Part shown: positions 1 through 64,000 of the stretch, piece after piece
Layout: every line of letters starts with the position of its first letter
Position numbering within the stretch: position 1 is the first letter of the stretch
Source of the DNA: a bacterium HR10
GTDB taxonomy: Bacteria > Acidobacteriota > Blastocatellia > HR10
DNA: 64,000 nt
Direction of reading: 5' to 3'
Assembly (NCBI GenBank): GCA_002923315.1
Contig: BEHM01000003.1
Coordinates: 34,029-98,028 of the forward strand
Program-made: the position numbers and the translations under genes
The notes under the pieces: model-generated
What the model was told of the DNA's origin: nothing
What the model saw: only the letters and a program-made list of their open reading frames with translations
Databases searched by the model: none

Positions 1-413
1 TCGCGATCGGCCACATCGCCCATCCGATGCATGAAGGCGACGCGCGCCACGGCATCTTCCGGACGCATGAAGCCCTGATCATATTCGGCCACCGGCAGCG
101 GGCGCTCCTCGGTCAACTCGCGAAAGCGACGCCACCACGCTTCGGGGAGACGAATCCCCTTGCCCTCGCAAGCGGGACAGGCCCCGCCTTCGTCTTCCAC
201 TCCGGCCAGAGTTCGATTGGCCTCGCGTCCCCGTTCGGTCAGGCGAATCTCCGCCCACCGATCGCCCGACCGTTCGATCCACCCCTCAGCGTGAAGACGT
301 TCGAGAGTCTCCCGCAGTTCGCGAATCGAATAGGGCCAGCGGCTCAGGATGTCCCACAAGCTCCGCTGACCGTCTCGTAGGATGGTGAGGAGAATACTCC
401 CAGGCTTCTCCAT
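1..413 (-). CDS. bpsA: Branched-chain polyamine synthase A (N4-bis(aminopropyl)spermidine synthase), 5' part; runs off the window edge
   Basis: Not in the ORF track. Manual translation from ATG 413: MEKPGSILL...IRLTERG...CPACEGKG...FRELTEERPLPVAEYDQGFMRPEDAVARVAFMHRMGDV. This matches the BpsA pattern (winged-helix N-terminus, CxxCxG, RPxPxxxFDQ, VARVAxMHxxGD). It lies directly downstream of speD with a 70-nt overlap; alternative TTG start at 359. Confidence 0.85.
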   Translation of the reverse strand, partial: MEKPGSILLTILRDGQRSLWDILSRWPYSIRELRETLERLHAEGWIERSGDRWAEIRLTERGREANRTLAGVEDEGGACPACEGKGIRLPEAWWRRFRELTEERPLPVAEYDQGFMRPEDAVARVAFMHRMGDVADR

Positions 414-754
414 GACACGCCCCGATCAATGATCTTTCGATCCACCTCCACCGGAGCCAACTCCTTGCAGATCGCCTCGAACGCGCGCAGGGCTTGCTCT
501 TCGGAGCTGCAGCTGAAGATGTCCAGCGCGATGTAGGCCTCTTCCGGCCACGTGTGCACGCTCACATGCGACTCCGCCAGGAGGACGAAACCGGTGACGC
601 CGAAGGGATGAAACTGGTGGAAGGAACTGGCGAGGATCTTGAAATCGTGATCGCGGAGAATCTTCAGCAGGAGTGGCTCCAGATGTTCGACGCGGCTGAG
701 GGTTTGACGATTGACACCATACAGCTCACCGAGGATGTGAATGCCGATGGCCAT
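344..754 (-). CDS. speD: S-adenosylmethionine decarboxylase proenzyme (short SpeD/SpeH type)
   Basis: HQFHPFGVTGFVLLAESHVSVHTWPE and DIFSC motifs; E-S self-cleavage site in LAESH. Confidence 0.95.
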   Translation of the reverse strand: MAIGIHILGELYGVNRQTLSRVEHLEPLLLKILRDHDFKILASSFHQFHPFGVTGFVLLAESHVSVHTWPEEAYIALDIFSCSSEEQALRAFEAICKELAPVEVDRKIIDRGVSWRSLGVFSSPSYETVSGACGTS

Positions 755-760
755 GTTCCT

Positions 761-781
761 TCACCCTCCTCGAATCGGAAT
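761..781 (-). other. Candidate AUU-initiated uORF (I/M-P-I-R-G-G-stop) in the speD leader, in frame with speD
   Basis: Minus strand reads AAGGAGGTGATCACG ATT CCG ATT CGA GGA GGG TGA AGG AAC ATG(speD); AAGGAGG sits 8 nt before the ATT. Confidence 0.4.
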
Positions 782-784
782 CGT

Positions 785-866
785 GATCACCTCCTTCGTT
801 CAACCAACGAGAGGCGAACCCGAAACGTTCGGGTTCTCCTCCCTGCCGGCCACATGATTCGGCAAG
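785..866 (-). promoter_or_regulatory. Structured speD 5' UTR: three hairpins plus a 12-nt Shine-Dalgarno AAGGAGGTGATC (796-785)
   Basis: Stems CTTGCCG/CGGCAGG (866-842), GAACCCGAA/TTCGGGTTC (836-816) and TCGTT/AACGA (810-796). Confidence 0.6.
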
Positions 867-873
867 ACTGTTC

Positions 874-902
874 AATATAGCCACCGCAGGCAGGAAAATC
901 AA
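874..902 (-). promoter_or_regulatory. sigma70 promoter of speD-bpsA
   Basis: TTGATT-N17-TATATT. Confidence 0.7.
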
Positions 903-909
903 GGGCTTT

Positions 910-938
910 TTGCGGCGAGCGACTTTTTGTGGTATTCT
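910..938 (+). promoter_or_regulatory. sigma70 promoter of the FHA/kinase operon
   Basis: TTGCGG-N17-TATTCT with extended -10 TG; back-to-back with the speD promoter. Confidence 0.6.
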
Positions 939-975
939 GAGTCAAGATGCAATTCATGAGGAGGCGCGCGTCCGA

Positions 976-1560
976 ATGATCCACTGTCGCCGGTGCGGAA
1001 TGGAGAATCTGGAGGACGCGACCTATTGTGACGCCTGCGGGGCGAGCCTGGCGTCGGACGCCGAAGGCGGGCAGGCGACGCCTGCAGAAGAGGTGGCGGA
1101 TTCGCCGAAGCGGAGCTCTCGATCTCTCGGAGGCACGCCCGCGGAGAAGCCTGCGGCGGTCTCCCGGGCTGAAGGCACGGCACTTTCGGAGGCGCCGCCA
1201 GACCGCTCCCCTCCGGATCGTCGGCCACGAGCGAAGTTGGTGCTTGTGCGCGGCGGTCGTGTCGGCCGGGAATTCCCCATCTGGGAGTCGGAGGTGATGC
1301 TCGGACGGTGGGATGCCGAGCACGGGATCTTCCCCGAGATTGATCTGGATGAAGATGATCCCGAGGCCAAGGTCTCTCGCCGCCACGCGCGCATCTTCTA
1401 TCGGGAGGGGCAATTCTGGATCGAAGATCTGGGGAGCCTGAACGGGACGTTCGTCAATCGCGGGCCTCGGCTCCACCCGCATCAGCCCGTGCCGCTGCGG
1501 CACGGCGACGAGATCATCGTGGGGAAGACCTTCTTGCGATTTCTCATCGAGGGGCTATGA
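976..1560 (+). CDS. Zinc-ribbon + FHA domain protein
   Basis: CRRC..CDAC ribbon, low-complexity linker, FHA motifs GR..VSRRHARI..DLGSLNGTFVN; start moved to ATG 976 after GAGGAGG. Confidence 0.9.
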   Translation: MIHCRRCGMENLEDATYCDACGASLASDAEGGQATPAEEVADSPKRSSRSLGGTPAEKPAAVSRAEGTALSEAPPDRSPPDRRPRAKLVLVRGGRVGREFPIWESEVMLGRWDAEHGIFPEIDLDEDDPEAKVSRRHARIFYREGQFWIEDLGSLNGTFVNRGPRLHPHQPVPLRHGDEIIVGKTFLRFLIEGL

Positions 1561-3065
1561 AGTTCTGCGCGCGGTGCGGATCGCCCGTTCACCCAGAGGA
1601 TCTCTTTTGCGGCGAATGTGGGGCGCGCCAGGTCTTCTCCGGATCATTCGTGAGGGGCGAGAGGCCGGGAGCCTTCGCCCCGCTCGCGGAGTTGCCTCCT
1701 GGCGCTGTCCTGCGCGAGCGCTATGAGATCGTGCGGCGGGTCGGGGGAGGGGGCATGGGGAATGTCTATCAAGCCCGTGACCGCCACCTGAATGGCGCCG
1801 TGCGCGCCGTCAAGGAGATGATCGAGATGTTCTCCGATCCCGCGCTTCGGGAGAAAGCCATCCTCGATTTCCAGCGCGAGGCGCGGCTGCTGGCCAGCCT
1901 CCGCCATCCCTCGATCCCGATCATCTACGACCATTTCGTCGAAGGGGGGCGGTACTATCTCGTCATGGAGTTCATCTCGGGGGGGGATCTGGCCACGCGG
2001 TTGCAGTTGGTCGGCGGGCGGTTCGATGAGCTGACCGTCACGCTATGGGCCATCCAGATCTGCGATGTGCTCGATTACCTGCACACGCGGCAGCCGCCGA
2101 TCATCTATCGGGACCTGAAGCCGGCCAACATCATGATTGATCCCGGGGCCAATCGCGTCGTGCTCATTGATTTCGGAATCGCGCGCGTCGTGGCCCCTCA
2201 GGAGAAGGGGGTGACGGCCGTCGGCACGATGGGATATGCGCCGCCAGAGTTGTTCTCCGGACAGGTCGAGCCGCGCTCGGACATTTATTCGCTGGGCGCT
2301 ACGATGTTTCATCTGCTGACGGGGGTGGACCCGCGCGATCAACCGCTGCTGATCTTCGACTTCACGCGGAATCCGACGCCGCGCCAGTATCATCCTGAGC
2401 TCACGCCGCAGATGGAGCGCCTCCTCATGCGCGCCGTCGCCTATGCGCCGGAGGATCGGTTCGCCTCGGCGCGCGAGATGAAGAGCGCGCTGGAAGAGCA
2501 TCTGGCTCTCCTGCGCGAGCAGTGCGGCGATCGTCTGGAGCACGCCTATCGCATGGCGTTCGGCGATCTCGTCCGCCGCGCGGGGTCGGAGGTCGCGCCT
2601 CGCTTGGACGTGGCCGTGGGAATGGTCTACTGCAGCTATTGTGGGGTGAGCATCGGAGCGGACGATCTCTATTGCGCATACTGCGGCGCGCGCCAACCGA
2701 TCGAAGTCGAGCCCATGCGGGCGAGCGCCTATCTGTTCGTCTTCGATCCGCGCTCGGGGGAGGTGCGGGCGACGCAACCCCTGCTCAAGGAGTCGAATCT
2801 CATCGGTCGCGCCGACCCGATCTCCGGCATCTTCCCGGATGTGGATTTGTCCCCATACGATCCGGGGGCGACGGTCTCGCGCCGGCATGCGCGCATCTGG
2901 CGGGCGGAAGGGCGATATTGGATCGAGGACCTGGCGAGCGTCAACGGGACGCTCGTCAACGGTCGTCGGTTGCTCCCGCCGCGAACCCCACAGGCGCTCC
3001 GCGATGGAGATCGTGTGCAGATCGGCGAGGTGTCCCTGCTTTTCCGGCATGAGGGCGAATGGTGA
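1557..3065 (+). CDS. Hanks-type Ser/Thr kinase: zinc ribbon - kinase - zinc ribbon - FHA
   Basis: GGGGMGNVY, AVKE, YRDLKPAN, DFG, GTMGYAPPE; CARC..CGEC and CSYC..CAYC; C-terminal FHA (GR..SRRHAR..SVNGT). Confidence 0.95.
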   Translation: MKFCARCGSPVHPEDLFCGECGARQVFSGSFVRGERPGAFAPLAELPPGAVLRERYEIVRRVGGGGMGNVYQARDRHLNGAVRAVKEMIEMFSDPALREKAILDFQREARLLASLRHPSIPIIYDHFVEGGRYYLVMEFISGGDLATRLQLVGGRFDELTVTLWAIQICDVLDYLHTRQPPIIYRDLKPANIMIDPGANRVVLIDFGIARVVAPQEKGVTAVGTMGYAPPELFSGQVEPRSDIYSLGATMFHLLTGVDPRDQPLLIFDFTRNPTPRQYHPELTPQMERLLMRAVAYAPEDRFASAREMKSALEEHLALLREQCGDRLEHAYRMAFGDLVRRAGSEVAPRLDVAVGMVYCSYCGVSIGADDLYCAYCGARQPIEVEPMRASAYLFVFDPRSGEVRATQPLLKESNLIGRADPISGIFPDVDLSPYDPGATVSRRHARIWRAEGRYWIEDLASVNGTLVNGRRLLPPRTPQALRDGDRVQIGEVSLLFRHEGEW

Positions 3066-3721
3066 CGAGTCATTGTCCGCGATGTCACATGCCGCAGCGT
3101 CCGGGAGCGAGGTTCTGCCGAGCCTGTGGCGCGCCGCTGGTGACGGCGGCGTACGCCGTCGAATCTCCCGCTGACTCAGCGAGTGGCGCTCTTGATCTTC
3201 GAGAGCGCGCGATCACGATGCCGTGGCAGGAGGCGGAGCCCCCTCCTCGCGTGAGCAGGCGCGTCCCGGCACCTCTGGTGGTCCGACTCGTGGCGTTCTT
3301 TCTCGACCTGATGGTGCTGCTGGCAGCGATGGGGGTGACCGTCATGGGGGCCGTCGCCCTTCGAGGGCGGCTCCTGCTGGCGGAGCTGGCGATGTGGAGT
3401 GCGCTCGCGGCGTGCTTGGTTTTGCTGGTGAACCACTTTATACTCTGCAGCGTGCGCGGGCAATCGGTGGGGATGGCGCTTGTGGGGATCCAGATCGTGC
3501 GCGCCGATGGTCGGCCCCTCTCGTGGGGACGTTCGCTCTTGCGGCATACACTCGGCTACGGGCTGGCGGCGCTCCCGCTCGGACTGGGATTCCTCTGGAT
3601 GCTCATGGATGGGCAGGGGCGAGGATGGCATGATTTGCTGAGTGGGACGCGGGTCGTCACGGAGGCCGATGATGGTGAAGCTCAAGGTGTACTCACCGGG
3701 TCGAGCGCCGACCGTCGTTGA
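3059..3721 (+). CDS. Zinc-ribbon + RDD family membrane protein
   Basis: CPRC..CRAC; RLVAFFLD, GQSVG, GRGWHDLLSGTRVV RDD motifs. Confidence 0.9.
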   Translation: MVTSHCPRCHMPQRPGARFCRACGAPLVTAAYAVESPADSASGALDLRERAITMPWQEAEPPPRVSRRVPAPLVVRLVAFFLDLMVLLAAMGVTVMGAVALRGRLLLAELAMWSALAACLVLLVNHFILCSVRGQSVGMALVGIQIVRADGRPLSWGRSLLRHTLGYGLAALPLGLGFLWMLMDGQGRGWHDLLSGTRVVTEADDGEAQGVLTGSSADRR

Positions 3722-5405
3722 GATCCGGAAGCGGCGGATCGTCATCGGGCGTTCGGTGCGCAGCGATCTCTGTGTGGACGATCCCTTCACCTCGCGCGTG
3801 CATGCGGAGCTGCGCGAGGAGGGGAAGACGTGGTGGGTGACGGACCTGGGGAGTGCCAACGGCACATATCTGAACGGCGTCCGCATTCGTGGGACGGTCG
3901 CGGTCGCTGTCGGCGATCGCCTTCAGGTGGGGGAGACGATACTGGAGCTCCTCCCTCATGCTGAGCCGATTTCTGTCGCAGAGGTCCCGATGGACGAACT
4001 GGGGACCGGCGACGTGATCGTCGCGCGCCCGGAGACGCTGACCTCGACATCATCCGCGGAGCGCCCGCCGCTGGCTCCTGAGATCGTCTCTCTGCTCGAT
4101 GCGGCGCGTTCGGTCACTGTGCCCGGGTCGCCGCCTGAGGTCGAGCGGAGCAAACGATTGCTGGCCGTGCTCACTCAGGTCGGCATCGCCTTGCTCTCCC
4201 CCCTCTCGCTCGATGAGGTGCTCCGGCAGATCGTCGGTTTGGTGCTGGAGGCGGTCCCCGCCGAGCGCGTGTTCCTCTTGCTGCGAGGCGCTCAGGGAGA
4301 ATGGTCGTGCAAGATCGCGGGCTATCGCGGACAGGAGCCGTCGGTGGTCGAGCAGGTCGTGCGCATCAGCCGCTCAGTCCTGGAGGAGGTCGTCGAGCGC
4401 GGACGCTCGGTGCTCACCTTCGATGCGCAGACGGACGAGCGCTTCCGTCAGCGCGATTCGATTCTGCTGAGCGGCATCCGTTCGATCATGGCTGTTCCCC
4501 TGCTGGGGAGTCGGCAGGAGACGCCGTCGCCGGTCGTGGGAATGATCTACGTGGACAATCCGATGAGTGCGGGCGCGTTCACTGAAGAAGACCTGCAGCT
4601 GCTCACGACCGTGGCATCGGTCGCGGCGATCAAGATCGAGAATGCGCTGCTGCTGGAGCAGCGCCTGGAGAACGAGCGGATCAAGCACCAATTGGCTCAA
4701 GCGCGCGATCTGCAATTTCAACTGCTGCCGGTCGCCCCGCCCGAGGTCGAGGGATACGATCTGGCGGGCATCAGCTTCCCCTGCTACGAAGTCGGTGGGG
4801 ACTACTTCGACTTCATTCGCGGGCCCGAAGGGACGTTGCTGCTCGCCCTGGGCGATGTGTGCGGCAAGGGGATGGATGCGGCGATGCTCATGTCGGCGCT
4901 GCATGCGAGCGTGCGCGCTCAGGCGCGCTCGGCGGCCTCAGTCGCCGAGATGATGGCGGCCGTCAATCGCTATCTCTGCGAGACGACGGCTCCGAATAAG
5001 TTCGCGACGCTCTGGCTCGCCCGATTGAATCCGCGCGCGCACGAGTTGAGCTACACCAACGCCGGACATAATCCGCCGTTGCTCATGCGCGCGGACGGGT
5101 CGGTGGAGTTTTTGGAGAGGGGGGGGATTCCCGTCGGTATCCTGGAGGAGGCGGTGTACGAGGAGCAGGGCCTCCGGTTGGAGCCGGGCGACGTGCTCGT
5201 CCTCTTCAGCGATGGGATCAGCGAGAGCATGAATGAGCGGGGGGAGGAATTCGGCGTCGCGCGCTTGGTGGAGGTCGTGCGGCGCTCTCGCGAGCAGCGC
5301 GCCGCCGCCCTGCGCGATCGTATCGAGGAGGCCCTCAGCCACTTCCTCGGGAAGGCCCGCCCGGCCGATGATATGACGCTGCTCATCGTGAAACGGACGG
5401 CGTGA
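3669..5405 (+). CDS. FHA-GAF-SpoIIE/PP2C Ser/Thr phosphatase
   Basis: FHA (GRS..SRVHAE..SANGT), GAF (RSIMAVPL..IYVDN), PP2C motifs VGGDYFD, DVCGKG, FSDG, DDMT. Confidence 0.92.
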   Translation: MMVKLKVYSPGRAPTVVEIRKRRIVIGRSVRSDLCVDDPFTSRVHAELREEGKTWWVTDLGSANGTYLNGVRIRGTVAVAVGDRLQVGETILELLPHAEPISVAEVPMDELGTGDVIVARPETLTSTSSAERPPLAPEIVSLLDAARSVTVPGSPPEVERSKRLLAVLTQVGIALLSPLSLDEVLRQIVGLVLEAVPAERVFLLLRGAQGEWSCKIAGYRGQEPSVVEQVVRISRSVLEEVVERGRSVLTFDAQTDERFRQRDSILLSGIRSIMAVPLLGSRQETPSPVVGMIYVDNPMSAGAFTEEDLQLLTTVASVAAIKIENALLLEQRLENERIKHQLAQARDLQFQLLPVAPPEVEGYDLAGISFPCYEVGGDYFDFIRGPEGTLLLALGDVCGKGMDAAMLMSALHASVRAQARSAASVAEMMAAVNRYLCETTAPNKFATLWLARLNPRAHELSYTNAGHNPPLLMRADGSVEFLERGGIPVGILEEAVYEEQGLRLEPGDVLVLFSDGISESMNERGEEFGVARLVEVVRRSREQRAAALRDRIEEALSHFLGKARPADDMTLLIVKRTA

Positions 5406-5406
5406 G

Positions 5407-6672
5407 ATGGAGACGCTCGCTCTGTCGCTCATCCCCTGTGTCCTGTGGCTCCTCTGGTTCTGGTTTCAGGACTGGTACGATCGGGAGCCGCTGCGCACGA
5501 TCCTGTGGACGTTCCTGCTCGGCGCGGTGGCGACGCTGCCGGCGATGGTCTTCAACACGGTGGGCACCCTGGTGCTCTCGGGGCTCTTCGGATCGAATCT
5601 CGCGAGCGAGTGGCTCATCCTCTTTCTCGTCGTTGGTCCGGTCGAAGAGGCGGTGAAGCTGTGGGCTGTCATGAGCTACGCCTACCGCCGACCGGAGTTC
5701 GACGAGCCGGTGGATGGCGTCATCTACGGGGCTGCGGCGGCGCTGGGGTTCGCGGCGGCCGAGAACGTGCTCTACGTGAGCCGATTCGGCAGTGAGATCT
5801 TCATCGTGCGGGGCATCCTCTCCAATCCCGGACATGCGTTGTTCGCGGCCTTTTGGGGACTGGCGCTCAGTCAGGCGAAGATGCTCCCCAATGTCGGAAG
5901 CGTGCGCGCGCGCACGATCGTTCGGGGATGGATGAGAGCGGCGCTGCTGCATGCGCTGTTCGATGTGTTGCTCTCGGCCGGACAGCATGGTGTGCTGCCG
6001 AACGCTCTGGCGATAGGGATCGTCGCGCTCCTCATGCTCGCCATTTTCGCGTACGTCGAGGTCCGGACCGTGCGGCATGTCGCGCGCTCACCGCATCGGC
6101 AGGGAACGATGCTGCTCACGGGCCTGGCGCCGTGTTCGAACTGCGGGCGCGTGGGGACGATCGGGCAGGCGTGCGCCGCGTGTGGCGCGCGGATTCCCGA
6201 GCGGGAGATGCGCGTCTGTCCCGCGTGTGGGAGAGAACAGCGTGCGGACGTGACCGTATGCCTCTCCTGCGGGGCGAGCCTGCTGCCCGTGACGTCACCC
6301 CCGCGCGTGCATCAACCGCATCTGGTGCAGGTGCTGCCGGACGGTCGCGAGCAGATCGCGTTCATCCTTGATCGCCCCGTGGTCACCGTGGGCAAGACCC
6401 TCGATAACCATTTCGTCATTGACGATCCGACCGTCTCCAAGCATCACGCGAAGTTCGTCCGGCATCCGAGCGGCGGTTTCGTCGTCGTGGATTTGGGGAG
6501 CACCAACGGCACGTACGTCAATGGGCAGCGCGTGCGGGAGAACTTGCTGCGGAACGGATTTGAGGTGCGCTTCGGACGCGCTCGCTTCATCTATCGGGCG
6601 GTGGAGAGGGCTGTCCCCATCACGGGAGGAGAATCTCCACCGTCGCGCCTCGACCCACGCCCAGCGACGTAG
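5407..6672 (+). CDS. PrsW-family intramembrane protease fused to a double zinc ribbon and FHA
   Basis: DREP, EEAVK, GFAAAEN, GHALF, HALFD PrsW motifs; CSNC/CAAC/CPAC/CLSC; FHA with GK..VSKHHA..STNGTYVNG. Confidence 0.9.
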   Translation: METLALSLIPCVLWLLWFWFQDWYDREPLRTILWTFLLGAVATLPAMVFNTVGTLVLSGLFGSNLASEWLILFLVVGPVEEAVKLWAVMSYAYRRPEFDEPVDGVIYGAAAALGFAAAENVLYVSRFGSEIFIVRGILSNPGHALFAAFWGLALSQAKMLPNVGSVRARTIVRGWMRAALLHALFDVLLSAGQHGVLPNALAIGIVALLMLAIFAYVEVRTVRHVARSPHRQGTMLLTGLAPCSNCGRVGTIGQACAACGARIPEREMRVCPACGREQRADVTVCLSCGASLLPVTSPPRVHQPHLVQVLPDGREQIAFILDRPVVTVGKTLDNHFVIDDPTVSKHHAKFVRHPSGGFVVVDLGSTNGTYVNGQRVRENLLRNGFEVRFGRARFIYRAVERAVPITGGESPPSRLDPRPAT

Positions 6673-7417
6673 CGGCTGATCCCTCCCGGATGGCGATCTC
6701 CACGCGGCCGGTGCTGCCCACCAGGGCGAAGAGTTCTCCCGGGGCTGCCTCCTGATAGTGCGTGCGCAGAGCAGACACCTCGTGACCGTTGATGAGGAGC
6801 CTCCCCCCCTGGCGCACGGCCTCCAGGGGGACATCGCGCGCTGTCACGTTGGTGATCAGATTGCCGAAGCGGTCCACGTGAATGACCTGACCGCGCCATC
6901 GCTTCTCACCAAGGCGTTCCACGCGAGGAATCGGTAGGCGCGTCAGGTCAGAGACTTCCGGCCCGAACTCCGATGGGGACACGCCGCGCGCGAGCCATGC
7001 CGCGACCGGGGCGAAGACATCCCGTCCGTGAAACGTCCGGCTCACCGGGTGGTGGAAGAAGCGTTCGACCGTAATCTGGATGGCGCGCTGCAGCGGCTCG
7101 TTCTCCAAGACGAGGGTGAAGAGCCCATTGTCCGGACCGATGAAGAAATATCGCGCGGTCTCCAGAAGCACAGCGCGTCGCTCGGAGCCGACGCCCGGAT
7201 CCACGACGGCCACGTGGATCGTGCCCTCGGGAAAGGTCGCGTAGCAGTCGGCCAGCGTCAGAGCCGCTGCGTAGATGTCCTGAGGGGGGATCAGGTGCGT
7301 GAGATCAACGATCACGGCCTCGCGATGGATGGAGAGAATGACTCCCTTCATCGCCCCGACGAAGAAATCGGCGAGGCCGAAGTCGGTCAGGAGCGTGATC
7401 ACGCCGCTGGGCCGCAC
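6620..7417 (-). CDS. SAM hydrolase / SAM-dependent halogenase family (DUF62)
   Basis: ITLLTDFG, VVDPGVGSER, GPDNG, SRTFHGRDVFAP, VDRFGNLITN; start moved to GTG 7417 (ATG 7426 also possible). Confidence 0.92.
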   Translation of the reverse strand: MRPSGVITLLTDFGLADFFVGAMKGVILSIHREAVIVDLTHLIPPQDIYAAALTLADCYATFPEGTIHVAVVDPGVGSERRAVLLETARYFFIGPDNGLFTLVLENEPLQRAIQITVERFFHHPVSRTFHGRDVFAPVAAWLARGVSPSEFGPEVSDLTRLPIPRVERLGEKRWRGQVIHVDRFGNLITNVTARDVPLEAVRQGGRLLINGHEVSALRTHYQEAAPGELFALVGSTGRVEIAIREGSAATSLGVGRGATVEILLP

Positions 7418-7454
7418 GTTGCACATTCTAGGCGGAGGCGGCACAATTTTCCAT
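7418..7454. promoter_or_regulatory. Overlapping divergent leaderless promoters
   Basis: Minus-strand TAGAAT (7430-7425) 7 nt before GTG 7417; plus-strand CACAAT (7442-7447) 7 nt before ATG 7455; no SD at normal spacing for either start. Confidence 0.55.
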
Positions 7455-8657
7455 ATGCGGCGCGTGTATCTGGACAATGCGGCGACAACACGGCTCGATC
7501 CCGAGGTGCTGGAGGCCATGCTCCCGTATCTCCGGGAGGAGTACGGCAATGCCTCGTCCATTCACACCTTCGGGCAGCGAGCGCGCGCGGCCGTCGAGGA
7601 GGCGCGCGTGCGCGTGGCCGAGTTGATCGGTGCCGATCCCTCGGAGATCATCTTCACCAGTGGGGGGACAGAGTCGGACAATCTCGCCCTCAAGGGGATC
7701 GCTGAAGCGCATGGGCAACGGGGGCGGCATCTCATCACCTCGCAGATCGAACATCCGGCCGTGCTCGAGAGCTGTCGGGCCTTGGAGCGGCGCGGCTTCG
7801 AGGTGACCTATCTGCCCGTCTCTCCGGACGGGCTCGTGCGCGTTGAGGATGTTCACGCCGCGCTTCGCCCCGACACGATCCTGATCAGCATCATGCTCGC
7901 CAATAATGAGATCGGCACGATCCAACCCATTCGCGAGATCGCCGAGCTCGTCCGGCGCGTGCGCGCCGAGCGCGGTCAGCCCTATCCGTATCTCCACACT
8001 GATGCTGTGCAGGCCGTGGGAAAGATGCCCGTGCACGTGGATGAGCTGGGGGTGGATCTGTTGACCTTCTCCGCGCACAAGATTCATGGCCCGAAAGGCG
8101 CCGGGGCCCTCTATCTGCGGCGCGGGGTGCGGCTGGTGCGCCAGATGGACGGCGGCCATCATGAGCGGGATCGGCGCTCGGGGACGGAGAATGTGCCCGC
8201 CATCGTCGGCTTCGGACGAGCGGCTGAATTGACGCGCCAGCAACTTCCCGACCGCATCCGACACATGCGCGCACTGCGCGACATGCTGGAGCAGGGGATC
8301 GAAGAGCGCATCCCCTTCGTCCTGCGAAATGGCCACCGCGAGCAACGGGTCCCGAACATCTCCAACTTCAGCTTCCGGTTCCTCGACGGGGAGGCGCTCC
8401 TGATTCGGCTCGATCTGCGGGGCATCGCCGTCTCGACGGGCGCTGCCTGCTCCTCGGGATCGCTCGAGCCCTCGCATGTGCTTCTGGCGCTCGGGCGTCC
8501 GCGCGATCTCGTGCAAGGGAGTCTGCGGTTCTCCCTGAGCAAGGACACGACGCGCGAGGAGATCGCTTATGTGCTTGAGGTCCTCCCAGAGGAAGTGGAG
8601 CGGTTGCGCGCGATGTCCCCGCAGTACTTGGAACGCCTGGCGGCGCGAGACCCCTGA
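7455..8657 (+). CDS. iscS: Cysteine desulfurase (IscS/NifS, group I)
   Basis: YLDNAATT, FTSGGTESDN, HTDAVQ, SAHKIHGPKG (PLP Lys), STGAACSS (catalytic Cys). Confidence 0.95.
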   Translation: MRRVYLDNAATTRLDPEVLEAMLPYLREEYGNASSIHTFGQRARAAVEEARVRVAELIGADPSEIIFTSGGTESDNLALKGIAEAHGQRGRHLITSQIEHPAVLESCRALERRGFEVTYLPVSPDGLVRVEDVHAALRPDTILISIMLANNEIGTIQPIREIAELVRRVRAERGQPYPYLHTDAVQAVGKMPVHVDELGVDLLTFSAHKIHGPKGAGALYLRRGVRLVRQMDGGHHERDRRSGTENVPAIVGFGRAAELTRQQLPDRIRHMRALRDMLEQGIEERIPFVLRNGHREQRVPNISNFSFRFLDGEALLIRLDLRGIAVSTGAACSSGSLEPSHVLLALGRPRDLVQGSLRFSLSKDTTREEIAYVLEVLPEEVERLRAMSPQYLERLAARDP

Positions 8658-8675
8658 CGCGCGCGGCTCCTTCGG

Positions 8676-9212
8676 CTAATGGGCGTGGACGATCCGCACC
8701 GGCAGAGCGCCGGAAAATGGCGTCTCGGCCACGAGCACCCCTCGCAGGGTATACCGTCCGGCAGGCAGGATCCCCCGGTCCGAACCCGGCAGCGCGAACG
8801 TCGCTTCGTAGATGAGCGAATCTCCAGGTCGCACGATCTCACGGCCGAGCACGGGAAGGAAGATCTTGCCTTCGGACCACCGAAAGACGACCTCCCCGCG
8901 CTCGTCCTCCAGAAGGACATCGAACCGTTGCGAGCTCGGGAAATCGAGTGCGAGCGCTTCGGCCGACTCGTTCGTGAGTCGGATGCGCACGCGCACAGTG
9001 GGTCCGGGGACAACGGGAGGGCGCGGAGGCATGAGGTTGTAGACGTACTCCAGCCGATCCGCGCTCACCTCGAAAGCGATGCGATCCGGCCGTGCCGCGC
9101 GCTTCGTATCCGCGAGTGGGAGCACGATCATGAGAGACAGCCCGATGAGAATTCCCACCCGAAGCGGAGTGCTTTGTGCGGTTCGGAATAGCGAGCCCAG
9201 CATATCGCCCAT
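8676..9212 (-). CDS. Exported or membrane-anchored BsuPI-like (proteinase inhibitor) domain protein
   Basis: N-terminal hydrophobic segment; LTNES..FPSSQRFD..VFRWSEGKIF..PG pattern typical of BsuPI domains. Confidence 0.7.
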   Translation of the reverse strand: MGDMLGSLFRTAQSTPLRVGILIGLSLMIVLPLADTKRAARPDRIAFEVSADRLEYVYNLMPPRPPVVPGPTVRVRIRLTNESAEALALDFPSSQRFDVLLEDERGEVVFRWSEGKIFLPVLGREIVRPGDSLIYEATFALPGSDRGILPAGRYTLRGVLVAETPFSGALPVRIVHAH

Positions 9213-9815
9213 CTAGGTCAACCTCCATTCCCGCAGGATCACACGGCAGGTGCAAAAGCGCCCGAGTTGACAGAGGGCGAGGCGATCGGCCGTGAAGGAG
9301 AAGGGAGCGATTGGCTCGGTCACCACGCCCTTGCCCAGGGTGATATGTGGGAAGTAGTGCGCGCCGGAGGCTCGCGCGCGGTAGTTTCGGACCCATTCGA
9401 CGTCGCGCGGTCGAGGCGGTTCGTCGCCATCGGCGAAGGCTTCAGGAGGTCCATCCCCCTCGTCAAAGGGCGCGAGCGCGTCCATGAGGCGCTCATGCAG
9501 CCGTTGCAACTCCGGATGCGGTGCGATGACAAACTGCACGGTCTCGCCACGAACTTCGATCCCGGAGACCGTGAGCGTCATCGGGGAGAACGCTTCAAGC
9601 TGCGACTCCACGGCCGCGAAGATCTCGGGCAAGCGCGAGCGTCGGACGAACTGCTGAAGGAGCGTGATGTGCGGCCAGTGCGTCTGGTCGAAGCGAAACC
9701 CTCCCTGGCCCTGCGCCCACAGCCTCGCGTTCACGGCCTCGGCCCGCTTCTGAACGTCCTCCGGCAGCAGAAACGCGACGTCTATGGCAAGGAGCGATGC
9801 CTCCATAGCTCTCAC
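9213..9815 (-). CDS. 2H phosphoesterase (2'-5' RNA ligase superfamily)
   Basis: Two HxT motifs (PHITLL, PHITLG). Confidence 0.8.
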   Translation of the reverse strand: MRAMEASLLAIDVAFLLPEDVQKRAEAVNARLWAQGQGGFRFDQTHWPHITLLQQFVRRSRLPEIFAAVESQLEAFSPMTLTVSGIEVRGETVQFVIAPHPELQRLHERLMDALAPFDEGDGPPEAFADGDEPPRPRDVEWVRNYRARASGAHYFPHITLGKGVVTEPIAPFSFTADRLALCQLGRFCTCRVILREWRLT

Positions 9816-9868
9816 GGGGAGTCTAGCCGATCCTCAGGGTGAAGGGAAGCTCAGTCCGAGGAAGAAGG

Positions 9869-9956
9869 TGGTGGGGATGAGAGGACTCGAACCTCCACGG
9901 ACGTAACGTCCACAGCGTCCTGAGCGCTGCGCGTCTGCCAGTTCCGCCACATCCCC
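9869..9956 (-). tRNA. tRNA-Leu (anticodon CAG), CCA encoded
   Basis: GGGGATG/CATCCCC acceptor stem, CAGCG-CTCAGGA-CGCTG anticodon arm, long variable arm, GTTCGAGT T-loop, ACCA end. Confidence 0.97.
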
Positions 9957-9975
9957 ACCGCCGTCACCGGTGTAT

Positions 9976-10005
9976 ATCCTAGTGAGGATGCCCGCCGGGC
10001 GTCAA
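9976..10005 (-). promoter_or_regulatory. sigma70 promoter of tRNA-Leu
   Basis: TTGACG-N18-TAGGAT. Confidence 0.65.
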
Positions 10006-10019
10006 GCCGGGCGGTGACT

Positions 10020-10054
10020 CCCCTGCGGGCGGCCTCGCCGCTCGCCCGCAGGGG
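10020..10054 (-). terminator. GC-rich hairpin downstream of the TonB-dependent receptor
   Basis: Perfect 12-bp inverted repeat CCCCTGCGGGCG/CGCCCGCAGGGG; no U-tract. Confidence 0.5.
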
Positions 10055-10067
10055 CCGGGCCAGCACC

Positions 10068-13000
10068 TCACCAGTTGATCCGCGCGCCGAATTGCACGAT
10101 CCGAGGATCGTACGCGCCGTTGTGGCCGCTGATGCGCCCGAAGTTCGTGCTGTTGATGTTGGTCGTCGGAGCGCCGAAGCTCACGGCGTTGAAGAGGTTG
10201 AAGAACTCGGATCGGAACTCGAAAGTCACCGCCTCAGTGATGCGCACGCGCTTGAGCAGATTGAAGTCGAAGCGCCAGTATCCGGGCGTGCTCAGGACAC
10301 CGAAGCCGAGTGAGCCCAGCCGCCCAGGCTGCGGATTGGCGAAGATGCTCGACGCGGCGCGCCCATCGGGCCCGATCAACGAGGGATCGAAGTAGAAGAC
10401 GCCGGAGCCCGTCTTGCGCACGCTCACGAGCTTCTTCAGATCCTCCACCGTCATCCCGACGAGGTCTACGGTATTGTTGCCCGAACGGCCCACGCGGTTG
10501 ATCGTCCCGCGCCCGGAGACGATCGAGAGCGGCTGCCCCGTGTAAGCAATGAAGATGCCGCTCATCTGCCATCCGCCGAAGAGCTTGTCCACCCAGCCGC
10601 TCGTGTTCAGGAAACGCTTGCCCGAACCGAACGGCAGCTCGTAAATGAAGTAGGCGTTGAACCGGTGCCGCGTGTCAAAGCCCGCGCGCCGGTACTCGTA
10701 TCGCGGATGGCGCAGGCTGATGAACGCCGAGAAGTTGGAGCCGGAGCCCTCGAAATCCGTGAGCGCCTTGCCGAAGGTGTAGTTCGCATTGAACTGCAGG
10801 CCCGCGGAGAAGCGCCGACGCACCTCCACCTGGAGCGAATGGTAGTTGGACGAGGAACCGTTGGTGATCACGTCGGAGAAGAACGCCTCGGGATTGACCA
10901 CGAAGAAGTTGATCGGCAGATTGCCGCGCGGACCGGTCAGCGCGTTGAGGAAGTTCAGGAAGAGCTGACTGGCCAGCTCTCCGGCCTCGTTCTGATCCAA
11001 GCGGAGGATGAAGGTCGAGTTGCCGAAGCCCGAGGAGAGCGGCAGTCCAGCAAACAGCGTCTCGAAGATCGGCAGCGGCACTTGACCCGGCAGGCCTTGG
11101 TTATCAAAGCGCGCGCCGCGGCCCTGCGCCCGGCTGATCGCCAGATTCCGCTGCGCGTTGAGGAACTCCTGCAGGAAGCCGTTCTCGAAGATGTTCGTCT
11201 CATTGAGATCAATACCGCGCCAGAGCTTCACCCCGCGATTGCCCACGTAACTGATCTCCAGCGCGAGATTGGGCATGAGTTCGCGTCCGTAGCTGAGCGA
11301 CCAGGTCTGCACGTAGGGCGTGCGCAGGTTCTCGGCGAAGCCGAAGATTCCGCTGCCCCGGTTCTCGCGGAAGTTCTCCAATTGCGGGATCGGCACGCGG
11401 AAGACCGGAACAGCCGGCTTCGGCCATCCGTTGCGCAGCGACGTGAAGTTCGCGCCACCCTGGATTCCCTGAGCCGCCGTCGTGAGCGAGATCGTCTTGG
11501 TGAACCCCAGGTTATTGCCCAGGGCATTGGTGATCACGCTCACGCTCTCGAGGGAATACGCGATCGAGTAGCCACCGCGGATGACGCCCTTGCCCGGTCC
11601 GCCGAAGAAGACGCGCGTGAACCAGTTCCGTCGCTCCGGCGACCAGGCGAAGCCGAAGCTGGGAGCGAAGTTGTTCAGGTCCTCATTGTAGAACTTCCGT
11701 CCATTGGAGGAGCCGGCCAGGTCGAGCGTCACCGGCGAGCCGGTCATCACCCCGGGGCGGAAGAGGTTGCCCTTACCGGAGATGCCAAAATATGCGGCCT
11801 CGCCGCCCACGGGCTGAAGCGCCAGCCGGTTTAGTTGATCGGGCACCGTCATGTATTCGTACCGAACTCCATAGTTGAGCGTCAGGTTCGGCCGCGCGCG
11901 CCAGGAGTCGGAGAAGTAGAAGCCCCAATACCGCTGTCGGATCCGGTGGCGGAAGAATTCGCCCTCGACAAAACCCGACTGCGGATCCTTCACATTGAAG
12001 GTCTGCGAGACGCCCGCGATCTGACCGATCAGGATCGCGTAGACATTCTGTGCCAGAGATCGGGTCGCGCTCGTGCTGGAAGGGAAGGCCGCCGTCGGCA
12101 GGGGCGAGGGATTCGCCGCATTGACGCCGATGGTGAGCGTCGGGATCGTTCCGGTCGTGTTCGCCGTCTGGTTGCCGACGATGGAGCGGAAGTCACCGCC
12201 GAAGCGGAGCGTGTGCCGGCCGCGAATCCAGGCGAAGTTGTCGAGCCACTGGAAGTTCGAGGTATTCCGACCACTGGTGATCCCAATCAGATGCGGGTCG
12301 GTGATGGTGGGAAAGTCCACCCAGTAGAACTTCCCGGCCAGCTCGAAGGCATCGAATTCCCGCCCGAAGATGACCGGAGCCCGCTGGAACCCGAATCGCG
12401 CCTCGTTCACCTTATTGGGGCCAAAGGTCGAGCGGACGGCGAACGATCCGGTCGAACGCCACGAATCCTGAAATCCTCCTTTCATGCCGGGGAACATAGG
12501 CTCGAAGCCATTGAGGGTGTCATTGTCTGTATCAAAGCGAACAAGGTGATAGATCGCTTCCGCCGTGTGCGTGTTGTTGATCCGCCAGTCCACGCGCCAA
12601 CTCGGTCGAATGACGCGGCTGAACGTGGGGACGTTCCACCGGAATCCCCCCGTGACCAATCCGTCGCCGATCTGGAAGTTGTTCGGCAGCGGATACCGCT
12701 CGTTGATGATCCGCATGATGAACGGATCCGGCCCAATCCCCCCAGCCTGGAAGAGATCCACCGTTCGGATCTGCCCGCTCGTATCGCGATATCGGAAGAT
12801 CCCTCGGCGTGCCTCCTCCGTCAGCACCGTCCGATTGCGCGTGACTTCGCTCGCCGTGGTCGTGATATCGAGTGAGGTGAACATGAAGATCTTGTTCTTC
12901 ACAATGGGGAAGCTCGCCCGTCCACCGAACTGATTGCGAATGAGCTTCTCGCGCGGCGTGCCCGTCAAGTTGTTGAAGAACGAGTTCGCATTCAGGACCG

Positions 13001-13769
13001 TGTTCCGATGGAATTCGAAGAGGCTGCCGTGAAATTCATTGCTGCCGCTCGGCGTCACCAAACGGATGAAGACGGCCCCACTGCCGGTGGCCGACGCATC
13101 CGCTGTGCTCGTCGTGATGCTGAACTGCTCGACGTTCTCCACCGTCGGCGAGGAGATGATGAAGAATCCATCGCCCGAACGGAGGAAGTTGTCCTGCACG
13201 TTGATCCCATCCTGCGTGATGTTGATGACCGATTGGCGCAAGCCGTTGATTCGCGACGCGCGCTCGCCTCCAGATGTCGTGACCCCCGCCGAGAGCGTCG
13301 CCAGCGTGATCGGATTGCGCGCGACCAGTGGCATGTCCAGGATCGGACGCCGACTGATGACGGTCGTCAGCTCCTGACTGGTCTTGCTGATGACCTCCTC
13401 GCCGGTGGACGTGACCGTGACTTCTTCCACAACTCCCCCAACCTCCAGTCTCACGTTCACCGAAGCGTAGACGGCCACATCCACGCGGATGTTCTCGCGC
13501 ACGAACTTCTTGAATCCCGGAGCTTCAGCCGTCAGCGTGTACGTGCCGACCGGAAGAACGGGGAAGATGAACACGCCTTGAGCGTCGGTCTGCGTCGTCC
13601 ATTTGGCATTGGTGGCGGTATTCACCACCTCGACCTTCACCCCCGGCAGGTACGCCCCCTGCGGGTCTTGAACGGTCCCATCCAGTCGTCCTGTATTGGC
13701 CTGTCCCCAGATGGTGGGGAAGAGCCCGAAGACCAGAAGGAGTGAGCTCACCACGATTCGTCTCAACAT
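10068..13769 (-). CDS. TonB-dependent receptor-like outer-membrane protein (carboxypeptidase-regulatory-like N domain, Oar/Acidobacteria type)
   Basis: Signal peptide, GTVQDPQGA..PVGTY, SGSNEFHGSLFEFHRN..LNANSFFNN, C-terminal PRIVQFGARINW. Confidence 0.92.
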   Translation of the reverse strand: MLRRIVVSSLLLVFGLFPTIWGQANTGRLDGTVQDPQGAYLPGVKVEVVNTATNAKWTTQTDAQGVFIFPVLPVGTYTLTAEAPGFKKFVRENIRVDVAVYASVNVRLEVGGVVEEVTVTSTGEEVISKTSQELTTVISRRPILDMPLVARNPITLATLSAGVTTSGGERASRINGLRQSVINITQDGINVQDNFLRSGDGFFIISSPTVENVEQFSITTSTADASATGSGAVFIRLVTPSGSNEFHGSLFEFHRNTVLNANSFFNNLTGTPREKLIRNQFGGRASFPIVKNKIFMFTSLDITTTASEVTRNRTVLTEEARRGIFRYRDTSGQIRTVDLFQAGGIGPDPFIMRIINERYPLPNNFQIGDGLVTGGFRWNVPTFSRVIRPSWRVDWRINNTHTAEAIYHLVRFDTDNDTLNGFEPMFPGMKGGFQDSWRSTGSFAVRSTFGPNKVNEARFGFQRAPVIFGREFDAFELAGKFYWVDFPTITDPHLIGITSGRNTSNFQWLDNFAWIRGRHTLRFGGDFRSIVGNQTANTTGTIPTLTIGVNAANPSPLPTAAFPSSTSATRSLAQNVYAILIGQIAGVSQTFNVKDPQSGFVEGEFFRHRIRQRYWGFYFSDSWRARPNLTLNYGVRYEYMTVPDQLNRLALQPVGGEAAYFGISGKGNLFRPGVMTGSPVTLDLAGSSNGRKFYNEDLNNFAPSFGFAWSPERRNWFTRVFFGGPGKGVIRGGYSIAYSLESVSVITNALGNNLGFTKTISLTTAAQGIQGGANFTSLRNGWPKPAVPVFRVPIPQLENFRENRGSGIFGFAENLRTPYVQTWSLSYGRELMPNLALEISYVGNRGVKLWRGIDLNETNIFENGFLQEFLNAQRNLAISRAQGRGARFDNQGLPGQVPLPIFETLFAGLPLSSGFGNSTFILRLDQNEAGELASQLFLNFLNALTGPRGNLPINFFVVNPEAFFSDVITNGSSSNYHSLQVEVRRRFSAGLQFNANYTFGKALTDFEGSGSNFSAFISLRHPRYEYRRAGFDTRHRFNAYFIYELPFGSGKRFLNTSGWVDKLFGGWQMSGIFIAYTGQPLSIVSGRGTINRVGRSGNNTVDLVGMTVEDLKKLVSVRKTGSGVFYFDPSLIGPDGRAASSIFANPQPGRLGSLGFGVLSTPGYWRFDFNLLKRVRITEAVTFEFRSEFFNLFNAVSFGAPTTNINSTNFGRISGHNGAYDPRIVQFGARINW

Positions 13770-13822
13770 ACCCTAAGCCCCCCTTAGCTCAGTTTTCACT
13801 GCTCTTTTCGGCTTCTTGGTTT

Positions 13823-13838
13823 AGCAAGTATCGTGCCA
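13823..13838 (-). promoter_or_regulatory. sigma54 -24/-12 promoter of the receptor gene
   Basis: TGGCACGATACTTGCT, matching the consensus TGGCACG-N4-TTGCW. Confidence 0.88.
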
Positions 13839-13867
13839 AGGCTCTCCGTGAAGCTTCAGCTTCGAAA

Positions 13868-13880
13868 AATCAATGACTTA
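13868..13880 (+). promoter_or_regulatory. IHF-type binding site
   Basis: AATCAATGACTTA matches WATCAANNNNTTR and lies between the sigma54 promoter and the enhancer. Confidence 0.7.
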
Positions 13881-13903
13881 GCAAGGGACTCGTCTCTCGA
13901 GGC

Positions 13904-13940
13904 TTCCAAATTTTCGGAAAAATCTTCCAGAAATTTGGAA
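13904..13940. promoter_or_regulatory. Tandem enhancer (UAS), TTCC-N8-GGAA x2, 21-bp period
   Basis: TTCCAAATTTTCGGAA (13904) and TTCCAGAAATTTGGAA (13925). Confidence 0.75.
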
Positions 13941-13972
13941 ACTTCCGAAGATGTGAAGCTCAGCGCGAGGGC

Positions 13973-16879
13973 CTAGGGGCTCAGCGTGCACCAGTGGACG
14001 CGCTGGGCGAAGAGGTCGGGGTATTGGGTCTTGAGCCATTCGTGTCGCTTCTGGTGGCAACTGGTGATGATGATCTGGTGCTCGCGCGAGAGCTCGCCGA
14101 GCAGAAGGCGCATGAGTCGCGCGAAGCGCGCATCATCGGAGTTGGCGAAGGGTTCGTCGAGGATGAGCGGCAGACGACGATCGCGCGAGAGATAGCGGCT
14201 GACAGCGAGGCGCGCGATCAGGCTGAGTTGCTCGCGCGTGCCGAGCGAGAGCTGCGAGCGGAGCTGATTCGTCTGCAGGATGTCGTCCCGCTCCTTCAAG
14301 GCGACGCGCAGCCGCAGCTCCCGATCGAATTGGAGGGCCGCGTAATCGGTCTGGAGGGTGCGAAGCAATTCGCGGGAGATGTCCGTGAGGGCTTCGGCCC
14401 ACTGGTCGTGAATCTCCCGCGCAATCCGCTCGAAGATATCGAGCGCGCGCTCGACAGCCTGTTTGAAGTTTTGGACGCGCTCCAGATGCTGCTTCAATTC
14501 CTGCTCCTGCTCGAGCAGCTCGGGACGCTGTTTCTCAAGGCGATCGAACGTGGCAGCGATTTGCGTTCGGAGCTGGGTCAACTCTTCACGCCGGGCGCGC
14601 TCGTGTGCGCTCCAGTGTTCGGCTTCGCTCGCATACTCCTCGGGGGAGCGTTCGGGCATATGGGCGGCGAGCCCAGGATCCTTGGCTTCCCGCCTGCTGA
14701 GGCTCTCGCGCACGCGCGTGCGCTGTTCAAGGAGGACAGAAAGCTCGGGAAGCGTCATCAGGTCTCGTTCCACTTGTTCGAGCTTTTGCTTCACGCGTTG
14801 TAGGGCGTCGTAGCGCTTGACACCCTCCCGAAAGCGCGCGACCGCCGCTTCTATGTCCTCCAGCGAGGGGGTCGTCTCCGTGGGATCAACGGCGTGGGCC
14901 TCCCGAAGCAGGGCGAGGATGCGCTCGCGGTAGTCCTGCTCCTCTCGGAGCGTGGCCTCTCGGTCGGCCTCCTCTTGGGCCAGCCTTTCCTCAAGCTGCG
15001 CCCGCTCGTGCCTGAGCTCGAACACGCGATCGAGATCTCGGATCAAGCGTTCGATCTCCTCCTGAATCGGTTCGTCGCCCGGGCGTCCAGCCCGGTCCAG
15101 GAACGCGCGGAGATGGCCTCGCTTCTGCTCGAGCTCGAGCTCGCGCTCGCGAAGGGTCGAGCGCTCAAGAAGCAGAGGCTGCAGTTCCGCCGTCAGGGTC
15201 TCGAGCCGCCTGCAAGCGTGCGCCAGAGACTCCAATGAGTCCAATCCCGTCCGGGCGAGAAGCGGACGCATCTGGTCCTCAAGCTGCGCGCGCTCGATGT
15301 GCAGGATCTCGATCTGCTGCTGAAGGCGATCGGCTTCCGCGTGAGCGCGCATCCATTCCTGCCGGCGGTGCGTTCTGGCGGTGCGGCGAAGGGCGAGCCA
15401 GAGACCGAGCGACAGTGCGGTCAGAAGGCCGGGCAGAACGCTCGCGTGATCGAATCCGAGAAGGAGAGCGATCGAGGTGATGATGCCCCCTATCAGCGTG
15501 AGTGCGAGCATGCGCTCTGCCCTTCGGCGCGCGCGATCGCGCTCTCGCTCGATCTCCGCGCAGAGCGCCAGATGTTCTTCCCGGCGTTCTTCCGCGAGAC
15601 GGCTCTGGCGCTGGAGATCGCTCCGGCGCGCTTCGGCTTCGAGCGCGCGCCGACGCTCTTCCAAATCGAGGGCGCCCACTCGCTCGCGCCACTGCTCGAA
15701 CTCCTCAAGGTGGATACCGCGCTCGGCGAGCCGCTGCTGCTCGGCGTGCACTTTCTGCCATCCTTCGTGGATCTTCCCGTGAAGCTCTTTGTACTGCTCG
15801 GCGAGCACGACCAGTTGCTCGCGATCTGCTGGAGTGAAGGACGCGAGCGAGCCGAATCGCTCCTCCTGCTCTCGGATCTCGGCATATCGGCGATGCGCGC
15901 GTCCGAGCTGCTCCTCGCGCGCCGCGCGCTCGCGCGTGATTCGGCGCAGAGCGCCCATCCAGCTTTCCAGGTTCGCGAGCTGCGCCGCCGGGAATGTCTC
16001 ATAAGGCGCGAGCGCCTCGTATTCCTGTCGCAGGCGATGTCGTTCCGCTTCGAGGCTCTCTCGTCGCTCGCGCGCGCGCTCCAGCCGCTCGTATTCGGCG
16101 CGTTCGCGCAAGTAGTGTGCGAGCCGCTGCCGCGCCTGCGCCTCTTCGATCTCGCGCTCCAGAGCACCGATTCGAACCAGTTGCGGTTCAATCTGGCGGC
16201 GCTCCCGATCCAACTGCTCCAACTTCTCACGAATGTCTTCCAATTTCGCCTTCACGCGCTGAAGCTCGGTGTCAATCCTCAGCGGCCCCTTCCCCGTGCG
16301 CGAGGCGGGGAATTCCTCAAGGGCTTTCCTCAAAGCCCTTATGGCATCGGCCGCCGTCCGATCCCCGGCCTCGGCATCGGCGATCTTCTGAAGCTGCACG
16401 GTGAGGTCGCTCAGATCGGGGAGCGCTTGAAGCGCCGCCTGTCGAACGAGGCACGTGTTCACGAACTGTTCGCGAGAGAGCCCGAGAAGAATCTCCCCGA
16501 CCTCCCTCCGCTGTCGGACGAATGCGTCAGTGATCTCCGTTCCCCCCTCTGAGAGGTTGAAGATCCGCGCGCGACCGCGGTGGAAATCCCTGAGGATGCG
16601 CAGGCGGGTCCAGCCGTGCCGGCCGAGGGCGCGCACCTCCAAGCTCACCTGATATGGCCCGCCATCATCAGGACGATACACTTCGCGCTCGGCGAGCGCA
16701 TCCGGCGTTGTGCGCTCGCGGGGGGGGAAGCCGTAGAGCGCCGCCACAATGGCCGCGACGATCGTGCTCTTGCCGAATTCGTTCTCCTCGATGAGGAGGT
16801 TCACCTTGTCGGGATCGAAGACGATCTCACAATTCTGCAGCTTCCCGAAGCCGACAAGATGCAGGCGTTCGATCTTCAT
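13973..16879 (-). CDS. YhaN-like SMC/SbcC-family coiled-coil ATPase with a central hydrophobic hairpin
   Basis: GFGKL, ENEFGKST Walker A, long coiled coils, LSLGTREQL signature, LILDEPF Walker B. Confidence 0.85.
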   Translation of the reverse strand: MKIERLHLVGFGKLQNCEIVFDPDKVNLLIEENEFGKSTIVAAIVAALYGFPPRERTTPDALAEREVYRPDDGGPYQVSLEVRALGRHGWTRLRILRDFHRGRARIFNLSEGGTEITDAFVRQRREVGEILLGLSREQFVNTCLVRQAALQALPDLSDLTVQLQKIADAEAGDRTAADAIRALRKALEEFPASRTGKGPLRIDTELQRVKAKLEDIREKLEQLDRERRQIEPQLVRIGALEREIEEAQARQRLAHYLRERAEYERLERARERRESLEAERHRLRQEYEALAPYETFPAAQLANLESWMGALRRITRERAAREEQLGRAHRRYAEIREQEERFGSLASFTPADREQLVVLAEQYKELHGKIHEGWQKVHAEQQRLAERGIHLEEFEQWRERVGALDLEERRRALEAEARRSDLQRQSRLAEERREEHLALCAEIERERDRARRRAERMLALTLIGGIITSIALLLGFDHASVLPGLLTALSLGLWLALRRTARTHRRQEWMRAHAEADRLQQQIEILHIERAQLEDQMRPLLARTGLDSLESLAHACRRLETLTAELQPLLLERSTLRERELELEQKRGHLRAFLDRAGRPGDEPIQEEIERLIRDLDRVFELRHERAQLEERLAQEEADREATLREEQDYRERILALLREAHAVDPTETTPSLEDIEAAVARFREGVKRYDALQRVKQKLEQVERDLMTLPELSVLLEQRTRVRESLSRREAKDPGLAAHMPERSPEEYASEAEHWSAHERARREELTQLRTQIAATFDRLEKQRPELLEQEQELKQHLERVQNFKQAVERALDIFERIAREIHDQWAEALTDISRELLRTLQTDYAALQFDRELRLRVALKERDDILQTNQLRSQLSLGTREQLSLIARLAVSRYLSRDRRLPLILDEPFANSDDARFARLMRLLLGELSREHQIIITSCHQKRHEWLKTQYPDLFAQRVHWCTLSP

Positions 16880-16907
16880 GGCTGCACTCTCTCCTGATGG
16901 GTGCGCG

Positions 16908-18110
16908 TCACTCCTCGTAGATGGGCTTCACCTCGCCCTGGATGAGCGCATCGAGGCCGTAGTCGAGCGCTCGTTCAAGAAGCGCGCGTTCCTGCGGATC
17001 GGACGTCGCCGTGATGCGCCGCCGCATCTCTTGGATGAAGCGACCCTGCGTCGTGCGCGGATCGGCCGTGTCCAGATCGTAAGCCGGACGCGTGCGATCG
17101 GCGATGGCCAGGTGGAAATACTCGTGTTGCAGATCTTCGAGGATGGACGCCGGGCGAAGGCCCCGCGGAAGCCGTCCCTCCATCCGCAGGAAGACGATAT
17201 CCGAGGCCGTGGCGCCACACTCGCGCAGTCTCCCGATGACGCGCTCGCGCAAGCCGCTTTCGGTCTCAACTCCGGTCACGTCCACCTCCACGTCGTGGAT
17301 CATCCGCTCATCCACGCGAATTTTCTCCATTGCAAGGAGGCCGTGCTCGCCAATCTCCCCGAGCAGGGCATAATGAGGGCCAGCTTCGGAGAGATAGCGA
17401 CCGGCGAGACATCCGGTGTAGGCGGCGCGCACGCGCCCCTCCGCGTCGGTGATCTCCGCATAGTGATGGTAATGGCCGAGGGCCGCATAGGAGAAGCCTT
17501 GCGCGAGCAGCTCCTGGCGGGAGAAGGGGGCTGTGAACATCTTCTCGGAGCGGTCGCGCCCGGCATATTCGATCCACGATCCGTGAAAGAGCAGCACGCT
17601 TATTGGAGCGCGGGGACGCGGAATCGGAGCGCCCAACAGCCGTTCCTCCAGAGGCACGTTGCGCACGTGCGCGCGTCCGGTGATCGTGACCTCCGGGCGC
17701 GCGGGATGCGGCACCGTCTCGAATTCGGCCGTTCGGAAGATGGTGACGTTCTTCGGCCATAGGCGCATGCCGCGCGCGCGCAGGACCTCGTCGGCGTAAA
17801 ACGACGTGGGCGAGCAACAGTCGTGATTGCCGGGAGCGATGAAGACGGGGATGGGATCGAGCGACGCGAAAGCTTCCAGGACGCGCGCGACGGTCTCGGC
17901 CGAGATCGCCTCATCGTCCCACAGATCGCCGGGGATGAACAGGGCTTCGACCTTGTGCTCGCGGGCGAGACGGCAGGCTTTCCCCACCAGCTCTGTGATC
18001 TCTTGGCGGCGCTGCTCGCGCTTCTCCCGGGGCCAGGCCAGTTGCGAGCCGGTCAATCGGGAGTCCAGATGGACGTCGGAGAACTGCAGGAATCGAAGCC
18101 TGACGACCAT
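16908..18110 (-). CDS. YhaO/Mre11/SbcD-like metallophosphoesterase (DNA repair exonuclease)
   Basis: SDVHLD, GDLWD, PGNHD, HGS, ALGHYH. Confidence 0.9.
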   Translation of the reverse strand: MVVRLRFLQFSDVHLDSRLTGSQLAWPREKREQRRQEITELVGKACRLAREHKVEALFIPGDLWDDEAISAETVARVLEAFASLDPIPVFIAPGNHDCCSPTSFYADEVLRARGMRLWPKNVTIFRTAEFETVPHPARPEVTITGRAHVRNVPLEERLLGAPIPRPRAPISVLLFHGSWIEYAGRDRSEKMFTAPFSRQELLAQGFSYAALGHYHHYAEITDAEGRVRAAYTGCLAGRYLSEAGPHYALLGEIGEHGLLAMEKIRVDERMIHDVEVDVTGVETESGLRERVIGRLRECGATASDIVFLRMEGRLPRGLRPASILEDLQHEYFHLAIADRTRPAYDLDTADPRTTQGRFIQEMRRRITATSDPQERALLERALDYGLDALIQGEVKPIYEE

Positions 18111-18146
18111 GTCGGTCCTCTCTCGCCCGGCCCGGGCCTCCGCCCC

Positions 18147-19562
18147 TCATTTCACGCTGATGTTGTAGGCTTTGATCTTGCTGTTGAGCGTCGTCGTGTT
18201 CATCCCGAGCAGGCGCGCGGCGCGACTCTGATTGCCGCCGGTGATCTCCAGCGCGCGCCGGATGAGGCTGATCTCGAACTTGGCGACCTCATCGTAGAAG
18301 GAGATGCCCTGCGCGATGGGGATGTCCCGCGCCAGATCATCCGTCCTCACGCGGTGCAGGAACTCCTCGGCCGCGCGCGGATCGAGGATCTCATCGGGCA
18401 GACAGTCGAGCGTGATCCGGTCGCCGCGCGCGATGATGACGGCGCGCTCGATCACGTTCTCCAACTCGCGCACATTGCCCGGCCACGGATATTCCTCCAG
18501 AGCGCGCAGCACCTCCGGATCCAATTCCGTCGAGATGTTTCGATTGTTCTCGGCATTGAATTTCCGGATGAAGTGTTGGACCAGCGGCAGGATGTCCTCC
18601 TTCCGCTCCCGCAGCGGCGGCAGATGGATCGTGATGACGTTGAGCCGATAGAAGAGGTCTTCGCGAAAGCGCCCCTCGCTCACGGCCTTCTTGAGATCAA
18701 TATTGGTGGCCGCGATGATCCGCACGTCCACCCGCCGCGTCGTCGTGTCGCCGAGGGGCGTGAACTCGCGTTCCTGGATGACGCGCAGGAGCTTGGCTTG
18801 GATGTCGAGGCTGATGTTGCCGATCTCATCAAGGAAGATGCTGCCGCCGTCGGCGATCTCGAATCGGCCCTTCTTGGCGGCGATGGCGCCGGTGAAGGCG
18901 CCTTTGACGTGACCGAACAGATCGCTCTCCAGAAGCTCCGGAGAGACATTGCTGCAGTTGACGGCGACGAACTGACCGGTCTCCGCGCGCGGGCTCATGA
19001 AGTGGATGGCGCGGGCGATCAGCTCCTTGCCCGTTCCCGATTCGCCTTGGATCAGCACGGTCGAGCGCGTGGGGGCCACCTGCGCGACCAGATCGAGGAC
19101 CTTGCGCATCTTCGGACTGCGTGCGATGATCTGGCGAAGAGCCGATCCCTGACGCAGCGTCTGGCTCAGGATGCGGCGCTCCTCGTCCTTGCGACGGCGG
19201 CGAATCCCGGCCTCGACCACCTGCACGATCTGATCGTTCTGAAACGGCTTGCGGATGCAGTTGAAGGCCCCCAGTTGCCAGGCGGCCATCGCCGTCTCGA
19301 AGGTCGCATAGGCCGTGATGATGACGACCACGGCCTCGGGGTCGAGGCGCAGCAGCTCCTGCAGCGTCGCGATCCCCCCCATGCCGGGCATGGAGACGTC
19401 GAGCAGGACCAGATCATACGGGCGTTCGCGGAATTTCTCCAACCCTTCTTCGCCTGTGCGCGCGGTGTCCACACGATAGCCCTCGGCCGTGAGCAGGCTC
19501 TCGAGGACATCGCGCATTACTTCTTCATCGTCAATGACCAGGATCGTCCCCTTGCGACCCAT
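18147..19562 (-). CDS. NtrC-family sigma54-dependent response regulator
   Basis: Receiver (IDDE, LLD), GESGTGKE, GAFTGA, FLDEI, WPGNVRELEN, Fis-type HTH. Confidence 0.96.
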   Translation of the reverse strand: MGRKGTILVIDDEEVMRDVLESLLTAEGYRVDTARTGEEGLEKFRERPYDLVLLDVSMPGMGGIATLQELLRLDPEAVVVIITAYATFETAMAAWQLGAFNCIRKPFQNDQIVQVVEAGIRRRRKDEERRILSQTLRQGSALRQIIARSPKMRKVLDLVAQVAPTRSTVLIQGESGTGKELIARAIHFMSPRAETGQFVAVNCSNVSPELLESDLFGHVKGAFTGAIAAKKGRFEIADGGSIFLDEIGNISLDIQAKLLRVIQEREFTPLGDTTTRRVDVRIIAATNIDLKKAVSEGRFREDLFYRLNVITIHLPPLRERKEDILPLVQHFIRKFNAENNRNISTELDPEVLRALEEYPWPGNVRELENVIERAVIIARGDRITLDCLPDEILDPRAAEEFLHRVRTDDLARDIPIAQGISFYDEVAKFEISLIRRALEITGGNQSRAARLLGMNTTTLNSKIKAYNISVK

Positions 19563-19572
19563 AGCGTTCTAA

Positions 19573-19583
19573 ATGGTAGCACA
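19573..19583 (-). promoter_or_regulatory. Extended -10 promoter internal to the two-component cluster
   Basis: TGTGC-TACCAT 10 nt before ATG 19562; no SD. Confidence 0.45.
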
Positions 19584-19641
19584 AGGTACGAGCCGAGCAG
19601 AATGGGCGTGTTCGGTGAGGGCGCGCCGTCTTCCGGAGAGA

Positions 19642-22575
19642 TCAATCTCCGGCCGCCACGGCTCTTTCCGGCGTCTCGCCCAAGGCGCCTGAGGCGCGCC
19701 GAGCGTTCAGAGCAGGCAGCGCGATGGTGAACCGCGTGCCGCGACCGACCTGGCTCTCGACGAAGATGCGCCCGGCATGTTCTTGGATGATGCCGTAGCT
19801 GAGTGCCAGGCCCAGGCCGGTCCCCCGCCCCACGCCCTTGGTCGTGAAGAACGGATCGTAAATGCGGGCGATGTGTTCGGGCGGGATGCCCACCCCCGTG
19901 TCCTCGACGTCCACGCAGACCTGACCATCGCTCAGATAGGCGGCCAACGTGAGCCGTCCGCCCTCGGGCATGGCATCGCGCGCGTTCAGGATCAGGTTCA
20001 TGAAGACCTGCTGCAACTTCGTCGCGTCACCGAGCACCGGCGGCAGCTCCTCGGCGTATCGTCGCACCACCTCGATGCGCGTATTGCGCAATTGGGGTTC
20101 CAGAAGCTGGAGCGTGTCGTCGAGGACGCTTCGGATGTCCAGCTCGCTCACCGTCGGGCGCTCCATGCGCGCGAAGTTCAACAGACTCTGGACGATCTGT
20201 GACGCGCGCAGCACCTGCGTCTCGATCTTCTCCAGGAGCGCGCGACGCGGATCGGTCGGGGGGAACTGCTTGAGGAGCATCTGCGTGTAGCTGGAGATCC
20301 CCGCCAGCGGCGTGTTCACCTCGTGCGCGACTCCGGCAGCCAGCAGGCCCAACGAGGAGAGTTTCTCCCGTTGCTGCAATTGCTCCTCAAGCCGCACCCG
20401 ATGCGTCAGGTCTTCGAGGACGAGCAGCGATCCCGAGGGCCCGCCCGAGCGCATCCAGAGCGGGACGAGCGAGACATTGAGGACGAGATCACGGTCCTCA
20501 CCCGCGCGCCAGCGGAACTTATAGATGTTTCGCACCTCGGGCACGGCCCATCCGTGAGGATGCGTGACGTCGCGGAGCGCGCGGAGGAGGTCCGGGTCCA
20601 GAAGCTCTTCGATCGGACGGTCGAGCGCTTGCGGACGCGGGATCCCCACGAGTGCTTCCGCCGCCGAATTCCACATCGTGACGCGCCCTTCAGGCGTGAG
20701 GGCGATGATCCCCATATTGATGGATTCGATGACGCTCTCGCTGAACTCCTTGAGTTGGGCCAACTCGGCAGCGCGGCGGGCCTGCTCACCGTAGAGGAGG
20801 CTATTTTCGATGGCAATGGCGAGGTATCCGGAGATGACGCGCAGCAGCCCGACATCCTCCGAGGTGAGAAGCGGCGCCTCCATGGGCCGACCGAGCGCCA
20901 GGATCGCGATCGGCCGATCGTGAGTCAGGCAGGGGACGAAATACTGCAGATCATCCACGCCGCGCGCGAAGGTCTCCGGGAGCCAGGGGGTCACCTCGCG
21001 CGCGAGGACGCCACTGCGGCCGCTCTCGGCCAGGACGATCCGCCCGAAATCCGGAGGCAGCTCCAGATCCGCCGCCGACACGCCTCGAGAGAAGGCGAGG
21101 CGATATCCCACCGGCGTGCGCGCGTCCTCGATGAAGATGGCGATCTTCTCGACCGAGAAGATCCGTCGCAGGTGTTCCGCTGTTCGCTCCAGCAGGGCCT
21201 CCAGATCCGTCGTCGCCGAGATCGTCCGGATGAAGGCATCGAGACTGCGGCGGGCGCTATATCGCTCGCCGTAAAAGAGCCGATCCATGCGCTCCATGAG
21301 CCAATTCTTGATCGGCGCGAAGAGCATGGCGATGGCGAGCACTCCGCCCACGGTGACGGCCTGAATGAACCAGGTCGGCGCATTCGGCACCAGTTCGGTG
21401 ATGAGCGTCGCCCCCTTGCCCAGAATGATCGCATAGAGCGCGGCCACCGACGCCGTCGCGAGGAAATGGACGAAGCTGCGCCGCACGATCACGTCCACGT
21501 CCATCAGCCGATACCGCACGATCGAGTAGCCGAACGACAGAGGGATGAAGATGAGCGGGCCGATGGCCAGCGCTTCGGCGACCGGAGAGACGTTCGGGGT
21601 GACGAAATATGTGTAGAGCTCGTAGGCCGTGAAGGGGAGGATGCTCACGCCGAGTCCCCAGACGATCCACTTCATCTGTTGTCGCAGCAGGGGAGTCTCG
21701 GCCTTGAGAAATGTGCGGACCAGGAGACCACCGCCCGCGAGGAAGCAGCCGATGAATTGAATGAGCGCCGCCGCGTCCAGGTGCGCGCGCAACCGCACCA
21801 CCGATTCGGTGCGAGGTCGCCAGCCAGTCGCCAACGCGATCTCCAGGGCCAGCAGGATCATGGCCGGCATGTAAATGGCCACCGTAACCGCACGCCGCTG
21901 CCGCACGATCTGCCGCCGGAGTGGAAACAGCGCCGCGAAGTGCAGAAAGAGTGGGGCCAGAAGCAGCAGCGCGGCATTATCGGCCAGGAAGATGATCCAA
22001 TCCAGCCGATCGAACGTCTCCGTGAAGCTGTAGAAATGGACGACGAAAGCCATCAAGCAGATCAAGTAGAAATGGCGCACATACGGAGCCCGCCCCTGCT
22101 TGAGTAGCACGTAGAGGCCGATCACCAGGTAGACGACGCCAATGGCCGCCAGATAGAGGCCTCGCCCGAGCTTCTGCGGCTTGGCCACTAATTCGGGGAT
22201 GTCTGCCACCCACGTCGAGCGATCCCCGTAGACATTGGCGCGTTCGATGAGGTAGGAGATCGGTGCTCCGACACCCGCCGCCTCGAGATAGATCTGGACA
22301 TCGCTTGCGCGCGCGACAGCGTCGAAGGGGGAGCTGCCGCTCAGGCTGATCCCCACCAGGCGATCACCTCGGCGCACTCCAGCTCGTGCGGCCGGACCCT
22401 CGGGGTCCACGATCGTCGCGACGATCCCCCGAGGAGAGTCCGCCCACGTCACCCCATCATATGGAATTTGAGGCCGCTTGAGACGAGAGTGGAGGTTGAG
22501 GGTCCCCAGCAGGACCAATGCGCCGGTCACAAGCAGGAGGAATATCGTTTGTCGGCTCAACCTCCTCGGCATCAT
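19642..22575 (-). CDS. Sensor histidine kinase: TM - PDZ - multi-TM - GAF-like - PAS - HisKA - HATPase
   Basis: PEGPAARAGVRRGD (PDZ), multiple TM helices, GVAHEVNTPL, NLILNARDAM, DTGVGI, FFTTK, GTGLGL. Confidence 0.93.
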   Translation of the reverse strand: MMPRRLSRQTIFLLLVTGALVLLGTLNLHSRLKRPQIPYDGVTWADSPRGIVATIVDPEGPAARAGVRRGDRLVGISLSGSSPFDAVARASDVQIYLEAAGVGAPISYLIERANVYGDRSTWVADIPELVAKPQKLGRGLYLAAIGVVYLVIGLYVLLKQGRAPYVRHFYLICLMAFVVHFYSFTETFDRLDWIIFLADNAALLLLAPLFLHFAALFPLRRQIVRQRRAVTVAIYMPAMILLALEIALATGWRPRTESVVRLRAHLDAAALIQFIGCFLAGGGLLVRTFLKAETPLLRQQMKWIVWGLGVSILPFTAYELYTYFVTPNVSPVAEALAIGPLIFIPLSFGYSIVRYRLMDVDVIVRRSFVHFLATASVAALYAIILGKGATLITELVPNAPTWFIQAVTVGGVLAIAMLFAPIKNWLMERMDRLFYGERYSARRSLDAFIRTISATTDLEALLERTAEHLRRIFSVEKIAIFIEDARTPVGYRLAFSRGVSAADLELPPDFGRIVLAESGRSGVLAREVTPWLPETFARGVDDLQYFVPCLTHDRPIAILALGRPMEAPLLTSEDVGLLRVISGYLAIAIENSLLYGEQARRAAELAQLKEFSESVIESINMGIIALTPEGRVTMWNSAAEALVGIPRPQALDRPIEELLDPDLLRALRDVTHPHGWAVPEVRNIYKFRWRAGEDRDLVLNVSLVPLWMRSGGPSGSLLVLEDLTHRVRLEEQLQQREKLSSLGLLAAGVAHEVNTPLAGISSYTQMLLKQFPPTDPRRALLEKIETQVLRASQIVQSLLNFARMERPTVSELDIRSVLDDTLQLLEPQLRNTRIEVVRRYAEELPPVLGDATKLQQVFMNLILNARDAMPEGGRLTLAAYLSDGQVCVDVEDTGVGIPPEHIARIYDPFFTTKGVGRGTGLGLALSYGIIQEHAGRIFVESQVGRGTRFTIALPALNARRASGALGETPERAVAAGD

Positions 22576-22588
22576 CGCCAGTTATGTA

Positions 22589-22604
22589 AGCAAATTCCAT
22601 TCCG
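22589..22604 (-). promoter_or_regulatory. sigma54 -24/-12 promoter of the sensor kinase
   Basis: CGGAATGGAATTTGCT (GG-N10-GC, TTGCT); predicted start site only a few nt before ATG 22575. Confidence 0.65.
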
Positions 22605-22682
22605 CGAAATGCGCAGCGACGGTAACCGCTGAATTTTCAGCCCGTTCCCTCAAGAGAGGGGATGTTGGGGCTTCACCAAACC

Positions 22683-22719
22683 TTCCATTTTTTCGGAAAC
22701 TCCTTCCATATTTTCGGAA
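22683..22719. promoter_or_regulatory. Tandem enhancer (UAS), TTCC-N8-GGAA x2, 21-bp period
   Basis: TTCCATTTTTTCGGAA (22683) and TTCCATATTTTCGGAA (22704); same architecture as 13904-13940. Confidence 0.75.
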
Positions 22720-22763
22720 GTTGCTGCCGCTCATGCCGCGACCAGAGCCAGAGGCCCAGAGCG

Positions 22764-24455
22764 TCAGAAGCGCAAGGCGAGGCTCCCCCGAATCGAGCGA
22801 GGCGCGCGGACCAGGAGGAGCCCGCTCCCCTCCGCATGCGCGTTCTGGGGCCATGCGATCAGATTCCGCGCTTCAATGATGGCTTCCCAGCGACCCGGCA
22901 AAAAGGCGATGCTCGGCAGTTCCTGAGCGATGATCAGCGTCAGGCCGGGATCAAGGGGGGGCAAGTGAGGAAGGCCATCTTCCAATGGCCGCTCCCACAC
23001 GGGCGCGATCAGCACCGAGAGGACGTGAGAGGGGAGGCGATAGAACGGGTCCGCATCCATCGCGCTCCATCTCCGCGCGGCGCGGAAGTGAGCCGCCACG
23101 CGCGTGCGCGTGCGGGCGAACATGGCGTCCACGCGTCCGGCCAGCAGGTGAAAATCGCGGGGCGGGAGGGCACCGACCGTCTTCTCGGAAGGCGACGACC
23201 GTTCAGTGCCGAAGGCGTAGCCGACGGTCGCCCTCACCGAACCGCCAAGCGGGCGAGTGTAGAGGACGCGAAGGCCGTGACGTGATCCGATCCCTGCGGA
23301 GAAGACGCTCGCGCCGTGGTCCGCTTGCCCCAGCTCCTCACTTGGGCTCGCATTCTGAAAGATCGCGATCTCCAGCTTGTGCTGCTCTCCGAGCGCCCGC
23401 TCCAGGCCCACCTGCCACTGATGGCCCCCATCCATTGGGCGCCCATCCCATTGGAGGTGAGGCCGAGCGGGATAGGGCGCCGGGAGCGCAGCGCTTCCGC
23501 GTGTGAGATCGGCATGCACTTCCTGGAGCGAGGAGAAGTCAGCCTTGATCCGCGTGTGTTCGGTGAGCGTCCATCGCAGACCGAGTCGGGGGATAGTCTC
23601 CCAGGAGGCAAGTCCATGCGCGCGAGTTCGCTGCACGTCCAGACCATAGGTGAGCGAGAGCGCGGATGCGACGTCCCATTGATCGGCGATTCGAAATGCC
23701 AATTGCCGCGCCTCATGTGGCCATTCCGGAGTCGCGCGCCATTCGGTCGCGGCGATCACAGCGTTCAGACGATGGGACTTGAACGGCTTGGCCACGGCCT
23801 CCATCTCCCATCGCCCCGGATATCCCCCCCATCCCGTCGTCTGCGCGGCGATAGCGAGCGCCAGCCGAGGAGATAGCTCTTGCGCGAAGGCGAGATTCAT
23901 CGCGCCGCCCGAGGCCACGCGCCGCCGATCTCCGCGAAGAGAGCCACTGGTGATGGTCACCTGTCCGCGCCACCGGCCATCGAGGAAGCCAACGAGGACG
24001 CGCTCTTCCATCTCGCCATTCTTGTTGAACCGCAGGACGTGACGGCGCGAGGCGCGAACGGCCCATCGGTAATCATCGCGATCCTGGCGGCGTTCGACCA
24101 GGGTGTCCGTCCGCCGCAGCTCCAGGTCGAAGCTGAGGATGACCTGCGGCTTGATCTCGACGATGCGAGCGACGGGGAGAAAGCCCCGTGCTTCTGCCCG
24201 CACGCGATATGAGCCCGGAGCCAGGTTCTTGATGAGATATTTGCCGTCCATGCCCGTGCGCAGCATCTTCACCGGCCGATCCGACGTATTGGCCGGCAAG
24301 AGTCGCACGATTGCACCGATGACCGGATTCCCCGCCTCGTCGAGAACGACGCCCATGATCCCTCCCGAAGGGCGAGGCGGCGAGGAGGCATGCGCAGGCA
24401 TGCTCAGAAGAGCGAACACACACACGACGGCCGGAAAGACGCGCGACGGTCTCAT
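22764..24455 (-). CDS. Exported protein with a carboxypeptidase-regulatory-like N domain and a probable beta-barrel
   Basis: Signal peptide after SD AAAGGGGG; GVVLDEAGNPVIGA..LAPGSY; alternating beta-strand pattern; C-terminal Phe (GSLALRF). Confidence 0.7.
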   Translation of the reverse strand: MRPSRVFPAVVCVFALLSMPAHASSPPRPSGGIMGVVLDEAGNPVIGAIVRLLPANTSDRPVKMLRTGMDGKYLIKNLAPGSYRVRAEARGFLPVARIVEIKPQVILSFDLELRRTDTLVERRQDRDDYRWAVRASRRHVLRFNKNGEMEERVLVGFLDGRWRGQVTITSGSLRGDRRRVASGGAMNLAFAQELSPRLALAIAAQTTGWGGYPGRWEMEAVAKPFKSHRLNAVIAATEWRATPEWPHEARQLAFRIADQWDVASALSLTYGLDVQRTRAHGLASWETIPRLGLRWTLTEHTRIKADFSSLQEVHADLTRGSAALPAPYPARPHLQWDGRPMDGGHQWQVGLERALGEQHKLEIAIFQNASPSEELGQADHGASVFSAGIGSRHGLRVLYTRPLGGSVRATVGYAFGTERSSPSEKTVGALPPRDFHLLAGRVDAMFARTRTRVAAHFRAARRWSAMDADPFYRLPSHVLSVLIAPVWERPLEDGLPHLPPLDPGLTLIIAQELPSIAFLPGRWEAIIEARNLIAWPQNAHAEGSGLLLVRAPRSIRGSLALRF

Positions 24456-24578
24456 ATTCACCCCCTTTCTCGGAGCACTCCCCCGATGGCAGGCTCGCGC
24501 GCCTGATCGTGTGGGGTCTTCGCGAAGACGACGCGCGGGCAATGTCGAACATTTCGGTCGGCCATCATAACCGGTGAG

Positions 24579-24608
24579 ATTGTGCCCGATGGCCCGACGG
24601 CCTGTCAA
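24579..24608 (-). promoter_or_regulatory. sigma70 promoter
   Basis: TTGACA-N18-CACAAT with an upstream A-tract. Confidence 0.6.
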
Positions 24609-24666
24609 GCGCATGGGCTTTTTCTGATCCCGTGCGCTTCCGCCTCCCCCCGCGAGCCCACGGCGC

Positions 24667-25104
24667 TTATTTCGTCGTCTCCGGCCATCGCGTTTGATAG
24701 TGGCATTCGGCGCAGTAGGTGATGATTCGGCCAAAGAGCATCACGGCGAGCATCGCGTCCTTACGATCGGCTTGGTTCTTCACCGACTGCGTGTCGCGCG
24801 CGAGATTGCGCGAGATGTTCGCCAGATCAGCGTTCGTCTCCAGTTTCGCGTACTCCTCGGCGAGTCGGATGAGTGCCGCCGCCTGCGCGCTCAGCTCTTG
24901 GAAATCCGCATCGGTGAACTTCGCTTCGATCGCTCCAGCGAAGATCTTCTCGTGCAGGGCCCGATAGGCGTGCCCCATCTCGACCATGTTCTCCTTCTTC
25001 GAGCGTTGTCCCGGAGGATCCGCGCCCAGAGAAGCGCGCCCCACGGGGATCCCCATGAGCATTCCGACCACGATCCACCCGACCACCGTCCTCATGGTTG
25101 TCAC
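24667..25104 (-). CDS. Cytochrome c' / class II c-type cytochrome-like protein
   Basis: Signal peptide, helical body, single C-terminal CAECH heme motif. Confidence 0.7.
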   Translation of the reverse strand: MTTMRTVVGWIVVGMLMGIPVGRASLGADPPGQRSKKENMVEMGHAYRALHEKIFAGAIEAKFTDADFQELSAQAAALIRLAEEYAKLETNADLANISRNLARDTQSVKNQADRKDAMLAVMLFGRIITYCAECHYQTRWPETTK

Positions 25105-25203
25105 CTCCTCACGGCGTTCTCGGGGCTAGTGTAGCATATCCGCGGAGAGGCTTCCGCATGCGGAGGGAGCACGCGAGGACTTTGCGCGTGAACGGAATCG
25201 CCC

Positions 25204-25232
25204 TTGCCAGAGCCGGCGAAATCGGGTATAAG
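25204..25232 (+). promoter_or_regulatory. sigma70 promoter of ferredoxin
   Basis: TTGCCA-N17-TATAAG. Confidence 0.6.
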
Positions 25233-25275
25233 GGACAATTCAAGTTTCGCGGCACTCTCGCGTGGAGGGAGAAGC

Positions 25276-25581
25276 ATGGCATATACGATTGCAGAACCGT
25301 GCATCGGCACAAAGGACACGGCCTGCGTGGATGTCTGCCCGGTGGATTGCATTCACCCGGGGAAGAACGAGCCCGGATACGATATCGTCGAGCAGCTCTA
25401 CATCAACCCTGAGGAGTGCATCGACTGCGGCGCGTGCGTGCCGGCCTGCCCGGTCGAGGCGATCTTCCCGAACGACGAAGTTCCCGAGAAGTGGGCGTTC
25501 TACATCGAGAAGAATGCCGATTACTATGCGCTCTCGGCGGCTGAGTTTCAGGCCAAGTGGAATTCGCCGAAGCCGGAGTGA
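25276..25581 (+). CDS. fdxA: 7Fe ([3Fe-4S][4Fe-4S]) ferredoxin
   Basis: MAYTIAEPCIGTKDTACVDVCPVDCIH..CIDCGACVPACPV. Confidence 0.93.
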   Translation: MAYTIAEPCIGTKDTACVDVCPVDCIHPGKNEPGYDIVEQLYINPEECIDCGACVPACPVEAIFPNDEVPEKWAFYIEKNADYYALSAAEFQAKWNSPKPE

Positions 25582-25705
25582 GTCCGGGCGCATCACGAAC
25601 ATCGGCGTCTGAGCGGGCGAGAGGGAGTGCCCCCCTCGGAAGAGGCCAATGGGGTATTCCGATGGGCATTCTCCCGAGTGTGAGCGGACGCCGTGATATT
25701 CTGAA

Positions 25706-26749
25706 TCACAGAGGATGGAGTCCCAGAAGGGCCTCCAGCAATCGAATGGCATCGTGAGCGGTGATGATCCCGTCGCAATTCACATCCGCTCTTGGTGTGG
25801 GCGGCGCTTTTCCTTGAAGGATACGCAACACGAGCTGCAAGTCCTGCCGATCCAGACGCCCGTCTCCGTTCACGTCTCCAGAGTGTCCGCACGACGGTGA
25901 GCCGATGCGAAAGGGATCGCTCTCGGTCAGGGCGAAGCCCACGTCATTGAAGGCGAGGACCGCAATGCGCGCGGATTCGGTGGGAACGTCGGGGACGATC
26001 CAGAGAAAGCTCCGCGTCTCGGCCGGCAGTCCGCTCGCGATCGGGTCCGGGAGCGCGCCCGCGCGGGGGAAGAAGAGGAGGTCGAAGGAGGTCGCCTGGG
26101 ACGCGGTCCAGTGGATGACGATCGGCTGGCCGGGACGAAAAGTCTCCCCTCCGCGGGGGAAACGCACCATCGCCGTCGGATACGAGGGGGGGACGATCGT
26201 GGATTCCGCGGAATAGATCCAATCCCCCAGGCGCGTCCCATCTCCATCAGCGGCATTCCCGGTCGCATAAAAGGTGACGGGACCGACATCGTGCTCGGGC
26301 GCGCGCCAGGCGAAGATCCACTGCGCGCGATCCGGTTGTCCGGCGAACGTGCCGGCGCGCGTGTGTTGGACATACAGACGTCCCGTGGGCCCTGTGACGA
26401 TCTGCGTGTGGGCGGGGTCCGTGAGCACGAATTCCCCGGCTGGTTCGAGTGTGTTCGTCGCGAGCGCCGTCAGTTGAAAACCCCAACGGCGCTGTCCCGC
26501 GTGTTCGAGCCTCACGGTGACCGGCAGCGTCTGGCCCAATTCATACCGAGCGGGATGTTCGAGCTTCAACTCGCCCGGTCCGCGATCGGTCTCTTCCCCG
26601 AACGAATCATGACATTCCGTGCAGGCGCCCTCGCCCGGAGCCCGCGTGAATCCGGGAGGTGGGCCTGTCGAGAGCCCGAAGCCAACCAGCCCCACCGCCA
26701 TGAGGAAGCCGAGGGCGAAGAGGCAAACACCGTAGGCGCGCTTGCTCAT
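25706..26749 (-). CDS. Secreted protein: CxxCH + Reeler-like (choice-of-anchor V-like) domain, Ig-like domain, C-terminal dockerin-like repeat
   Basis: Hydrophobic leader; GPPPGFTRAPGEGACTECH; WGFQLTA..WRAP..GPVTFYATGNAADGDG; GDVNGDGRLD..ADVNCDGIIT. Start uncertain (26749/26818/26839). Confidence 0.7.
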   Translation of the reverse strand: MSKRAYGVCLFALGFLMAVGLVGFGLSTGPPPGFTRAPGEGACTECHDSFGEETDRGPGELKLEHPARYELGQTLPVTVRLEHAGQRRWGFQLTALATNTLEPAGEFVLTDPAHTQIVTGPTGRLYVQHTRAGTFAGQPDRAQWIFAWRAPEHDVGPVTFYATGNAADGDGTRLGDWIYSAESTIVPPSYPTAMVRFPRGGETFRPGQPIVIHWTASQATSFDLLFFPRAGALPDPIASGLPAETRSFLWIVPDVPTESARIAVLAFNDVGFALTESDPFRIGSPSCGHSGDVNGDGRLDRQDLQLVLRILQGKAPPTPRADVNCDGIITAHDAIRLLEALLGLHPL

Positions 26750-26801
26750 CCTTGCGCTCGGGGCCCGCGACAAATGGGGCCTCGGCTTCGCCAGCGGCCG
26801 T

Positions 26802-28109
26802 TCAGGCTCGGATGACATCAAGAAGCTCGAACGCGCCACCCAGGATCTCTCGCGAATCCACGAGGAACCACTGCTCCAGGATCGTCGCGTAGGTCGAGCG
26901 AAAGTCGATCGCGCGGGCGGAGAACTTCGGATCGCCCAACCCGGGATTCAAATCCTCCGCGCGCAGGCTCGGGTGCTCGCCCACGATCCCCCCCTTGACG
27001 CGCGTCCCGATGAGGAATTGTGGGCCCACGGTCCCGTGATCGGTACCTTGATTCCCGTTCTCAAAGACCTTGCGGCCGAATTCCGACCACGTCATCATGA
27101 GGACGCGATCATCGAGTCCGAGCCGCACCAGATCCGCGTAGAAGATGGCCACCGCCTCCGAGAGGCGTGAGAGCAAGGTGGCATGCGGCGTCGCTTGCGA
27201 TTGGTGCGTGTCGAACCCTCCGATGCTCACATAGAGAATGCGCGTGCCCAGATCCGCTGCCAGAATCTGCGCCACCTGTTGCAGCGCGCGCGCCAAGGGA
27301 TTCTGCTGGTTGTACGTGATGGCGGGATCAGACGTGTAGCGCCGGATGCCGGACTGCAGCATCTGGACGCTCTCGTACGTGTCGAGCGCGATGAGCCGAA
27401 TCTGCTCGCGAAGCACGTGCTCGGGAGCCGCCTCTCGATTCAGTGCCAGAAACGCCTGCATCTTGTTCTCGTGGTCGCCCGGCGGCTGCGTTCGGAATTG
27501 ATAGTTGGCCACGTTGCTGATGGCTGGCACAAGGACCTGCTCAGCGCGAAGTGTGAGCGGGAGCCGCCCTCCGGCGAGGGAGACAGCCAACAGGGGATTG
27601 TCCGCCGAGGAGAAGGCGATGTCCAAATAGTCCCCGAGCCACCCAGTCCGCTTCATTCCCTGCGGGTCGGCCGTGTGCCAGATGTCTTGCGAAGCGAAAT
27701 GCGAGCGATTCGGGTTCGGATATCCGACGGATTGAATCACCGCGACGTGCCCCTGAGCGTAGAGGTCCTTCAGAGGCGAGAGACTCGGATGAAATCCCAA
27801 GAGCGTTCCGGCCGCGTCCGTCCCAATAGGCAGGACGTTCTCTTCCGGGATGGCGAGCGTGGGACGATACTGGCGATACAGCGAGGCCGCCGAACCGGTG
27901 AGTGGGATCACCGTATTCAGCCCGTCATTGCCCCCGTCCATCTGGATGACGATGAGGATGCGGTCCACGGGGCTGAGCGCGGCCGCCTGTGTCAGGACGC
28001 TCTCGGAAGCGGCTCGGACCTGGCGCAGGAAGGCCTGCTGGCCGAGGCCCACGCTCAACAGCGTCAACCCGCTCTTTTTGATGAATTCCCGACGCGTTGT
28101 CTTGTTCAT
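26802..28109 (-). CDS. DUF1501 family protein with a Tat signal
   Basis: TTRREFIK; GGNDGLNT, PNRSHF, GGFDTH, SEFGR, GTDHG. Confidence 0.9.
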   Translation of the reverse strand: MNKTTRREFIKKSGLTLLSVGLGQQAFLRQVRAASESVLTQAAALSPVDRILIVIQMDGGNDGLNTVIPLTGSAASLYRQYRPTLAIPEENVLPIGTDAAGTLLGFHPSLSPLKDLYAQGHVAVIQSVGYPNPNRSHFASQDIWHTADPQGMKRTGWLGDYLDIAFSSADNPLLAVSLAGGRLPLTLRAEQVLVPAISNVANYQFRTQPPGDHENKMQAFLALNREAAPEHVLREQIRLIALDTYESVQMLQSGIRRYTSDPAITYNQQNPLARALQQVAQILAADLGTRILYVSIGGFDTHQSQATPHATLLSRLSEAVAIFYADLVRLGLDDRVLMMTWSEFGRKVFENGNQGTDHGTVGPQFLIGTRVKGGIVGEHPSLRAEDLNPGLGDPKFSARAIDFRSTYATILEQWFLVDSREILGGAFELLDVIRA

Positions 28110-28119
28110 CGAAGCCTCC

Positions 28120-29670
28120 TCAGCAGAGCTGAAAGTCCGGGGCTGCGAGCATGAGATGAATCAGCCCGCGAATCTTCGTGGTCACGAGGGCGCTCGGGCT
28201 CACGTTCGGGATCGGGGCCTGGAGATAGGCGATGAGCGCCTCGCGCGCTTCGGTCGAGGGCGGAGCCGGCCACAGCCACCGGGCGAGGATGTCCACGACC
28301 TCGCCATATCGGTTCTGCTGCATCGCCTCCTGCAGTCCCGCTTGCGCGATGAGCCGCGCCAGGTCTATCCCCCCTTGGGCGACCCCGAGCGAGAGCACAT
28401 CGTTGGCGAAGTTGAAGCGCGCCAGGACCGAGGTCGTAGTGATCCACGCCAGGCCCTCTCGCCAGCCGCTCACATCCGGGGGGGCGAAGAGCTGTTGCCC
28501 CATTTGAATCATCGCATTCTGAATCAGACGCATCGCCGTGGACGATCGCGAGAGCCCATCGGGGCGGCCAGTGGTGCGATCAAAAGTGAGCAGCCGCATG
28601 AGGCTCACCACATACTCGGTCGGGCTCTTGACGCGCGCGCGGAAGGCCCGCTCCGAATAGAACGCTTCCGAGACAATGTTGCCCGGAGTGAAGATCGTCC
28701 GCAGCATATTGCGGATGTTGAAGGGTTCCTCCCCATGGGCGCCATCGAAGACATCGGCCAAGGCGTTGATGATCTCCGGCTCCGGATCCTCATAGCCGAA
28801 GAATGTGAAGAGCCGATAGCCGAGGAACCGTCCGACGGCGCTCTGTTTCTGCCCGGGATTCCGATGGCGCACGATGTTGTCGAAGATGAAATCGGCGTTG
28901 GTGCCCCCGCGCTTGCCCAAGTGTTCGTAAGGGCCGAAATCATGCCGCTGGGCGTCGAAGGAGAAGACACGAGGGAAGGTGAACCCCACCGCACGAGGAA
29001 GGACACGCCATCCCGTCAGCGCACGAGAAGCCTGTCGGATGTCGCGCTCGGTGTAGTTGGGGACTCGCGCCACGACGTCTTCCACGCCCATCGAAAATAG
29101 CTCGTGAAGCTCGCGCGCATAGTTCTCATTACTCCCGACCTCGCTGTTCTTCTTCACGTTGAACTGGTTGTCGAGCCAATAGAGCATGGCCGGGTCTTTG
29201 CTCAGGTACTCCAACATGCGGCGGAAATTCCCCACGGGGAACGGGTTCCCCGGCGCCGGCCTCAGCAGTCGCCCCGTATCCGGGTCGAAATTGCCTCGGA
29301 AGTTCTCGTTCTGCAGGTAGATCTGCTGCCAGAACTCCAGACCTGTGATCGAGGTCGCAAATAGCCCATGCCAGAAGAGAACCATTTTCTCCTGCAGGGG
29401 TCTTGCCGTCGTCGCCATCGCGTGCAGCCACCAGCGCGTCAGCTTGGTCAAGAAATCCCCCCGCATGCGATTGAAGTCATCTTGAGAGAGATCCAAAGCC
29501 GCCAGCAGCTCCGGATCCGGGGGGACATCCGGGAACTTCTCGAAGTTCAGCAGGTCCTCAACAGTCGCCTGGAGACCCCGTGCCGTTGCAGTTTCCACCT
29601 CGTCAGGATGGGCTGTGAATCCGGCACGACGAAGCAAGTGTGCGATCTTGTCATACTCGTCCAAAGGCAT
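28120..29670 (-). CDS. DUF1800 family protein
   Basis: HLLRRAGF, LQEKMVLFWH, PAMLYWLDN, NENYARELHELF, PPDVSGW. Confidence 0.9.
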   Translation of the reverse strand: MPLDEYDKIAHLLRRAGFTAHPDEVETATARGLQATVEDLLNFEKFPDVPPDPELLAALDLSQDDFNRMRGDFLTKLTRWWLHAMATTARPLQEKMVLFWHGLFATSITGLEFWQQIYLQNENFRGNFDPDTGRLLRPAPGNPFPVGNFRRMLEYLSKDPAMLYWLDNQFNVKKNSEVGSNENYARELHELFSMGVEDVVARVPNYTERDIRQASRALTGWRVLPRAVGFTFPRVFSFDAQRHDFGPYEHLGKRGGTNADFIFDNIVRHRNPGQKQSAVGRFLGYRLFTFFGYEDPEPEIINALADVFDGAHGEEPFNIRNMLRTIFTPGNIVSEAFYSERAFRARVKSPTEYVVSLMRLLTFDRTTGRPDGLSRSSTAMRLIQNAMIQMGQQLFAPPDVSGWREGLAWITTTSVLARFNFANDVLSLGVAQGGIDLARLIAQAGLQEAMQQNRYGEVVDILARWLWPAPPSTEAREALIAYLQAPIPNVSPSALVTTKIRGLIHLMLAAPDFQLC

Positions 29671-29712
29671 AACGCCCTCCTCAGACCTGACCTCACCACA
29701 CTCGCCCAGAGA

Positions 29713-29737
29713 GACGAGAAACGAGTCGAAAAAGTTT
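29713..29737 (-). promoter_or_regulatory. Possible ECF-sigma promoter of the DUF1800 operon
   Basis: AAAC-N17-CGTC. Confidence 0.4.
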
Positions 29738-29753
29738 GAAAACTTTCTCGACT
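29724..29753 (-). terminator. 30-nt inverted repeat after HU (terminator or operator)
   Basis: AGTCGAGAAAGTTT-TC-AAACTTTTTCGACT on the minus strand (one G-U pair). Confidence 0.5.
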
Positions 29754-29773
29754 GCAGGTCCCAGGCGCCCGAG

Positions 29774-30121
29774 CTAGGCCGAGGACGGCGCTTCGGCCGA
29801 TTCCTCCCGACGCGGTTCGCCCGAGGCGCTCAAGATGGCCGTCTTCAACGTCTTCGCGATGCGGAACTTCAAGACAGCTCGGGCCGGGATCTCAATCGGC
29901 TCTCCCGTCTTCGGGTGCCGTCCTGTGCGCGCCTTCCGCTGCGAGAGGATGAGCTTCCCAATCCCCGGGAGAGAGAAGATCCCCGTCGTCTTCACCTGCT
30001 CGGCCGCCAGCGTCTCAAGCTCTTCCAAGATCCGGCGAGCCGTCGCCTTGCGCAGCTCGAACTTTTGCGCCAAATGCTCGGCCAGTTCCATCTTCGTCAG
30101 TCCTCTGCCCTTCCCCTTCAT
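29774..30121 (-). CDS. hup: HU/IHF family DNA-binding protein
   Basis: LTKMEL..LPGIGKL..RKARTGRHPKTGEPIEIPA..KFR; SD AAGGAGG. Confidence 0.92.
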   Translation of the reverse strand: MKGKGRGLTKMELAEHLAQKFELRKATARRILEELETLAAEQVKTTGIFSLPGIGKLILSQRKARTGRHPKTGEPIEIPARAVLKFRIAKTLKTAILSASGEPRREESAEAPSSA

Positions 30122-30333
30122 AATCGCCTCCTTGGGGGCTTCTGCATTCTGTCCGATACGCTGCAGAAGCCCCATGGCATCGCCGACTTTCGACCACGCG
30201 GATTATATATCAAGGAGGCGAAAAATCCCCAAGGTTTTTCCAGGTGAGCCGAGGGCCTTCGCTCCACCCAGACCAGGCGGAGACGACCGCCTCAACCCCG
30301 TTCCAGGTGCGTCGGGAGGCCACTCTCGACCTG

Positions 30334-30741
30334 TTATTCTCCTTCGGCGCGCTCGGGGATGGGACGGATGGCCCACCGCTCAGCTTCTGAGGCCCGTCGG
30401 TGACGTTGACGCCCATTGCTCCGATACGGGGGATCGCCAGTCTCCGACTCCGGGCTCGCAGACCCCGTGCTGTGGATCGGAGCCTTCTCGACTTTGGCCT
30501 CAGATGGTTTGCCGCCTTGAAGGCCTTCGATCCCGAATCTGTTGAATTGCCGGATCCACATCCGAACGCGGCTCTCGTGCCGCCCGATCCGCCGCGCGAT
30601 ATCCGGTGCCGAAAGTCCATCGGCCGAAAGCAGCACGATCCGGGCTCGGAGGTAATGGTCTCGCGATGGGGGGTTCTTGATCCACTCCTCTAATATCTTC
30701 CGCTCCTCAGGAAGCGGTTGCCGGGCGAAAGTCGGTGTCAT
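30334..30741 (-). CDS. Stand-alone IS630-type helix-turn-helix protein (no DDE domain)
   Basis: RARIVLLSADG..DIARRIG..VRMWIRQFNRFGIEGL followed by a low-complexity tail; SD GAGGAGG. Confidence 0.7.
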   Translation of the reverse strand: MTPTFARQPLPEERKILEEWIKNPPSRDHYLRARIVLLSADGLSAPDIARRIGRHESRVRMWIRQFNRFGIEGLQGGKPSEAKVEKAPIHSTGSASPESETGDPPYRSNGRQRHRRASEAERWAIRPIPERAEGE

Positions 30742-30798
30742 TGCTTGACCTCCTCGATTATTTAGTCTCGTTTAGTTCACGATCAAGTACAAGGGCAT

Positions 30799-30826
30799 AG
30801 TATACGATTATTGATCAGAAAGTCAA
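30799..30826 (-). promoter_or_regulatory. sigma70 promoter of the HTH gene
   Basis: TTGACT-N16-TATACT in an AT-rich patch. Confidence 0.65.
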
Positions 30827-30962
30827 GTCTCAAATTTTACGTAGCCGTCAGATTATCTATGTGAATTGAAGGGGGAGGTACGACTCCGGGCCAGACCGGG
30901 AGGATATTCGGAAGGCAAGGGAGCGCGCGGTCATGTGCTCCCTGCTGGGAAGGGGTTGTCGG

Positions 30963-30991
30963 TTGACTTTCGGCCAGTTTTTCTGTAGGCT
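30963..30991 (+). promoter_or_regulatory. sigma70 promoter of csp, followed by a ~110-nt structured 5' UTR
   Basis: TTGACT-N17-TAGGCT; UTR stem CCGTTGCTTC/GGAGCAATGG. Confidence 0.65.
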
Positions 30992-31106
30992 CTTGGCCGT
31001 TGCTTCGGAGGGGCTCTGGAAACCCCTGTGGGGTTCCACCTCATGGTGGGAGTTGGAGAGCCGCGGGAGCAATGGAAAATTTTGGGAAAGGAGTGAGAGG
31101 CAAGCG

Positions 31107-31313
31107 ATGCGAGAAACAGGGCGCGTCAAATGGTTCAACAATAAGAAAGGGTATGGGTTCATCGAGCGTCAGGAAGGTGGCGATGTCTTCGTCCACTACA
31201 CGGCGATCAAAGCCGAGGGGTTTCGATCCCTTGAGGAGGGAGAGATCGTGACCTTTGACGTCGTACGCGGGCCGAAGGGCTTGCAGGCTGAGAATGTAGA
31301 GCGGTTGAGGTAA
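31107..31313 (+). CDS. cspA: Cold-shock protein
   Basis: [31 protein letters not shown]. Confidence 0.96.
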
Positions 31314-31332
31314 GGCTCTGCATCTTTCTTCG

Positions 31333-31363
31333 GCCCTGGGCCGATTTGGCTCAGGGCTTTTTT
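31333..31363 (+). terminator. Intrinsic terminator
   Basis: GCCCTGGGCC-GATTT-GGCTCAGGGC followed by TTTTTT. Confidence 0.85.
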
Positions 31364-31498
31364 GTTAAATGGGGGGCCGCGCCCCGTTCATAGCTCTGAG
31401 CCATTGGTCAGGTTAAAGACCGTGAGCGGTGGGCTTCAGGTTTTTCCCTGGTCTCGCCTATAATCTCCCCTCTTAAACCGCATGATGGGGAGGTGCTG

Positions 31499-34192
31499 AT
31501 GGTGAGTCGCTTACCGGAAGGCATGGTTTTTGTGGCTGAATCGGCGGGGATCGAGGAGTACCGCATGTCAAACGGGATGAAGGTCTTGCTCTCGGAGCAG
31601 CGGGCGGCGCCTGTGGTCGCCTTCATGGTCCTTTACCATGTGGGATCGCGGAATGAGGCGGTCGGATACACGGGGGCGACGCATCTTCTGGAGCACATGC
31701 TCTTCAAAGGGACGCCGACGTTCAATGCGCGACGGGGGACAGCGATTGCGACCGTATTGCATCGGATCGGGGCTGCCTTCAATGCGACGACCTGGTTTGA
31801 TCGGACGAACTATTATGAGGCCGTTCCCCGCGAGCACCTGGAACTGGTCATGCAGCTGGAAGCTGATCGCATGCGCAATGCCCTCATTCTGGACGAGGAT
31901 CGGGAGCAGGAGCGCATTGTCGTGCGGAACGAGCTGGAACGGGGGGAGAACGATCCGCTCAATGTCCTGGAGATTCACACATGGGCGACGGCCTTTCGCG
32001 AGCATCCGTATCATCATCCGACGATCGGGTGGCGGAGCGATGTCGAGAATGTCCCGACGGAGCGGCTTCGGGAGTTCTACCACACCTTCTATTGGCCGAA
32101 CAATGCGACGGCGATCGTGGTGGGGGATTTTGACCGGGAACAGGTGTTTCGTTGGCTCGATCAATACTTCGGAGCGATTCCGTCTTCGCCACATCCGATC
32201 CCGGAAGTGTACACGGTGGAGCCGCCGCAGGAAGGTGAGCGCCGGTTCATCATCCGGCGGGCGGGGGAAGTGGGCGCACTGATGCTCGGCTATCATACGC
32301 CGGAGGCGAGACACCCGGACATCTATCCGCTGGCCGTGCTCGCGCGGCTTCTGGCCGGAGGGGTGACGACGCGTCTCTATCAACGGCTTGTGGATGGAGA
32401 GCTGGCCATCAGTGTGCGGGCGTGGGCCTCGCATCTTCGGGACCCGGGACTTTTTGAGATCACGGCCCTATTGCGGCCGGGGGTCGAGCATGCTCGGGTC
32501 GAGCGAGCGATTCGTGAAGAGATCGCGCGGCTGCAGGATGAGGGGGTGAGCGAGGCGGAACTGGAGCGCGCCAAGAATAAGATCGAGGCCGATACCTTTT
32601 ACGCGCGTGATGGAGCCTTGCATTTCGCCTTCGCCCTGGGAGAGGCCGAGGCGAGCGCCGATTGGCGCTGGTTCGTGGAGTATGTCCCGAACGTGCGGCG
32701 GGTCTCGGTGGAGGACGTGCAGCGTGTCGCTCGAACCTATCTTCATGAGGACAATCTCACGGTCGGGTGGTTCGTCCCGAAGGATACGGGGAGGAACGTG
32801 GGGGGGATGTCGAAGGGTGACGTCGCCTCGCTGCCTCGTCCCGCGTTCTTCTCGATGCCGTCGGGGGCAACGGGCCAGGATCCGGCGCATCCTCAATATG
32901 GACGACCCTTTGCCGAACGCACGGTCCGCTTCTTCCTTCCCAATGGGGTTCGCGCGTTGATCCTGGAGAATCACGCGAATCCGACGGTGGAGGTCCGCGC
33001 GGCGCTCTTCGCGGGTCGGGCCTTCGAGCCAGCGGAGCGGCCAGAAGTGGCCGCCGCGACGGCCTCCATGCTGATGCGCGGGACGGAGCGGCGAAGCAAG
33101 CTGGAGATCGCCGCATGGCTTGAGGATGTCGGGGCCGAGATGCAGATCGGCGCGAATCGGTTCCTGGTCACGGCGAGCGCGACCTCGCTCGGTCACGATG
33201 TCGGGCGCTTGCTGGAGACGTTGGCCGAGGTGCTGCGAGAGCCGGCCTTTCCCGAGGAGGAGCTGTCCAAGCTCACGCTGCAGACGATCGGTCAGATTCG
33301 GCGGAGCCAGGAGAGTACGAGCGTGCGCGCGTTCGAGCGCTTCTCGCAGCTCATCTATGAGCGATCGAGCCCGTTTTATGAGCGCCCGGCTTCTGAGCGC
33401 ATAGCGAGCCTGGAGACGATGACGGTCGAGGAGGTGCGCCGTTTCTACCGCGCGCATTATGGCCCGCGCCATCTGGTGCTGGTGGTCGTCGGGGACGTCA
33501 GGGCCGAGGAGATCGGACGGCAGATCGAGCGGGAGTTCGGGGATTGGCGGGCCGAGGCGACGACGAGCGAGGACCCGCGCGCCCTGTGGGCGCGGATGCC
33601 GCGCGCGCCTTTGCCTGAGGCGTCGCGTCGCGAGGTCGTCTACATGCCAGATAAGGCGAATGTGGACATCGTCCTCGGGCATGCTGGGCGACTGCGGCGC
33701 ACGGATCCGGACTATTTCGCGGCGATCATTGCCAATGCGGCGCTCGGATATTCCACCCTTTCCTCCCGCTTGGGCGTGCGGGTGCGGGATCAGGAGGGGC
33801 TCACCTATGGTATCGTCTCGCGCTTTTGTGAACCGAGCTTCCTGGACGGACCGTGGGCGGTGAGTGTGACGGTCAATCCGAAGAACGTGGAGCGCGCTGT
33901 GGCGTCCACACTGGACGTGCTCACCCGCTATGTGGCCGAGGGGATCACACGGCAGGAACTGGAGGATGAGAAGTCGGCCTTCGTGGGATCGTTTCTGGTC
34001 GGGCTGGGGACCAACGCCGGGATTGCCGCGCAGCTGCTTCTGGCCGAGATCTTCGGGTTCGGGCCATCTTATCTCGATCGTCTCCCAGACGACGTCCGCG
34101 CGCTCACGCAAGACGAGGTGAATGCGGCGATTCGCACCTACTTTCATCCGGAGCGGCTCATCACGGTGATCGCCGGGGAATATCAGGCGTGA
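31499..34192 (+). CDS. M16 (pitrilysin/PqqL-like) zinc peptidase, fused two-half type
   Basis: HLLEHMLFKGT, NATTWFDRTNY, ERIVVRNE; second half lacks HxxEH. Confidence 0.93.
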   Translation: MVSRLPEGMVFVAESAGIEEYRMSNGMKVLLSEQRAAPVVAFMVLYHVGSRNEAVGYTGATHLLEHMLFKGTPTFNARRGTAIATVLHRIGAAFNATTWFDRTNYYEAVPREHLELVMQLEADRMRNALILDEDREQERIVVRNELERGENDPLNVLEIHTWATAFREHPYHHPTIGWRSDVENVPTERLREFYHTFYWPNNATAIVVGDFDREQVFRWLDQYFGAIPSSPHPIPEVYTVEPPQEGERRFIIRRAGEVGALMLGYHTPEARHPDIYPLAVLARLLAGGVTTRLYQRLVDGELAISVRAWASHLRDPGLFEITALLRPGVEHARVERAIREEIARLQDEGVSEAELERAKNKIEADTFYARDGALHFAFALGEAEASADWRWFVEYVPNVRRVSVEDVQRVARTYLHEDNLTVGWFVPKDTGRNVGGMSKGDVASLPRPAFFSMPSGATGQDPAHPQYGRPFAERTVRFFLPNGVRALILENHANPTVEVRAALFAGRAFEPAERPEVAAATASMLMRGTERRSKLEIAAWLEDVGAEMQIGANRFLVTASATSLGHDVGRLLETLAEVLREPAFPEEELSKLTLQTIGQIRRSQESTSVRAFERFSQLIYERSSPFYERPASERIASLETMTVEEVRRFYRAHYGPRHLVLVVVGDVRAEEIGRQIEREFGDWRAEATTSEDPRALWARMPRAPLPEASRREVVYMPDKANVDIVLGHAGRLRRTDPDYFAAIIANAALGYSTLSSRLGVRVRDQEGLTYGIVSRFCEPSFLDGPWAVSVTVNPKNVERAVASTLDVLTRYVAEGITRQELEDEKSAFVGSFLVGLGTNAGIAAQLLLAEIFGFGPSYLDRLPDDVRALTQDEVNAAIRTYFHPERLITVIAGEYQA

Positions 34193-34200
34193 GGGGGTTC

Positions 34201-34220
34201 CCCCTTCTTGAGGGAAGGGG
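34201..34220 (+). terminator. Hairpin after the M16 gene
   Basis: CCCCTTC/GAAGGGG; no U-tract. Confidence 0.4.
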
Positions 34221-34258
34221 CGTAACCGGGACCTCTTGGCCCAACGTACTACGGTTTG

Positions 34259-34284
34259 GGAACCAAGATGGCACAAGCCGGGTT
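34259..34284 (+). promoter_or_regulatory. ECF-type (likely autoregulatory, leaderless) promoter
   Basis: GGAAC-N18-GTT 9 nt before GTG 34294; a second GTAACC-N17-CGTACT at 34222-34250. Confidence 0.5.
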
Positions 34285-34293
34285 GTATAGAGC

Positions 34294-34971
34294 GTGGTGG
34301 CGGAGACGCGCAATTCGGCGAGCGAGCTTGTGCCCGACGACGAGGAGTTGGTCGAGCGGAGTCTGGCGGGCGATGCGGAGGCGTTCGAAGTGCTGGTCAA
34401 GCGCTACGGTCGGGCTGTCTACAATGTGGCCGGGCGGTTCTTCCGCCAGCCGGAGGTGCGGGAGGACATCACGCAGGAGACCTTCCTGAAGGCCTATCAG
34501 GCGCTGCACACGTATCGGCGGGGAGCCTCCTTCGAACGGTGGCTGATGAAAATTGCGGTGAATGCGTGCTATGATGAACTCCGGCGGATGAAGCGGCGGC
34601 GGGAGTTCAGCCTGGCGGATCTGGCCGAGGACGAGCGGACGTGGTTGGAAGAGGCATTGGCGAAACCGGCGTTCGAACTGTTCGAGCAGCAGCAGCAGAG
34701 CGAGGACGCGGCGGCCGTGGCCGAGAAGCTGTTGGCCACGCTCTCGCCCGAGGACCGTTTGGTTATGTTGCTGTATGAGCGCGATGGGCTCTCGACGGCC
34801 GAGATCGGCGACCTGATGGGCTGGTCCCGATCGAAGGTGAAGATCCGGCTGTTCCGAGCGCGTCGCGCATTGGATAAACGGTTGCGCCGCCTGTTGCGGG
34901 CGGCGCGGCCCACGTCGGCGGCGAAGGTGCGGGTTGAGGAGCCGCCGTCCCGAAGGGCTGAGGGAAAATGA
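34294..34971 (+). CDS. ECF sigma factor
   Basis: GDAEAFEVLV, EDITQETFLKAY, FERWLMKIAVN, region 4 EIGDLMG..VKIRLFRAR. Confidence 0.93.
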   Translation: MVAETRNSASELVPDDEELVERSLAGDAEAFEVLVKRYGRAVYNVAGRFFRQPEVREDITQETFLKAYQALHTYRRGASFERWLMKIAVNACYDELRRMKRRREFSLADLAEDERTWLEEALAKPAFELFEQQQQSEDAAAVAEKLLATLSPEDRLVMLLYERDGLSTAEIGDLMGWSRSKVKIRLFRARRALDKRLRRLLRAARPTSAAKVRVEEPPSRRAEGK

Positions 34972-35462
34972 CCTGCCGGGATGTGCGACGGCATCTGATG
35001 GCGTGGGCTCGGACGGGAGTCGGGGATCGCGCTGAGCGCGAGGCGATCTGGGCGCATCTCCGGCAGTGTCCGAGCTGCGAAGAGCGAGCGCGCTTGTGGG
35101 CGCTCAAGCACGTGCTGTTGCAGGCGACCCGAGCGGACGCGGCTGATCCGGCTCCCTCCCTCTACGCGCGTGTGAGCGCGCAACTGCGGCAGCAGCGCGC
35201 TCGCGCGGTCTTCTCTTTCTGGGAAGCCGTGCGAGCGTTCTCGGCGAGCGTCGCCCTGGTGGCGATGATCGTCCTCATCCTCCTGGTCGGCGTGAACATT
35301 TACGTTCATCAGCAGATTCCGAGCGGGCGCCGGGATTTCATCTCGGCACTGATGGAGCGGAACTTCTCCGAAGCCGAACGCTTGGTCTTCGCCGGGGAGG
35401 AGGAGCTGAATCCGGATAGCGTTTTGAGCGCTCTGGTGGCCGAGTCGCGGGAGTCGAGATGA
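34968..35462 (+). CDS. Zinc-binding anti-sigma factor (zf-HC2) with a TM helix
   Basis: MTC..HLRQCPSC, single TM helix; coupled to the sigma gene. Confidence 0.85.
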   Translation: MTCRDVRRHLMAWARTGVGDRAEREAIWAHLRQCPSCEERARLWALKHVLLQATRADAADPAPSLYARVSAQLRQQRARAVFSFWEAVRAFSASVALVAMIVLILLVGVNIYVHQQIPSGRRDFISALMERNFSEAERLVFAGEEELNPDSVLSALVAESRESR

Positions 35463-35881
35463 CGTTTCGGAATGGCTCATGGCGGGCTCGCCTGACGGTC
35501 TTGGGCGTCTTCGCGCTCGGGGTGGCTCTGGGCGCCCTGGCGATGGAGTTTTATCAGCAGAGTGTCCGAGGACGGAGCTCCGCGGGGCCGCCGCCGCGCG
35601 GGGAGAGTGCGCGAGAACGGCATCTGCAGTATCTGGTCAAGGAGTTGGGGCTGACCCAGGAGCAGACCGAGCGCGTGCGACGCATTCTCGATGAGACGCG
35701 GCAGGAATTCCTGCAACTTCGGAATGAGATGCGGCCACGATTTGAGGAGATTCGTCGTCGCTCGCGCGAGCGATTGCGCGCCGTGCTGACGCCGGAGCAG
35801 CAGGCCAAATTTGATGAGCTGATGCGGCGCATGGATGAGGAGCGGGAACGCCATCGTCGAGATGAGCCAAAGGGGAAATGA
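35459..35881 (+). CDS. Spy/CpxP-like periplasmic helical protein
   Basis: N-terminal TM, ELGLTQEQ and VLTPEQQAKF (LTxxQ repeats). Confidence 0.8.
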   Translation: MTFRNGSWRARLTVLGVFALGVALGALAMEFYQQSVRGRSSAGPPPRGESARERHLQYLVKELGLTQEQTERVRRILDETRQEFLQLRNEMRPRFEEIRRRSRERLRAVLTPEQQAKFDELMRRMDEERERHRRDEPKGK

Positions 35882-35885
35882 GCCT

Positions 35886-37709
35886 ATGGTGTTGGAGAAG
35901 GTGAGAGCATTGGTGACGAAGAAGCGGATGGTGATCCTCGTGTTGGCCCTCGTGGTCGTCGTCGGCGGGATTCTCTCGCTGACGGTCTTCCGCCAGGGGG
36001 CGGCCGCGAGTGAGTTCTTCACCGCGCCTGTTGACCGCGGGCCCGTGCGCAACGTCGTGAACGCGACGGGGACGGTTCAAGCGGTCGTGACGGTTCAGGT
36101 GGGGAGTCAGGTCTCCGGGCAGATTCAAGCCCTCTACGCGGATTTCAACTCCGTCGTCAAGCGCGGGCAGCTGCTGGCGAAGATTGATCCGCGCAATTTC
36201 GAGGCGCAGCTCCTGAACGCGCGGGCGAATCTGGCGGCGGCCGAAGCACGGGTGCGCACCGTAGAAGCTGAGCTGAACACGCAACGGGCGAATTTGGCGG
36301 CGGCCCAGGCGAATCTGGAAGCCGCGCGCGTCGCCATGGAGAACGCCAATCTCATCCTGCGCCGCTATACGGAGCTGGCGCAAAGCGGCGTGCTCTCGCA
36401 GAACGAATACGACAACGCCAAGGCGAATGCCGATTCGGCGCGGGCTCGATACAATCAAGCGCTCGCGGCGGTCGAGCAGGTGCGGGCGCAGATTCGCGCC
36501 ACTGAGGCGCAACTGGAGCAGGCGAAGGCTCAGGTCGAGCAGGCGCGCGCGGAGGTCAATCGCGCTCAGGTCAATCTGGAGTACACGAACATCTATTCAC
36601 CGGTGGATGGGGTCGTCATCTCGCGCAATGTGGACGTCGGTCAGACGGTGGCGGCGAGCTTGCAAGCGCCCACGCTCTTTGTCATCGCCAACGATCTGAC
36701 GAAGATGCAGGTCCATGCGAATGTGGATGAGGCGGACATCGGGAAGATCTCCGAGGCCGTGGACGTGCGCTTCACCGTGGACGCGTATCCCAACGACACG
36801 TTCGTCGGGCGAATTCAGGAGATTCGGCTGAACCCGCAGACGGTGCAGAATGTGGTGACCTACAGCGTGATCATCGCCGTGGACAATCCCGACCTGAAGC
36901 TCAAGCCGGGGATGACGGCCAATATCACCATCACGGTGGATCAGCGGGAGAACGTCTTGCGCGTGCCGAATGCGGCGCTCCGCTATGTGCCGCCGGGCGT
37001 CACGCGAGAGCGGGTGATGGAGCTCTTGCGGCAGGGGCCGCCGCTTCGACCGCCTCAATCTACTGAGCAGAAGCGAGCCGAGTCTTCATCGGCGCCTTCG
37101 GGTCGTGCTGAGCAGGCGTCGGGCGCGCGTCCTCAGGGGGCGCGGGAGCCGAGTCGGGCTTCGGTGGAGATCCCCGGGCTTTCGCCGGAAGCCGCGGCTT
37201 TGCTCCGGCAATTGCGCGATCCGAATTTGGCGCCCGAGGAGCGGCGCGCGCTCCTGGAGAAGATGCGCGCGTTGCCCGAAGCCGAGCGGCAGAAGATTCG
37301 TGAGAGTTTCCAGCGCTTTCGTGGCGCGGGTGAAGGGCCCTCGTTGGCTTCGGCTCAACCGAGGGGCTCGCGCGGCCCGACTCCTTCGGTGACGCTGGCG
37401 CCGGGGCAATTGTGGGATCCGGCGGAGAAGCTGCGCTTCCCGGCACCGCGCGAGACCAGTCGCGTTCGTCCGGCCATCGTCTGGGTGCTCACGGCGCAGA
37501 AGAAGCCCGAGCCGCGGCGGGTCCTGCTGGGCATCACCGACGGGGTCTACACGGAAGTCGTCACGGGGGAGGTGAAGGAGGGGGATCAGGTCATCATCGG
37601 CGATACGTCGCAGGCGCCCGCGCAGCAGTCGAGTGGCCCGCCATCGCCCTTTGGTCGGCCTGGGGGATTCGGTCCGCCGCGGCCGGCCGGTGGCGGCATG
37701 CGCCGGTGA
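35886..37709 (+). CDS. MacA-like periplasmic adaptor (HlyD family)
   Basis: NATGTV..VGSQVSG..DFNSVVKRGQLLA, SPVDGVV, LKPGMTA; long Pro/Gly-rich and helical insertion. Confidence 0.9.
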   Translation: MVLEKVRALVTKKRMVILVLALVVVVGGILSLTVFRQGAAASEFFTAPVDRGPVRNVVNATGTVQAVVTVQVGSQVSGQIQALYADFNSVVKRGQLLAKIDPRNFEAQLLNARANLAAAEARVRTVEAELNTQRANLAAAQANLEAARVAMENANLILRRYTELAQSGVLSQNEYDNAKANADSARARYNQALAAVEQVRAQIRATEAQLEQAKAQVEQARAEVNRAQVNLEYTNIYSPVDGVVISRNVDVGQTVAASLQAPTLFVIANDLTKMQVHANVDEADIGKISEAVDVRFTVDAYPNDTFVGRIQEIRLNPQTVQNVVTYSVIIAVDNPDLKLKPGMTANITITVDQRENVLRVPNAALRYVPPGVTRERVMELLRQGPPLRPPQSTEQKRAESSSAPSGRAEQASGARPQGAREPSRASVEIPGLSPEAAALLRQLRDPNLAPEERRALLEKMRALPEAERQKIRESFQRFRGAGEGPSLASAQPRGSRGPTPSVTLAPGQLWDPAEKLRFPAPRETSRVRPAIVWVLTAQKKPEPRRVLLGITDGVYTEVVTGEVKEGDQVIIGDTSQAPAQQSSGPPSPFGRPGGFGPPRPAGGGMRR

Positions 37710-37766
37710 ACGAGTGATGGGGATGTTCGCACGGGACGTCGCTGGGGCTCTCGTGAAGTCACCTTC

Positions 37767-38660
<894 letters not shown>

Positions 38661-39888
38661 GCTGCGCTCGACGCTCACGATGCTCGGCATCATCATTGGC
38701 GTCGGGGCCGTCATCGCCATGGTCTCCATCGGTCAGGGGGCGCAGGCGATGGTCAAGGACCAGATTCAGAGCATGGGGACCAATGTCATGTTCGTCTGGG
38801 CCGGGAGCCGGATGTGGGGAGGTGTGCGCTTGGGCGCGGGAGCGGCCGCCACGCTCACGGCCGAGGATGCGGAGGCGATCGAGCGCGAGATCCCGCTCGT
38901 GCGGGCGGCCTCTCCGATCGTGCGGGCCTCGGCGCAGGTCGTCTTCGGGAATCAGAACTGGTTCACCTCGATCCAGGGGACCAATGAGAAGTTCCCAACG
39001 ATTCGAAATTGGCCCGTGCGGGAAGGCGAGTTCTTCAACGAGGGTGATGTGCGCGCCGCCGCGCGCGTCGTCGTGCTCGGCAAGACCGTGGTGGACAATC
39101 TCTTTCAAGGCCTCAGTCCGGTCGGACAGACCATTCGCATCCGCAATCTGCCCTTCCGCGTGATCGGCGTCCTCGCTCCGAAAGGGCAATCCGTGATGGG
39201 GCAGGATCAGGATGACATCATCGTCATGCCCTACACGACGGTGCAGAAGAAGCTGCTTGGACAGCAGATCCTCTCGGTCAATGCCATCATGATCTCCTTC
39301 GTCTCGCCCACGGCGGCGACGGTGGGTGAGCAGCAAGTGGCCGAATTGCTGCGACAACGCCATAAGACGCCTCCCGGGCAGGACGATTTCATGGTTCGGA
39401 ATATGACGGAGATCGCCGAGGCGGCCGAGCAGACCAATCGCGTGATGACCCTGCTGTTGGGCAGCATCGCTGCCGTCTCGCTCATTGTCGGGGGCATCGG
39501 CATCATGAACATCATGCTCGTGTCGGTGACCGAGCGCACGCGCGAGATCGGCATCCGTATGGCCGTCGGCGCGCGCCCTGGTCATATTCGCATGCAGTTT
39601 CTGACCGAATCGGTGGTCCTCTGCCTGATGGGAGGGATTCTCGGGCTTCTTCTGGGCGTCGGACTCTCGGTGGGCATCTCGCGCGTGCTCGGCTGGCCGA
39701 CGCTCGTCTCGCCGCTCTCGATGGTCATCTCATTTGGCTTCGCGGCGGCCGTGGGCATCTTCTTCGGATATTACCCGGCGCATAAGGCCGCTTCGCTCGA
39801 TCCCATTGAGGCGTTGCGCTACGAATGAGATGGGGGCTGGGGTTCTGGACGAGGGACCCCAGCGAGATCCCCCCGAGGGCAGAAGCAA

Positions 39889-40338
39889 GTGCGAGCTGTT
39901 GTCCAACGTGTCGCGTGCGCGCGCGTGCGCGTCGGTGGCCGCGTGGTCGGAGAGATCGGGCGCGGCCTTCTCGTCCTGCTTGGCGTCGGCCGGGAGGATA
40001 CGGAGGCCGACGCGGATTACCTCGCCGAGAAGATCGTCCACCTGCGCATCTTCGAGGACGACGCGGGGAAGATGAACCGTTCGCTTCTGGACATCGGCGG
40101 AGAGATGCTTGTGGTCTCGCAATTCACTCTTTACGGAGACTGTCGGCGAGGCCGACGTCCCTCGTACTCCGATGCTGCCCCACTGGAGCGAGCGCGCGCG
40201 CTCTATGAGTACTTCATCGAGAAGGCCCGCCAGTATGGCCCGCGCGTGGAGACCGGGATCTTTCAGGAGATGATGGACGTCGAGCTGGTGAACGCCGGTC
40301 CGGTCACCCTGCTTCTGGATAGCCGCAAGCAGTTTTGA
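39889..40338 (+). CDS. dtd: D-aminoacyl-tRNA deacylase
   Basis: [21 protein letters not shown]. Confidence 0.96.
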
Positions 40339-40350
40339 GATCGCGCGCTC

Positions 40351-40764
40351 TCACCCGGTCTCCTTCTCCGAGCGGTGGTGCGCGCGCGAGAAGTGTTCAT
40401 GCACGATCCGCCAGTGACCGTTCTCTCGATGGAAGACGTGTGTGCCGCGTCCGTGAATCTCGCGCCGGTGCGCGCCATCGCTCAGGGTGACCGTCCAATA
40501 GAAGCTCACGACTGCCGTATCGCCGAACGCCTGAACGAGCGGCTCCGAGATTCGGTATTCGACGTGCTCCGCCTGTCGCAGATAGTACTCGAACGTCTCG
40601 CGCAGCGCCTCCAGTCCCCGGACGCGCTCGTGCCGCGTCGAGGAGAATCCCACGATCGCGGGGGAGAAGCTGGCGAGCGCGGCGGGGACATCCCGGCGAT
40701 TGAAGGCGGCGACCTGTTCCTCCTCTAAGGAGAGAAGCTCGCGTTCGAGGTCAGCGTCGGCCAT
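40351..40764 (-). CDS. NTF2/SnoaL-like (DUF4440-type) protein
   Basis: GDTAVV, RGTHVF..WRIVHEHFS; SD GGAGGGGG. Confidence 0.8.
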   Translation of the reverse strand: MADADLERELLSLEEEQVAAFNRRDVPAALASFSPAIVGFSSTRHERVRGLEALRETFEYYLRQAEHVEYRISEPLVQAFGDTAVVSFYWTVTLSDGAHRREIHGRGTHVFHRENGHWRIVHEHFSRAHHRSEKETG

Positions 40765-40959
40765 ATCCCCCCTCCGGTCACGAGTCTTCATCCGGCGATT
40801 GTTGTAGCACGAGATGCGAGTGGGAGGCAATCGCAGATCGCCCTTCGCTTCTCCGAGTGGAAGTGGTATACTCGAAGGCCCCTCGCGGGGGGCAACGCGC
40901 TTGGTCGGTGGCTCATCCAATTGGGCTCGGATGGGAAGGCCTCAGATCAAGGAGGGGAT

Positions 40960-41892
40960 ATGGCACGAAAGACACTCGATGAGATGCTTTTGGGAAGATC
41001 GCTTCCAAACGAACCTCAGGAGGGGGCATCGCCTGCGGAAGCGAGACGTCGCCTGTGGCCGCTTCTTGCTGGAGCCGTCCTGATCTTGGGCGTCGTGGGC
41101 GCCCTGCTCTATCTGATCTACGACCTGAGGGCGACGACGCGGCAACTGCGCGCTGAGCTGAACGAGACCAATCGGGACATGGAGGTGGTGCTCAAGCGTT
41201 TGGATGATGCTGACGCGCGCTATGCGAATTTGAAGGCGCAACTGGAGGTCACCACGGAGCACATCGGCATCACGGAGAAGGAGCTGCAGCGCGCGCGTGC
41301 TTTAGCCGCCGAGATCAAGCGGGAGCAAGAGCAGCGGGTCGCTGCGCTTCAAGCCGAGCTGGCGCGAAAAGCGGAGGCCGCGCAGCTCTCGGCCTTGCAG
41401 GAAGAACATGCGCGTCGGATCGGCGCGATCACCGGTGAGATCACGACCGTCAAGGGCGATGTCTCGGCCACGCGCCAGGAGGTGGAGCGCACCAAGCAAG
41501 AGATCGGGAGCATTCAACTGAAGCTCAGCGAGTATGGCACGCTCATCGCGCGCAATCGCGAGGAGCTTCAAGAGCTGCGGCGCCGCGGCGAGCGGGAGTA
41601 TTTCGAATTCGACATCACGAAGAAGAGCGGGTGGCAGCAGGTCGCCGATATTCGGATTCGGCTGACCAAGACCGATGTCAAAAGGCAGAAGTTCAACATC
41701 GCGCTCTACGTGGGCGATCGTCAAGTGGAGCGCAAGGATAATCTCATCAACACGCCCATCCAGTTTCGCGCCGAACGGGGGACGTCACCCTATGAGCTGG
41801 TCGTCAACGAGGTGAAGCCCGATCGCATCATTGGCTATCTGGCGGTGCCGAAGGATCGCGCGGCGGCCCTGCGCCCGGCGATCACGCGGTAG
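40960..41892 (+). CDS. Membrane-anchored coiled-coil protein with a C-terminal beta domain, function unknown
   Basis: One TM helix, long heptad region, GERxYFEF..ELVVNEV..IIGYLAVPK; strong SD. Confidence 0.75.
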   Translation: MARKTLDEMLLGRSLPNEPQEGASPAEARRRLWPLLAGAVLILGVVGALLYLIYDLRATTRQLRAELNETNRDMEVVLKRLDDADARYANLKAQLEVTTEHIGITEKELQRARALAAEIKREQEQRVAALQAELARKAEAAQLSALQEEHARRIGAITGEITTVKGDVSATRQEVERTKQEIGSIQLKLSEYGTLIARNREELQELRRRGEREYFEFDITKKSGWQQVADIRIRLTKTDVKRQKFNIALYVGDRQVERKDNLINTPIQFRAERGTSPYELVVNEVKPDRIIGYLAVPKDRAAALRPAITR

Positions 41893-41933
41893 CCGGACGC
41901 GAGGGCGCCATCGTGACAATTGCGGGGAGGGGA

Positions 41934-43733
41934 TCAGCCCCTCTCCGGTGGGAAGTATTCGGGCCAGCGTCGGTCCACCAGGCGCACGATGTCCTCCCTC
42001 ATCTCGAGGGGGCGCGGATATCCCTCCTTCCACGTCGCATCAATGGCCAGGCGCCCGCGATACAGGGGGCGCGCTCCGACCAAGCGCATCTCTTCGCACA
42101 GGAGATCGCGGGCGGGATCGAAGCGCGTGAAGATCCCCCACAAGAGATTCTCCTCATCCTCGAGTCGCACGTCGGGGCTGACGGCGATCAGCATCCTCAC
42201 GGGGCCCAGGGTCGGAGCGCGCACCAGGTCCTCCAGCACGGCGCGCGCTTCGCGCTCGATGGTGAGGACGAGTACCCCCCCGTCCAATACGCGATGCGCG
42301 AGGATGCGCCGATCGAGCGTTCGCGGATCGGTGACCTCGGTGGGTGGTGGGCTCTCTCGAATCCGCTCGCCCGTGGCGTCGAGGATGAGTTTGCCGCCGA
42401 CGTGGGGGACGAAGGAGGTGAAGTCGAGTGTGTCCAGCGGAGCCGTCGGCAGCAGCACCAGATGCTGCTGCGGATCGAAGCGAAACCACAGCTCGCGCAG
42501 CAGGGCCGGGAAGCTCCGGCAGTCCACATCCTCCCGCACCAGGATCATCACTTTCGTGAGGGCCAACTGTCCAAGTCCCAGCAGCGCGAAGGCCGTCTTG
42601 AGCGCTTCCTTCGGATGGCGCTCTCGAAGGGAGACGCCGAGCAGATTGTGGAATCCGGCTCCCGGAAACGCCCAAAGGTCCACGACGTTCGGATTGAGGA
42701 GCCGCACGAGCGGGCCGATCATCTCGTTGGCGGCGATGCCGAGGTACTTGTCCTCCTGAGGGGGCTTGCCCACGACCGTGGCCGGGTAGATCGCTCGGCG
42801 ACGACGCGTGATCCGGTGAATCTGAAAGACGGGGAAGGGAGCGGCTTCCGAATAGTGGCCGAAGTGATCGCCGAAGGGGCCTTCCATCTGGCGTTCGTAG
42901 GGGGGGACGATGCCTTCAAGGACGAACTCCGCATGAGCCGGAACAAGCAGCGGGATCGTGCGGGCTGGAACCAGGGGAATTGGTCGGCCACGCAAGAATC
43001 CGGCGAACGCGATTTCGTCAAAATCCTCCGGCAAGGGCAGGATGGCGGAGAGCATCAGTGCGGGATCGCCGCCCAGGATCACGGCCACGAGCAGCGGACG
43101 GCCCTCACGCTCGGCCTCCTCGTAATGCGCGCGACCCCCCTTGAGGCTTTGCCAGTGCATTCCCGTTCGATCGCGTTCGAAGACGTGCAGGCGGTAGAGG
43201 CCCAGATTTCGCCGATGCGTCTTCGGGTGTTCCGTGAGCACGAGCCCAAACGTGATGAAGCGTCCGCCGTCCTCCGGCCAGCATTTCAAGATCGGGAGCT
43301 TCCAGAGGTCCGGCTCCTCGAGGACCTCGTGTACGGGCGCGCGCCGCACGCGGCGCGGACGCATACTGAGCGCTCGACGAAGGAGGGCGCGCGAGCGCCA
43401 GAGGCCGCCGAGAGTCGGAGGATTCAGGTCTTCGAGCGCGCGAAGGAGTTCATCGCCGATCTCAGCCGGCTCTCGCCCCAAAGCCCATCGGATGCGCTCT
43501 GCCGTCCCGAAGAGATTGATGACGAGGGGAAAGGCGGCGCCTTTGGGGCGCTCGAACAGCAGCGCGGGACCACCCTCGCGAACTACGCGCTGCGCGATCT
43601 CGGTGACTTCGAGGACCGGGTCCACTTCGACGTGAACGCGGACGAGTTGTCCTCGTTGCTCCAGGAAGGCGAGAAACGCCCCCAGGTCCTCGAATCGGCC
43701 TCCTCTGTGATCCGAAGCACTCCGCCCGAACAT
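41934..43733 (-). CDS. UbiD-family decarboxylase (probable menaquinone futalosine-pathway type)
   Basis: VDPVLEVTEI, NLFGT, WPEDGG, RNLGLYR, EGPFGDHFGHY, VGKPPQED. Confidence 0.9.
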   Translation of the reverse strand: MFGRSASDHRGGRFEDLGAFLAFLEQRGQLVRVHVEVDPVLEVTEIAQRVVREGGPALLFERPKGAAFPLVINLFGTAERIRWALGREPAEIGDELLRALEDLNPPTLGGLWRSRALLRRALSMRPRRVRRAPVHEVLEEPDLWKLPILKCWPEDGGRFITFGLVLTEHPKTHRRNLGLYRLHVFERDRTGMHWQSLKGGRAHYEEAEREGRPLLVAVILGGDPALMLSAILPLPEDFDEIAFAGFLRGRPIPLVPARTIPLLVPAHAEFVLEGIVPPYERQMEGPFGDHFGHYSEAAPFPVFQIHRITRRRRAIYPATVVGKPPQEDKYLGIAANEMIGPLVRLLNPNVVDLWAFPGAGFHNLLGVSLRERHPKEALKTAFALLGLGQLALTKVMILVREDVDCRSFPALLRELWFRFDPQQHLVLLPTAPLDTLDFTSFVPHVGGKLILDATGERIRESPPPTEVTDPRTLDRRILAHRVLDGGVLVLTIEREARAVLEDLVRAPTLGPVRMLIAVSPDVRLEDEENLLWGIFTRFDPARDLLCEEMRLVGARPLYRGRLAIDATWKEGYPRPLEMREDIVRLVDRRWPEYFPPERG

Positions 43734-43941
43734 TCGGTCTCACAATGTACACGAGGGATCGGCTCAAGGGAAAGGGGCGGGAGGTTCTCTATGTGGGCGT
43801 CATCGAAGGCATTCGTGACCTCTCCCGCGTTGTCCCTCCTGCGGGTGAGGGAGCGCCCCAAACCTCCTCTTTACGGCGCACGGCGTTTGGCCTAGACTAG
43901 GGCGCATGCGAAGACGTGCGTGCGGGAAAGGAGGAAGCGGT

Positions 43942-46356
43942 ATGAGGTGGTCGCGGTGGATCGGAAGTGCGCTCGTTGGGATCTGCGTTCTCGTGAACCC
44001 GCTGTGGGGGACGTCGCTCCAGAGGCATCCGTCACAAGCGCCGACTCCTCCCGAGACACTGACCATCGAGGGGAAGAAGGCCTACATCGTCATTTTCAAT
44101 GAGCCGCCTCTTGTCCGGTACGAGGGTGGGGTTCGGGGGTTAGCGGCGACCAGCCTGCGCGTCGCGCCGCAGAATCGGCGCGAAGGGAAGCTCGACCTGC
44201 AATCACCGGCTTCGGCCAATTACCTGAGCTATCTCGAAGCTCGACAGACGGTTTTCGCCGAGCGGCTCCGGCAGCGCGTGCCCGAAGCGCAGTGGGGCTA
44301 TGCGTATCGCATCGTCCTGAACGGCGTGGTCGTGCTGATCCCCGAGGATCAGGTGGAGGAGGTCGCGCGATGGCCGGAGGTGGCGCGTCTGGCGCCCATT
44401 CGGCTGAATCGGTTGTTCGCAGAACCGATGACTCCACCACCGCTTGATGTGAGCAATCCTTTGATGGGCGCGCCGGCGCTGTGGGAGGCGGTCGGGGGGC
44501 CGGAGAACGCCGGACGGGGCATCAAGATCGGGATCATTGATAGCGGCGTGGACTTCAGCAACCCCATGTTCCATGACCCGACGCTTGTGCCGCCACCGGG
44601 ATTCCCCAAGGGCGATCTCGCGCTCGCCAACAGCAAGGTGATCGTGGCCAAGGTGATCCCGTCGCTGCAAGACCTCAACAACAAGAACATCAATCCGGGG
44701 CATTTCACGGCTCAGGATTTGGTTGGGCATGGGACGCATGTGGCGGCAGCGGCGGCGGGGAATTTCGTGGACCTGCGCGGAACACCCGGCGCACGGCCGG
44801 TGACCTTGAGCGGCGTCGCGCCCAAGGCGTTCATCGGGAGCTATCGGGTCTTCGCGCCGAATGCGGCGACCGACAACGTCGTCAAGGCCATTGAGGAGGC
44901 CGTCGCCGATGGGATGGATGTCATCAACATCAGCTTCGGCAGCATCTCGCTCGGCCCTTCGGAGGAGCCGGACCCGCAGGTGGAAGCCGTCGAGAACGCC
45001 GTCGCCGCAGGGGTCATCGTCTGCGTGGCGGCGGGCAATTTCGGTCCGGATCGTGCGTCCATCTCCTCGCCGGGGACGGCCCCGAGTGCCATCACTGTCG
45101 GCGCCGTGACCAATGCGCACGATGGGTTCACGCCGGGGCAACTGCGGGTCGTCCAGGTGACTTCGCCCGAGCCCCCGCCGAACTTCGTGCGGATCGTGGG
45201 CGTGCGCGCCAATCGGTTTCCGGACTCGCTGGTGGTGCCCGTCGTGGATGCTGATCTCCTCGATAATGGGCAATTGGATGGCGGCGGATATGGATGTCAG
45301 CTCCTCCCCTCGGCGCTCGTCCGGGATCGCGCGCTTCTGGTTCAGCGCGGCAATTGCCTGATCCTCACCAAGGCCTTCAACGCCTGGGTGAGCGGTGCCG
45401 CAGCGCTCATCATCTACAACAATCAGGAAGCGGGGGATGTGATTGACGCCGTTCCGCTGGCCGGGCAATTTCTGCCGACGCTCTTTCTGCCGCGTTCGAG
45501 CGGACTCGCGTTGAAGAACCTCGTGGCGACGAACGCGACCAATGGACGGGAGACGATCATCACGTTGACGCAGGCGAGCGAACCGCTCGTCTTTGAGCGG
45601 CAGCCGCATGTGTTGTTGGAGCAGAGCTCGCGGGGGCCGACGCCGACGCGCCTGCTGTTGATCAAGCCCGATCTGGTGACGATTGGGGGCGGCAGCTACG
45701 GTCCGGCCCAGGACGATGATCCGCGTGGCGAGAATCGGTTCCCGCGCCCCGATCCGGGGTCGCTACAGCCGACGTTGTACGATCCGAGCGGCTATGTCTT
45801 CACCTCGGGGACCAGCTTCGCCGCGCCGCGCGTGGCCGGAGCTGCTGCTCTGCTCAAGCAACTCCACCCGGATTGGTCGCCCGCGGATATCAAGGCCGCA
45901 TTGATGACGACGGCGGCGCGCCCGACGGGACCCAATGAGGTGGGATTGGCGCGCGTCATGGATCGCGGCGCGGGCCTGGTGGATCTGGAAGCTGCGCGGC
46001 GCGTGCTCACGCTTGTGGATCCGCCGAGCCACAGCTTCGGTTCGGTCGTCGTGGGGACGCCGACGACGCTCATTCGCGAGTTCGTGATCAAGAATCGCTC
46101 CCAATCGGCGACCACCTATACGGTTCAAGCAGCGCTGTCACCGCCGGCGCCTTCTTTCCTGAAAGTGGACGTCTCACCGACGCAGCTCACGGTGCCGGCC
46201 GGAGGAACGGGGACGTTCACCCTGAAGCTCACGATTGATGCCAGCTCGATCACCAGCCGCATTGACAGCGAGGGATTCGTGCTCATCGCCGATGGCGAAC
46301 AGACGACGCCACGGCCACTGTATGTCCCGTTCTGGATTCGGACAGCGCCGCGCTAG
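43942..46356 (+). CDS. Secreted S8 subtilase (Vpr-like; I9 propeptide, PA domain, C-terminal Fn3-like domain)
   Basis: Signal peptide; IIDSG, HGTHVA, SGTSFAAP catalytic triad; VQRGNC PA domain. Confidence 0.93.
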   Translation: MRWSRWIGSALVGICVLVNPLWGTSLQRHPSQAPTPPETLTIEGKKAYIVIFNEPPLVRYEGGVRGLAATSLRVAPQNRREGKLDLQSPASANYLSYLEARQTVFAERLRQRVPEAQWGYAYRIVLNGVVVLIPEDQVEEVARWPEVARLAPIRLNRLFAEPMTPPPLDVSNPLMGAPALWEAVGGPENAGRGIKIGIIDSGVDFSNPMFHDPTLVPPPGFPKGDLALANSKVIVAKVIPSLQDLNNKNINPGHFTAQDLVGHGTHVAAAAAGNFVDLRGTPGARPVTLSGVAPKAFIGSYRVFAPNAATDNVVKAIEEAVADGMDVINISFGSISLGPSEEPDPQVEAVENAVAAGVIVCVAAGNFGPDRASISSPGTAPSAITVGAVTNAHDGFTPGQLRVVQVTSPEPPPNFVRIVGVRANRFPDSLVVPVVDADLLDNGQLDGGGYGCQLLPSALVRDRALLVQRGNCLILTKAFNAWVSGAAALIIYNNQEAGDVIDAVPLAGQFLPTLFLPRSSGLALKNLVATNATNGRETIITLTQASEPLVFERQPHVLLEQSSRGPTPTRLLLIKPDLVTIGGGSYGPAQDDDPRGENRFPRPDPGSLQPTLYDPSGYVFTSGTSFAAPRVAGAAALLKQLHPDWSPADIKAALMTTAARPTGPNEVGLARVMDRGAGLVDLEAARRVLTLVDPPSHSFGSVVVGTPTTLIREFVIKNRSQSATTYTVQAALSPPAPSFLKVDVSPTQLTVPAGGTGTFTLKLTIDASSITSRIDSEGFVLIADGEQTTPRPLYVPFWIRTAPR

Positions 46357-46357
46357 C

Positions 46358-48205
46358 ATGGGGGTGCGGGAGATGGTCCTGGACGCTGATCGAGGGGCTT
46401 CCCTCGGACGACGCTGGTGGTCCTGGGAAGCTCCTCGCCGCGCTGGCGGGCGTGCGGAGTTGCTCCTCATTCTCCTCATTGGGGCTTCGCTGGGGATCCC
46501 GACGCTCCCACGGCGCGAGGCTCCACGCGCCTTCGACATTGAAAACGGACGCACCTGGGGGAGGGAACCGAGCGGGCCGATCTTCCAAATCCGCGCGCAT
46601 CGCATCGTCGAGCCGCAGCCGATTGATATCGAGCATTACAAGTTGCAGCTCACGCTCTTTCCTGAAGAACGTCGTCTCGACGGTCGGGTGACGATTCGCG
46701 GTCGTGCGACGGCGCCTGTTGATGAGGTTCGGATTGATCTGGTCACCGCGCTCGCGGTCGCACGGGTACTGCTGGATGGCGTGCCGGTTTCATTCACCCA
46801 CGCGGAGGATCGCGTGCGCGTGTTGGTGTCGCTCACTGCGGGACAGACGTTCACCCTCGTGATCGAATACGGTGGGCGACCGACGCCGATCGGGCGATTC
46901 CCCAGTGGGATGTTCTTCAGCTCCCATTCGGGATTTCCCGTCGTCGCGACGCTCAGCCAACCCGATGGCGCGCCCACCTGGTGGCCCTGCGTGGACGATC
47001 CCGCCGATAAGGCGACGGCGGACCTTGAGGTCACCGTCCCTCCGGGGTATGTGGTCGCCTCCAACGGGCTCCTGGAGGACGTGCGCCTTCATCCCGATGG
47101 ATGGCGCACCTATGTGTGGCGAGAGCGGTATCCGATCGCCACGTATCTCATCTCGATCGCGGCCACGAACTTCGTGGAATTCTCCGACGTCTACGTGGCG
47201 CGCGACGGCACGACGATGCCGCTCCTTTACTTCGTCTACCCGGAGCATTTGGATCGCGCGCAGCGCACCTTCCCGGTGACGCGCGAGGCGTTGCGCCTCT
47301 TCGCCGAGCTGTTCGGCGAGTATCCCTTCCTCGCCGAGAAATACGGCATGGCCGAATTCCCCTGGAGCGGGGCGATGGAGCATCAGACGATGACGAGCAT
47401 CGGGTCGTCCGCGCTCATGTCCGTGGATACCATTGTGCACGAGGCCGCCCATCAATGGTGGGGGAACATGGTGACGCCGCGCACCTGGCACGACATCTGG
47501 TTGAGCGAGGGGTTCGCCACCTACGGTGAGGTCCTCTTCCGCGAGCGGATGTACGGGGCCGATCCGGGACAGCTGTTGCGACAGCGAGATGACGGCCTCG
47601 CTTCCGGGCGGCTGCGCGGAACCGTGTACGCCGAGGACGCGACGGATCCGTTTGACGACATTCCCGCCATCTACACCAAGGGCGCGTGGGTCGTGCACAT
47701 GCTCCGGTATCTGCTCGGCGAGGATCGGTTCTTCGCGGCGCTGCGGGAATACGGACGGCGCTTCGCCTATGCGAATGCGAGCACAGAGGATATGCAGCGC
47801 GTCGTCTCCGAGTTCTACGGCGCGTCGCTCGACTGGTTCTTCGAGCAATGGGTCTATGCGCCAATGCGCCCGATCTATGCCTTCGCGTGGTCGGTGCAGC
47901 CGGAAGGCGCGGGCTATCGGCTTCGCCTGTGGCTGGAGCAGCGGCAGACGCATCTTGTTCCGAGGCGAGATCCGGCCCGGCCACCTATCTACATCATGCC
48001 GGTGGAGTTCACCCTTCGCTATGCGGATGGAACGGCGGAGGTGAAGCGCGTGTGGAATCAGGCGCGCCGCGAGGAGTTCACGTTCCTCCTGGAGCGTCCC
48101 CCCGTGAGCGTCACCTTCGACGAACGCGGGTGGGTCTTGAAGGAGGTCCTCAAAGGAGAACCCGCGAACGCGTTGGGGCTTGTCGGAGCTCGCTCGCGTG
48201 GGTGA
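46358..48205 (+). CDS. M1 family aminopeptidase
   Basis: GAMEH, HEAAHQWWGN..WLSEGFATY, YTKGA. Confidence 0.92.
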   Translation: MGVREMVLDADRGASLGRRWWSWEAPRRAGGRAELLLILLIGASLGIPTLPRREAPRAFDIENGRTWGREPSGPIFQIRAHRIVEPQPIDIEHYKLQLTLFPEERRLDGRVTIRGRATAPVDEVRIDLVTALAVARVLLDGVPVSFTHAEDRVRVLVSLTAGQTFTLVIEYGGRPTPIGRFPSGMFFSSHSGFPVVATLSQPDGAPTWWPCVDDPADKATADLEVTVPPGYVVASNGLLEDVRLHPDGWRTYVWRERYPIATYLISIAATNFVEFSDVYVARDGTTMPLLYFVYPEHLDRAQRTFPVTREALRLFAELFGEYPFLAEKYGMAEFPWSGAMEHQTMTSIGSSALMSVDTIVHEAAHQWWGNMVTPRTWHDIWLSEGFATYGEVLFRERMYGADPGQLLRQRDDGLASGRLRGTVYAEDATDPFDDIPAIYTKGAWVVHMLRYLLGEDRFFAALREYGRRFAYANASTEDMQRVVSEFYGASLDWFFEQWVYAPMRPIYAFAWSVQPEGAGYRLRLWLEQRQTHLVPRRDPARPPIYIMPVEFTLRYADGTAEVKRVWNQARREEFTFLLERPPVSVTFDERGWVLKEVLKGEPANALGLVGARSRG

Positions 48206-48212
48206 GATCGCC

Positions 48213-48242
48213 TTGACAAAGTGTGAGCTCTGCCGATATACT
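48213..48242 (+). promoter_or_regulatory. sigma70 promoter
   Basis: TTGACA-N18-TATACT. Confidence 0.7.
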
Positions 48243-48284
48243 CACGCGCGCTTTTTCGTGGAGATCAACTGGGACGTGGGACGG

Positions 48285-49001
48285 ATGGCCGTAGTATTGG
48301 AGACGCCAGTGGAAGAGCTGCGATTGAGGCGCTACCATCTGATGGTCCTCCTCTACTTCGTGGGTCTCTTCCTGGCGCAGTATGCGGTGGCCTATCGCTA
48401 TGCGGGCGCTTTTCCCCCCGAATGGCGGGGCCTGTTTCTGATGACGGTCGTCATGTTCTTTCTCTTCCAATCGCTCTTCATGGTGGCGGTCGTTCCCATG
48501 GGGATGCTGTTCATCTACTGTTGGCTCTATCTGATTGACATCCGGGCGCGGGCGCGCAGCCTCTATGCGATCGCCGCCACGTCGCTTTTGCCTTTCCTCG
48601 TGCTGCTGGGGGTGATCCTCGTCTATGTGGTCGCCATCATGGATGTGCATGTGCCGCCGACGTCAGACATTCAGAAGCTCGGCGAGTTGATTCGCGCCGA
48701 CCTCATGAGTAAGCGCTTCCCGGTTCGGGGATTGGGTCTGGCGGCGGCGATCCTGAGCGTCCTCATCTGCGCTCATCAGATTCGGCAGCGACTCGGGCTC
48801 AGCGAGCTGCTGCGGCAGCGAGTGCGCAGTGGGCCGACCTGGCTGCAACGTGTGGCCGAGCGTGTGGACTTGAGCGTGGTCGTCGCGCTCCTCATCCCGT
48901 TGACGTTCGTCGGGTCCTTGTACGCCTTCAATCGGGTGGGGAGTGTGTTCGCGGGGAATGTCTGGGAGAAGCTGAACCTGCCGATCCCGCCCCCGCAGTG
49001 A
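48285..49001 (+). CDS. Hypothetical multi-pass membrane protein
   Basis: About 5 hydrophobic helices; start placed downstream of the promoter. Confidence 0.65.
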   Translation: MAVVLETPVEELRLRRYHLMVLLYFVGLFLAQYAVAYRYAGAFPPEWRGLFLMTVVMFFLFQSLFMVAVVPMGMLFIYCWLYLIDIRARARSLYAIAATSLLPFLVLLGVILVYVVAIMDVHVPPTSDIQKLGELIRADLMSKRFPVRGLGLAAAILSVLICAHQIRQRLGLSELLRQRVRSGPTWLQRVAERVDLSVVVALLIPLTFVGSLYAFNRVGSVFAGNVWEKLNLPIPPPQ

Positions 49002-49420
49002 TGTCTGCTATGAGCCTGCTCTTTCCGAGTGCCGAATGGGCGCGCGCCTTTCGCGAGCAGATCAATGCCAGTTCCGCGTATCGGGAGTCGGCGGGCGATT
49101 GGCGCGCCGGGCCGATCTGCTTCGTCATCCGCTTCGGCGAGGAGAAGACCTATCTTCGGCTCGATCTCCATCAGGGGGAGTGTCGCGCGGCGGATGTGGT
49201 CACCCCTCAGGAAGGGGAGGGCGCGCCGTTTCTCATCTCGGCCGAGTACGAGGATTGGAAGCGACTCTTGCACGGGCAGCTCGATCCGGTGCGGGCGATC
49301 TGGATGGGGAAGTTGCGCGTTCGCGGTGATCTCTCGCTGCTGCTGCGCTACATGCGCGCGGCTCAAGCTCTGCTCGCGTGTGCGGCGCGCGTGCCCACGC
49401 GATTTCGGGATGAATCGTGA
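49001..49420 (+). CDS. SCP2 sterol/lipid-binding domain protein
   Basis: FPSAEW..INASSAY, W..LLHGQLDPV..MGKLRVRGD; start may be 48998, 49001 or 49010. Confidence 0.85.
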   Translation: MSAMSLLFPSAEWARAFREQINASSAYRESAGDWRAGPICFVIRFGEEKTYLRLDLHQGECRAADVVTPQEGEGAPFLISAEYEDWKRLLHGQLDPVRAIWMGKLRVRGDLSLLLRYMRAAQALLACAARVPTRFRDES

Positions 49421-49965
49421 TGGAGCTGAAGGGGGCACATTCGAGCGGATCGTGTCCGGCGACAAGAAGGGAGGAGACGAGGCGAACGGCAGAGCGCCTT
49501 CGGGCTCATGTTCAGAGCGTTCGGGCGCGGACGCTATCGGTACTTCGCCGCATTCCCCCGGATCGGATGACGTGGCGGCCGGTGGAAGGGATGCTCACGC
49601 TGGGACAACTGGTGCGGCATCTGGCTCAGGCCGAGATGATGTGTCAGGAGGTCGTGAAGGGGCATTGGGATTTGAAGCAGCTTCTGGCCGTGCGTCGCGA
49701 TCTGGATCTGATTGAGGCGACTGGTCCGGCCGAGAATCTCATGGCCGAGTTGGCGCTGCTTGAGGTGACGCACCGCGAGACGCTGGAGTTGCTGGGGACG
49801 CTCACGGATGAGGATCTCGCCCGTTCGATGAACGGGCTCGCCGGTCGCGTGACGCTGTATGACGTGATCCTCGGCCTCTGCGAGCACGAGGCGCATCATC
49901 GCGGGCAGATCGTCGCTTATCTTCGCATGCTCGGCATCGAGCATCTGTCCCCCTGGGGATTCTGA
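49417..49965 (+). CDS. DinB/YfiT family protein
   Basis: WRP..TLGQLVRHL, EHEAHHRGQIVAYLR. Confidence 0.88.
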   Translation: MMELKGAHSSGSCPATRREETRRTAERLRAHVQSVRARTLSVLRRIPPDRMTWRPVEGMLTLGQLVRHLAQAEMMCQEVVKGHWDLKQLLAVRRDLDLIEATGPAENLMAELALLEVTHRETLELLGTLTDEDLARSMNGLAGRVTLYDVILGLCEHEAHHRGQIVAYLRMLGIEHLSPWGF

Positions 49966-50089
49966 TCATCGGGGTGTGGCCCCTGCGCTCCCCCCTCGGA
50001 GGCTCTTCGGAAGTGAGTCCCCTGCGCTCTCGATCTTGTCCTCCCCGGGGTGAGGCGGTATAAGATAAGAGGCATCGAAGGGGGGAAGG

Positions 50090-50605
50090 ATGTTCACGCC
50101 ACCTTCAGACGTGGAGCGAGAGGAGCGGCGGCGACGATGGCGGGTCCTCGCGATCACAGCCATTGGGTTTGCCGTGATCGGAGGACTCGTCCTGTATTGG
50201 AGCGCGCGGCGCACGACGTCGGGGCCGGCTGGCTCTGCGGGGGCGGGGCTCACCGGGTTCGTAGCGGCGGGCTCTCCGGAGTTCGAAGCCTATCGCCGGT
50301 TTGTGACGGTGGAGAATCAGGAGGCGACGCAGGCGCAAAATCTCATCGGGCAGAAGCAGGTCGTCGTCTACGGGGTGCTCACCAATCGGGGATCGCGCAC
50401 GCTCACGGGGGTGCAGGTTCGCGCCATCGTCTACGATATGGAGAATCGGCCTGTGGCTGAGCGCACGGCCTTCCCGATCCCGCGTCGGAGACCGAGCTTG
50501 GGGCCGAATGAATCCATGGTCATTCAGGTCAATGTGGATAATGTCCCGCCCAAGGCTGAGCTGGCGCGGTTTGAGATCGTGGTCGAAGGGTTGCGGTTCC
50601 AATGA
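50090..50605 (+). CDS. Membrane-anchored Ig-like (FxLYD/DUF3426-like) protein
   Basis: One TM helix; VYGVLTNRGSRTL..AIVYD..LGPNES. Confidence 0.6.
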   Translation: MFTPPSDVEREERRRRWRVLAITAIGFAVIGGLVLYWSARRTTSGPAGSAGAGLTGFVAAGSPEFEAYRRFVTVENQEATQAQNLIGQKQVVVYGVLTNRGSRTLTGVQVRAIVYDMENRPVAERTAFPIPRRRPSLGPNESMVIQVNVDNVPPKAELARFEIVVEGLRFQ

Positions 50606-50678
50606 TGGCACCGGGCTCGTCCCGTGAGCGCGACCGCGCGCCTCTGGTCCGCCTCTCCTCGTGGGTGAGGAGCAGGCT

Positions 50679-51308
50679 ATGAGGAGAACATCGGCTTTTT
50701 ACTTCGGGATCGTGAGCATCGGGGTGCTGCTTGCTCTCGCGCTTTCGAGTGGGGGGCAGCAGCGGTCCGCCACATCGTCGGCGCGGCGTGCGCCCGGCCT
50801 GTATGCCATCTTCGAGACGAGCATGGGGCGGATCGTGTGTCGGCTCTTCGAGCAGGAGGCGCCCAAGGCCGTCGCCAATTTCGTGGGGTTGGCGGAAGGG
50901 ACGAAGGAGCACATCTCGCCATGGACCGGGCGGAAGATCAAGAAGCGGTTTTACGATGGCTTGATGTTCCATCGCGTCATCCCGAATTTCATCATTCAAT
51001 CGGGGGATCCGACGGCGACCGGTCGGTATACGCCGGGCTATACGTTCGAGGATGAGATTCGTCCGAATTTGAAGTTCGACAAGCCGGGGCGTTTGGCGAT
51101 GGCCAATCGCGGGCCGAACACCAATGGGAGTCAATTCTTCATCACCGTCGCGCCGGCGCCGCATCTGAACGGCAAGCACACGATCTTCGGCGAAGTCGTC
51201 GAGGGGTTGGACGTCGCTCGGCGGATCGCCAACGTCCCGCGCGACGCGACGGACAAGCCGATCCGCCCTGTGCTCATTCAAAGGGTGATCATCGAGCGGG
51301 TGAAGTGA
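50679..51308 (+). CDS. Cyclophilin-type peptidyl-prolyl isomerase, exported
   Basis: FYDGLMFHRVIPNF, AMANRGPNTNGSQFFIT, HTIFGEV; signal peptide. Confidence 0.95.
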   Translation: MRRTSAFYFGIVSIGVLLALALSSGGQQRSATSSARRAPGLYAIFETSMGRIVCRLFEQEAPKAVANFVGLAEGTKEHISPWTGRKIKKRFYDGLMFHRVIPNFIIQSGDPTATGRYTPGYTFEDEIRPNLKFDKPGRLAMANRGPNTNGSQFFITVAPAPHLNGKHTIFGEVVEGLDVARRIANVPRDATDKPIRPVLIQRVIIERVK

Positions 51309-51380
51309 GCGCGCATTGCCCGAAAGGAGGTGAGCAGGCGGCGCGCGACTCTCTATGGGGAGCGCGCCCGCAGTGAGCGT

Positions 51381-53129
51381 ATGCGATTCGCCAGACTCGT
51401 GGACTATTTCGAGCGGCTGGAGGCGACGACCAAGCGGCTGGAGATGTTCGACATCTTGAGCGACTTGTTTCGCGACGTGGAGGCGGAGGAGATCGCCCCG
51501 GTCGTCTATTTGCTGGAAGAGCAGTTAGCGCCGCCTTTTCGCGGCATTGAGATCGGGATGGCCGAGAAGCTCGTGCTGCGCGCCATCGCGAAGGCCACGG
51601 GGGTCGAGGAAGGGCGCGTGACGACGCTGTACAAGAAGTTGGGCGATCCCGGGCTGGTCGTCGAGCGGCTGCTTGAACAGAAGAAGGAGGCGTCCGCGCG
51701 CGGGAAGCTCACCGTCCTCGCCGTCTACACGCGCTTGATGGAGATCGCGGAGCAAACGGGTGAAGGGAGCGTCGAGCGCAAGATACAGGGGCTGAGCGAC
51801 CTGTTGGCGGAAGCCGGGCCGAAGGAGGCGCGCTATATCGCGCGGTTCGTCATGGGACGATTGCGCTTGGGGATCGGTGATCCCACGATCTTGGATGCGC
51901 TCTCGAAGGCGGTGGCGGGAGATCGGAGCTTGAGGCCAGAGTTGGAGCGGGCCTACAACCTCTGTTCCGATCTCGGATTGGTCGCGCGGACGCTTCGAGA
52001 ACAGGGTCTGGATGGGATTCGCGCCTTTCGGGTCCGCGTCGGCCATCCGATTCGTATGGCTCTGGCCGAGCGGTTGCCCACGGCTGAGGAGATCATCCGG
52101 CGGCTCGGGCGGTGTGCCGTCGAGGTGAAGATTGATGGATTTCGCTGTCAGGTGCACAAGCAGGGGAATACGGTGGAGATCTTCTCTCGAAATCTCGAGC
52201 GCACGACGCCGATGTTCCCGGACATCGTCGAGGGGGTGCGGCAACAGGTGGCCGCGCGCGAGGCGATTTTCGAGGGCGAGGCCGTCGCCGTGAACGAGGA
52301 GACGGGCGAGATCTATCCCTTCCAGGTCACCGTTCAGCGCAAGCGCAAGCATGGGGTCGCAGAGATGGCGCGCGAATATCCGCTGGTGCTGTACGCCTTC
52401 GATCTGCTCTATAGCGATGGCGTGGACTATACGCCGGAGCCGTATGAGCGGCGACGAGAGGCGCTGGAGCGAATGATCCGCCCGGGCGATCGGCTCAAGC
52501 TTGCCGAGATGATCATCACTGATGATCCTAAGGTCGTGGAGCGGTTCTTCGAGGAGAGCATCGAGCGCGGGTTGGAGGGCATCGTCGCCAAGCGGCTCGA
52601 CGCGCCGTATCAAGCGGGCGCACGTGGCTTCCATTGGATCAAGCTCAAGCGCTCGTACAAGGGCGAGCTGAGCGATACGCTCGATGTCGTGCTGATCGGC
52701 TATTTCCACGGACGCGGGTCGCGGGCGCGACTGGGCATCGGGGCGTTGCTCGGAGCTGTGTACGATGAGGAGAGTGACACGTTCAAGACGATCGCGAAGA
52801 TCGGGAGCGGATTGAGCGAGGAGGAATGGGTGCGGATTCGCGAGCTGCTCGATCGCTCGCGCGTGTCGCATCGTCCCGCGCGCGTGGATTCGCTCATTGA
52901 GCCCGACGTGTGGGTGGAACCCCGCTATGTCGTGACGGTGCTGGCGGATGAGATCACGAAGTCGCCGGTCCACACCTGCGGTAAGCGCGATGATGAGCCG
53001 GGTTATGCGTTGCGCTTTCCCCGCGTCGTCGGCTGGATTCGGGAGGACAAGCGGCCGGAGGATGCCAACACGGTGCGCGAGGTGCTGGAGATGTATGAGA
53101 TGCAGAAGCGGGTGAAGCTCGCCGGATGA
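51381..53129 (+). CDS. lig: ATP-dependent DNA ligase, archaeal/LigI-type with an N-terminal DNA-binding domain
   Basis: EVKIDGFR (motif I), IFSRNLE, EGIVAK, WIKLK, LRFPR. Confidence 0.93.
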   Translation: MRFARLVDYFERLEATTKRLEMFDILSDLFRDVEAEEIAPVVYLLEEQLAPPFRGIEIGMAEKLVLRAIAKATGVEEGRVTTLYKKLGDPGLVVERLLEQKKEASARGKLTVLAVYTRLMEIAEQTGEGSVERKIQGLSDLLAEAGPKEARYIARFVMGRLRLGIGDPTILDALSKAVAGDRSLRPELERAYNLCSDLGLVARTLREQGLDGIRAFRVRVGHPIRMALAERLPTAEEIIRRLGRCAVEVKIDGFRCQVHKQGNTVEIFSRNLERTTPMFPDIVEGVRQQVAAREAIFEGEAVAVNEETGEIYPFQVTVQRKRKHGVAEMAREYPLVLYAFDLLYSDGVDYTPEPYERRREALERMIRPGDRLKLAEMIITDDPKVVERFFEESIERGLEGIVAKRLDAPYQAGARGFHWIKLKRSYKGELSDTLDVVLIGYFHGRGSRARLGIGALLGAVYDEESDTFKTIAKIGSGLSEEEWVRIRELLDRSRVSHRPARVDSLIEPDVWVEPRYVVTVLADEITKSPVHTCGKRDDEPGYALRFPRVVGWIREDKRPEDANTVREVLEMYEMQKRVKLAG

Positions 53130-53205
53130 TTCGGCGGAGCCATCACGCGCGGGGGATTTGGCGGCGTGAGTCCTCCCTGCACTTTCCGATGCCCCTTCGT
53201 CTGAT

Positions 53206-54654
53206 ATGCCTCCCCACCGCGCACATCGCGTGATGCAGCTTCGTCGTGAGATCTCCCCCACGGCCGCGCGGTGGGGAGTGGTCTTCCTGACGGGCGTGGG
53301 GGTGGCTCTGGCGCCCAGGCCCGAAGAGATCGCGCGCGAGTCGTGGCATCTGCTGGCGATCTTCCTGGCGACGATCGTGGGGCTGATCGCGCAGCCGATG
53401 CCGGGTGGGGCGATGGTGCTCCTGGGCGTGCTCGCGCTCGCCATCACGGGAACGATGCCCGTCGGTGAGGCGCTCGCCGGGTATGCCGACCCTATTGTCT
53501 GGCTCGTGCTGGCGGCCTTCTTCTTCGCGCGCGGGATGATCAAGACGGGGCTCGGGCGGCGCATCGCCTTCCTCTTCATTCGCGCCGTGGGGCGACATTC
53601 GCTCGGTCTGGGCTATGCGCTGGCGGCGACGGACATGGTGCTGGCGATGATCATCCCGTCAAATGGCGCGCGGTGCGGGGGGATTCTCTTCCCCATCGCG
53701 CGGAGCCTAGCCGAAGCGTACGATTCGCGACCCGGAGATTCAGCGCGCCGATTGGGCGCGTTCCTCATGGTCCTCGTCTATCAGTGCGAGGTCATCGTGT
53801 GCGCGATGTTCTTGACCGGACAGGCCTCCAATCCCTTGATCGCGAAGTTCGCCGAGCAAGTGGCGGGCATCTCGCTCTCGTACGCGCGTTGGGCCGTGGG
53901 GGCGATCGTGCCCGGCGTGCTCTCGTTCGCGCTCATCCCCGTGCTCGTGTATCGGTTGTTTCCGCCGGAGCAGAGGCGCACGCCTGAGGCGGCGACTTTC
54001 GCCGAAGCGGAGTTGAAACGCCTGGGGCCGATGTCGCGTCAGGAGAAGGTGATGCTCCTGGTCTTCCTCATCGTGGCCGCCCTCTGGATGACGATGAGTT
54101 GGCACGGCATTCACTATGCCGTGATCGCGCTCCTGGGGATCGCGTTGCTGCTCCTCGGCGGCGTGTTGAACTGGGAGGACATCATCGCCGAGCGCGGCGC
54201 CTGGGATGTCTTCCTCTGGTACGGGGGCCTCGTGCGCATGGGCGGGGCGTTGGGCGAGACCGATCTCACGCGGCGTTTCGCGGAGGCGGCAGCGGCCGTG
54301 ACGGCCGGATGGAGTTGGTGGGGAGCGTGGCTTGTTCTGGCACTCATCTACTTTTACGCGCACTATGGGTTCGCGAGCATCACGGCGCATGTGACGGCCA
54401 TGTACATCCCGTTTCTCGTCGTCGTGCTCGCGGCGGGGGCTCCGGCTCCGCTAGCCGTGCACGCGCTCGCTTATCTCTCGAACGTGATGGCCGGACTCAC
54501 GCATTACGGGACGACGCCGGCACCCATCTACTTCGGTGCGGGGTATGTCGCGCAGACGGTGTGGTGGCGGCTGGGGGTGATCGCCTCCTGGGTGAATCTG
54601 GCGATCTGGCTGGGCATCGGAGCGGTGTGGTGGAGGGCGCTCGGGTGGTGGTGA
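53206..54654 (+). CDS. DASS family (CitT/TtdT-like) dicarboxylate transporter
   Basis: KTGLGRRIA, PSNGARCGG, MFLTGQASNPL, HYGFASITAH, THYGTTPAPIYFG. Confidence 0.92.
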   Translation: MPPHRAHRVMQLRREISPTAARWGVVFLTGVGVALAPRPEEIARESWHLLAIFLATIVGLIAQPMPGGAMVLLGVLALAITGTMPVGEALAGYADPIVWLVLAAFFFARGMIKTGLGRRIAFLFIRAVGRHSLGLGYALAATDMVLAMIIPSNGARCGGILFPIARSLAEAYDSRPGDSARRLGAFLMVLVYQCEVIVCAMFLTGQASNPLIAKFAEQVAGISLSYARWAVGAIVPGVLSFALIPVLVYRLFPPEQRRTPEAATFAEAELKRLGPMSRQEKVMLLVFLIVAALWMTMSWHGIHYAVIALLGIALLLLGGVLNWEDIIAERGAWDVFLWYGGLVRMGGALGETDLTRRFAEAAAAVTAGWSWWGAWLVLALIYFYAHYGFASITAHVTAMYIPFLVVVLAAGAPAPLAVHALAYLSNVMAGLTHYGTTPAPIYFGAGYVAQTVWWRLGVIASWVNLAIWLGIGAVWWRALGWW

Positions 54655-54795
54655 GCTTGGCGCGCGATGGTCTCCACCCTCGTTCGCGGATGGGGGATCG
54701 CTTGGTCAGGTGGCGCGGGCGTGAGGGCATCGGCTCGCCGATCGGGGCTGCCCGGCGCGCGAGGCTCCGATACGTTTTCACGTGAGCGCGGTGGG

Positions 54796-55884
54796 ATGGA
54801 TACGATCACGCATGGAATGATCACTCGGGTTTTCGCGAAGGCGATTGTCCCGGAGCCGCGCGGGCGCGATCTCGTCGTGCTCGCCACCGTCTGCAGCGTG
54901 CTGCCGGATATAGACATCTTCTTTGGGGCGGGCGATCCGCTGGCGTCGTTGCAGAACCATCGAGGGATCACACATTCGCTTCTCGGAGCCGTCCTGCTGG
55001 GGTTCCCCATCGCGGCGCTCGCTTATCATCGGGTTCCGCGCGCGCTCTTCATGTGGTGGCGCGGTGCGGAGAGTCGGGTCATCGTCGGCAATCCCCATGG
55101 GCGCGAGGACGCATCGCTCGGCTTTTGGGCGTTTTACCTGGCGAGTGTCCTCGGCATCGGTTCGCACATCTTCTTCGATCTCGTGACGTCGTATGGGACG
55201 ATGATCCTGCAACCGTTCTCCGATCGGCGGTTCAGTCTCGACCTCTGGTTCATCATTGATCCGTACGTGTGGCTGATCCTCAGTGTGCCGTGGCTTCTTC
55301 GGCGCGCATTCGGACGGCGCGCGTGGCGAGCGGGATGGGCATATCGTGTCGGCGCGATGCTGCTGGTGGGGTATGTGGGACTCGCCGCGTGGGTGCAGGT
55401 GGCGGCCCTTCGGCGACTGCAGGCGTGGGTGCGAGCGGAGGGTATCTCGGCCGTGACGATCGGGGCCATCCCCGTCGCTTTCTCGCCCCTTCATCGAAAA
55501 GGCATCGTCATGACGCCCGATCGCGTGTACGACATCCCGGTTCGAGTCCTGCGCGCCGATTTCGGTCCCATCGCCGTTCATCCTTCGCCGTTTCGCACCG
55601 ACGATCCGTTCATCCTCCAAGCGTGGGCGACGCCCGAGGGGAAGCGGTATCGCTGGTTCGCCCGCTTCCCTCTGGCGATGCGCCACGAAGAGGGAGGACG
55701 GCAGCGCGTCATCCTCTACGACTTGAGATTCGAAGGACGATTGGAGGACCTGGATGCCGTGGGGCGAGCGATCGCGCGCGCGCTCCTTCGGCGCTGGCCG
55801 GCACTGATGGAGCGAAAGCGGCAGGCTCTGGAGGTCGTCTTCGACACGCGCGGGCGGATCGAGCAGATCCGGTTCGTGCGCTGA
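54796..55884 (+). CDS. YdjM-like inner-membrane metal-dependent hydrolase
   Basis: MDTITHG, LPDID, HRGITHS, SHIFFD..TSYGT, FIIDP. Confidence 0.85.
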   Translation: MDTITHGMITRVFAKAIVPEPRGRDLVVLATVCSVLPDIDIFFGAGDPLASLQNHRGITHSLLGAVLLGFPIAALAYHRVPRALFMWWRGAESRVIVGNPHGREDASLGFWAFYLASVLGIGSHIFFDLVTSYGTMILQPFSDRRFSLDLWFIIDPYVWLILSVPWLLRRAFGRRAWRAGWAYRVGAMLLVGYVGLAAWVQVAALRRLQAWVRAEGISAVTIGAIPVAFSPLHRKGIVMTPDRVYDIPVRVLRADFGPIAVHPSPFRTDDPFILQAWATPEGKRYRWFARFPLAMRHEEGGRQRVILYDLRFEGRLEDLDAVGRAIARALLRRWPALMERKRQALEVVFDTRGRIEQIRFVR

Positions 55885-55893
55885 AGAACGCCG

Positions 55894-57153
55894 ATGTCAA
55901 TGGGTGAAGCGAAACGGCCCGTGACCGAAGCGCTCGTGCGCCGGGGGAGGCCGATCGCGTACAAGATCAAGGTCCGGCCGGAGGATTTTCAGGTCACGGA
56001 GATCGCTGATCTGACTCCCTCCGATCGGGGACGGTATCGCCTCTATCGCCTGACCAAGGCCGGGTGGAATACGACCGACCTCTTGCGCCGATTGGCGCGA
56101 CGGTTTGGACTTCCCTATGACGCTTTCTCCTACGGAGGGCGGAAGGATCGTCACGCGCTCACAACACAGTACATCACGATTCGCGATGAGCGCGATCTCT
56201 CGCTCACCGAGTCGGCGTTCGCGCTCCACGCCCTCGGATGGGTGGACGAGCCGATGACCCCGGAATTCATCCTGGGCAATCGGTTCCGCATCACGCTGCG
56301 GGCGATGCGCGCGGAAGAGGTCGCGCAGGTGGAGCGCAATCTCCAGGCCGTGCGGGCCTACGGTCTGCCGAATTACTTCGACGACCAGCGCTTCGGCTCC
56401 TACGATCGAAAGCGCGGCTTCATCGCAGAGAAGCTCGTGAAGGATCAGTGGGAAGAGGCGCTGAAGATTTACCTCACGCTGTGCTATCCGCAGGAGAAGC
56501 GAGCGGCCAAGGAGCGCAAGCGCTATTTCCTGGAACATTGGGGAGAGTGGGACGCTTGCCTGAAGCAAGCGAAGACGGTGACCGAACGTCGCCTCTTCCG
56601 CTTCCTGCAGCGGCGCGGAGGGGATTATGTAGGGGCCGTCAATCTCATCCCGCGCGAGGAGCTGGCCCTGATCCTCTCGGCCTATCAATCGTTCCTCTGG
56701 AACGAGATGGTGCGAGAGATCGTGCGGGAGTGGGCGTCCCCGATCCTGGAGGTGCGGGGTGTCGTCACGCGGTATGCCTTCTATCTGACGCTCTCGCGGG
56801 AGGCGCTCGAGTATTTGCGTGAATTGAAACTCCCCACGCCCGGCCCCGGCGCTTCTCCGCCGGATCCCTATGCCGAGCATATCTATCGGAAGGTCTTGGA
56901 GCGCGCGGGGATCACATCGGAGAACGCCCTCGCGCTCAAGAAACTCAGGCGCGCTTACATGAAGGCCGTCCCGCGCGATGTCCTTCTTTTTCCCGAGGGC
57001 CTGGAGATGCTGGAGGTGGCGCCGGACGAACTCTATCCGGGCCGCGTGAAAGCCGTGCTCCTTTTCACCCTTCCGCGCGGAGCCTATGGCACCATGGTGC
57101 TCAAGCGCCTCACCTTGCGCGTCTCAGATGCATGCGGCCGACCCCCTGCATGA
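55894..57153 (+). CDS. truD: tRNA pseudouridine(13) synthase
   Basis: KVRPEDFQV, GRKDRHALTTQ, NYFDDQRFG, SAYQSFLWN, FTLPRGAYGT. Confidence 0.93.
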   Translation: MSMGEAKRPVTEALVRRGRPIAYKIKVRPEDFQVTEIADLTPSDRGRYRLYRLTKAGWNTTDLLRRLARRFGLPYDAFSYGGRKDRHALTTQYITIRDERDLSLTESAFALHALGWVDEPMTPEFILGNRFRITLRAMRAEEVAQVERNLQAVRAYGLPNYFDDQRFGSYDRKRGFIAEKLVKDQWEEALKIYLTLCYPQEKRAAKERKRYFLEHWGEWDACLKQAKTVTERRLFRFLQRRGGDYVGAVNLIPREELALILSAYQSFLWNEMVREIVREWASPILEVRGVVTRYAFYLTLSREALEYLRELKLPTPGPGASPPDPYAEHIYRKVLERAGITSENALALKKLRRAYMKAVPRDVLLFPEGLEMLEVAPDELYPGRVKAVLLFTLPRGAYGTMVLKRLTLRVSDACGRPPA

Positions 57154-57199
57154 GCCGAGATCGGGCGTCGAGCTCGCCGCCTTCAGGTTCGCGCCGTCC

Positions 57200-57403
57200 T
57201 CATGCGGATAGGGAGGACGTCCACTGCGGCGGCGTGGGCGTGCCGCGCATCTTTTGCCAGAACTCCTGAGCGATCTTCACGCGTTCCTCGCGCGTGCGTC
57301 CTTGATCGAGCCGTTGGAACAGCTCATGCAGAAGCTGCTTCCGCCGCTTCAGCTTCCGGTGCCGGCGTTGTCGCAGCTCTTGTGCGCGCGTTCCGGCTCC
57401 CAT
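57200..57403 (-). CDS. Small basic protein (resembles DUF6800)
   Basis: MGAGTRAQELRQRRHRKLKRRK..; SD AAGGAGG; consensus promoter upstream. Confidence 0.7.
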   Translation of the reverse strand: MGAGTRAQELRQRRHRKLKRRKQLLHELFQRLDQGRTREERVKIAQEFWQKMRGTPTPPQWTSSLSA

Positions 57404-57470
57404 CGCTCTTCTCCCTCCTTCGGAACATGAAGCCCACATCTTGAAGGGAGGGCCAATCCCGAGGACGAGA

Positions 57471-57499
57471 GTTATAGATGATTTCCAGCGCCGTGTCAA
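57471..57499 (-). promoter_or_regulatory. sigma70 promoter of the small basic protein
   Basis: TTGACA-N17-TATAAC. Confidence 0.75.
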
Positions 57500-57653
57500 A
57501 ATCCGGGCGCGGACCTTCGCCTCAGCCCGCCGAGACATCCGCGCGCATGATCCCTCGGGTCAGGCGATCGCCATGTCGTGGGACGGCTCTGACTGAGCTT
57601 GAGGGCGAGAGATGACCTTGCAGGGGCTGTCCCTATGGTGAGGTCGGGGCCCC

Positions 57654-60600
57654 TCATGAGGTGCGCAGGATCTCGCGCGCGAGGGCGTTCTGGGGATCGT
57701 GGCGCAGGACGCGTCGGGCCCATGCGCGGGCCTCTCGTTTCTGACCGCTGCGCCAGAGGGCCTCTGCCAGCCCGAGGTAGCTCTCCAGGTGCAGTGGATC
57801 GCGATCCAGAGCCTTTTGGAATTGCTCGCGGGCTTCACGAAACTGCCCCGCGTTCAGGAGGAAGAGCCCGTAGTTGTAGAAGGCCAGCGCCTGATCCGCA
57901 TGATCGCGCGCGATCTCCTCGAAGAGAGCGCGGGCGCGCGCGGTCTCCCCCAGCTCGGCGTGAATCATCGCCAGGAGCGTGCGCGCCTGGAAGTCGCGTG
58001 GATCAGCCTCCACGCTTCGGCGAGCGAAGGTCAGCGCTTCCGCCCATTTCCCTTGCTGAGATCGGATCACGGCCAGGTGAAACCATGCGCGGCCACTTCC
58101 CGGAGCGAGCGCGAGCCATCGCCGGCAGACCTCTTCGAGCATCGCCAGTTCGTTCGCTCCGGCCAGGCAGGCCGCGTATTGGCTGAGGAGCCGGAGATCT
58201 CCGCGTGCTCGTGAGATCCGCTCCACGCTCTCGCGCAGGAGCGCCAGGCACGCGTCGTAGCGGCGTTCCTCCTCGTACCACGCCGCCAGGGCGAGTCGCG
58301 CCTCAAGGTTCTGCGGATCGTCCCGCACCAGTCGCGTGTAGAGCGCCTCAGCTTCGAGGCGGTGTTCGCGCGTGCGCGCGACGCGTCGCAGCCCCGCCAG
58401 GGCCTCGGCCGCATGGGGATTGCGTTCGATCGCTCGCCGATATTCACGAAAGGCCTCGGCGAAGCTCTCGGCGCGCTCATGCATGCGTCCTTTGTTCTGG
58501 AAGCTCTCCCATGTCGCGCGCCGCGACATGTCCCGGACAGCTCGAGGCGGGGGCAGCGTGCGCGGGAATTCCAGAAGCGCCTGCAGGTTCGATCGGCTCG
58601 TCTGCGCGTGCATCGCGCGCGGGCCGGAGAACTCCAGAAGGGGATGATCGTCCGTGTGCAGCGGGGCTCCCTGAGCGAAGCGCGCGAGATCCTCGCCGTG
58701 CATCACGTAGAGGCTGAGCAAGGTGTAGAGGTCCACAACGCCCAGCCGGTGAAGATCGGCCCTCACCTCGGCTCGGGAGAAGTTCCGCTCGATGCGCTCA
58801 CGATCCAGATCGAAAGCCGGGTCCTGAGCCCCGATGAGGAGGAGGTCATTCTCATTGAGCACCCAGAGGAACGCGCGCGGGAAGACGGTGTGAAATGTCC
58901 GCAGCAACATCTTCAAGTCCGACAGGGGCATGTTGTACGCGTGAAACCATTGACAGACGAGCCCGCGCTCGGTCAGGCGCGCCCGCATGAGGTGGAAGAA
59001 TTCGCGGGTGAAGAGCGCGCCGACGCCCGCGATCCAGGGATTCGAAGGCTCGGAGATGATGACATCGTAAGCCTCCCGGGTGAACAGGAGGTAGCGGCGC
59101 GCATCGCTGAGGATCAGACGCGCGCGGGGATTATCGAGGACGCGGTCGTTGACGTGCTCGAAGAATCGAGCTGCGCGCACGACTTCGGGAGAGATCTCCA
59201 CGACATCCACGCGCTCGAGCGGGTACAGGAGAGCTGTGCCGGCGGTCACGCCGCTCCCCAAGCCGATGACGCACGCGCGTCGCGGCCGTTCGGCCAGAAG
59301 GAGGGGCAGGTGCGCGAGCAGTTTTTGCGTCAGCATATCGGCGCCACCATCGCTGGCATCCACTTTCCCATCGAGCGAGAGTTGATGCTCCTCTCCCACG
59401 CGGCGGACGGCGACGGTCGCCATCGCGCCTTCTCGGTAATAGAGCAGGTCGCCGCGATGCGCGATGATGTCAGCGTCCACGTCGGCATAATACGGCGCAT
59501 ACTTATAGAGCCCGGCCGAGAGCCGCTCGACATCCCAACGCGGGAGAAGCGCGAGGGTGAGCAGCAGGAGTCCGGGGATCCCCATGCCGAGGCTCAGGCG
59601 CAAGCCCCATCGCATCGAGAGCTGAAGGAGGAGGAGCAACCCGATCCCCGCGTTGAGGGTGATGCCGATCCAGAACGTGCGTTCGGTCCCCACGTTCGGG
59701 ATGAGGAGGAAGCCCGTGAGCAGCGCGCCTGAAACAGCGCCCGCGGTGTTGGTGGCCAGGACCCGACCCACGTGTCTCCCGAGCGTTCGTTCTTCGCGCA
59801 CGGAGAGTTTGACGATCATGGGGAACGTCGCGCCCGAGAGCATCGTGGGCACGATCAAGAGGCCGGCGATCATCATCGCCTGTAGCAGTTGAAGCCGCGC
59901 ATAATGATCGGCATGCGCCTGCACGATCTCGCTCACAAGAAGCGGCAGGCGATTGAGGATGGGGAGCGTCGCAGCGACCGAGAGCCCGAGGAGGACGTAG
60001 AGACTGGCGAGCCACGCCGTGAGCCTCGCGGGGCCATCGGCGCGTTCTCCCCACCGATCGCTTCGCGGGGCGAGCAACCGACTTCCGAGGGCCAGGCCCG
60101 AGATGAAGACCGTCAGCATGAGGCTGAAGGCGTAAACGGTCGGCCCCAGCAAGAGCGCGAGGATCCGCGTGTACGCGACTTCGTACAGAAGGGCTGTGAA
60201 TCCGGAGAGAAGAACGACGAGCGGGAGCAACGAAGGGGATCGAGACGGCAGCGTGCCGTCGGGGAGCATCCCGGCATGACGCGCGGCTGCGTGGGAGATC
60301 TCCGCATGGTCTTCAGCGGAGACCACGCGCGCGCAGACGAAAGCGATCAGAGCGACGCAGATGTTGATCGCGGACGCCAGGGCCTGCGACCGGTGCAGAC
60401 CGAGCGCGGGAATGAGAAGGAAGCCGCTGCTGAAGCTCCCCAGGGCCGCGCCCAGGGTGTTGATGGCGTACAATCGGCCGATTTCGCCGCCCAGGCGTTC
60501 GCCGCGTCCTCGACCGAAGAAGACGCTCAACACCGGGAAGGTCCCGCCCATGAGCACCGTGGGCGGGAGCAGGAGCGCTGCGCCGATGACGGCTTCCGCG

Positions 60601-60956
60601 AATGCGAGGGTGCGAGGAGACCCCATGTGAGCGAAGGAGACGAGCAGCATTTCGATCCGAGATCGGCTTCCCAGTAGCGCGAATCCCCAAAGCCCAATGC
60701 CGAGCTCCATGAAGGCATAGGCGCGCAGCGTTTTCGAGGGATCAGGCCATCGCTCCGTCCATCGCCCGAAAACGTAACTGCCGAGTGCCAGCCCGCCCAT
60801 GAAGATCGCGAGGATGAGGCTCGTGGAGAAGAGCGTGTTGCCCAGCACCAGCGAGAGCGCGCGCATCCAGAGGACTTCGTAGAGGAGGCTGCAGACCCCC
60901 GAAAGCAGGAAACTGACGAGCAGCGCTGTCCGTAGGCGAGCTGCGCGATTCGACAT
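57654..60956 (-). CDS. Fused membrane (MFS-like)/spermidine synthase-like protein with C-terminal TPRs
   Basis: Duplicated SG..L.YEV..R / LMGGTFP TM repeats, IGLGSGVT, VEISPEV, DVIISEPSNPW, TDDHPLLEF, TPR tail. Confidence 0.88.
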   Translation of the reverse strand: MSNRAARLRTALLVSFLLSGVCSLLYEVLWMRALSLVLGNTLFSTSLILAIFMGGLALGSYVFGRWTERWPDPSKTLRAYAFMELGIGLWGFALLGSRSRIEMLLVSFAHMGSPRTLAFAEAVIGAALLLPPTVLMGGTFPVLSVFFGRGRGERLGGEIGRLYAINTLGAALGSFSSGFLLIPALGLHRSQALASAINICVALIAFVCARVVSAEDHAEISHAAARHAGMLPDGTLPSRSPSLLPLVVLLSGFTALLYEVAYTRILALLLGPTVYAFSLMLTVFISGLALGSRLLAPRSDRWGERADGPARLTAWLASLYVLLGLSVAATLPILNRLPLLVSEIVQAHADHYARLQLLQAMMIAGLLIVPTMLSGATFPMIVKLSVREERTLGRHVGRVLATNTAGAVSGALLTGFLLIPNVGTERTFWIGITLNAGIGLLLLLQLSMRWGLRLSLGMGIPGLLLLTLALLPRWDVERLSAGLYKYAPYYADVDADIIAHRGDLLYYREGAMATVAVRRVGEEHQLSLDGKVDASDGGADMLTQKLLAHLPLLLAERPRRACVIGLGSGVTAGTALLYPLERVDVVEISPEVVRAARFFEHVNDRVLDNPRARLILSDARRYLLFTREAYDVIISEPSNPWIAGVGALFTREFFHLMRARLTERGLVCQWFHAYNMPLSDLKMLLRTFHTVFPRAFLWVLNENDLLLIGAQDPAFDLDRERIERNFSRAEVRADLHRLGVVDLYTLLSLYVMHGEDLARFAQGAPLHTDDHPLLEFSGPRAMHAQTSRSNLQALLEFPRTLPPPRAVRDMSRRATWESFQNKGRMHERAESFAEAFREYRRAIERNPHAAEALAGLRRVARTREHRLEAEALYTRLVRDDPQNLEARLALAAWYEEERRYDACLALLRESVERISRARGDLRLLSQYAACLAGANELAMLEEVCRRWLALAPGSGRAWFHLAVIRSQQGKWAEALTFARRSVEADPRDFQARTLLAMIHAELGETARARALFEEIARDHADQALAFYNYGLFLLNAGQFREAREQFQKALDRDPLHLESYLGLAEALWRSGQKREARAWARRVLRHDPQNALAREILRTS

Positions 60957-61049
60957 AGCTTCGGCGCTCGGAGTCTACCTGACGAGGAGACCGGGGGTCA
61001 ATCCAGCCCGAGGCCCACCCAGGTGCCCCCTCGCGAAAAAAAATCCCGC

Positions 61050-61078
61050 TTGCCCTCCGGCGAGGGATGTGATATAAA
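61050..61078 (+). promoter_or_regulatory. sigma70 promoter of the second receptor
   Basis: A-tract, TTGCCC-N17-TATAAA with extended TG. Confidence 0.65.
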
Positions 61079-61116
61079 AGCGCCGCGTTTGAGCTCAAAC
61101 TAAGGAGGGGTAAGGC

Positions 61117-63993
61117 ATGAGGGAAAGGTGGCTCGGTCTCGCACTCGCCCTTCTCCTCAGTGCGCCGTCCCTTCCGCTGTTCGCTCAGGAGATCACCGGT
61201 CATATCAACGGACGTGTCACAGATGAGAAGGGCGATCCTGTTCCCGGAGTGAAAGTCACGCTCACGAGTCCCGTTCTGATGGGCGAGCGGACGACGGCGA
61301 CGAGCGAACTGGGGACGTATGCCTTCACGGCCTTGCCGCCGGGGCTTTATACGCTCAAGTTCGAGGCGTCGGGGTTCAAGACGCTCATCCGAACGGACAT
61401 CGAGGTTCGCGTGGGCTTCACGGCCACGATCAACGTGAAGCTGGAGGTTGCGGCCATCGAGGAATCGGTGACGGTCATCGGGGAGACGCCGATTCTGGAC
61501 GTCTCGGCGACGCAGGTGGGCGTGAATTACACGGAGCGGCTGCTGAAGGAGTTGCCCACGGCGCGCGACATCTGGGTGACGCTCGCCATGACCCCAGGCG
61601 TCACCATGATCGGCCGACATGATGTCGGTGGGGCAACGGCGGGGACGCAGACGGCGTATCGTAATTACGGCGCGCGCGGCCAGAACTGGCCGAACATTGA
61701 CGGGGTGATCACGGCGGAGGGCTCAGAGGCCGCGGGCTTCTATTACGACTACGGCGCGTTCACCGAGATGCAGATCGTGGCGGCATCGAATAGCGCGGAG
61801 GTACCCGTGCCCGGCACCTTCATCAACACGGTCATCAAGACTGGCACCAATGAGTTTCACGGCGATTTCTATGTGGACTATGAGCGCGAGGGGTGGAATT
61901 CCGACAACGTGAGGGGGCGGAGTTATCGGCTGCCGACGGGCGTGAGCCTCCCACTTGTGGACATGGGCATCCCCCGCGCGGCGAAGATCAAGCTCTACAA
62001 CGATTGGAATGCCAACGCGGGCGGGCGGATCATCCGCGACAAGCTCTGGTGGTTCGCCTCTTGGCGCGATCAGCGCAATCATGCGGGCGCACTCGGTTGG
62101 GTCTCCCCGAAGGGGGAGAGGGATCTCTTCCCCACGCGGTTGCAGAACCAGACGATCAAGCTGACCTACCAACTCACGCCCAAGAATACGATCCACTGGT
62201 TCGCGCAAGGGGGACGGAAGATGCAGCCGTATCGCAATTGGTTGGCGCCGGCGCCGGATCGGTTCACGTCCCCCGATGCCGTGGCGAATCAGGACTCCTG
62301 GTCCTGGGCGGGGAAGATCCAGTGGGTTTCCACGCTCACGCCGAGAGTGCTCCTGGATGTGAACGTGGGGCACATGGGCTACGATTGGCCGCAACGGCCC
62401 TACAGCAATCGCCCACGCTATCGCGACTTCAACAACTCGCTCTTTCAGATCGGTCCGCCCGAGGGCGCGTTCTTCCTGAACGAGCAGCGGCGGTGGCAAT
62501 GGCAGGGACATCTCTCCTGGCGCGTGGACAATTTCCTGCGCGGGAGCCATAACCTGAAGTTCGGCGTCTGGCGGCTCTTCGAAGCCCGACGGCGAACGGA
62601 ATATGGCGTGTGGGCCGGCAACGCGCAGGACGTCGTCTATTGGTTCCGCGGCTGCACGGGCGTGGCGCCCAATCTCTCCTGCGATACGGCGACGCCGGTG
62701 GAGATTCGCCAGTACAACTACCCGTGGTTCTTCCATCATGGCCTGCACACGACTTCATTCTTCGTCCAGGACGGATGGGAGGTGGGGCGGCATGTCCGGC
62801 TCAATCTCGGGATGCGACTGGACAGCTACCGCAATTTCTGGCGCGATCAGAAGCAACCGGCCGGGCGCTTCCAGCAGGAGCATGTGATCCCGAAGAACGA
62901 CGACGTGCTCAGTTGGACGAGCGTCGCCCCACGACTCGGCTTTGTGTGGGACCTGTTCGGCGATACGAAGACCGTGATCCGCCTGAGCTACGGGCGCTAT
63001 TACTTCAATCCGAGCACGGATATCGTGGCGGCGGTGAATCCCTCGACGCTCACCTACAAGCGGTTCGCATGGAACGATAAGAACGGCGATCGGGATTGGT
63101 CCCCCGATGAGCTGACGCTGATCGCCGTCGTCGGCGGGCAGAATCGGACGCTCGATCCGAACGTCCAGCATCCCTATACGGATGAGTTCACGGCGGGGAT
63201 CGAGCGCGAGCTGATGCGCGATCTCTCGGTGCGCTTCAACATCGTGCGGAAGTTCGAGAAGAACCGGTGGACGAGCTTCCCGCTGCACGCGCCCTTCTCA
63301 GCCTATGCCGTGCCCGTGACGGTGACCGATCCGGGGCGAGATGGGCGGGCCGGCACGTCGGACGATCGTCAGATCACGCTGTACGACATTGATGACGCGG
63401 CGCGGCTGGCGAACCCGCGCTTTCTCATCGCGACGAATCCGGCCTATCAGAACAACTTCACGGCCTACGAGATCGAAGTCTTCAAGCGGATGTCGCGGCG
63501 ATGGATGCTGATCACCGGCTATACGATCGAGAAGCTCAACGGTTGGACCGAGGGGATCAACGATCAATATCCGACCAATCCCAACGCGCTCCTCAACAGC
63601 GCGCGCCATACGTGGGAGTGGCTCTACAAACTGCAAGAGATTTACGAGCTGCCGTGGGGATTCCAGTTCAGCACGGTCTTCAAGCACCAGCGGGGAGATC
63701 CCTATCGTCGGACCTTCGCCGCGACGCTTCCGAAGTTGCGAACCGTGACCGTCTTCGCCGAAGGATTCGATTCCGGTTTGCGCTTGCCGAATGTCAATCT
63801 CTGGGATCTCCGGATCATGAAGCGGTTCCGGATCGCCGAGCGACATCGGGTGGACGTCATGGGCGATCTCTTCAATGTGCTCAACGCGAACACGCCGCTG
63901 GCAGTGGTGACGACGACGGGCGCGCGCTTCGGGCAGCCGACGCGCATCTTGGGGCCGCGCGTCTTTCGTCTGGCATTTCGATATTCGTTCTGA
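61117..63993 (+). CDS. TonB-dependent receptor-like outer-membrane protein
   Basis: Signal peptide, GRVTDEKG..LPPGLY, KTGTNEFHG, APRLGFVWDL, C-terminal PRVFRLAFRYSF. Confidence 0.92.
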   Translation: MRERWLGLALALLLSAPSLPLFAQEITGHINGRVTDEKGDPVPGVKVTLTSPVLMGERTTATSELGTYAFTALPPGLYTLKFEASGFKTLIRTDIEVRVGFTATINVKLEVAAIEESVTVIGETPILDVSATQVGVNYTERLLKELPTARDIWVTLAMTPGVTMIGRHDVGGATAGTQTAYRNYGARGQNWPNIDGVITAEGSEAAGFYYDYGAFTEMQIVAASNSAEVPVPGTFINTVIKTGTNEFHGDFYVDYEREGWNSDNVRGRSYRLPTGVSLPLVDMGIPRAAKIKLYNDWNANAGGRIIRDKLWWFASWRDQRNHAGALGWVSPKGERDLFPTRLQNQTIKLTYQLTPKNTIHWFAQGGRKMQPYRNWLAPAPDRFTSPDAVANQDSWSWAGKIQWVSTLTPRVLLDVNVGHMGYDWPQRPYSNRPRYRDFNNSLFQIGPPEGAFFLNEQRRWQWQGHLSWRVDNFLRGSHNLKFGVWRLFEARRRTEYGVWAGNAQDVVYWFRGCTGVAPNLSCDTATPVEIRQYNYPWFFHHGLHTTSFFVQDGWEVGRHVRLNLGMRLDSYRNFWRDQKQPAGRFQQEHVIPKNDDVLSWTSVAPRLGFVWDLFGDTKTVIRLSYGRYYFNPSTDIVAAVNPSTLTYKRFAWNDKNGDRDWSPDELTLIAVVGGQNRTLDPNVQHPYTDEFTAGIERELMRDLSVRFNIVRKFEKNRWTSFPLHAPFSAYAVPVTVTDPGRDGRAGTSDDRQITLYDIDDAARLANPRFLIATNPAYQNNFTAYEIEVFKRMSRRWMLITGYTIEKLNGWTEGINDQYPTNPNALLNSARHTWEWLYKLQEIYELPWGFQFSTVFKHQRGDPYRRTFAATLPKLRTVTVFAEGFDSGLRLPNVNLWDLRIMKRFRIAERHRVDVMGDLFNVLNANTPLAVVTTTGARFGQPTRILGPRVFRLAFRYSF

Positions 63994-64000
63994 AATGGCG

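Follow-up and report, generated by a model that had tools for sequence, protein, structure and literature searches.

Several polyamine genes are controlled at the level of translation by elements in their leaders, like the MAGDIS uORF of the eukaryotic S-adenosylmethionine decarboxylase (AdoMetDC) mRNA, the uORF of the antizyme-inhibitor mRNA and the bacterial SpeFL arrest peptide. The uORFs of polyamine genes depend on a conserved peptide and on a defined start and stop. Split ribosome-binding sites, which are bridged by a hairpin, are known from genes 38 and 25 of phage T4. Little is known about the control of the bacterial S-adenosylmethionine decarboxylase. In the literature searched (subscription journals were outside its scope), no leader element of a bacterial speD gene is described, nor is it described there how thermophiles control the synthesis of branched polyamines. 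In the review PMC12979288, neither "speD" nor "operon" is used in a regulatory context.

The STAB-SD of Bacillus thuringiensis cry3A (Agaisse and Lereclus 1996; Mathy et al. 2007; both via PMC4113751) is, in the summary given there, 9 nt long, adjoins the mature 5' end and lies ~117-125 nt from the AUG. Standby sites, like those of the MS2 coat, tisB and lpp mRNAs, are described as places at which a 30S subunit is loaded ahead of the true start, independently of initiator tRNA, before it relocates. For the lpp mRNA, the standby 30S is depicted directly behind the initiating ribosome (PMC5924895). The messages of the E. coli polyamine modulon (oppA, fis, rmf) are summarized in PMC7177335 as having an obscure or distant SD and a bulged hairpin at the initiation region. 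Their translation is stimulated at normal polyamine levels and inhibited by excess spermidine, according to the same summary (PMC7177335).

The leader described here belongs to a speD-bpsA operon and contains an SD without a start codon (SD1). Like the STAB-SD, as outlined in PMC4113751, SD1 is an SD-like sequence of a 5' UTR which would pair with the 16S 3' end, probably without directing initiation there, and its host has RNase J. However, SD1 offers 13 pairs, lies 30-37 nt from the AUG and downstream of a long hairpin, and occurs in the Acidobacteriota; stabilisation by SD1 is putative. The distance between SD1 and the AUG corresponds to about one ribosome footprint, which matches the picture drawn for lpp (PMC5924895). 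In contrast, the standby sites known from such accounts are unstructured and bound with the help of S1 and S2, whereas SD1 is a full SD complement. They also differ from speD in that a sequestration of the speD RBS is putative.

The speD-bpsA operon and its predicted promoter

The window, i.e. the whole stretch of DNA analysed (64,000 nt), contains the following features of the operon:

344..754, minus strand: speD, small S-adenosylmethionine decarboxylase, 136 aa (PF02675, E 7.4e-32)
3..413, minus strand: bpsA (branched-chain polyamine synthase), 5' part (PF01861 / BpsA_C match)
902..874, minus strand: promoter-like site, -35 TTGATT, 17 nt, -10 TATATT (sigma-70-like; 1 found vs 0.1 expected)

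The speD gene starts with ATG at 754..752 on the minus strand, directly preceded by AGGAAC. The ATG of bpsA at position 413 lies 70 nt within speD in another frame (344-413), and the same overlap was found in 10 of 10 related genomes. Residues 113-136 of SpeD, which form its tail past the Pfam domain, are conserved, and a strong SD of its own is missing for bpsA. Because of these three features, bpsA appears to be coupled to the translation of speD, which suggests that bpsA translation depends on ribosomes finishing speD.

The sigma-70-like site predicts a transcript start at ~867 and therefore a speD leader of ~113 nt, in good agreement with the 5' UTR of ~110 nt that a sequence-only reading of the window had proposed. 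The promoter boxes CTTGATTT and TATA(T/G)T were present in all 12 orthologous upstream regions. A metatranscriptome contig of 258 nt from a relative with ~90% identity spans window 546..803 without a break, including the 5' part of speD, the proximal SD (SD2) and SD1. These RNA data come from one run of one study in the form of assembled contigs, and the library may contain DNA, so that transcription is unproven. The contig ends at 803, 7 nt ahead of AAGGAGG, at a position which is not to be read as a transcript end, since contigs cannot show transcript ends. No contig covers 804..1000, which likewise carries no meaning.

Divergently from speD, window 910-5405 (plus strand) is occupied by a series of ORFs that combine a zinc ribbon at the N-terminus with an FHA-type C-terminus. 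For the ORF 910-1560 (plus strand), FHA and Zn ribbon were found in the profile scan. The ORFs that follow them on the plus strand are, by the look of their translation, kinase-like (1557-3065) and PP2C/SpoIIE-like (3642-5405).

Conservation of SD1 in orthologous speD leaders

For comparison, 61 related genomes were searched, and close SpeD orthologues (61-100% identity) were found in 10 genomes from three genera of one order. A metagenome scan added two contigs (L053 and L054) with 90-91% identity, which gives a total of 12 leaders. A genome collection returned only the same 7 close loci and no further orthologues. The leader in the window contains the following features:

801..852, minus strand: P1, long composite hairpin (MFE fold and consensus fold of 9 genus-level leaders)
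784..797, minus strand: SD1, GAAGGAGGTGATCA, 14-mer that complements the 16S 3' tail and has no start codon, conserved core of the leader
761..786, minus strand: small bulged hairpin UCAC-GA-UUCC / GGAG-G-GUGA (MFE fold and consensus fold of 9 genus-level leaders)
761..781, minus strand: mini-ORF ATT CCG ATT CGA GGA GGG TGA, present here, not conserved
761..771, minus strand: SD2, proximal SD, GAGGAGGGTGA, GGAGG ending 10 nt before the AUG

The 12-mer AAGGAGGTGATC (796..785, minus strand) lies inside SD1. The 16S gene of the same genome ends with ...GGATCACCTCCTTTCT, and the match of SD1 therefore comprises 12 of 12 Watson-Crick pairs and one G.U, i.e. 13 pairs. The complementarity of 12 nt to the 16S 3' end, which had been read from the window before, is thus borne out by the organism's own 16S tail. 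For the SD1:16S duplex, a free energy of -23.3 kcal/mol was calculated at 37 C and of -14.4 kcal/mol at 60 C.

The 14-mer is intact in 11 of the 12 orthologous speD leaders, including those of all three genera; L004 reads ...GATAG. It is the longest word common to the leaders of the three genera, which are otherwise unalignable. The next longest common word has 6 nt, and 2000 shuffles gave a maximum of 8 nt; the match thus exceeds what chance would give. From the GGAGG of SD1 to the speD AUG, 30-37 nt were counted in all orthologous leaders, whereas the distance between SD1 and the predicted transcript start is variable (~59 to 108 nt). As only three deep lineages are represented, the constant spacing between SD1 and AUG may be due to inheritance instead of constraint. 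ATG, GTG or TTG at a spacing of 4-12 after SD1 was found in none of the 11 aligned rows, which confirms the earlier remark that no AUG stands at usable spacing.

The conserved block coincides almost exactly with the segment capable of pairing to the organism's own 16S tail. Conservation includes the G and A that flank this segment within the 14-mer, although the A cannot pair with 16S. The comparison supports the view that the speD leader is genuine and that its near-full SD is a real element under selection, with ribosome loading as the simplest reading. Judged by its sequence, the simplest candidate for the ligand of SD1 would be the 16S tail, with 30S docking without initiation, and SD1 more likely docks ribosomes than encodes a mini-peptide.

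Predicted folding of the leader and accessibility of SD1 and SD2

The leader folds better than its shuffled versions (MFE z-score -2.82). Three hairpins had been assigned to it by the sequence-only reading, which is only loosely right: one long composite hairpin, P1, and a small hairpin are seen. The latter, TCAC-TTCC/GGAG-GTGA, is part of the MFE fold and also of the consensus fold of nine leaders. The 5' arm of P1 is itself SD-like (GGGAGGAG) and pairs with CCUCUC. Among the nine genus-level leaders, three pairs of P1 are kept through changes on both sides, and the insertion in L053/L054 extends the tip of the hairpin. Analogous hairpins are predicted to precede SD1 in the other genera. An intrinsic terminator after the P1 hairpin was looked for and none was found. 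Pairing of SD1 with the pyrimidine arm of P1 was rejected by inspection; it would comprise at most 5 pairs and would not be competitive with P1.

The small hairpin is predicted in genus g1 only. Its 5' arm starts inside SD1, and the hairpin could cover the proximal SD. Its 6 predicted pairs show no double-sided changes, and it is broken in L004 and partly in L053/L054. In g1, it would bring SD1 to ~3+6 nt from the AUG, similar to the split ribosome-binding sites of phage T4. However, this bridge is not kept in all leaders: ~22 nt are left in L008, the stem has 4 pairs in L009/L010, and the outer stem is broken in L004.

SD2 is a degenerate copy of GGAGGTGA. Its duplex with 16S reaches -13.7 kcal/mol at 37 C in this genus and -9.5 to -11.6 kcal/mol in the two others. 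The local fold energies of the proximal RBS are no lower than those of shuffled leaders, of which 25 to 163 of 200 fold as well. A helix between SD2 and speD codons 7-10 shows two cross-genus compensatory changes by eye and is used in the MFE fold of 6 of 11 rows, with energies that are not below those of shuffled controls. Pairing of the start codon with the 5' leader is notable in L008 only, for which 4 of 300 shuffles are as good; the other nine leaders gave 16 to 213 of 300. From these folding models, a closed speD RBS, which a standby mechanism would require, is possible.

For SD1, a moderate mean unpaired probability is predicted, which ranges from 0.28 to 0.62 at 37 C and from 0.40 to 0.75 at 60-70 C. 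In 9 of 10 leaders, SD1 is predicted to be more unpaired than the rest of the leader at 37, 60 and 70 C, the exception always being L009. The predicted pairing partners of SD1 differ between species, and a conserved partner was not found among the leaders compared.

SD1 as a proposed start-less docking site for 30S subunits

We favour the reading that SD1 is a start-less 30S docking site, which most likely feeds the speD start by standby or loading, and assign it a probability of about 0.45. SD1 (GAAGGAGGUGAUCA) would pair with almost the entire free 16S 3' tail (13 pairs) and thereby hold a 30S subunit. At 30-37 nt before the speD AUG, a distance of roughly one ribosome-length, the held 30S would sit immediately 3' of the stable hairpin P1 and immediately 5' of the weaker, foldable proximal RBS. 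It would wait on the message until SD2 and the AUG are free and then move ~25 nt to SD2. As a likely by-product, the docked 30S would block the 5'-to-3' decay by RNase J in a STAB-SD-like manner. Due to the overlap of the two genes and the missing strong SD of bpsA, any effect of SD1 would reach both speD and bpsA and thus set both enzymes.

Standby is favoured because the distance to the AUG is kept and not the distance to the 5' end. The proximal SD in this genus is already decent, so that the need for a loader is not obvious. The binding of 30S at SD1, which is judged by complementarity, the direction of its effect and any link to polyamines are inferred. If SD1 docks 30S subunits, start-less SDs of the STAB-SD kind would be extended beyond the Firmicutes, and to a position which obliges an interaction with initiation.

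Alternative readings of SD1

The main rival of this reading is a STAB-SD-like shield, which may coexist with loading. As a pure mRNA stabiliser, SD1 would park a 30S that stops RNase J, which would give a long-lived speD-bpsA message with no direct effect on initiation. We consider this unlikely. It would be in line with an SD in the 5' UTR that is start-less and fully complementary to 16S (12 Watson-Crick pairs and the G.U), and with the RNase J encoded in the genome (TIGR00649, 545.7 bits vs a cut-off of 400). The STAB-SD, as presented in PMC4113751, serves as precedent. However, in this account the latter is found close to the mature 5' end, with ~117-125 nt between it and the AUG, whereas SD1 is kept at 30-37 nt from the AUG and lies ~59-108 nt away from the predicted primary 5' end. 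Moreover, SD1 belongs to one operon only and not to the abundant messages of the genome.

A 30S that is fully accommodated on SD1 would cover SD2, so that the effect could be repressive and not activating; by geometry, such a clamp is equally allowed. As a decoy, the 30S bound by 13 pairs would cover SD2, leave slowly and throttle speD-bpsA, more so at low temperature or high polyamine. SD2 is located 19-26 nt past SD1, inside the mRNA channel of a docked 30S, and the SD1 duplex is ~10 kcal/mol stronger than that of SD2. The E. coli messages with a distant SD, whose translation polyamines stimulate and an excess of spermidine inhibits in the summary of PMC7177335, would fit a decoy as well. 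However, the case is made by geometry only, and by sequence a decoy is indistinguishable from standby. A naturally occurring decoy SD is not known to us, and we regard this role of SD1 as improbable.

The sequence-only reading had taken SD1 as the driver of initiation at an AUU codon. Translation of the resulting mini-uORF, or stalling on it, would be tuned by polyamines and would open or block the speD RBS or lead to reinitiation. The layout itself had been described exactly to the base. SD1 is followed by TGATCACG and then by ATT (781..779), 8 nt after AAGGAGG. This opens a frame of 6 sense codons which is in frame with speD, and its stop TGA (763..761) is separated from the speD ATG by 6 nt (AGGAAC). 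When SD-N8-ATT..GGA GGG TGA was aligned over the 12 leaders, the SD was kept in 11 of them, whereas ATT, peptide, frame and stop were not conserved.

The codon at +8 is ATT in 6 and ATC in 2 leaders, and AAT, AAA, ATA and ACA occur once each. The eight leaders with ATT or ATC, which would suit the AUU model, all belong to genus g1. However, the other four include both other genera. A stop in the +8 frame before the AUG, a further point in favour, is present in 9 of 12 leaders and missing in 3. The mini-ORF has a length of about 2, 3, 4, 6, 18 or >18 codons, in some cases running into speD, and the complete layout (in frame, stop 6 nt before the ATG) was found in only 3 of 12 leaders. Its frame relative to speD is variable. 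In L003, with 99% SpeD identity, a 1-nt insertion moves the frame and removes the stop, and so does a 1-nt deletion in L053/L054. A TGA six bases before the ATG occurs in 7 of 11 aligned rows regardless of the +8 frame. Going by its pairing, this "stop" is the end of the proximal SD (GGGTGA, GTGTGA), i.e. a part of the 16S complementarity of SD2.

As a working part of the leader, the mini-uORF does not survive this comparison. No conserved start and no conserved peptide, length or stop were found in the 12 leaders, in contrast to the uORFs of polyamine genes, and the frame varies as well. Since SD1 is kept and the start and peptide are not, selection appears to keep the SD without a start or a peptide. 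From the alignment, the AUU mini-uORF is more likely an accident of the spacer version of this genome, and a regulatory role for it seems very doubtful. It is a caution that a plausible mini-uORF of one genome dissolved after the alignment of twelve relatives.

Two other coding explanations were rejected. An upstream ATG ORF (855..787), which ends in a TGA inside SD1, is not conserved and has no SD; it comprises 8 sense codons in L001, L003, L005 and L006 and only ATG-TGA in L004 and L053. Readthrough of the TGA to a longer SpeD would not suit the relatives, in which the frames differ.

An apparent ATT start was observed in infA (IF1), located on contig C13 of G000 at 1126-1363 (= L135:127-364). 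The ATT is placed 9 nt after the GGAGG of AAGGAGGTGA. It is preceded, at 6 nt, by a TGA in the same frame and directly followed by the conserved N-terminal SKED/KKEE. The ATT is kept in 10 of 10 genomes from two families of the order (relatives L136-L145), whereas ATG is present in two outgroups. With an AUU start, IF1 would be subject to discrimination by IF3, as for infC. In the literature search, no publication on an infA AUU start was evident by title. Judged by this conservation, initiation at an ATT behind a strong SD appears to work in this order. As infA belongs to the same order as the speD leaders, a low level of initiation at 781 is conceivable within the genus, and weak ATT initiation may occur there in g1.

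A non-ribosomal role of the 14-mer, either as target of a protein or small RNA, as strand of an alternative helix (riboswitch or thermometer) or as DNA operator, is highly unlikely: the conserved flanking G and A with the unpairable A, the structured leader and the palindrome TGATCA would agree with such roles, but the conserved block is almost exactly the pairable 16S tail, a conserved partner strand is lacking, the covariance models of Rfam 15 gave no match over the leader (window 1..3000, E up to 10), CsrA was not found in the 87.5% complete genome, and the site lies 70-110 nt from the promoter.

Possible link between SD1 and polyamines

If SD1 docks 30S subunits, its occupancy could be connected to the products of the operon. 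Polyamines stabilise RNA duplexes and 30S complexes, and the long SD1 duplex could therefore respond to them. By analogy, a polyamine link of the SD1 leader is plausible. Like the messages of the polyamine modulon in E. coli, as these are summarized in PMC7177335, the speD leader has an SD far from the AUG and a bulged hairpin between both, which is predicted in g1 only. In contrast, the E. coli SDs are displaced by a few nt and have no second, proximal SD in this account, whereas SD1 is 30-37 nt away and SD2 is present. Because the distant-SD messages respond to polyamines in that summary (PMC7177335), the idea of a feedback attaches to the distal SD, and we infer that it would be better attached there than to the uORF.

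In the most far-reaching form of this idea, the leader would allow the ribosomes of a thermophile to sense whether polyamines are sufficient, with formation and release of the SD1:16S duplex being set by temperature and (branched) polyamines. When polyamines are scarce, SD1 would capture 30S and feed speD-bpsA. At high temperature, short ordinary SDs would then fail, with SD1 still capturing 30S. When polyamines are plentiful, the duplex would become too stable, the 30S would stay parked on top of SD2 and synthesis would fall. We consider such a sensor to be a long shot. If true, it would exert negative feedback on the synthesis of dcSAM and branched polyamines without a peptide, a protein or a metabolite-binding RNA. 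An SD1 that also responds to polyamines would represent a bacterial counterpart, by another mechanism, of the uORF control of eukaryotic AdoMetDC. The element is compact, its 14 invariant bases keep a fixed distance to the start, and the products of its operon act on ribosomes and RNA.

Start-less SDs in other speD loci and in the genome

A distal start-less SD was searched for before other speD genes. Among 107 loci with usable upstream sequence, it was found only in L053 and L054, which belong to the same clade. The sequence GGAGGTGATC was present in 0 of 132 speD loci outside the clade. In the genome (3.13 Mb, both strands), the 12-mer occurs five times, i.e. in the speD leader, in two ordinary SDs with the ATG 5 and 9 nt after GGAGG, in the 16S gene and once antisense to a gene. 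Start-less, non-coding complements of the 16S tail of at least 12 nt are SD1, a site in front of a ligase gene and a third site which lies between two genes in convergent orientation.

SD1 is gene-specific and deeply kept, and start-less SDs are not a genome-wide habit. No general habit is assumed because the start-less SD of the ligase leader is kept in only the 3 closest of the 8 genomes with the gene, the others having an ordinary SD beside the ATG, and because the copy on contig C37 is antisense to a coding region.

The strong start-less SD of the ligase leader, CGAAAGGAGGTGA, is located at window 51322-51333 (plus strand). It is flanked by a cyclophilin-like gene, whose stop is at 51308, and by the gene of an ATP-dependent DNA ligase, whose ATG is at 51381, and a GC-rich hairpin lies in between. 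On contig C37 of G000 (~8727, minus strand), AAGGAGGTGATC is directly followed by a perfect hairpin of 9 pairs, TCACCCCAT/ATGGGGTGA. The coding region on the opposite strand may encode a fumarylacetoacetate-hydrolase-like protein, as guessed from its translation.
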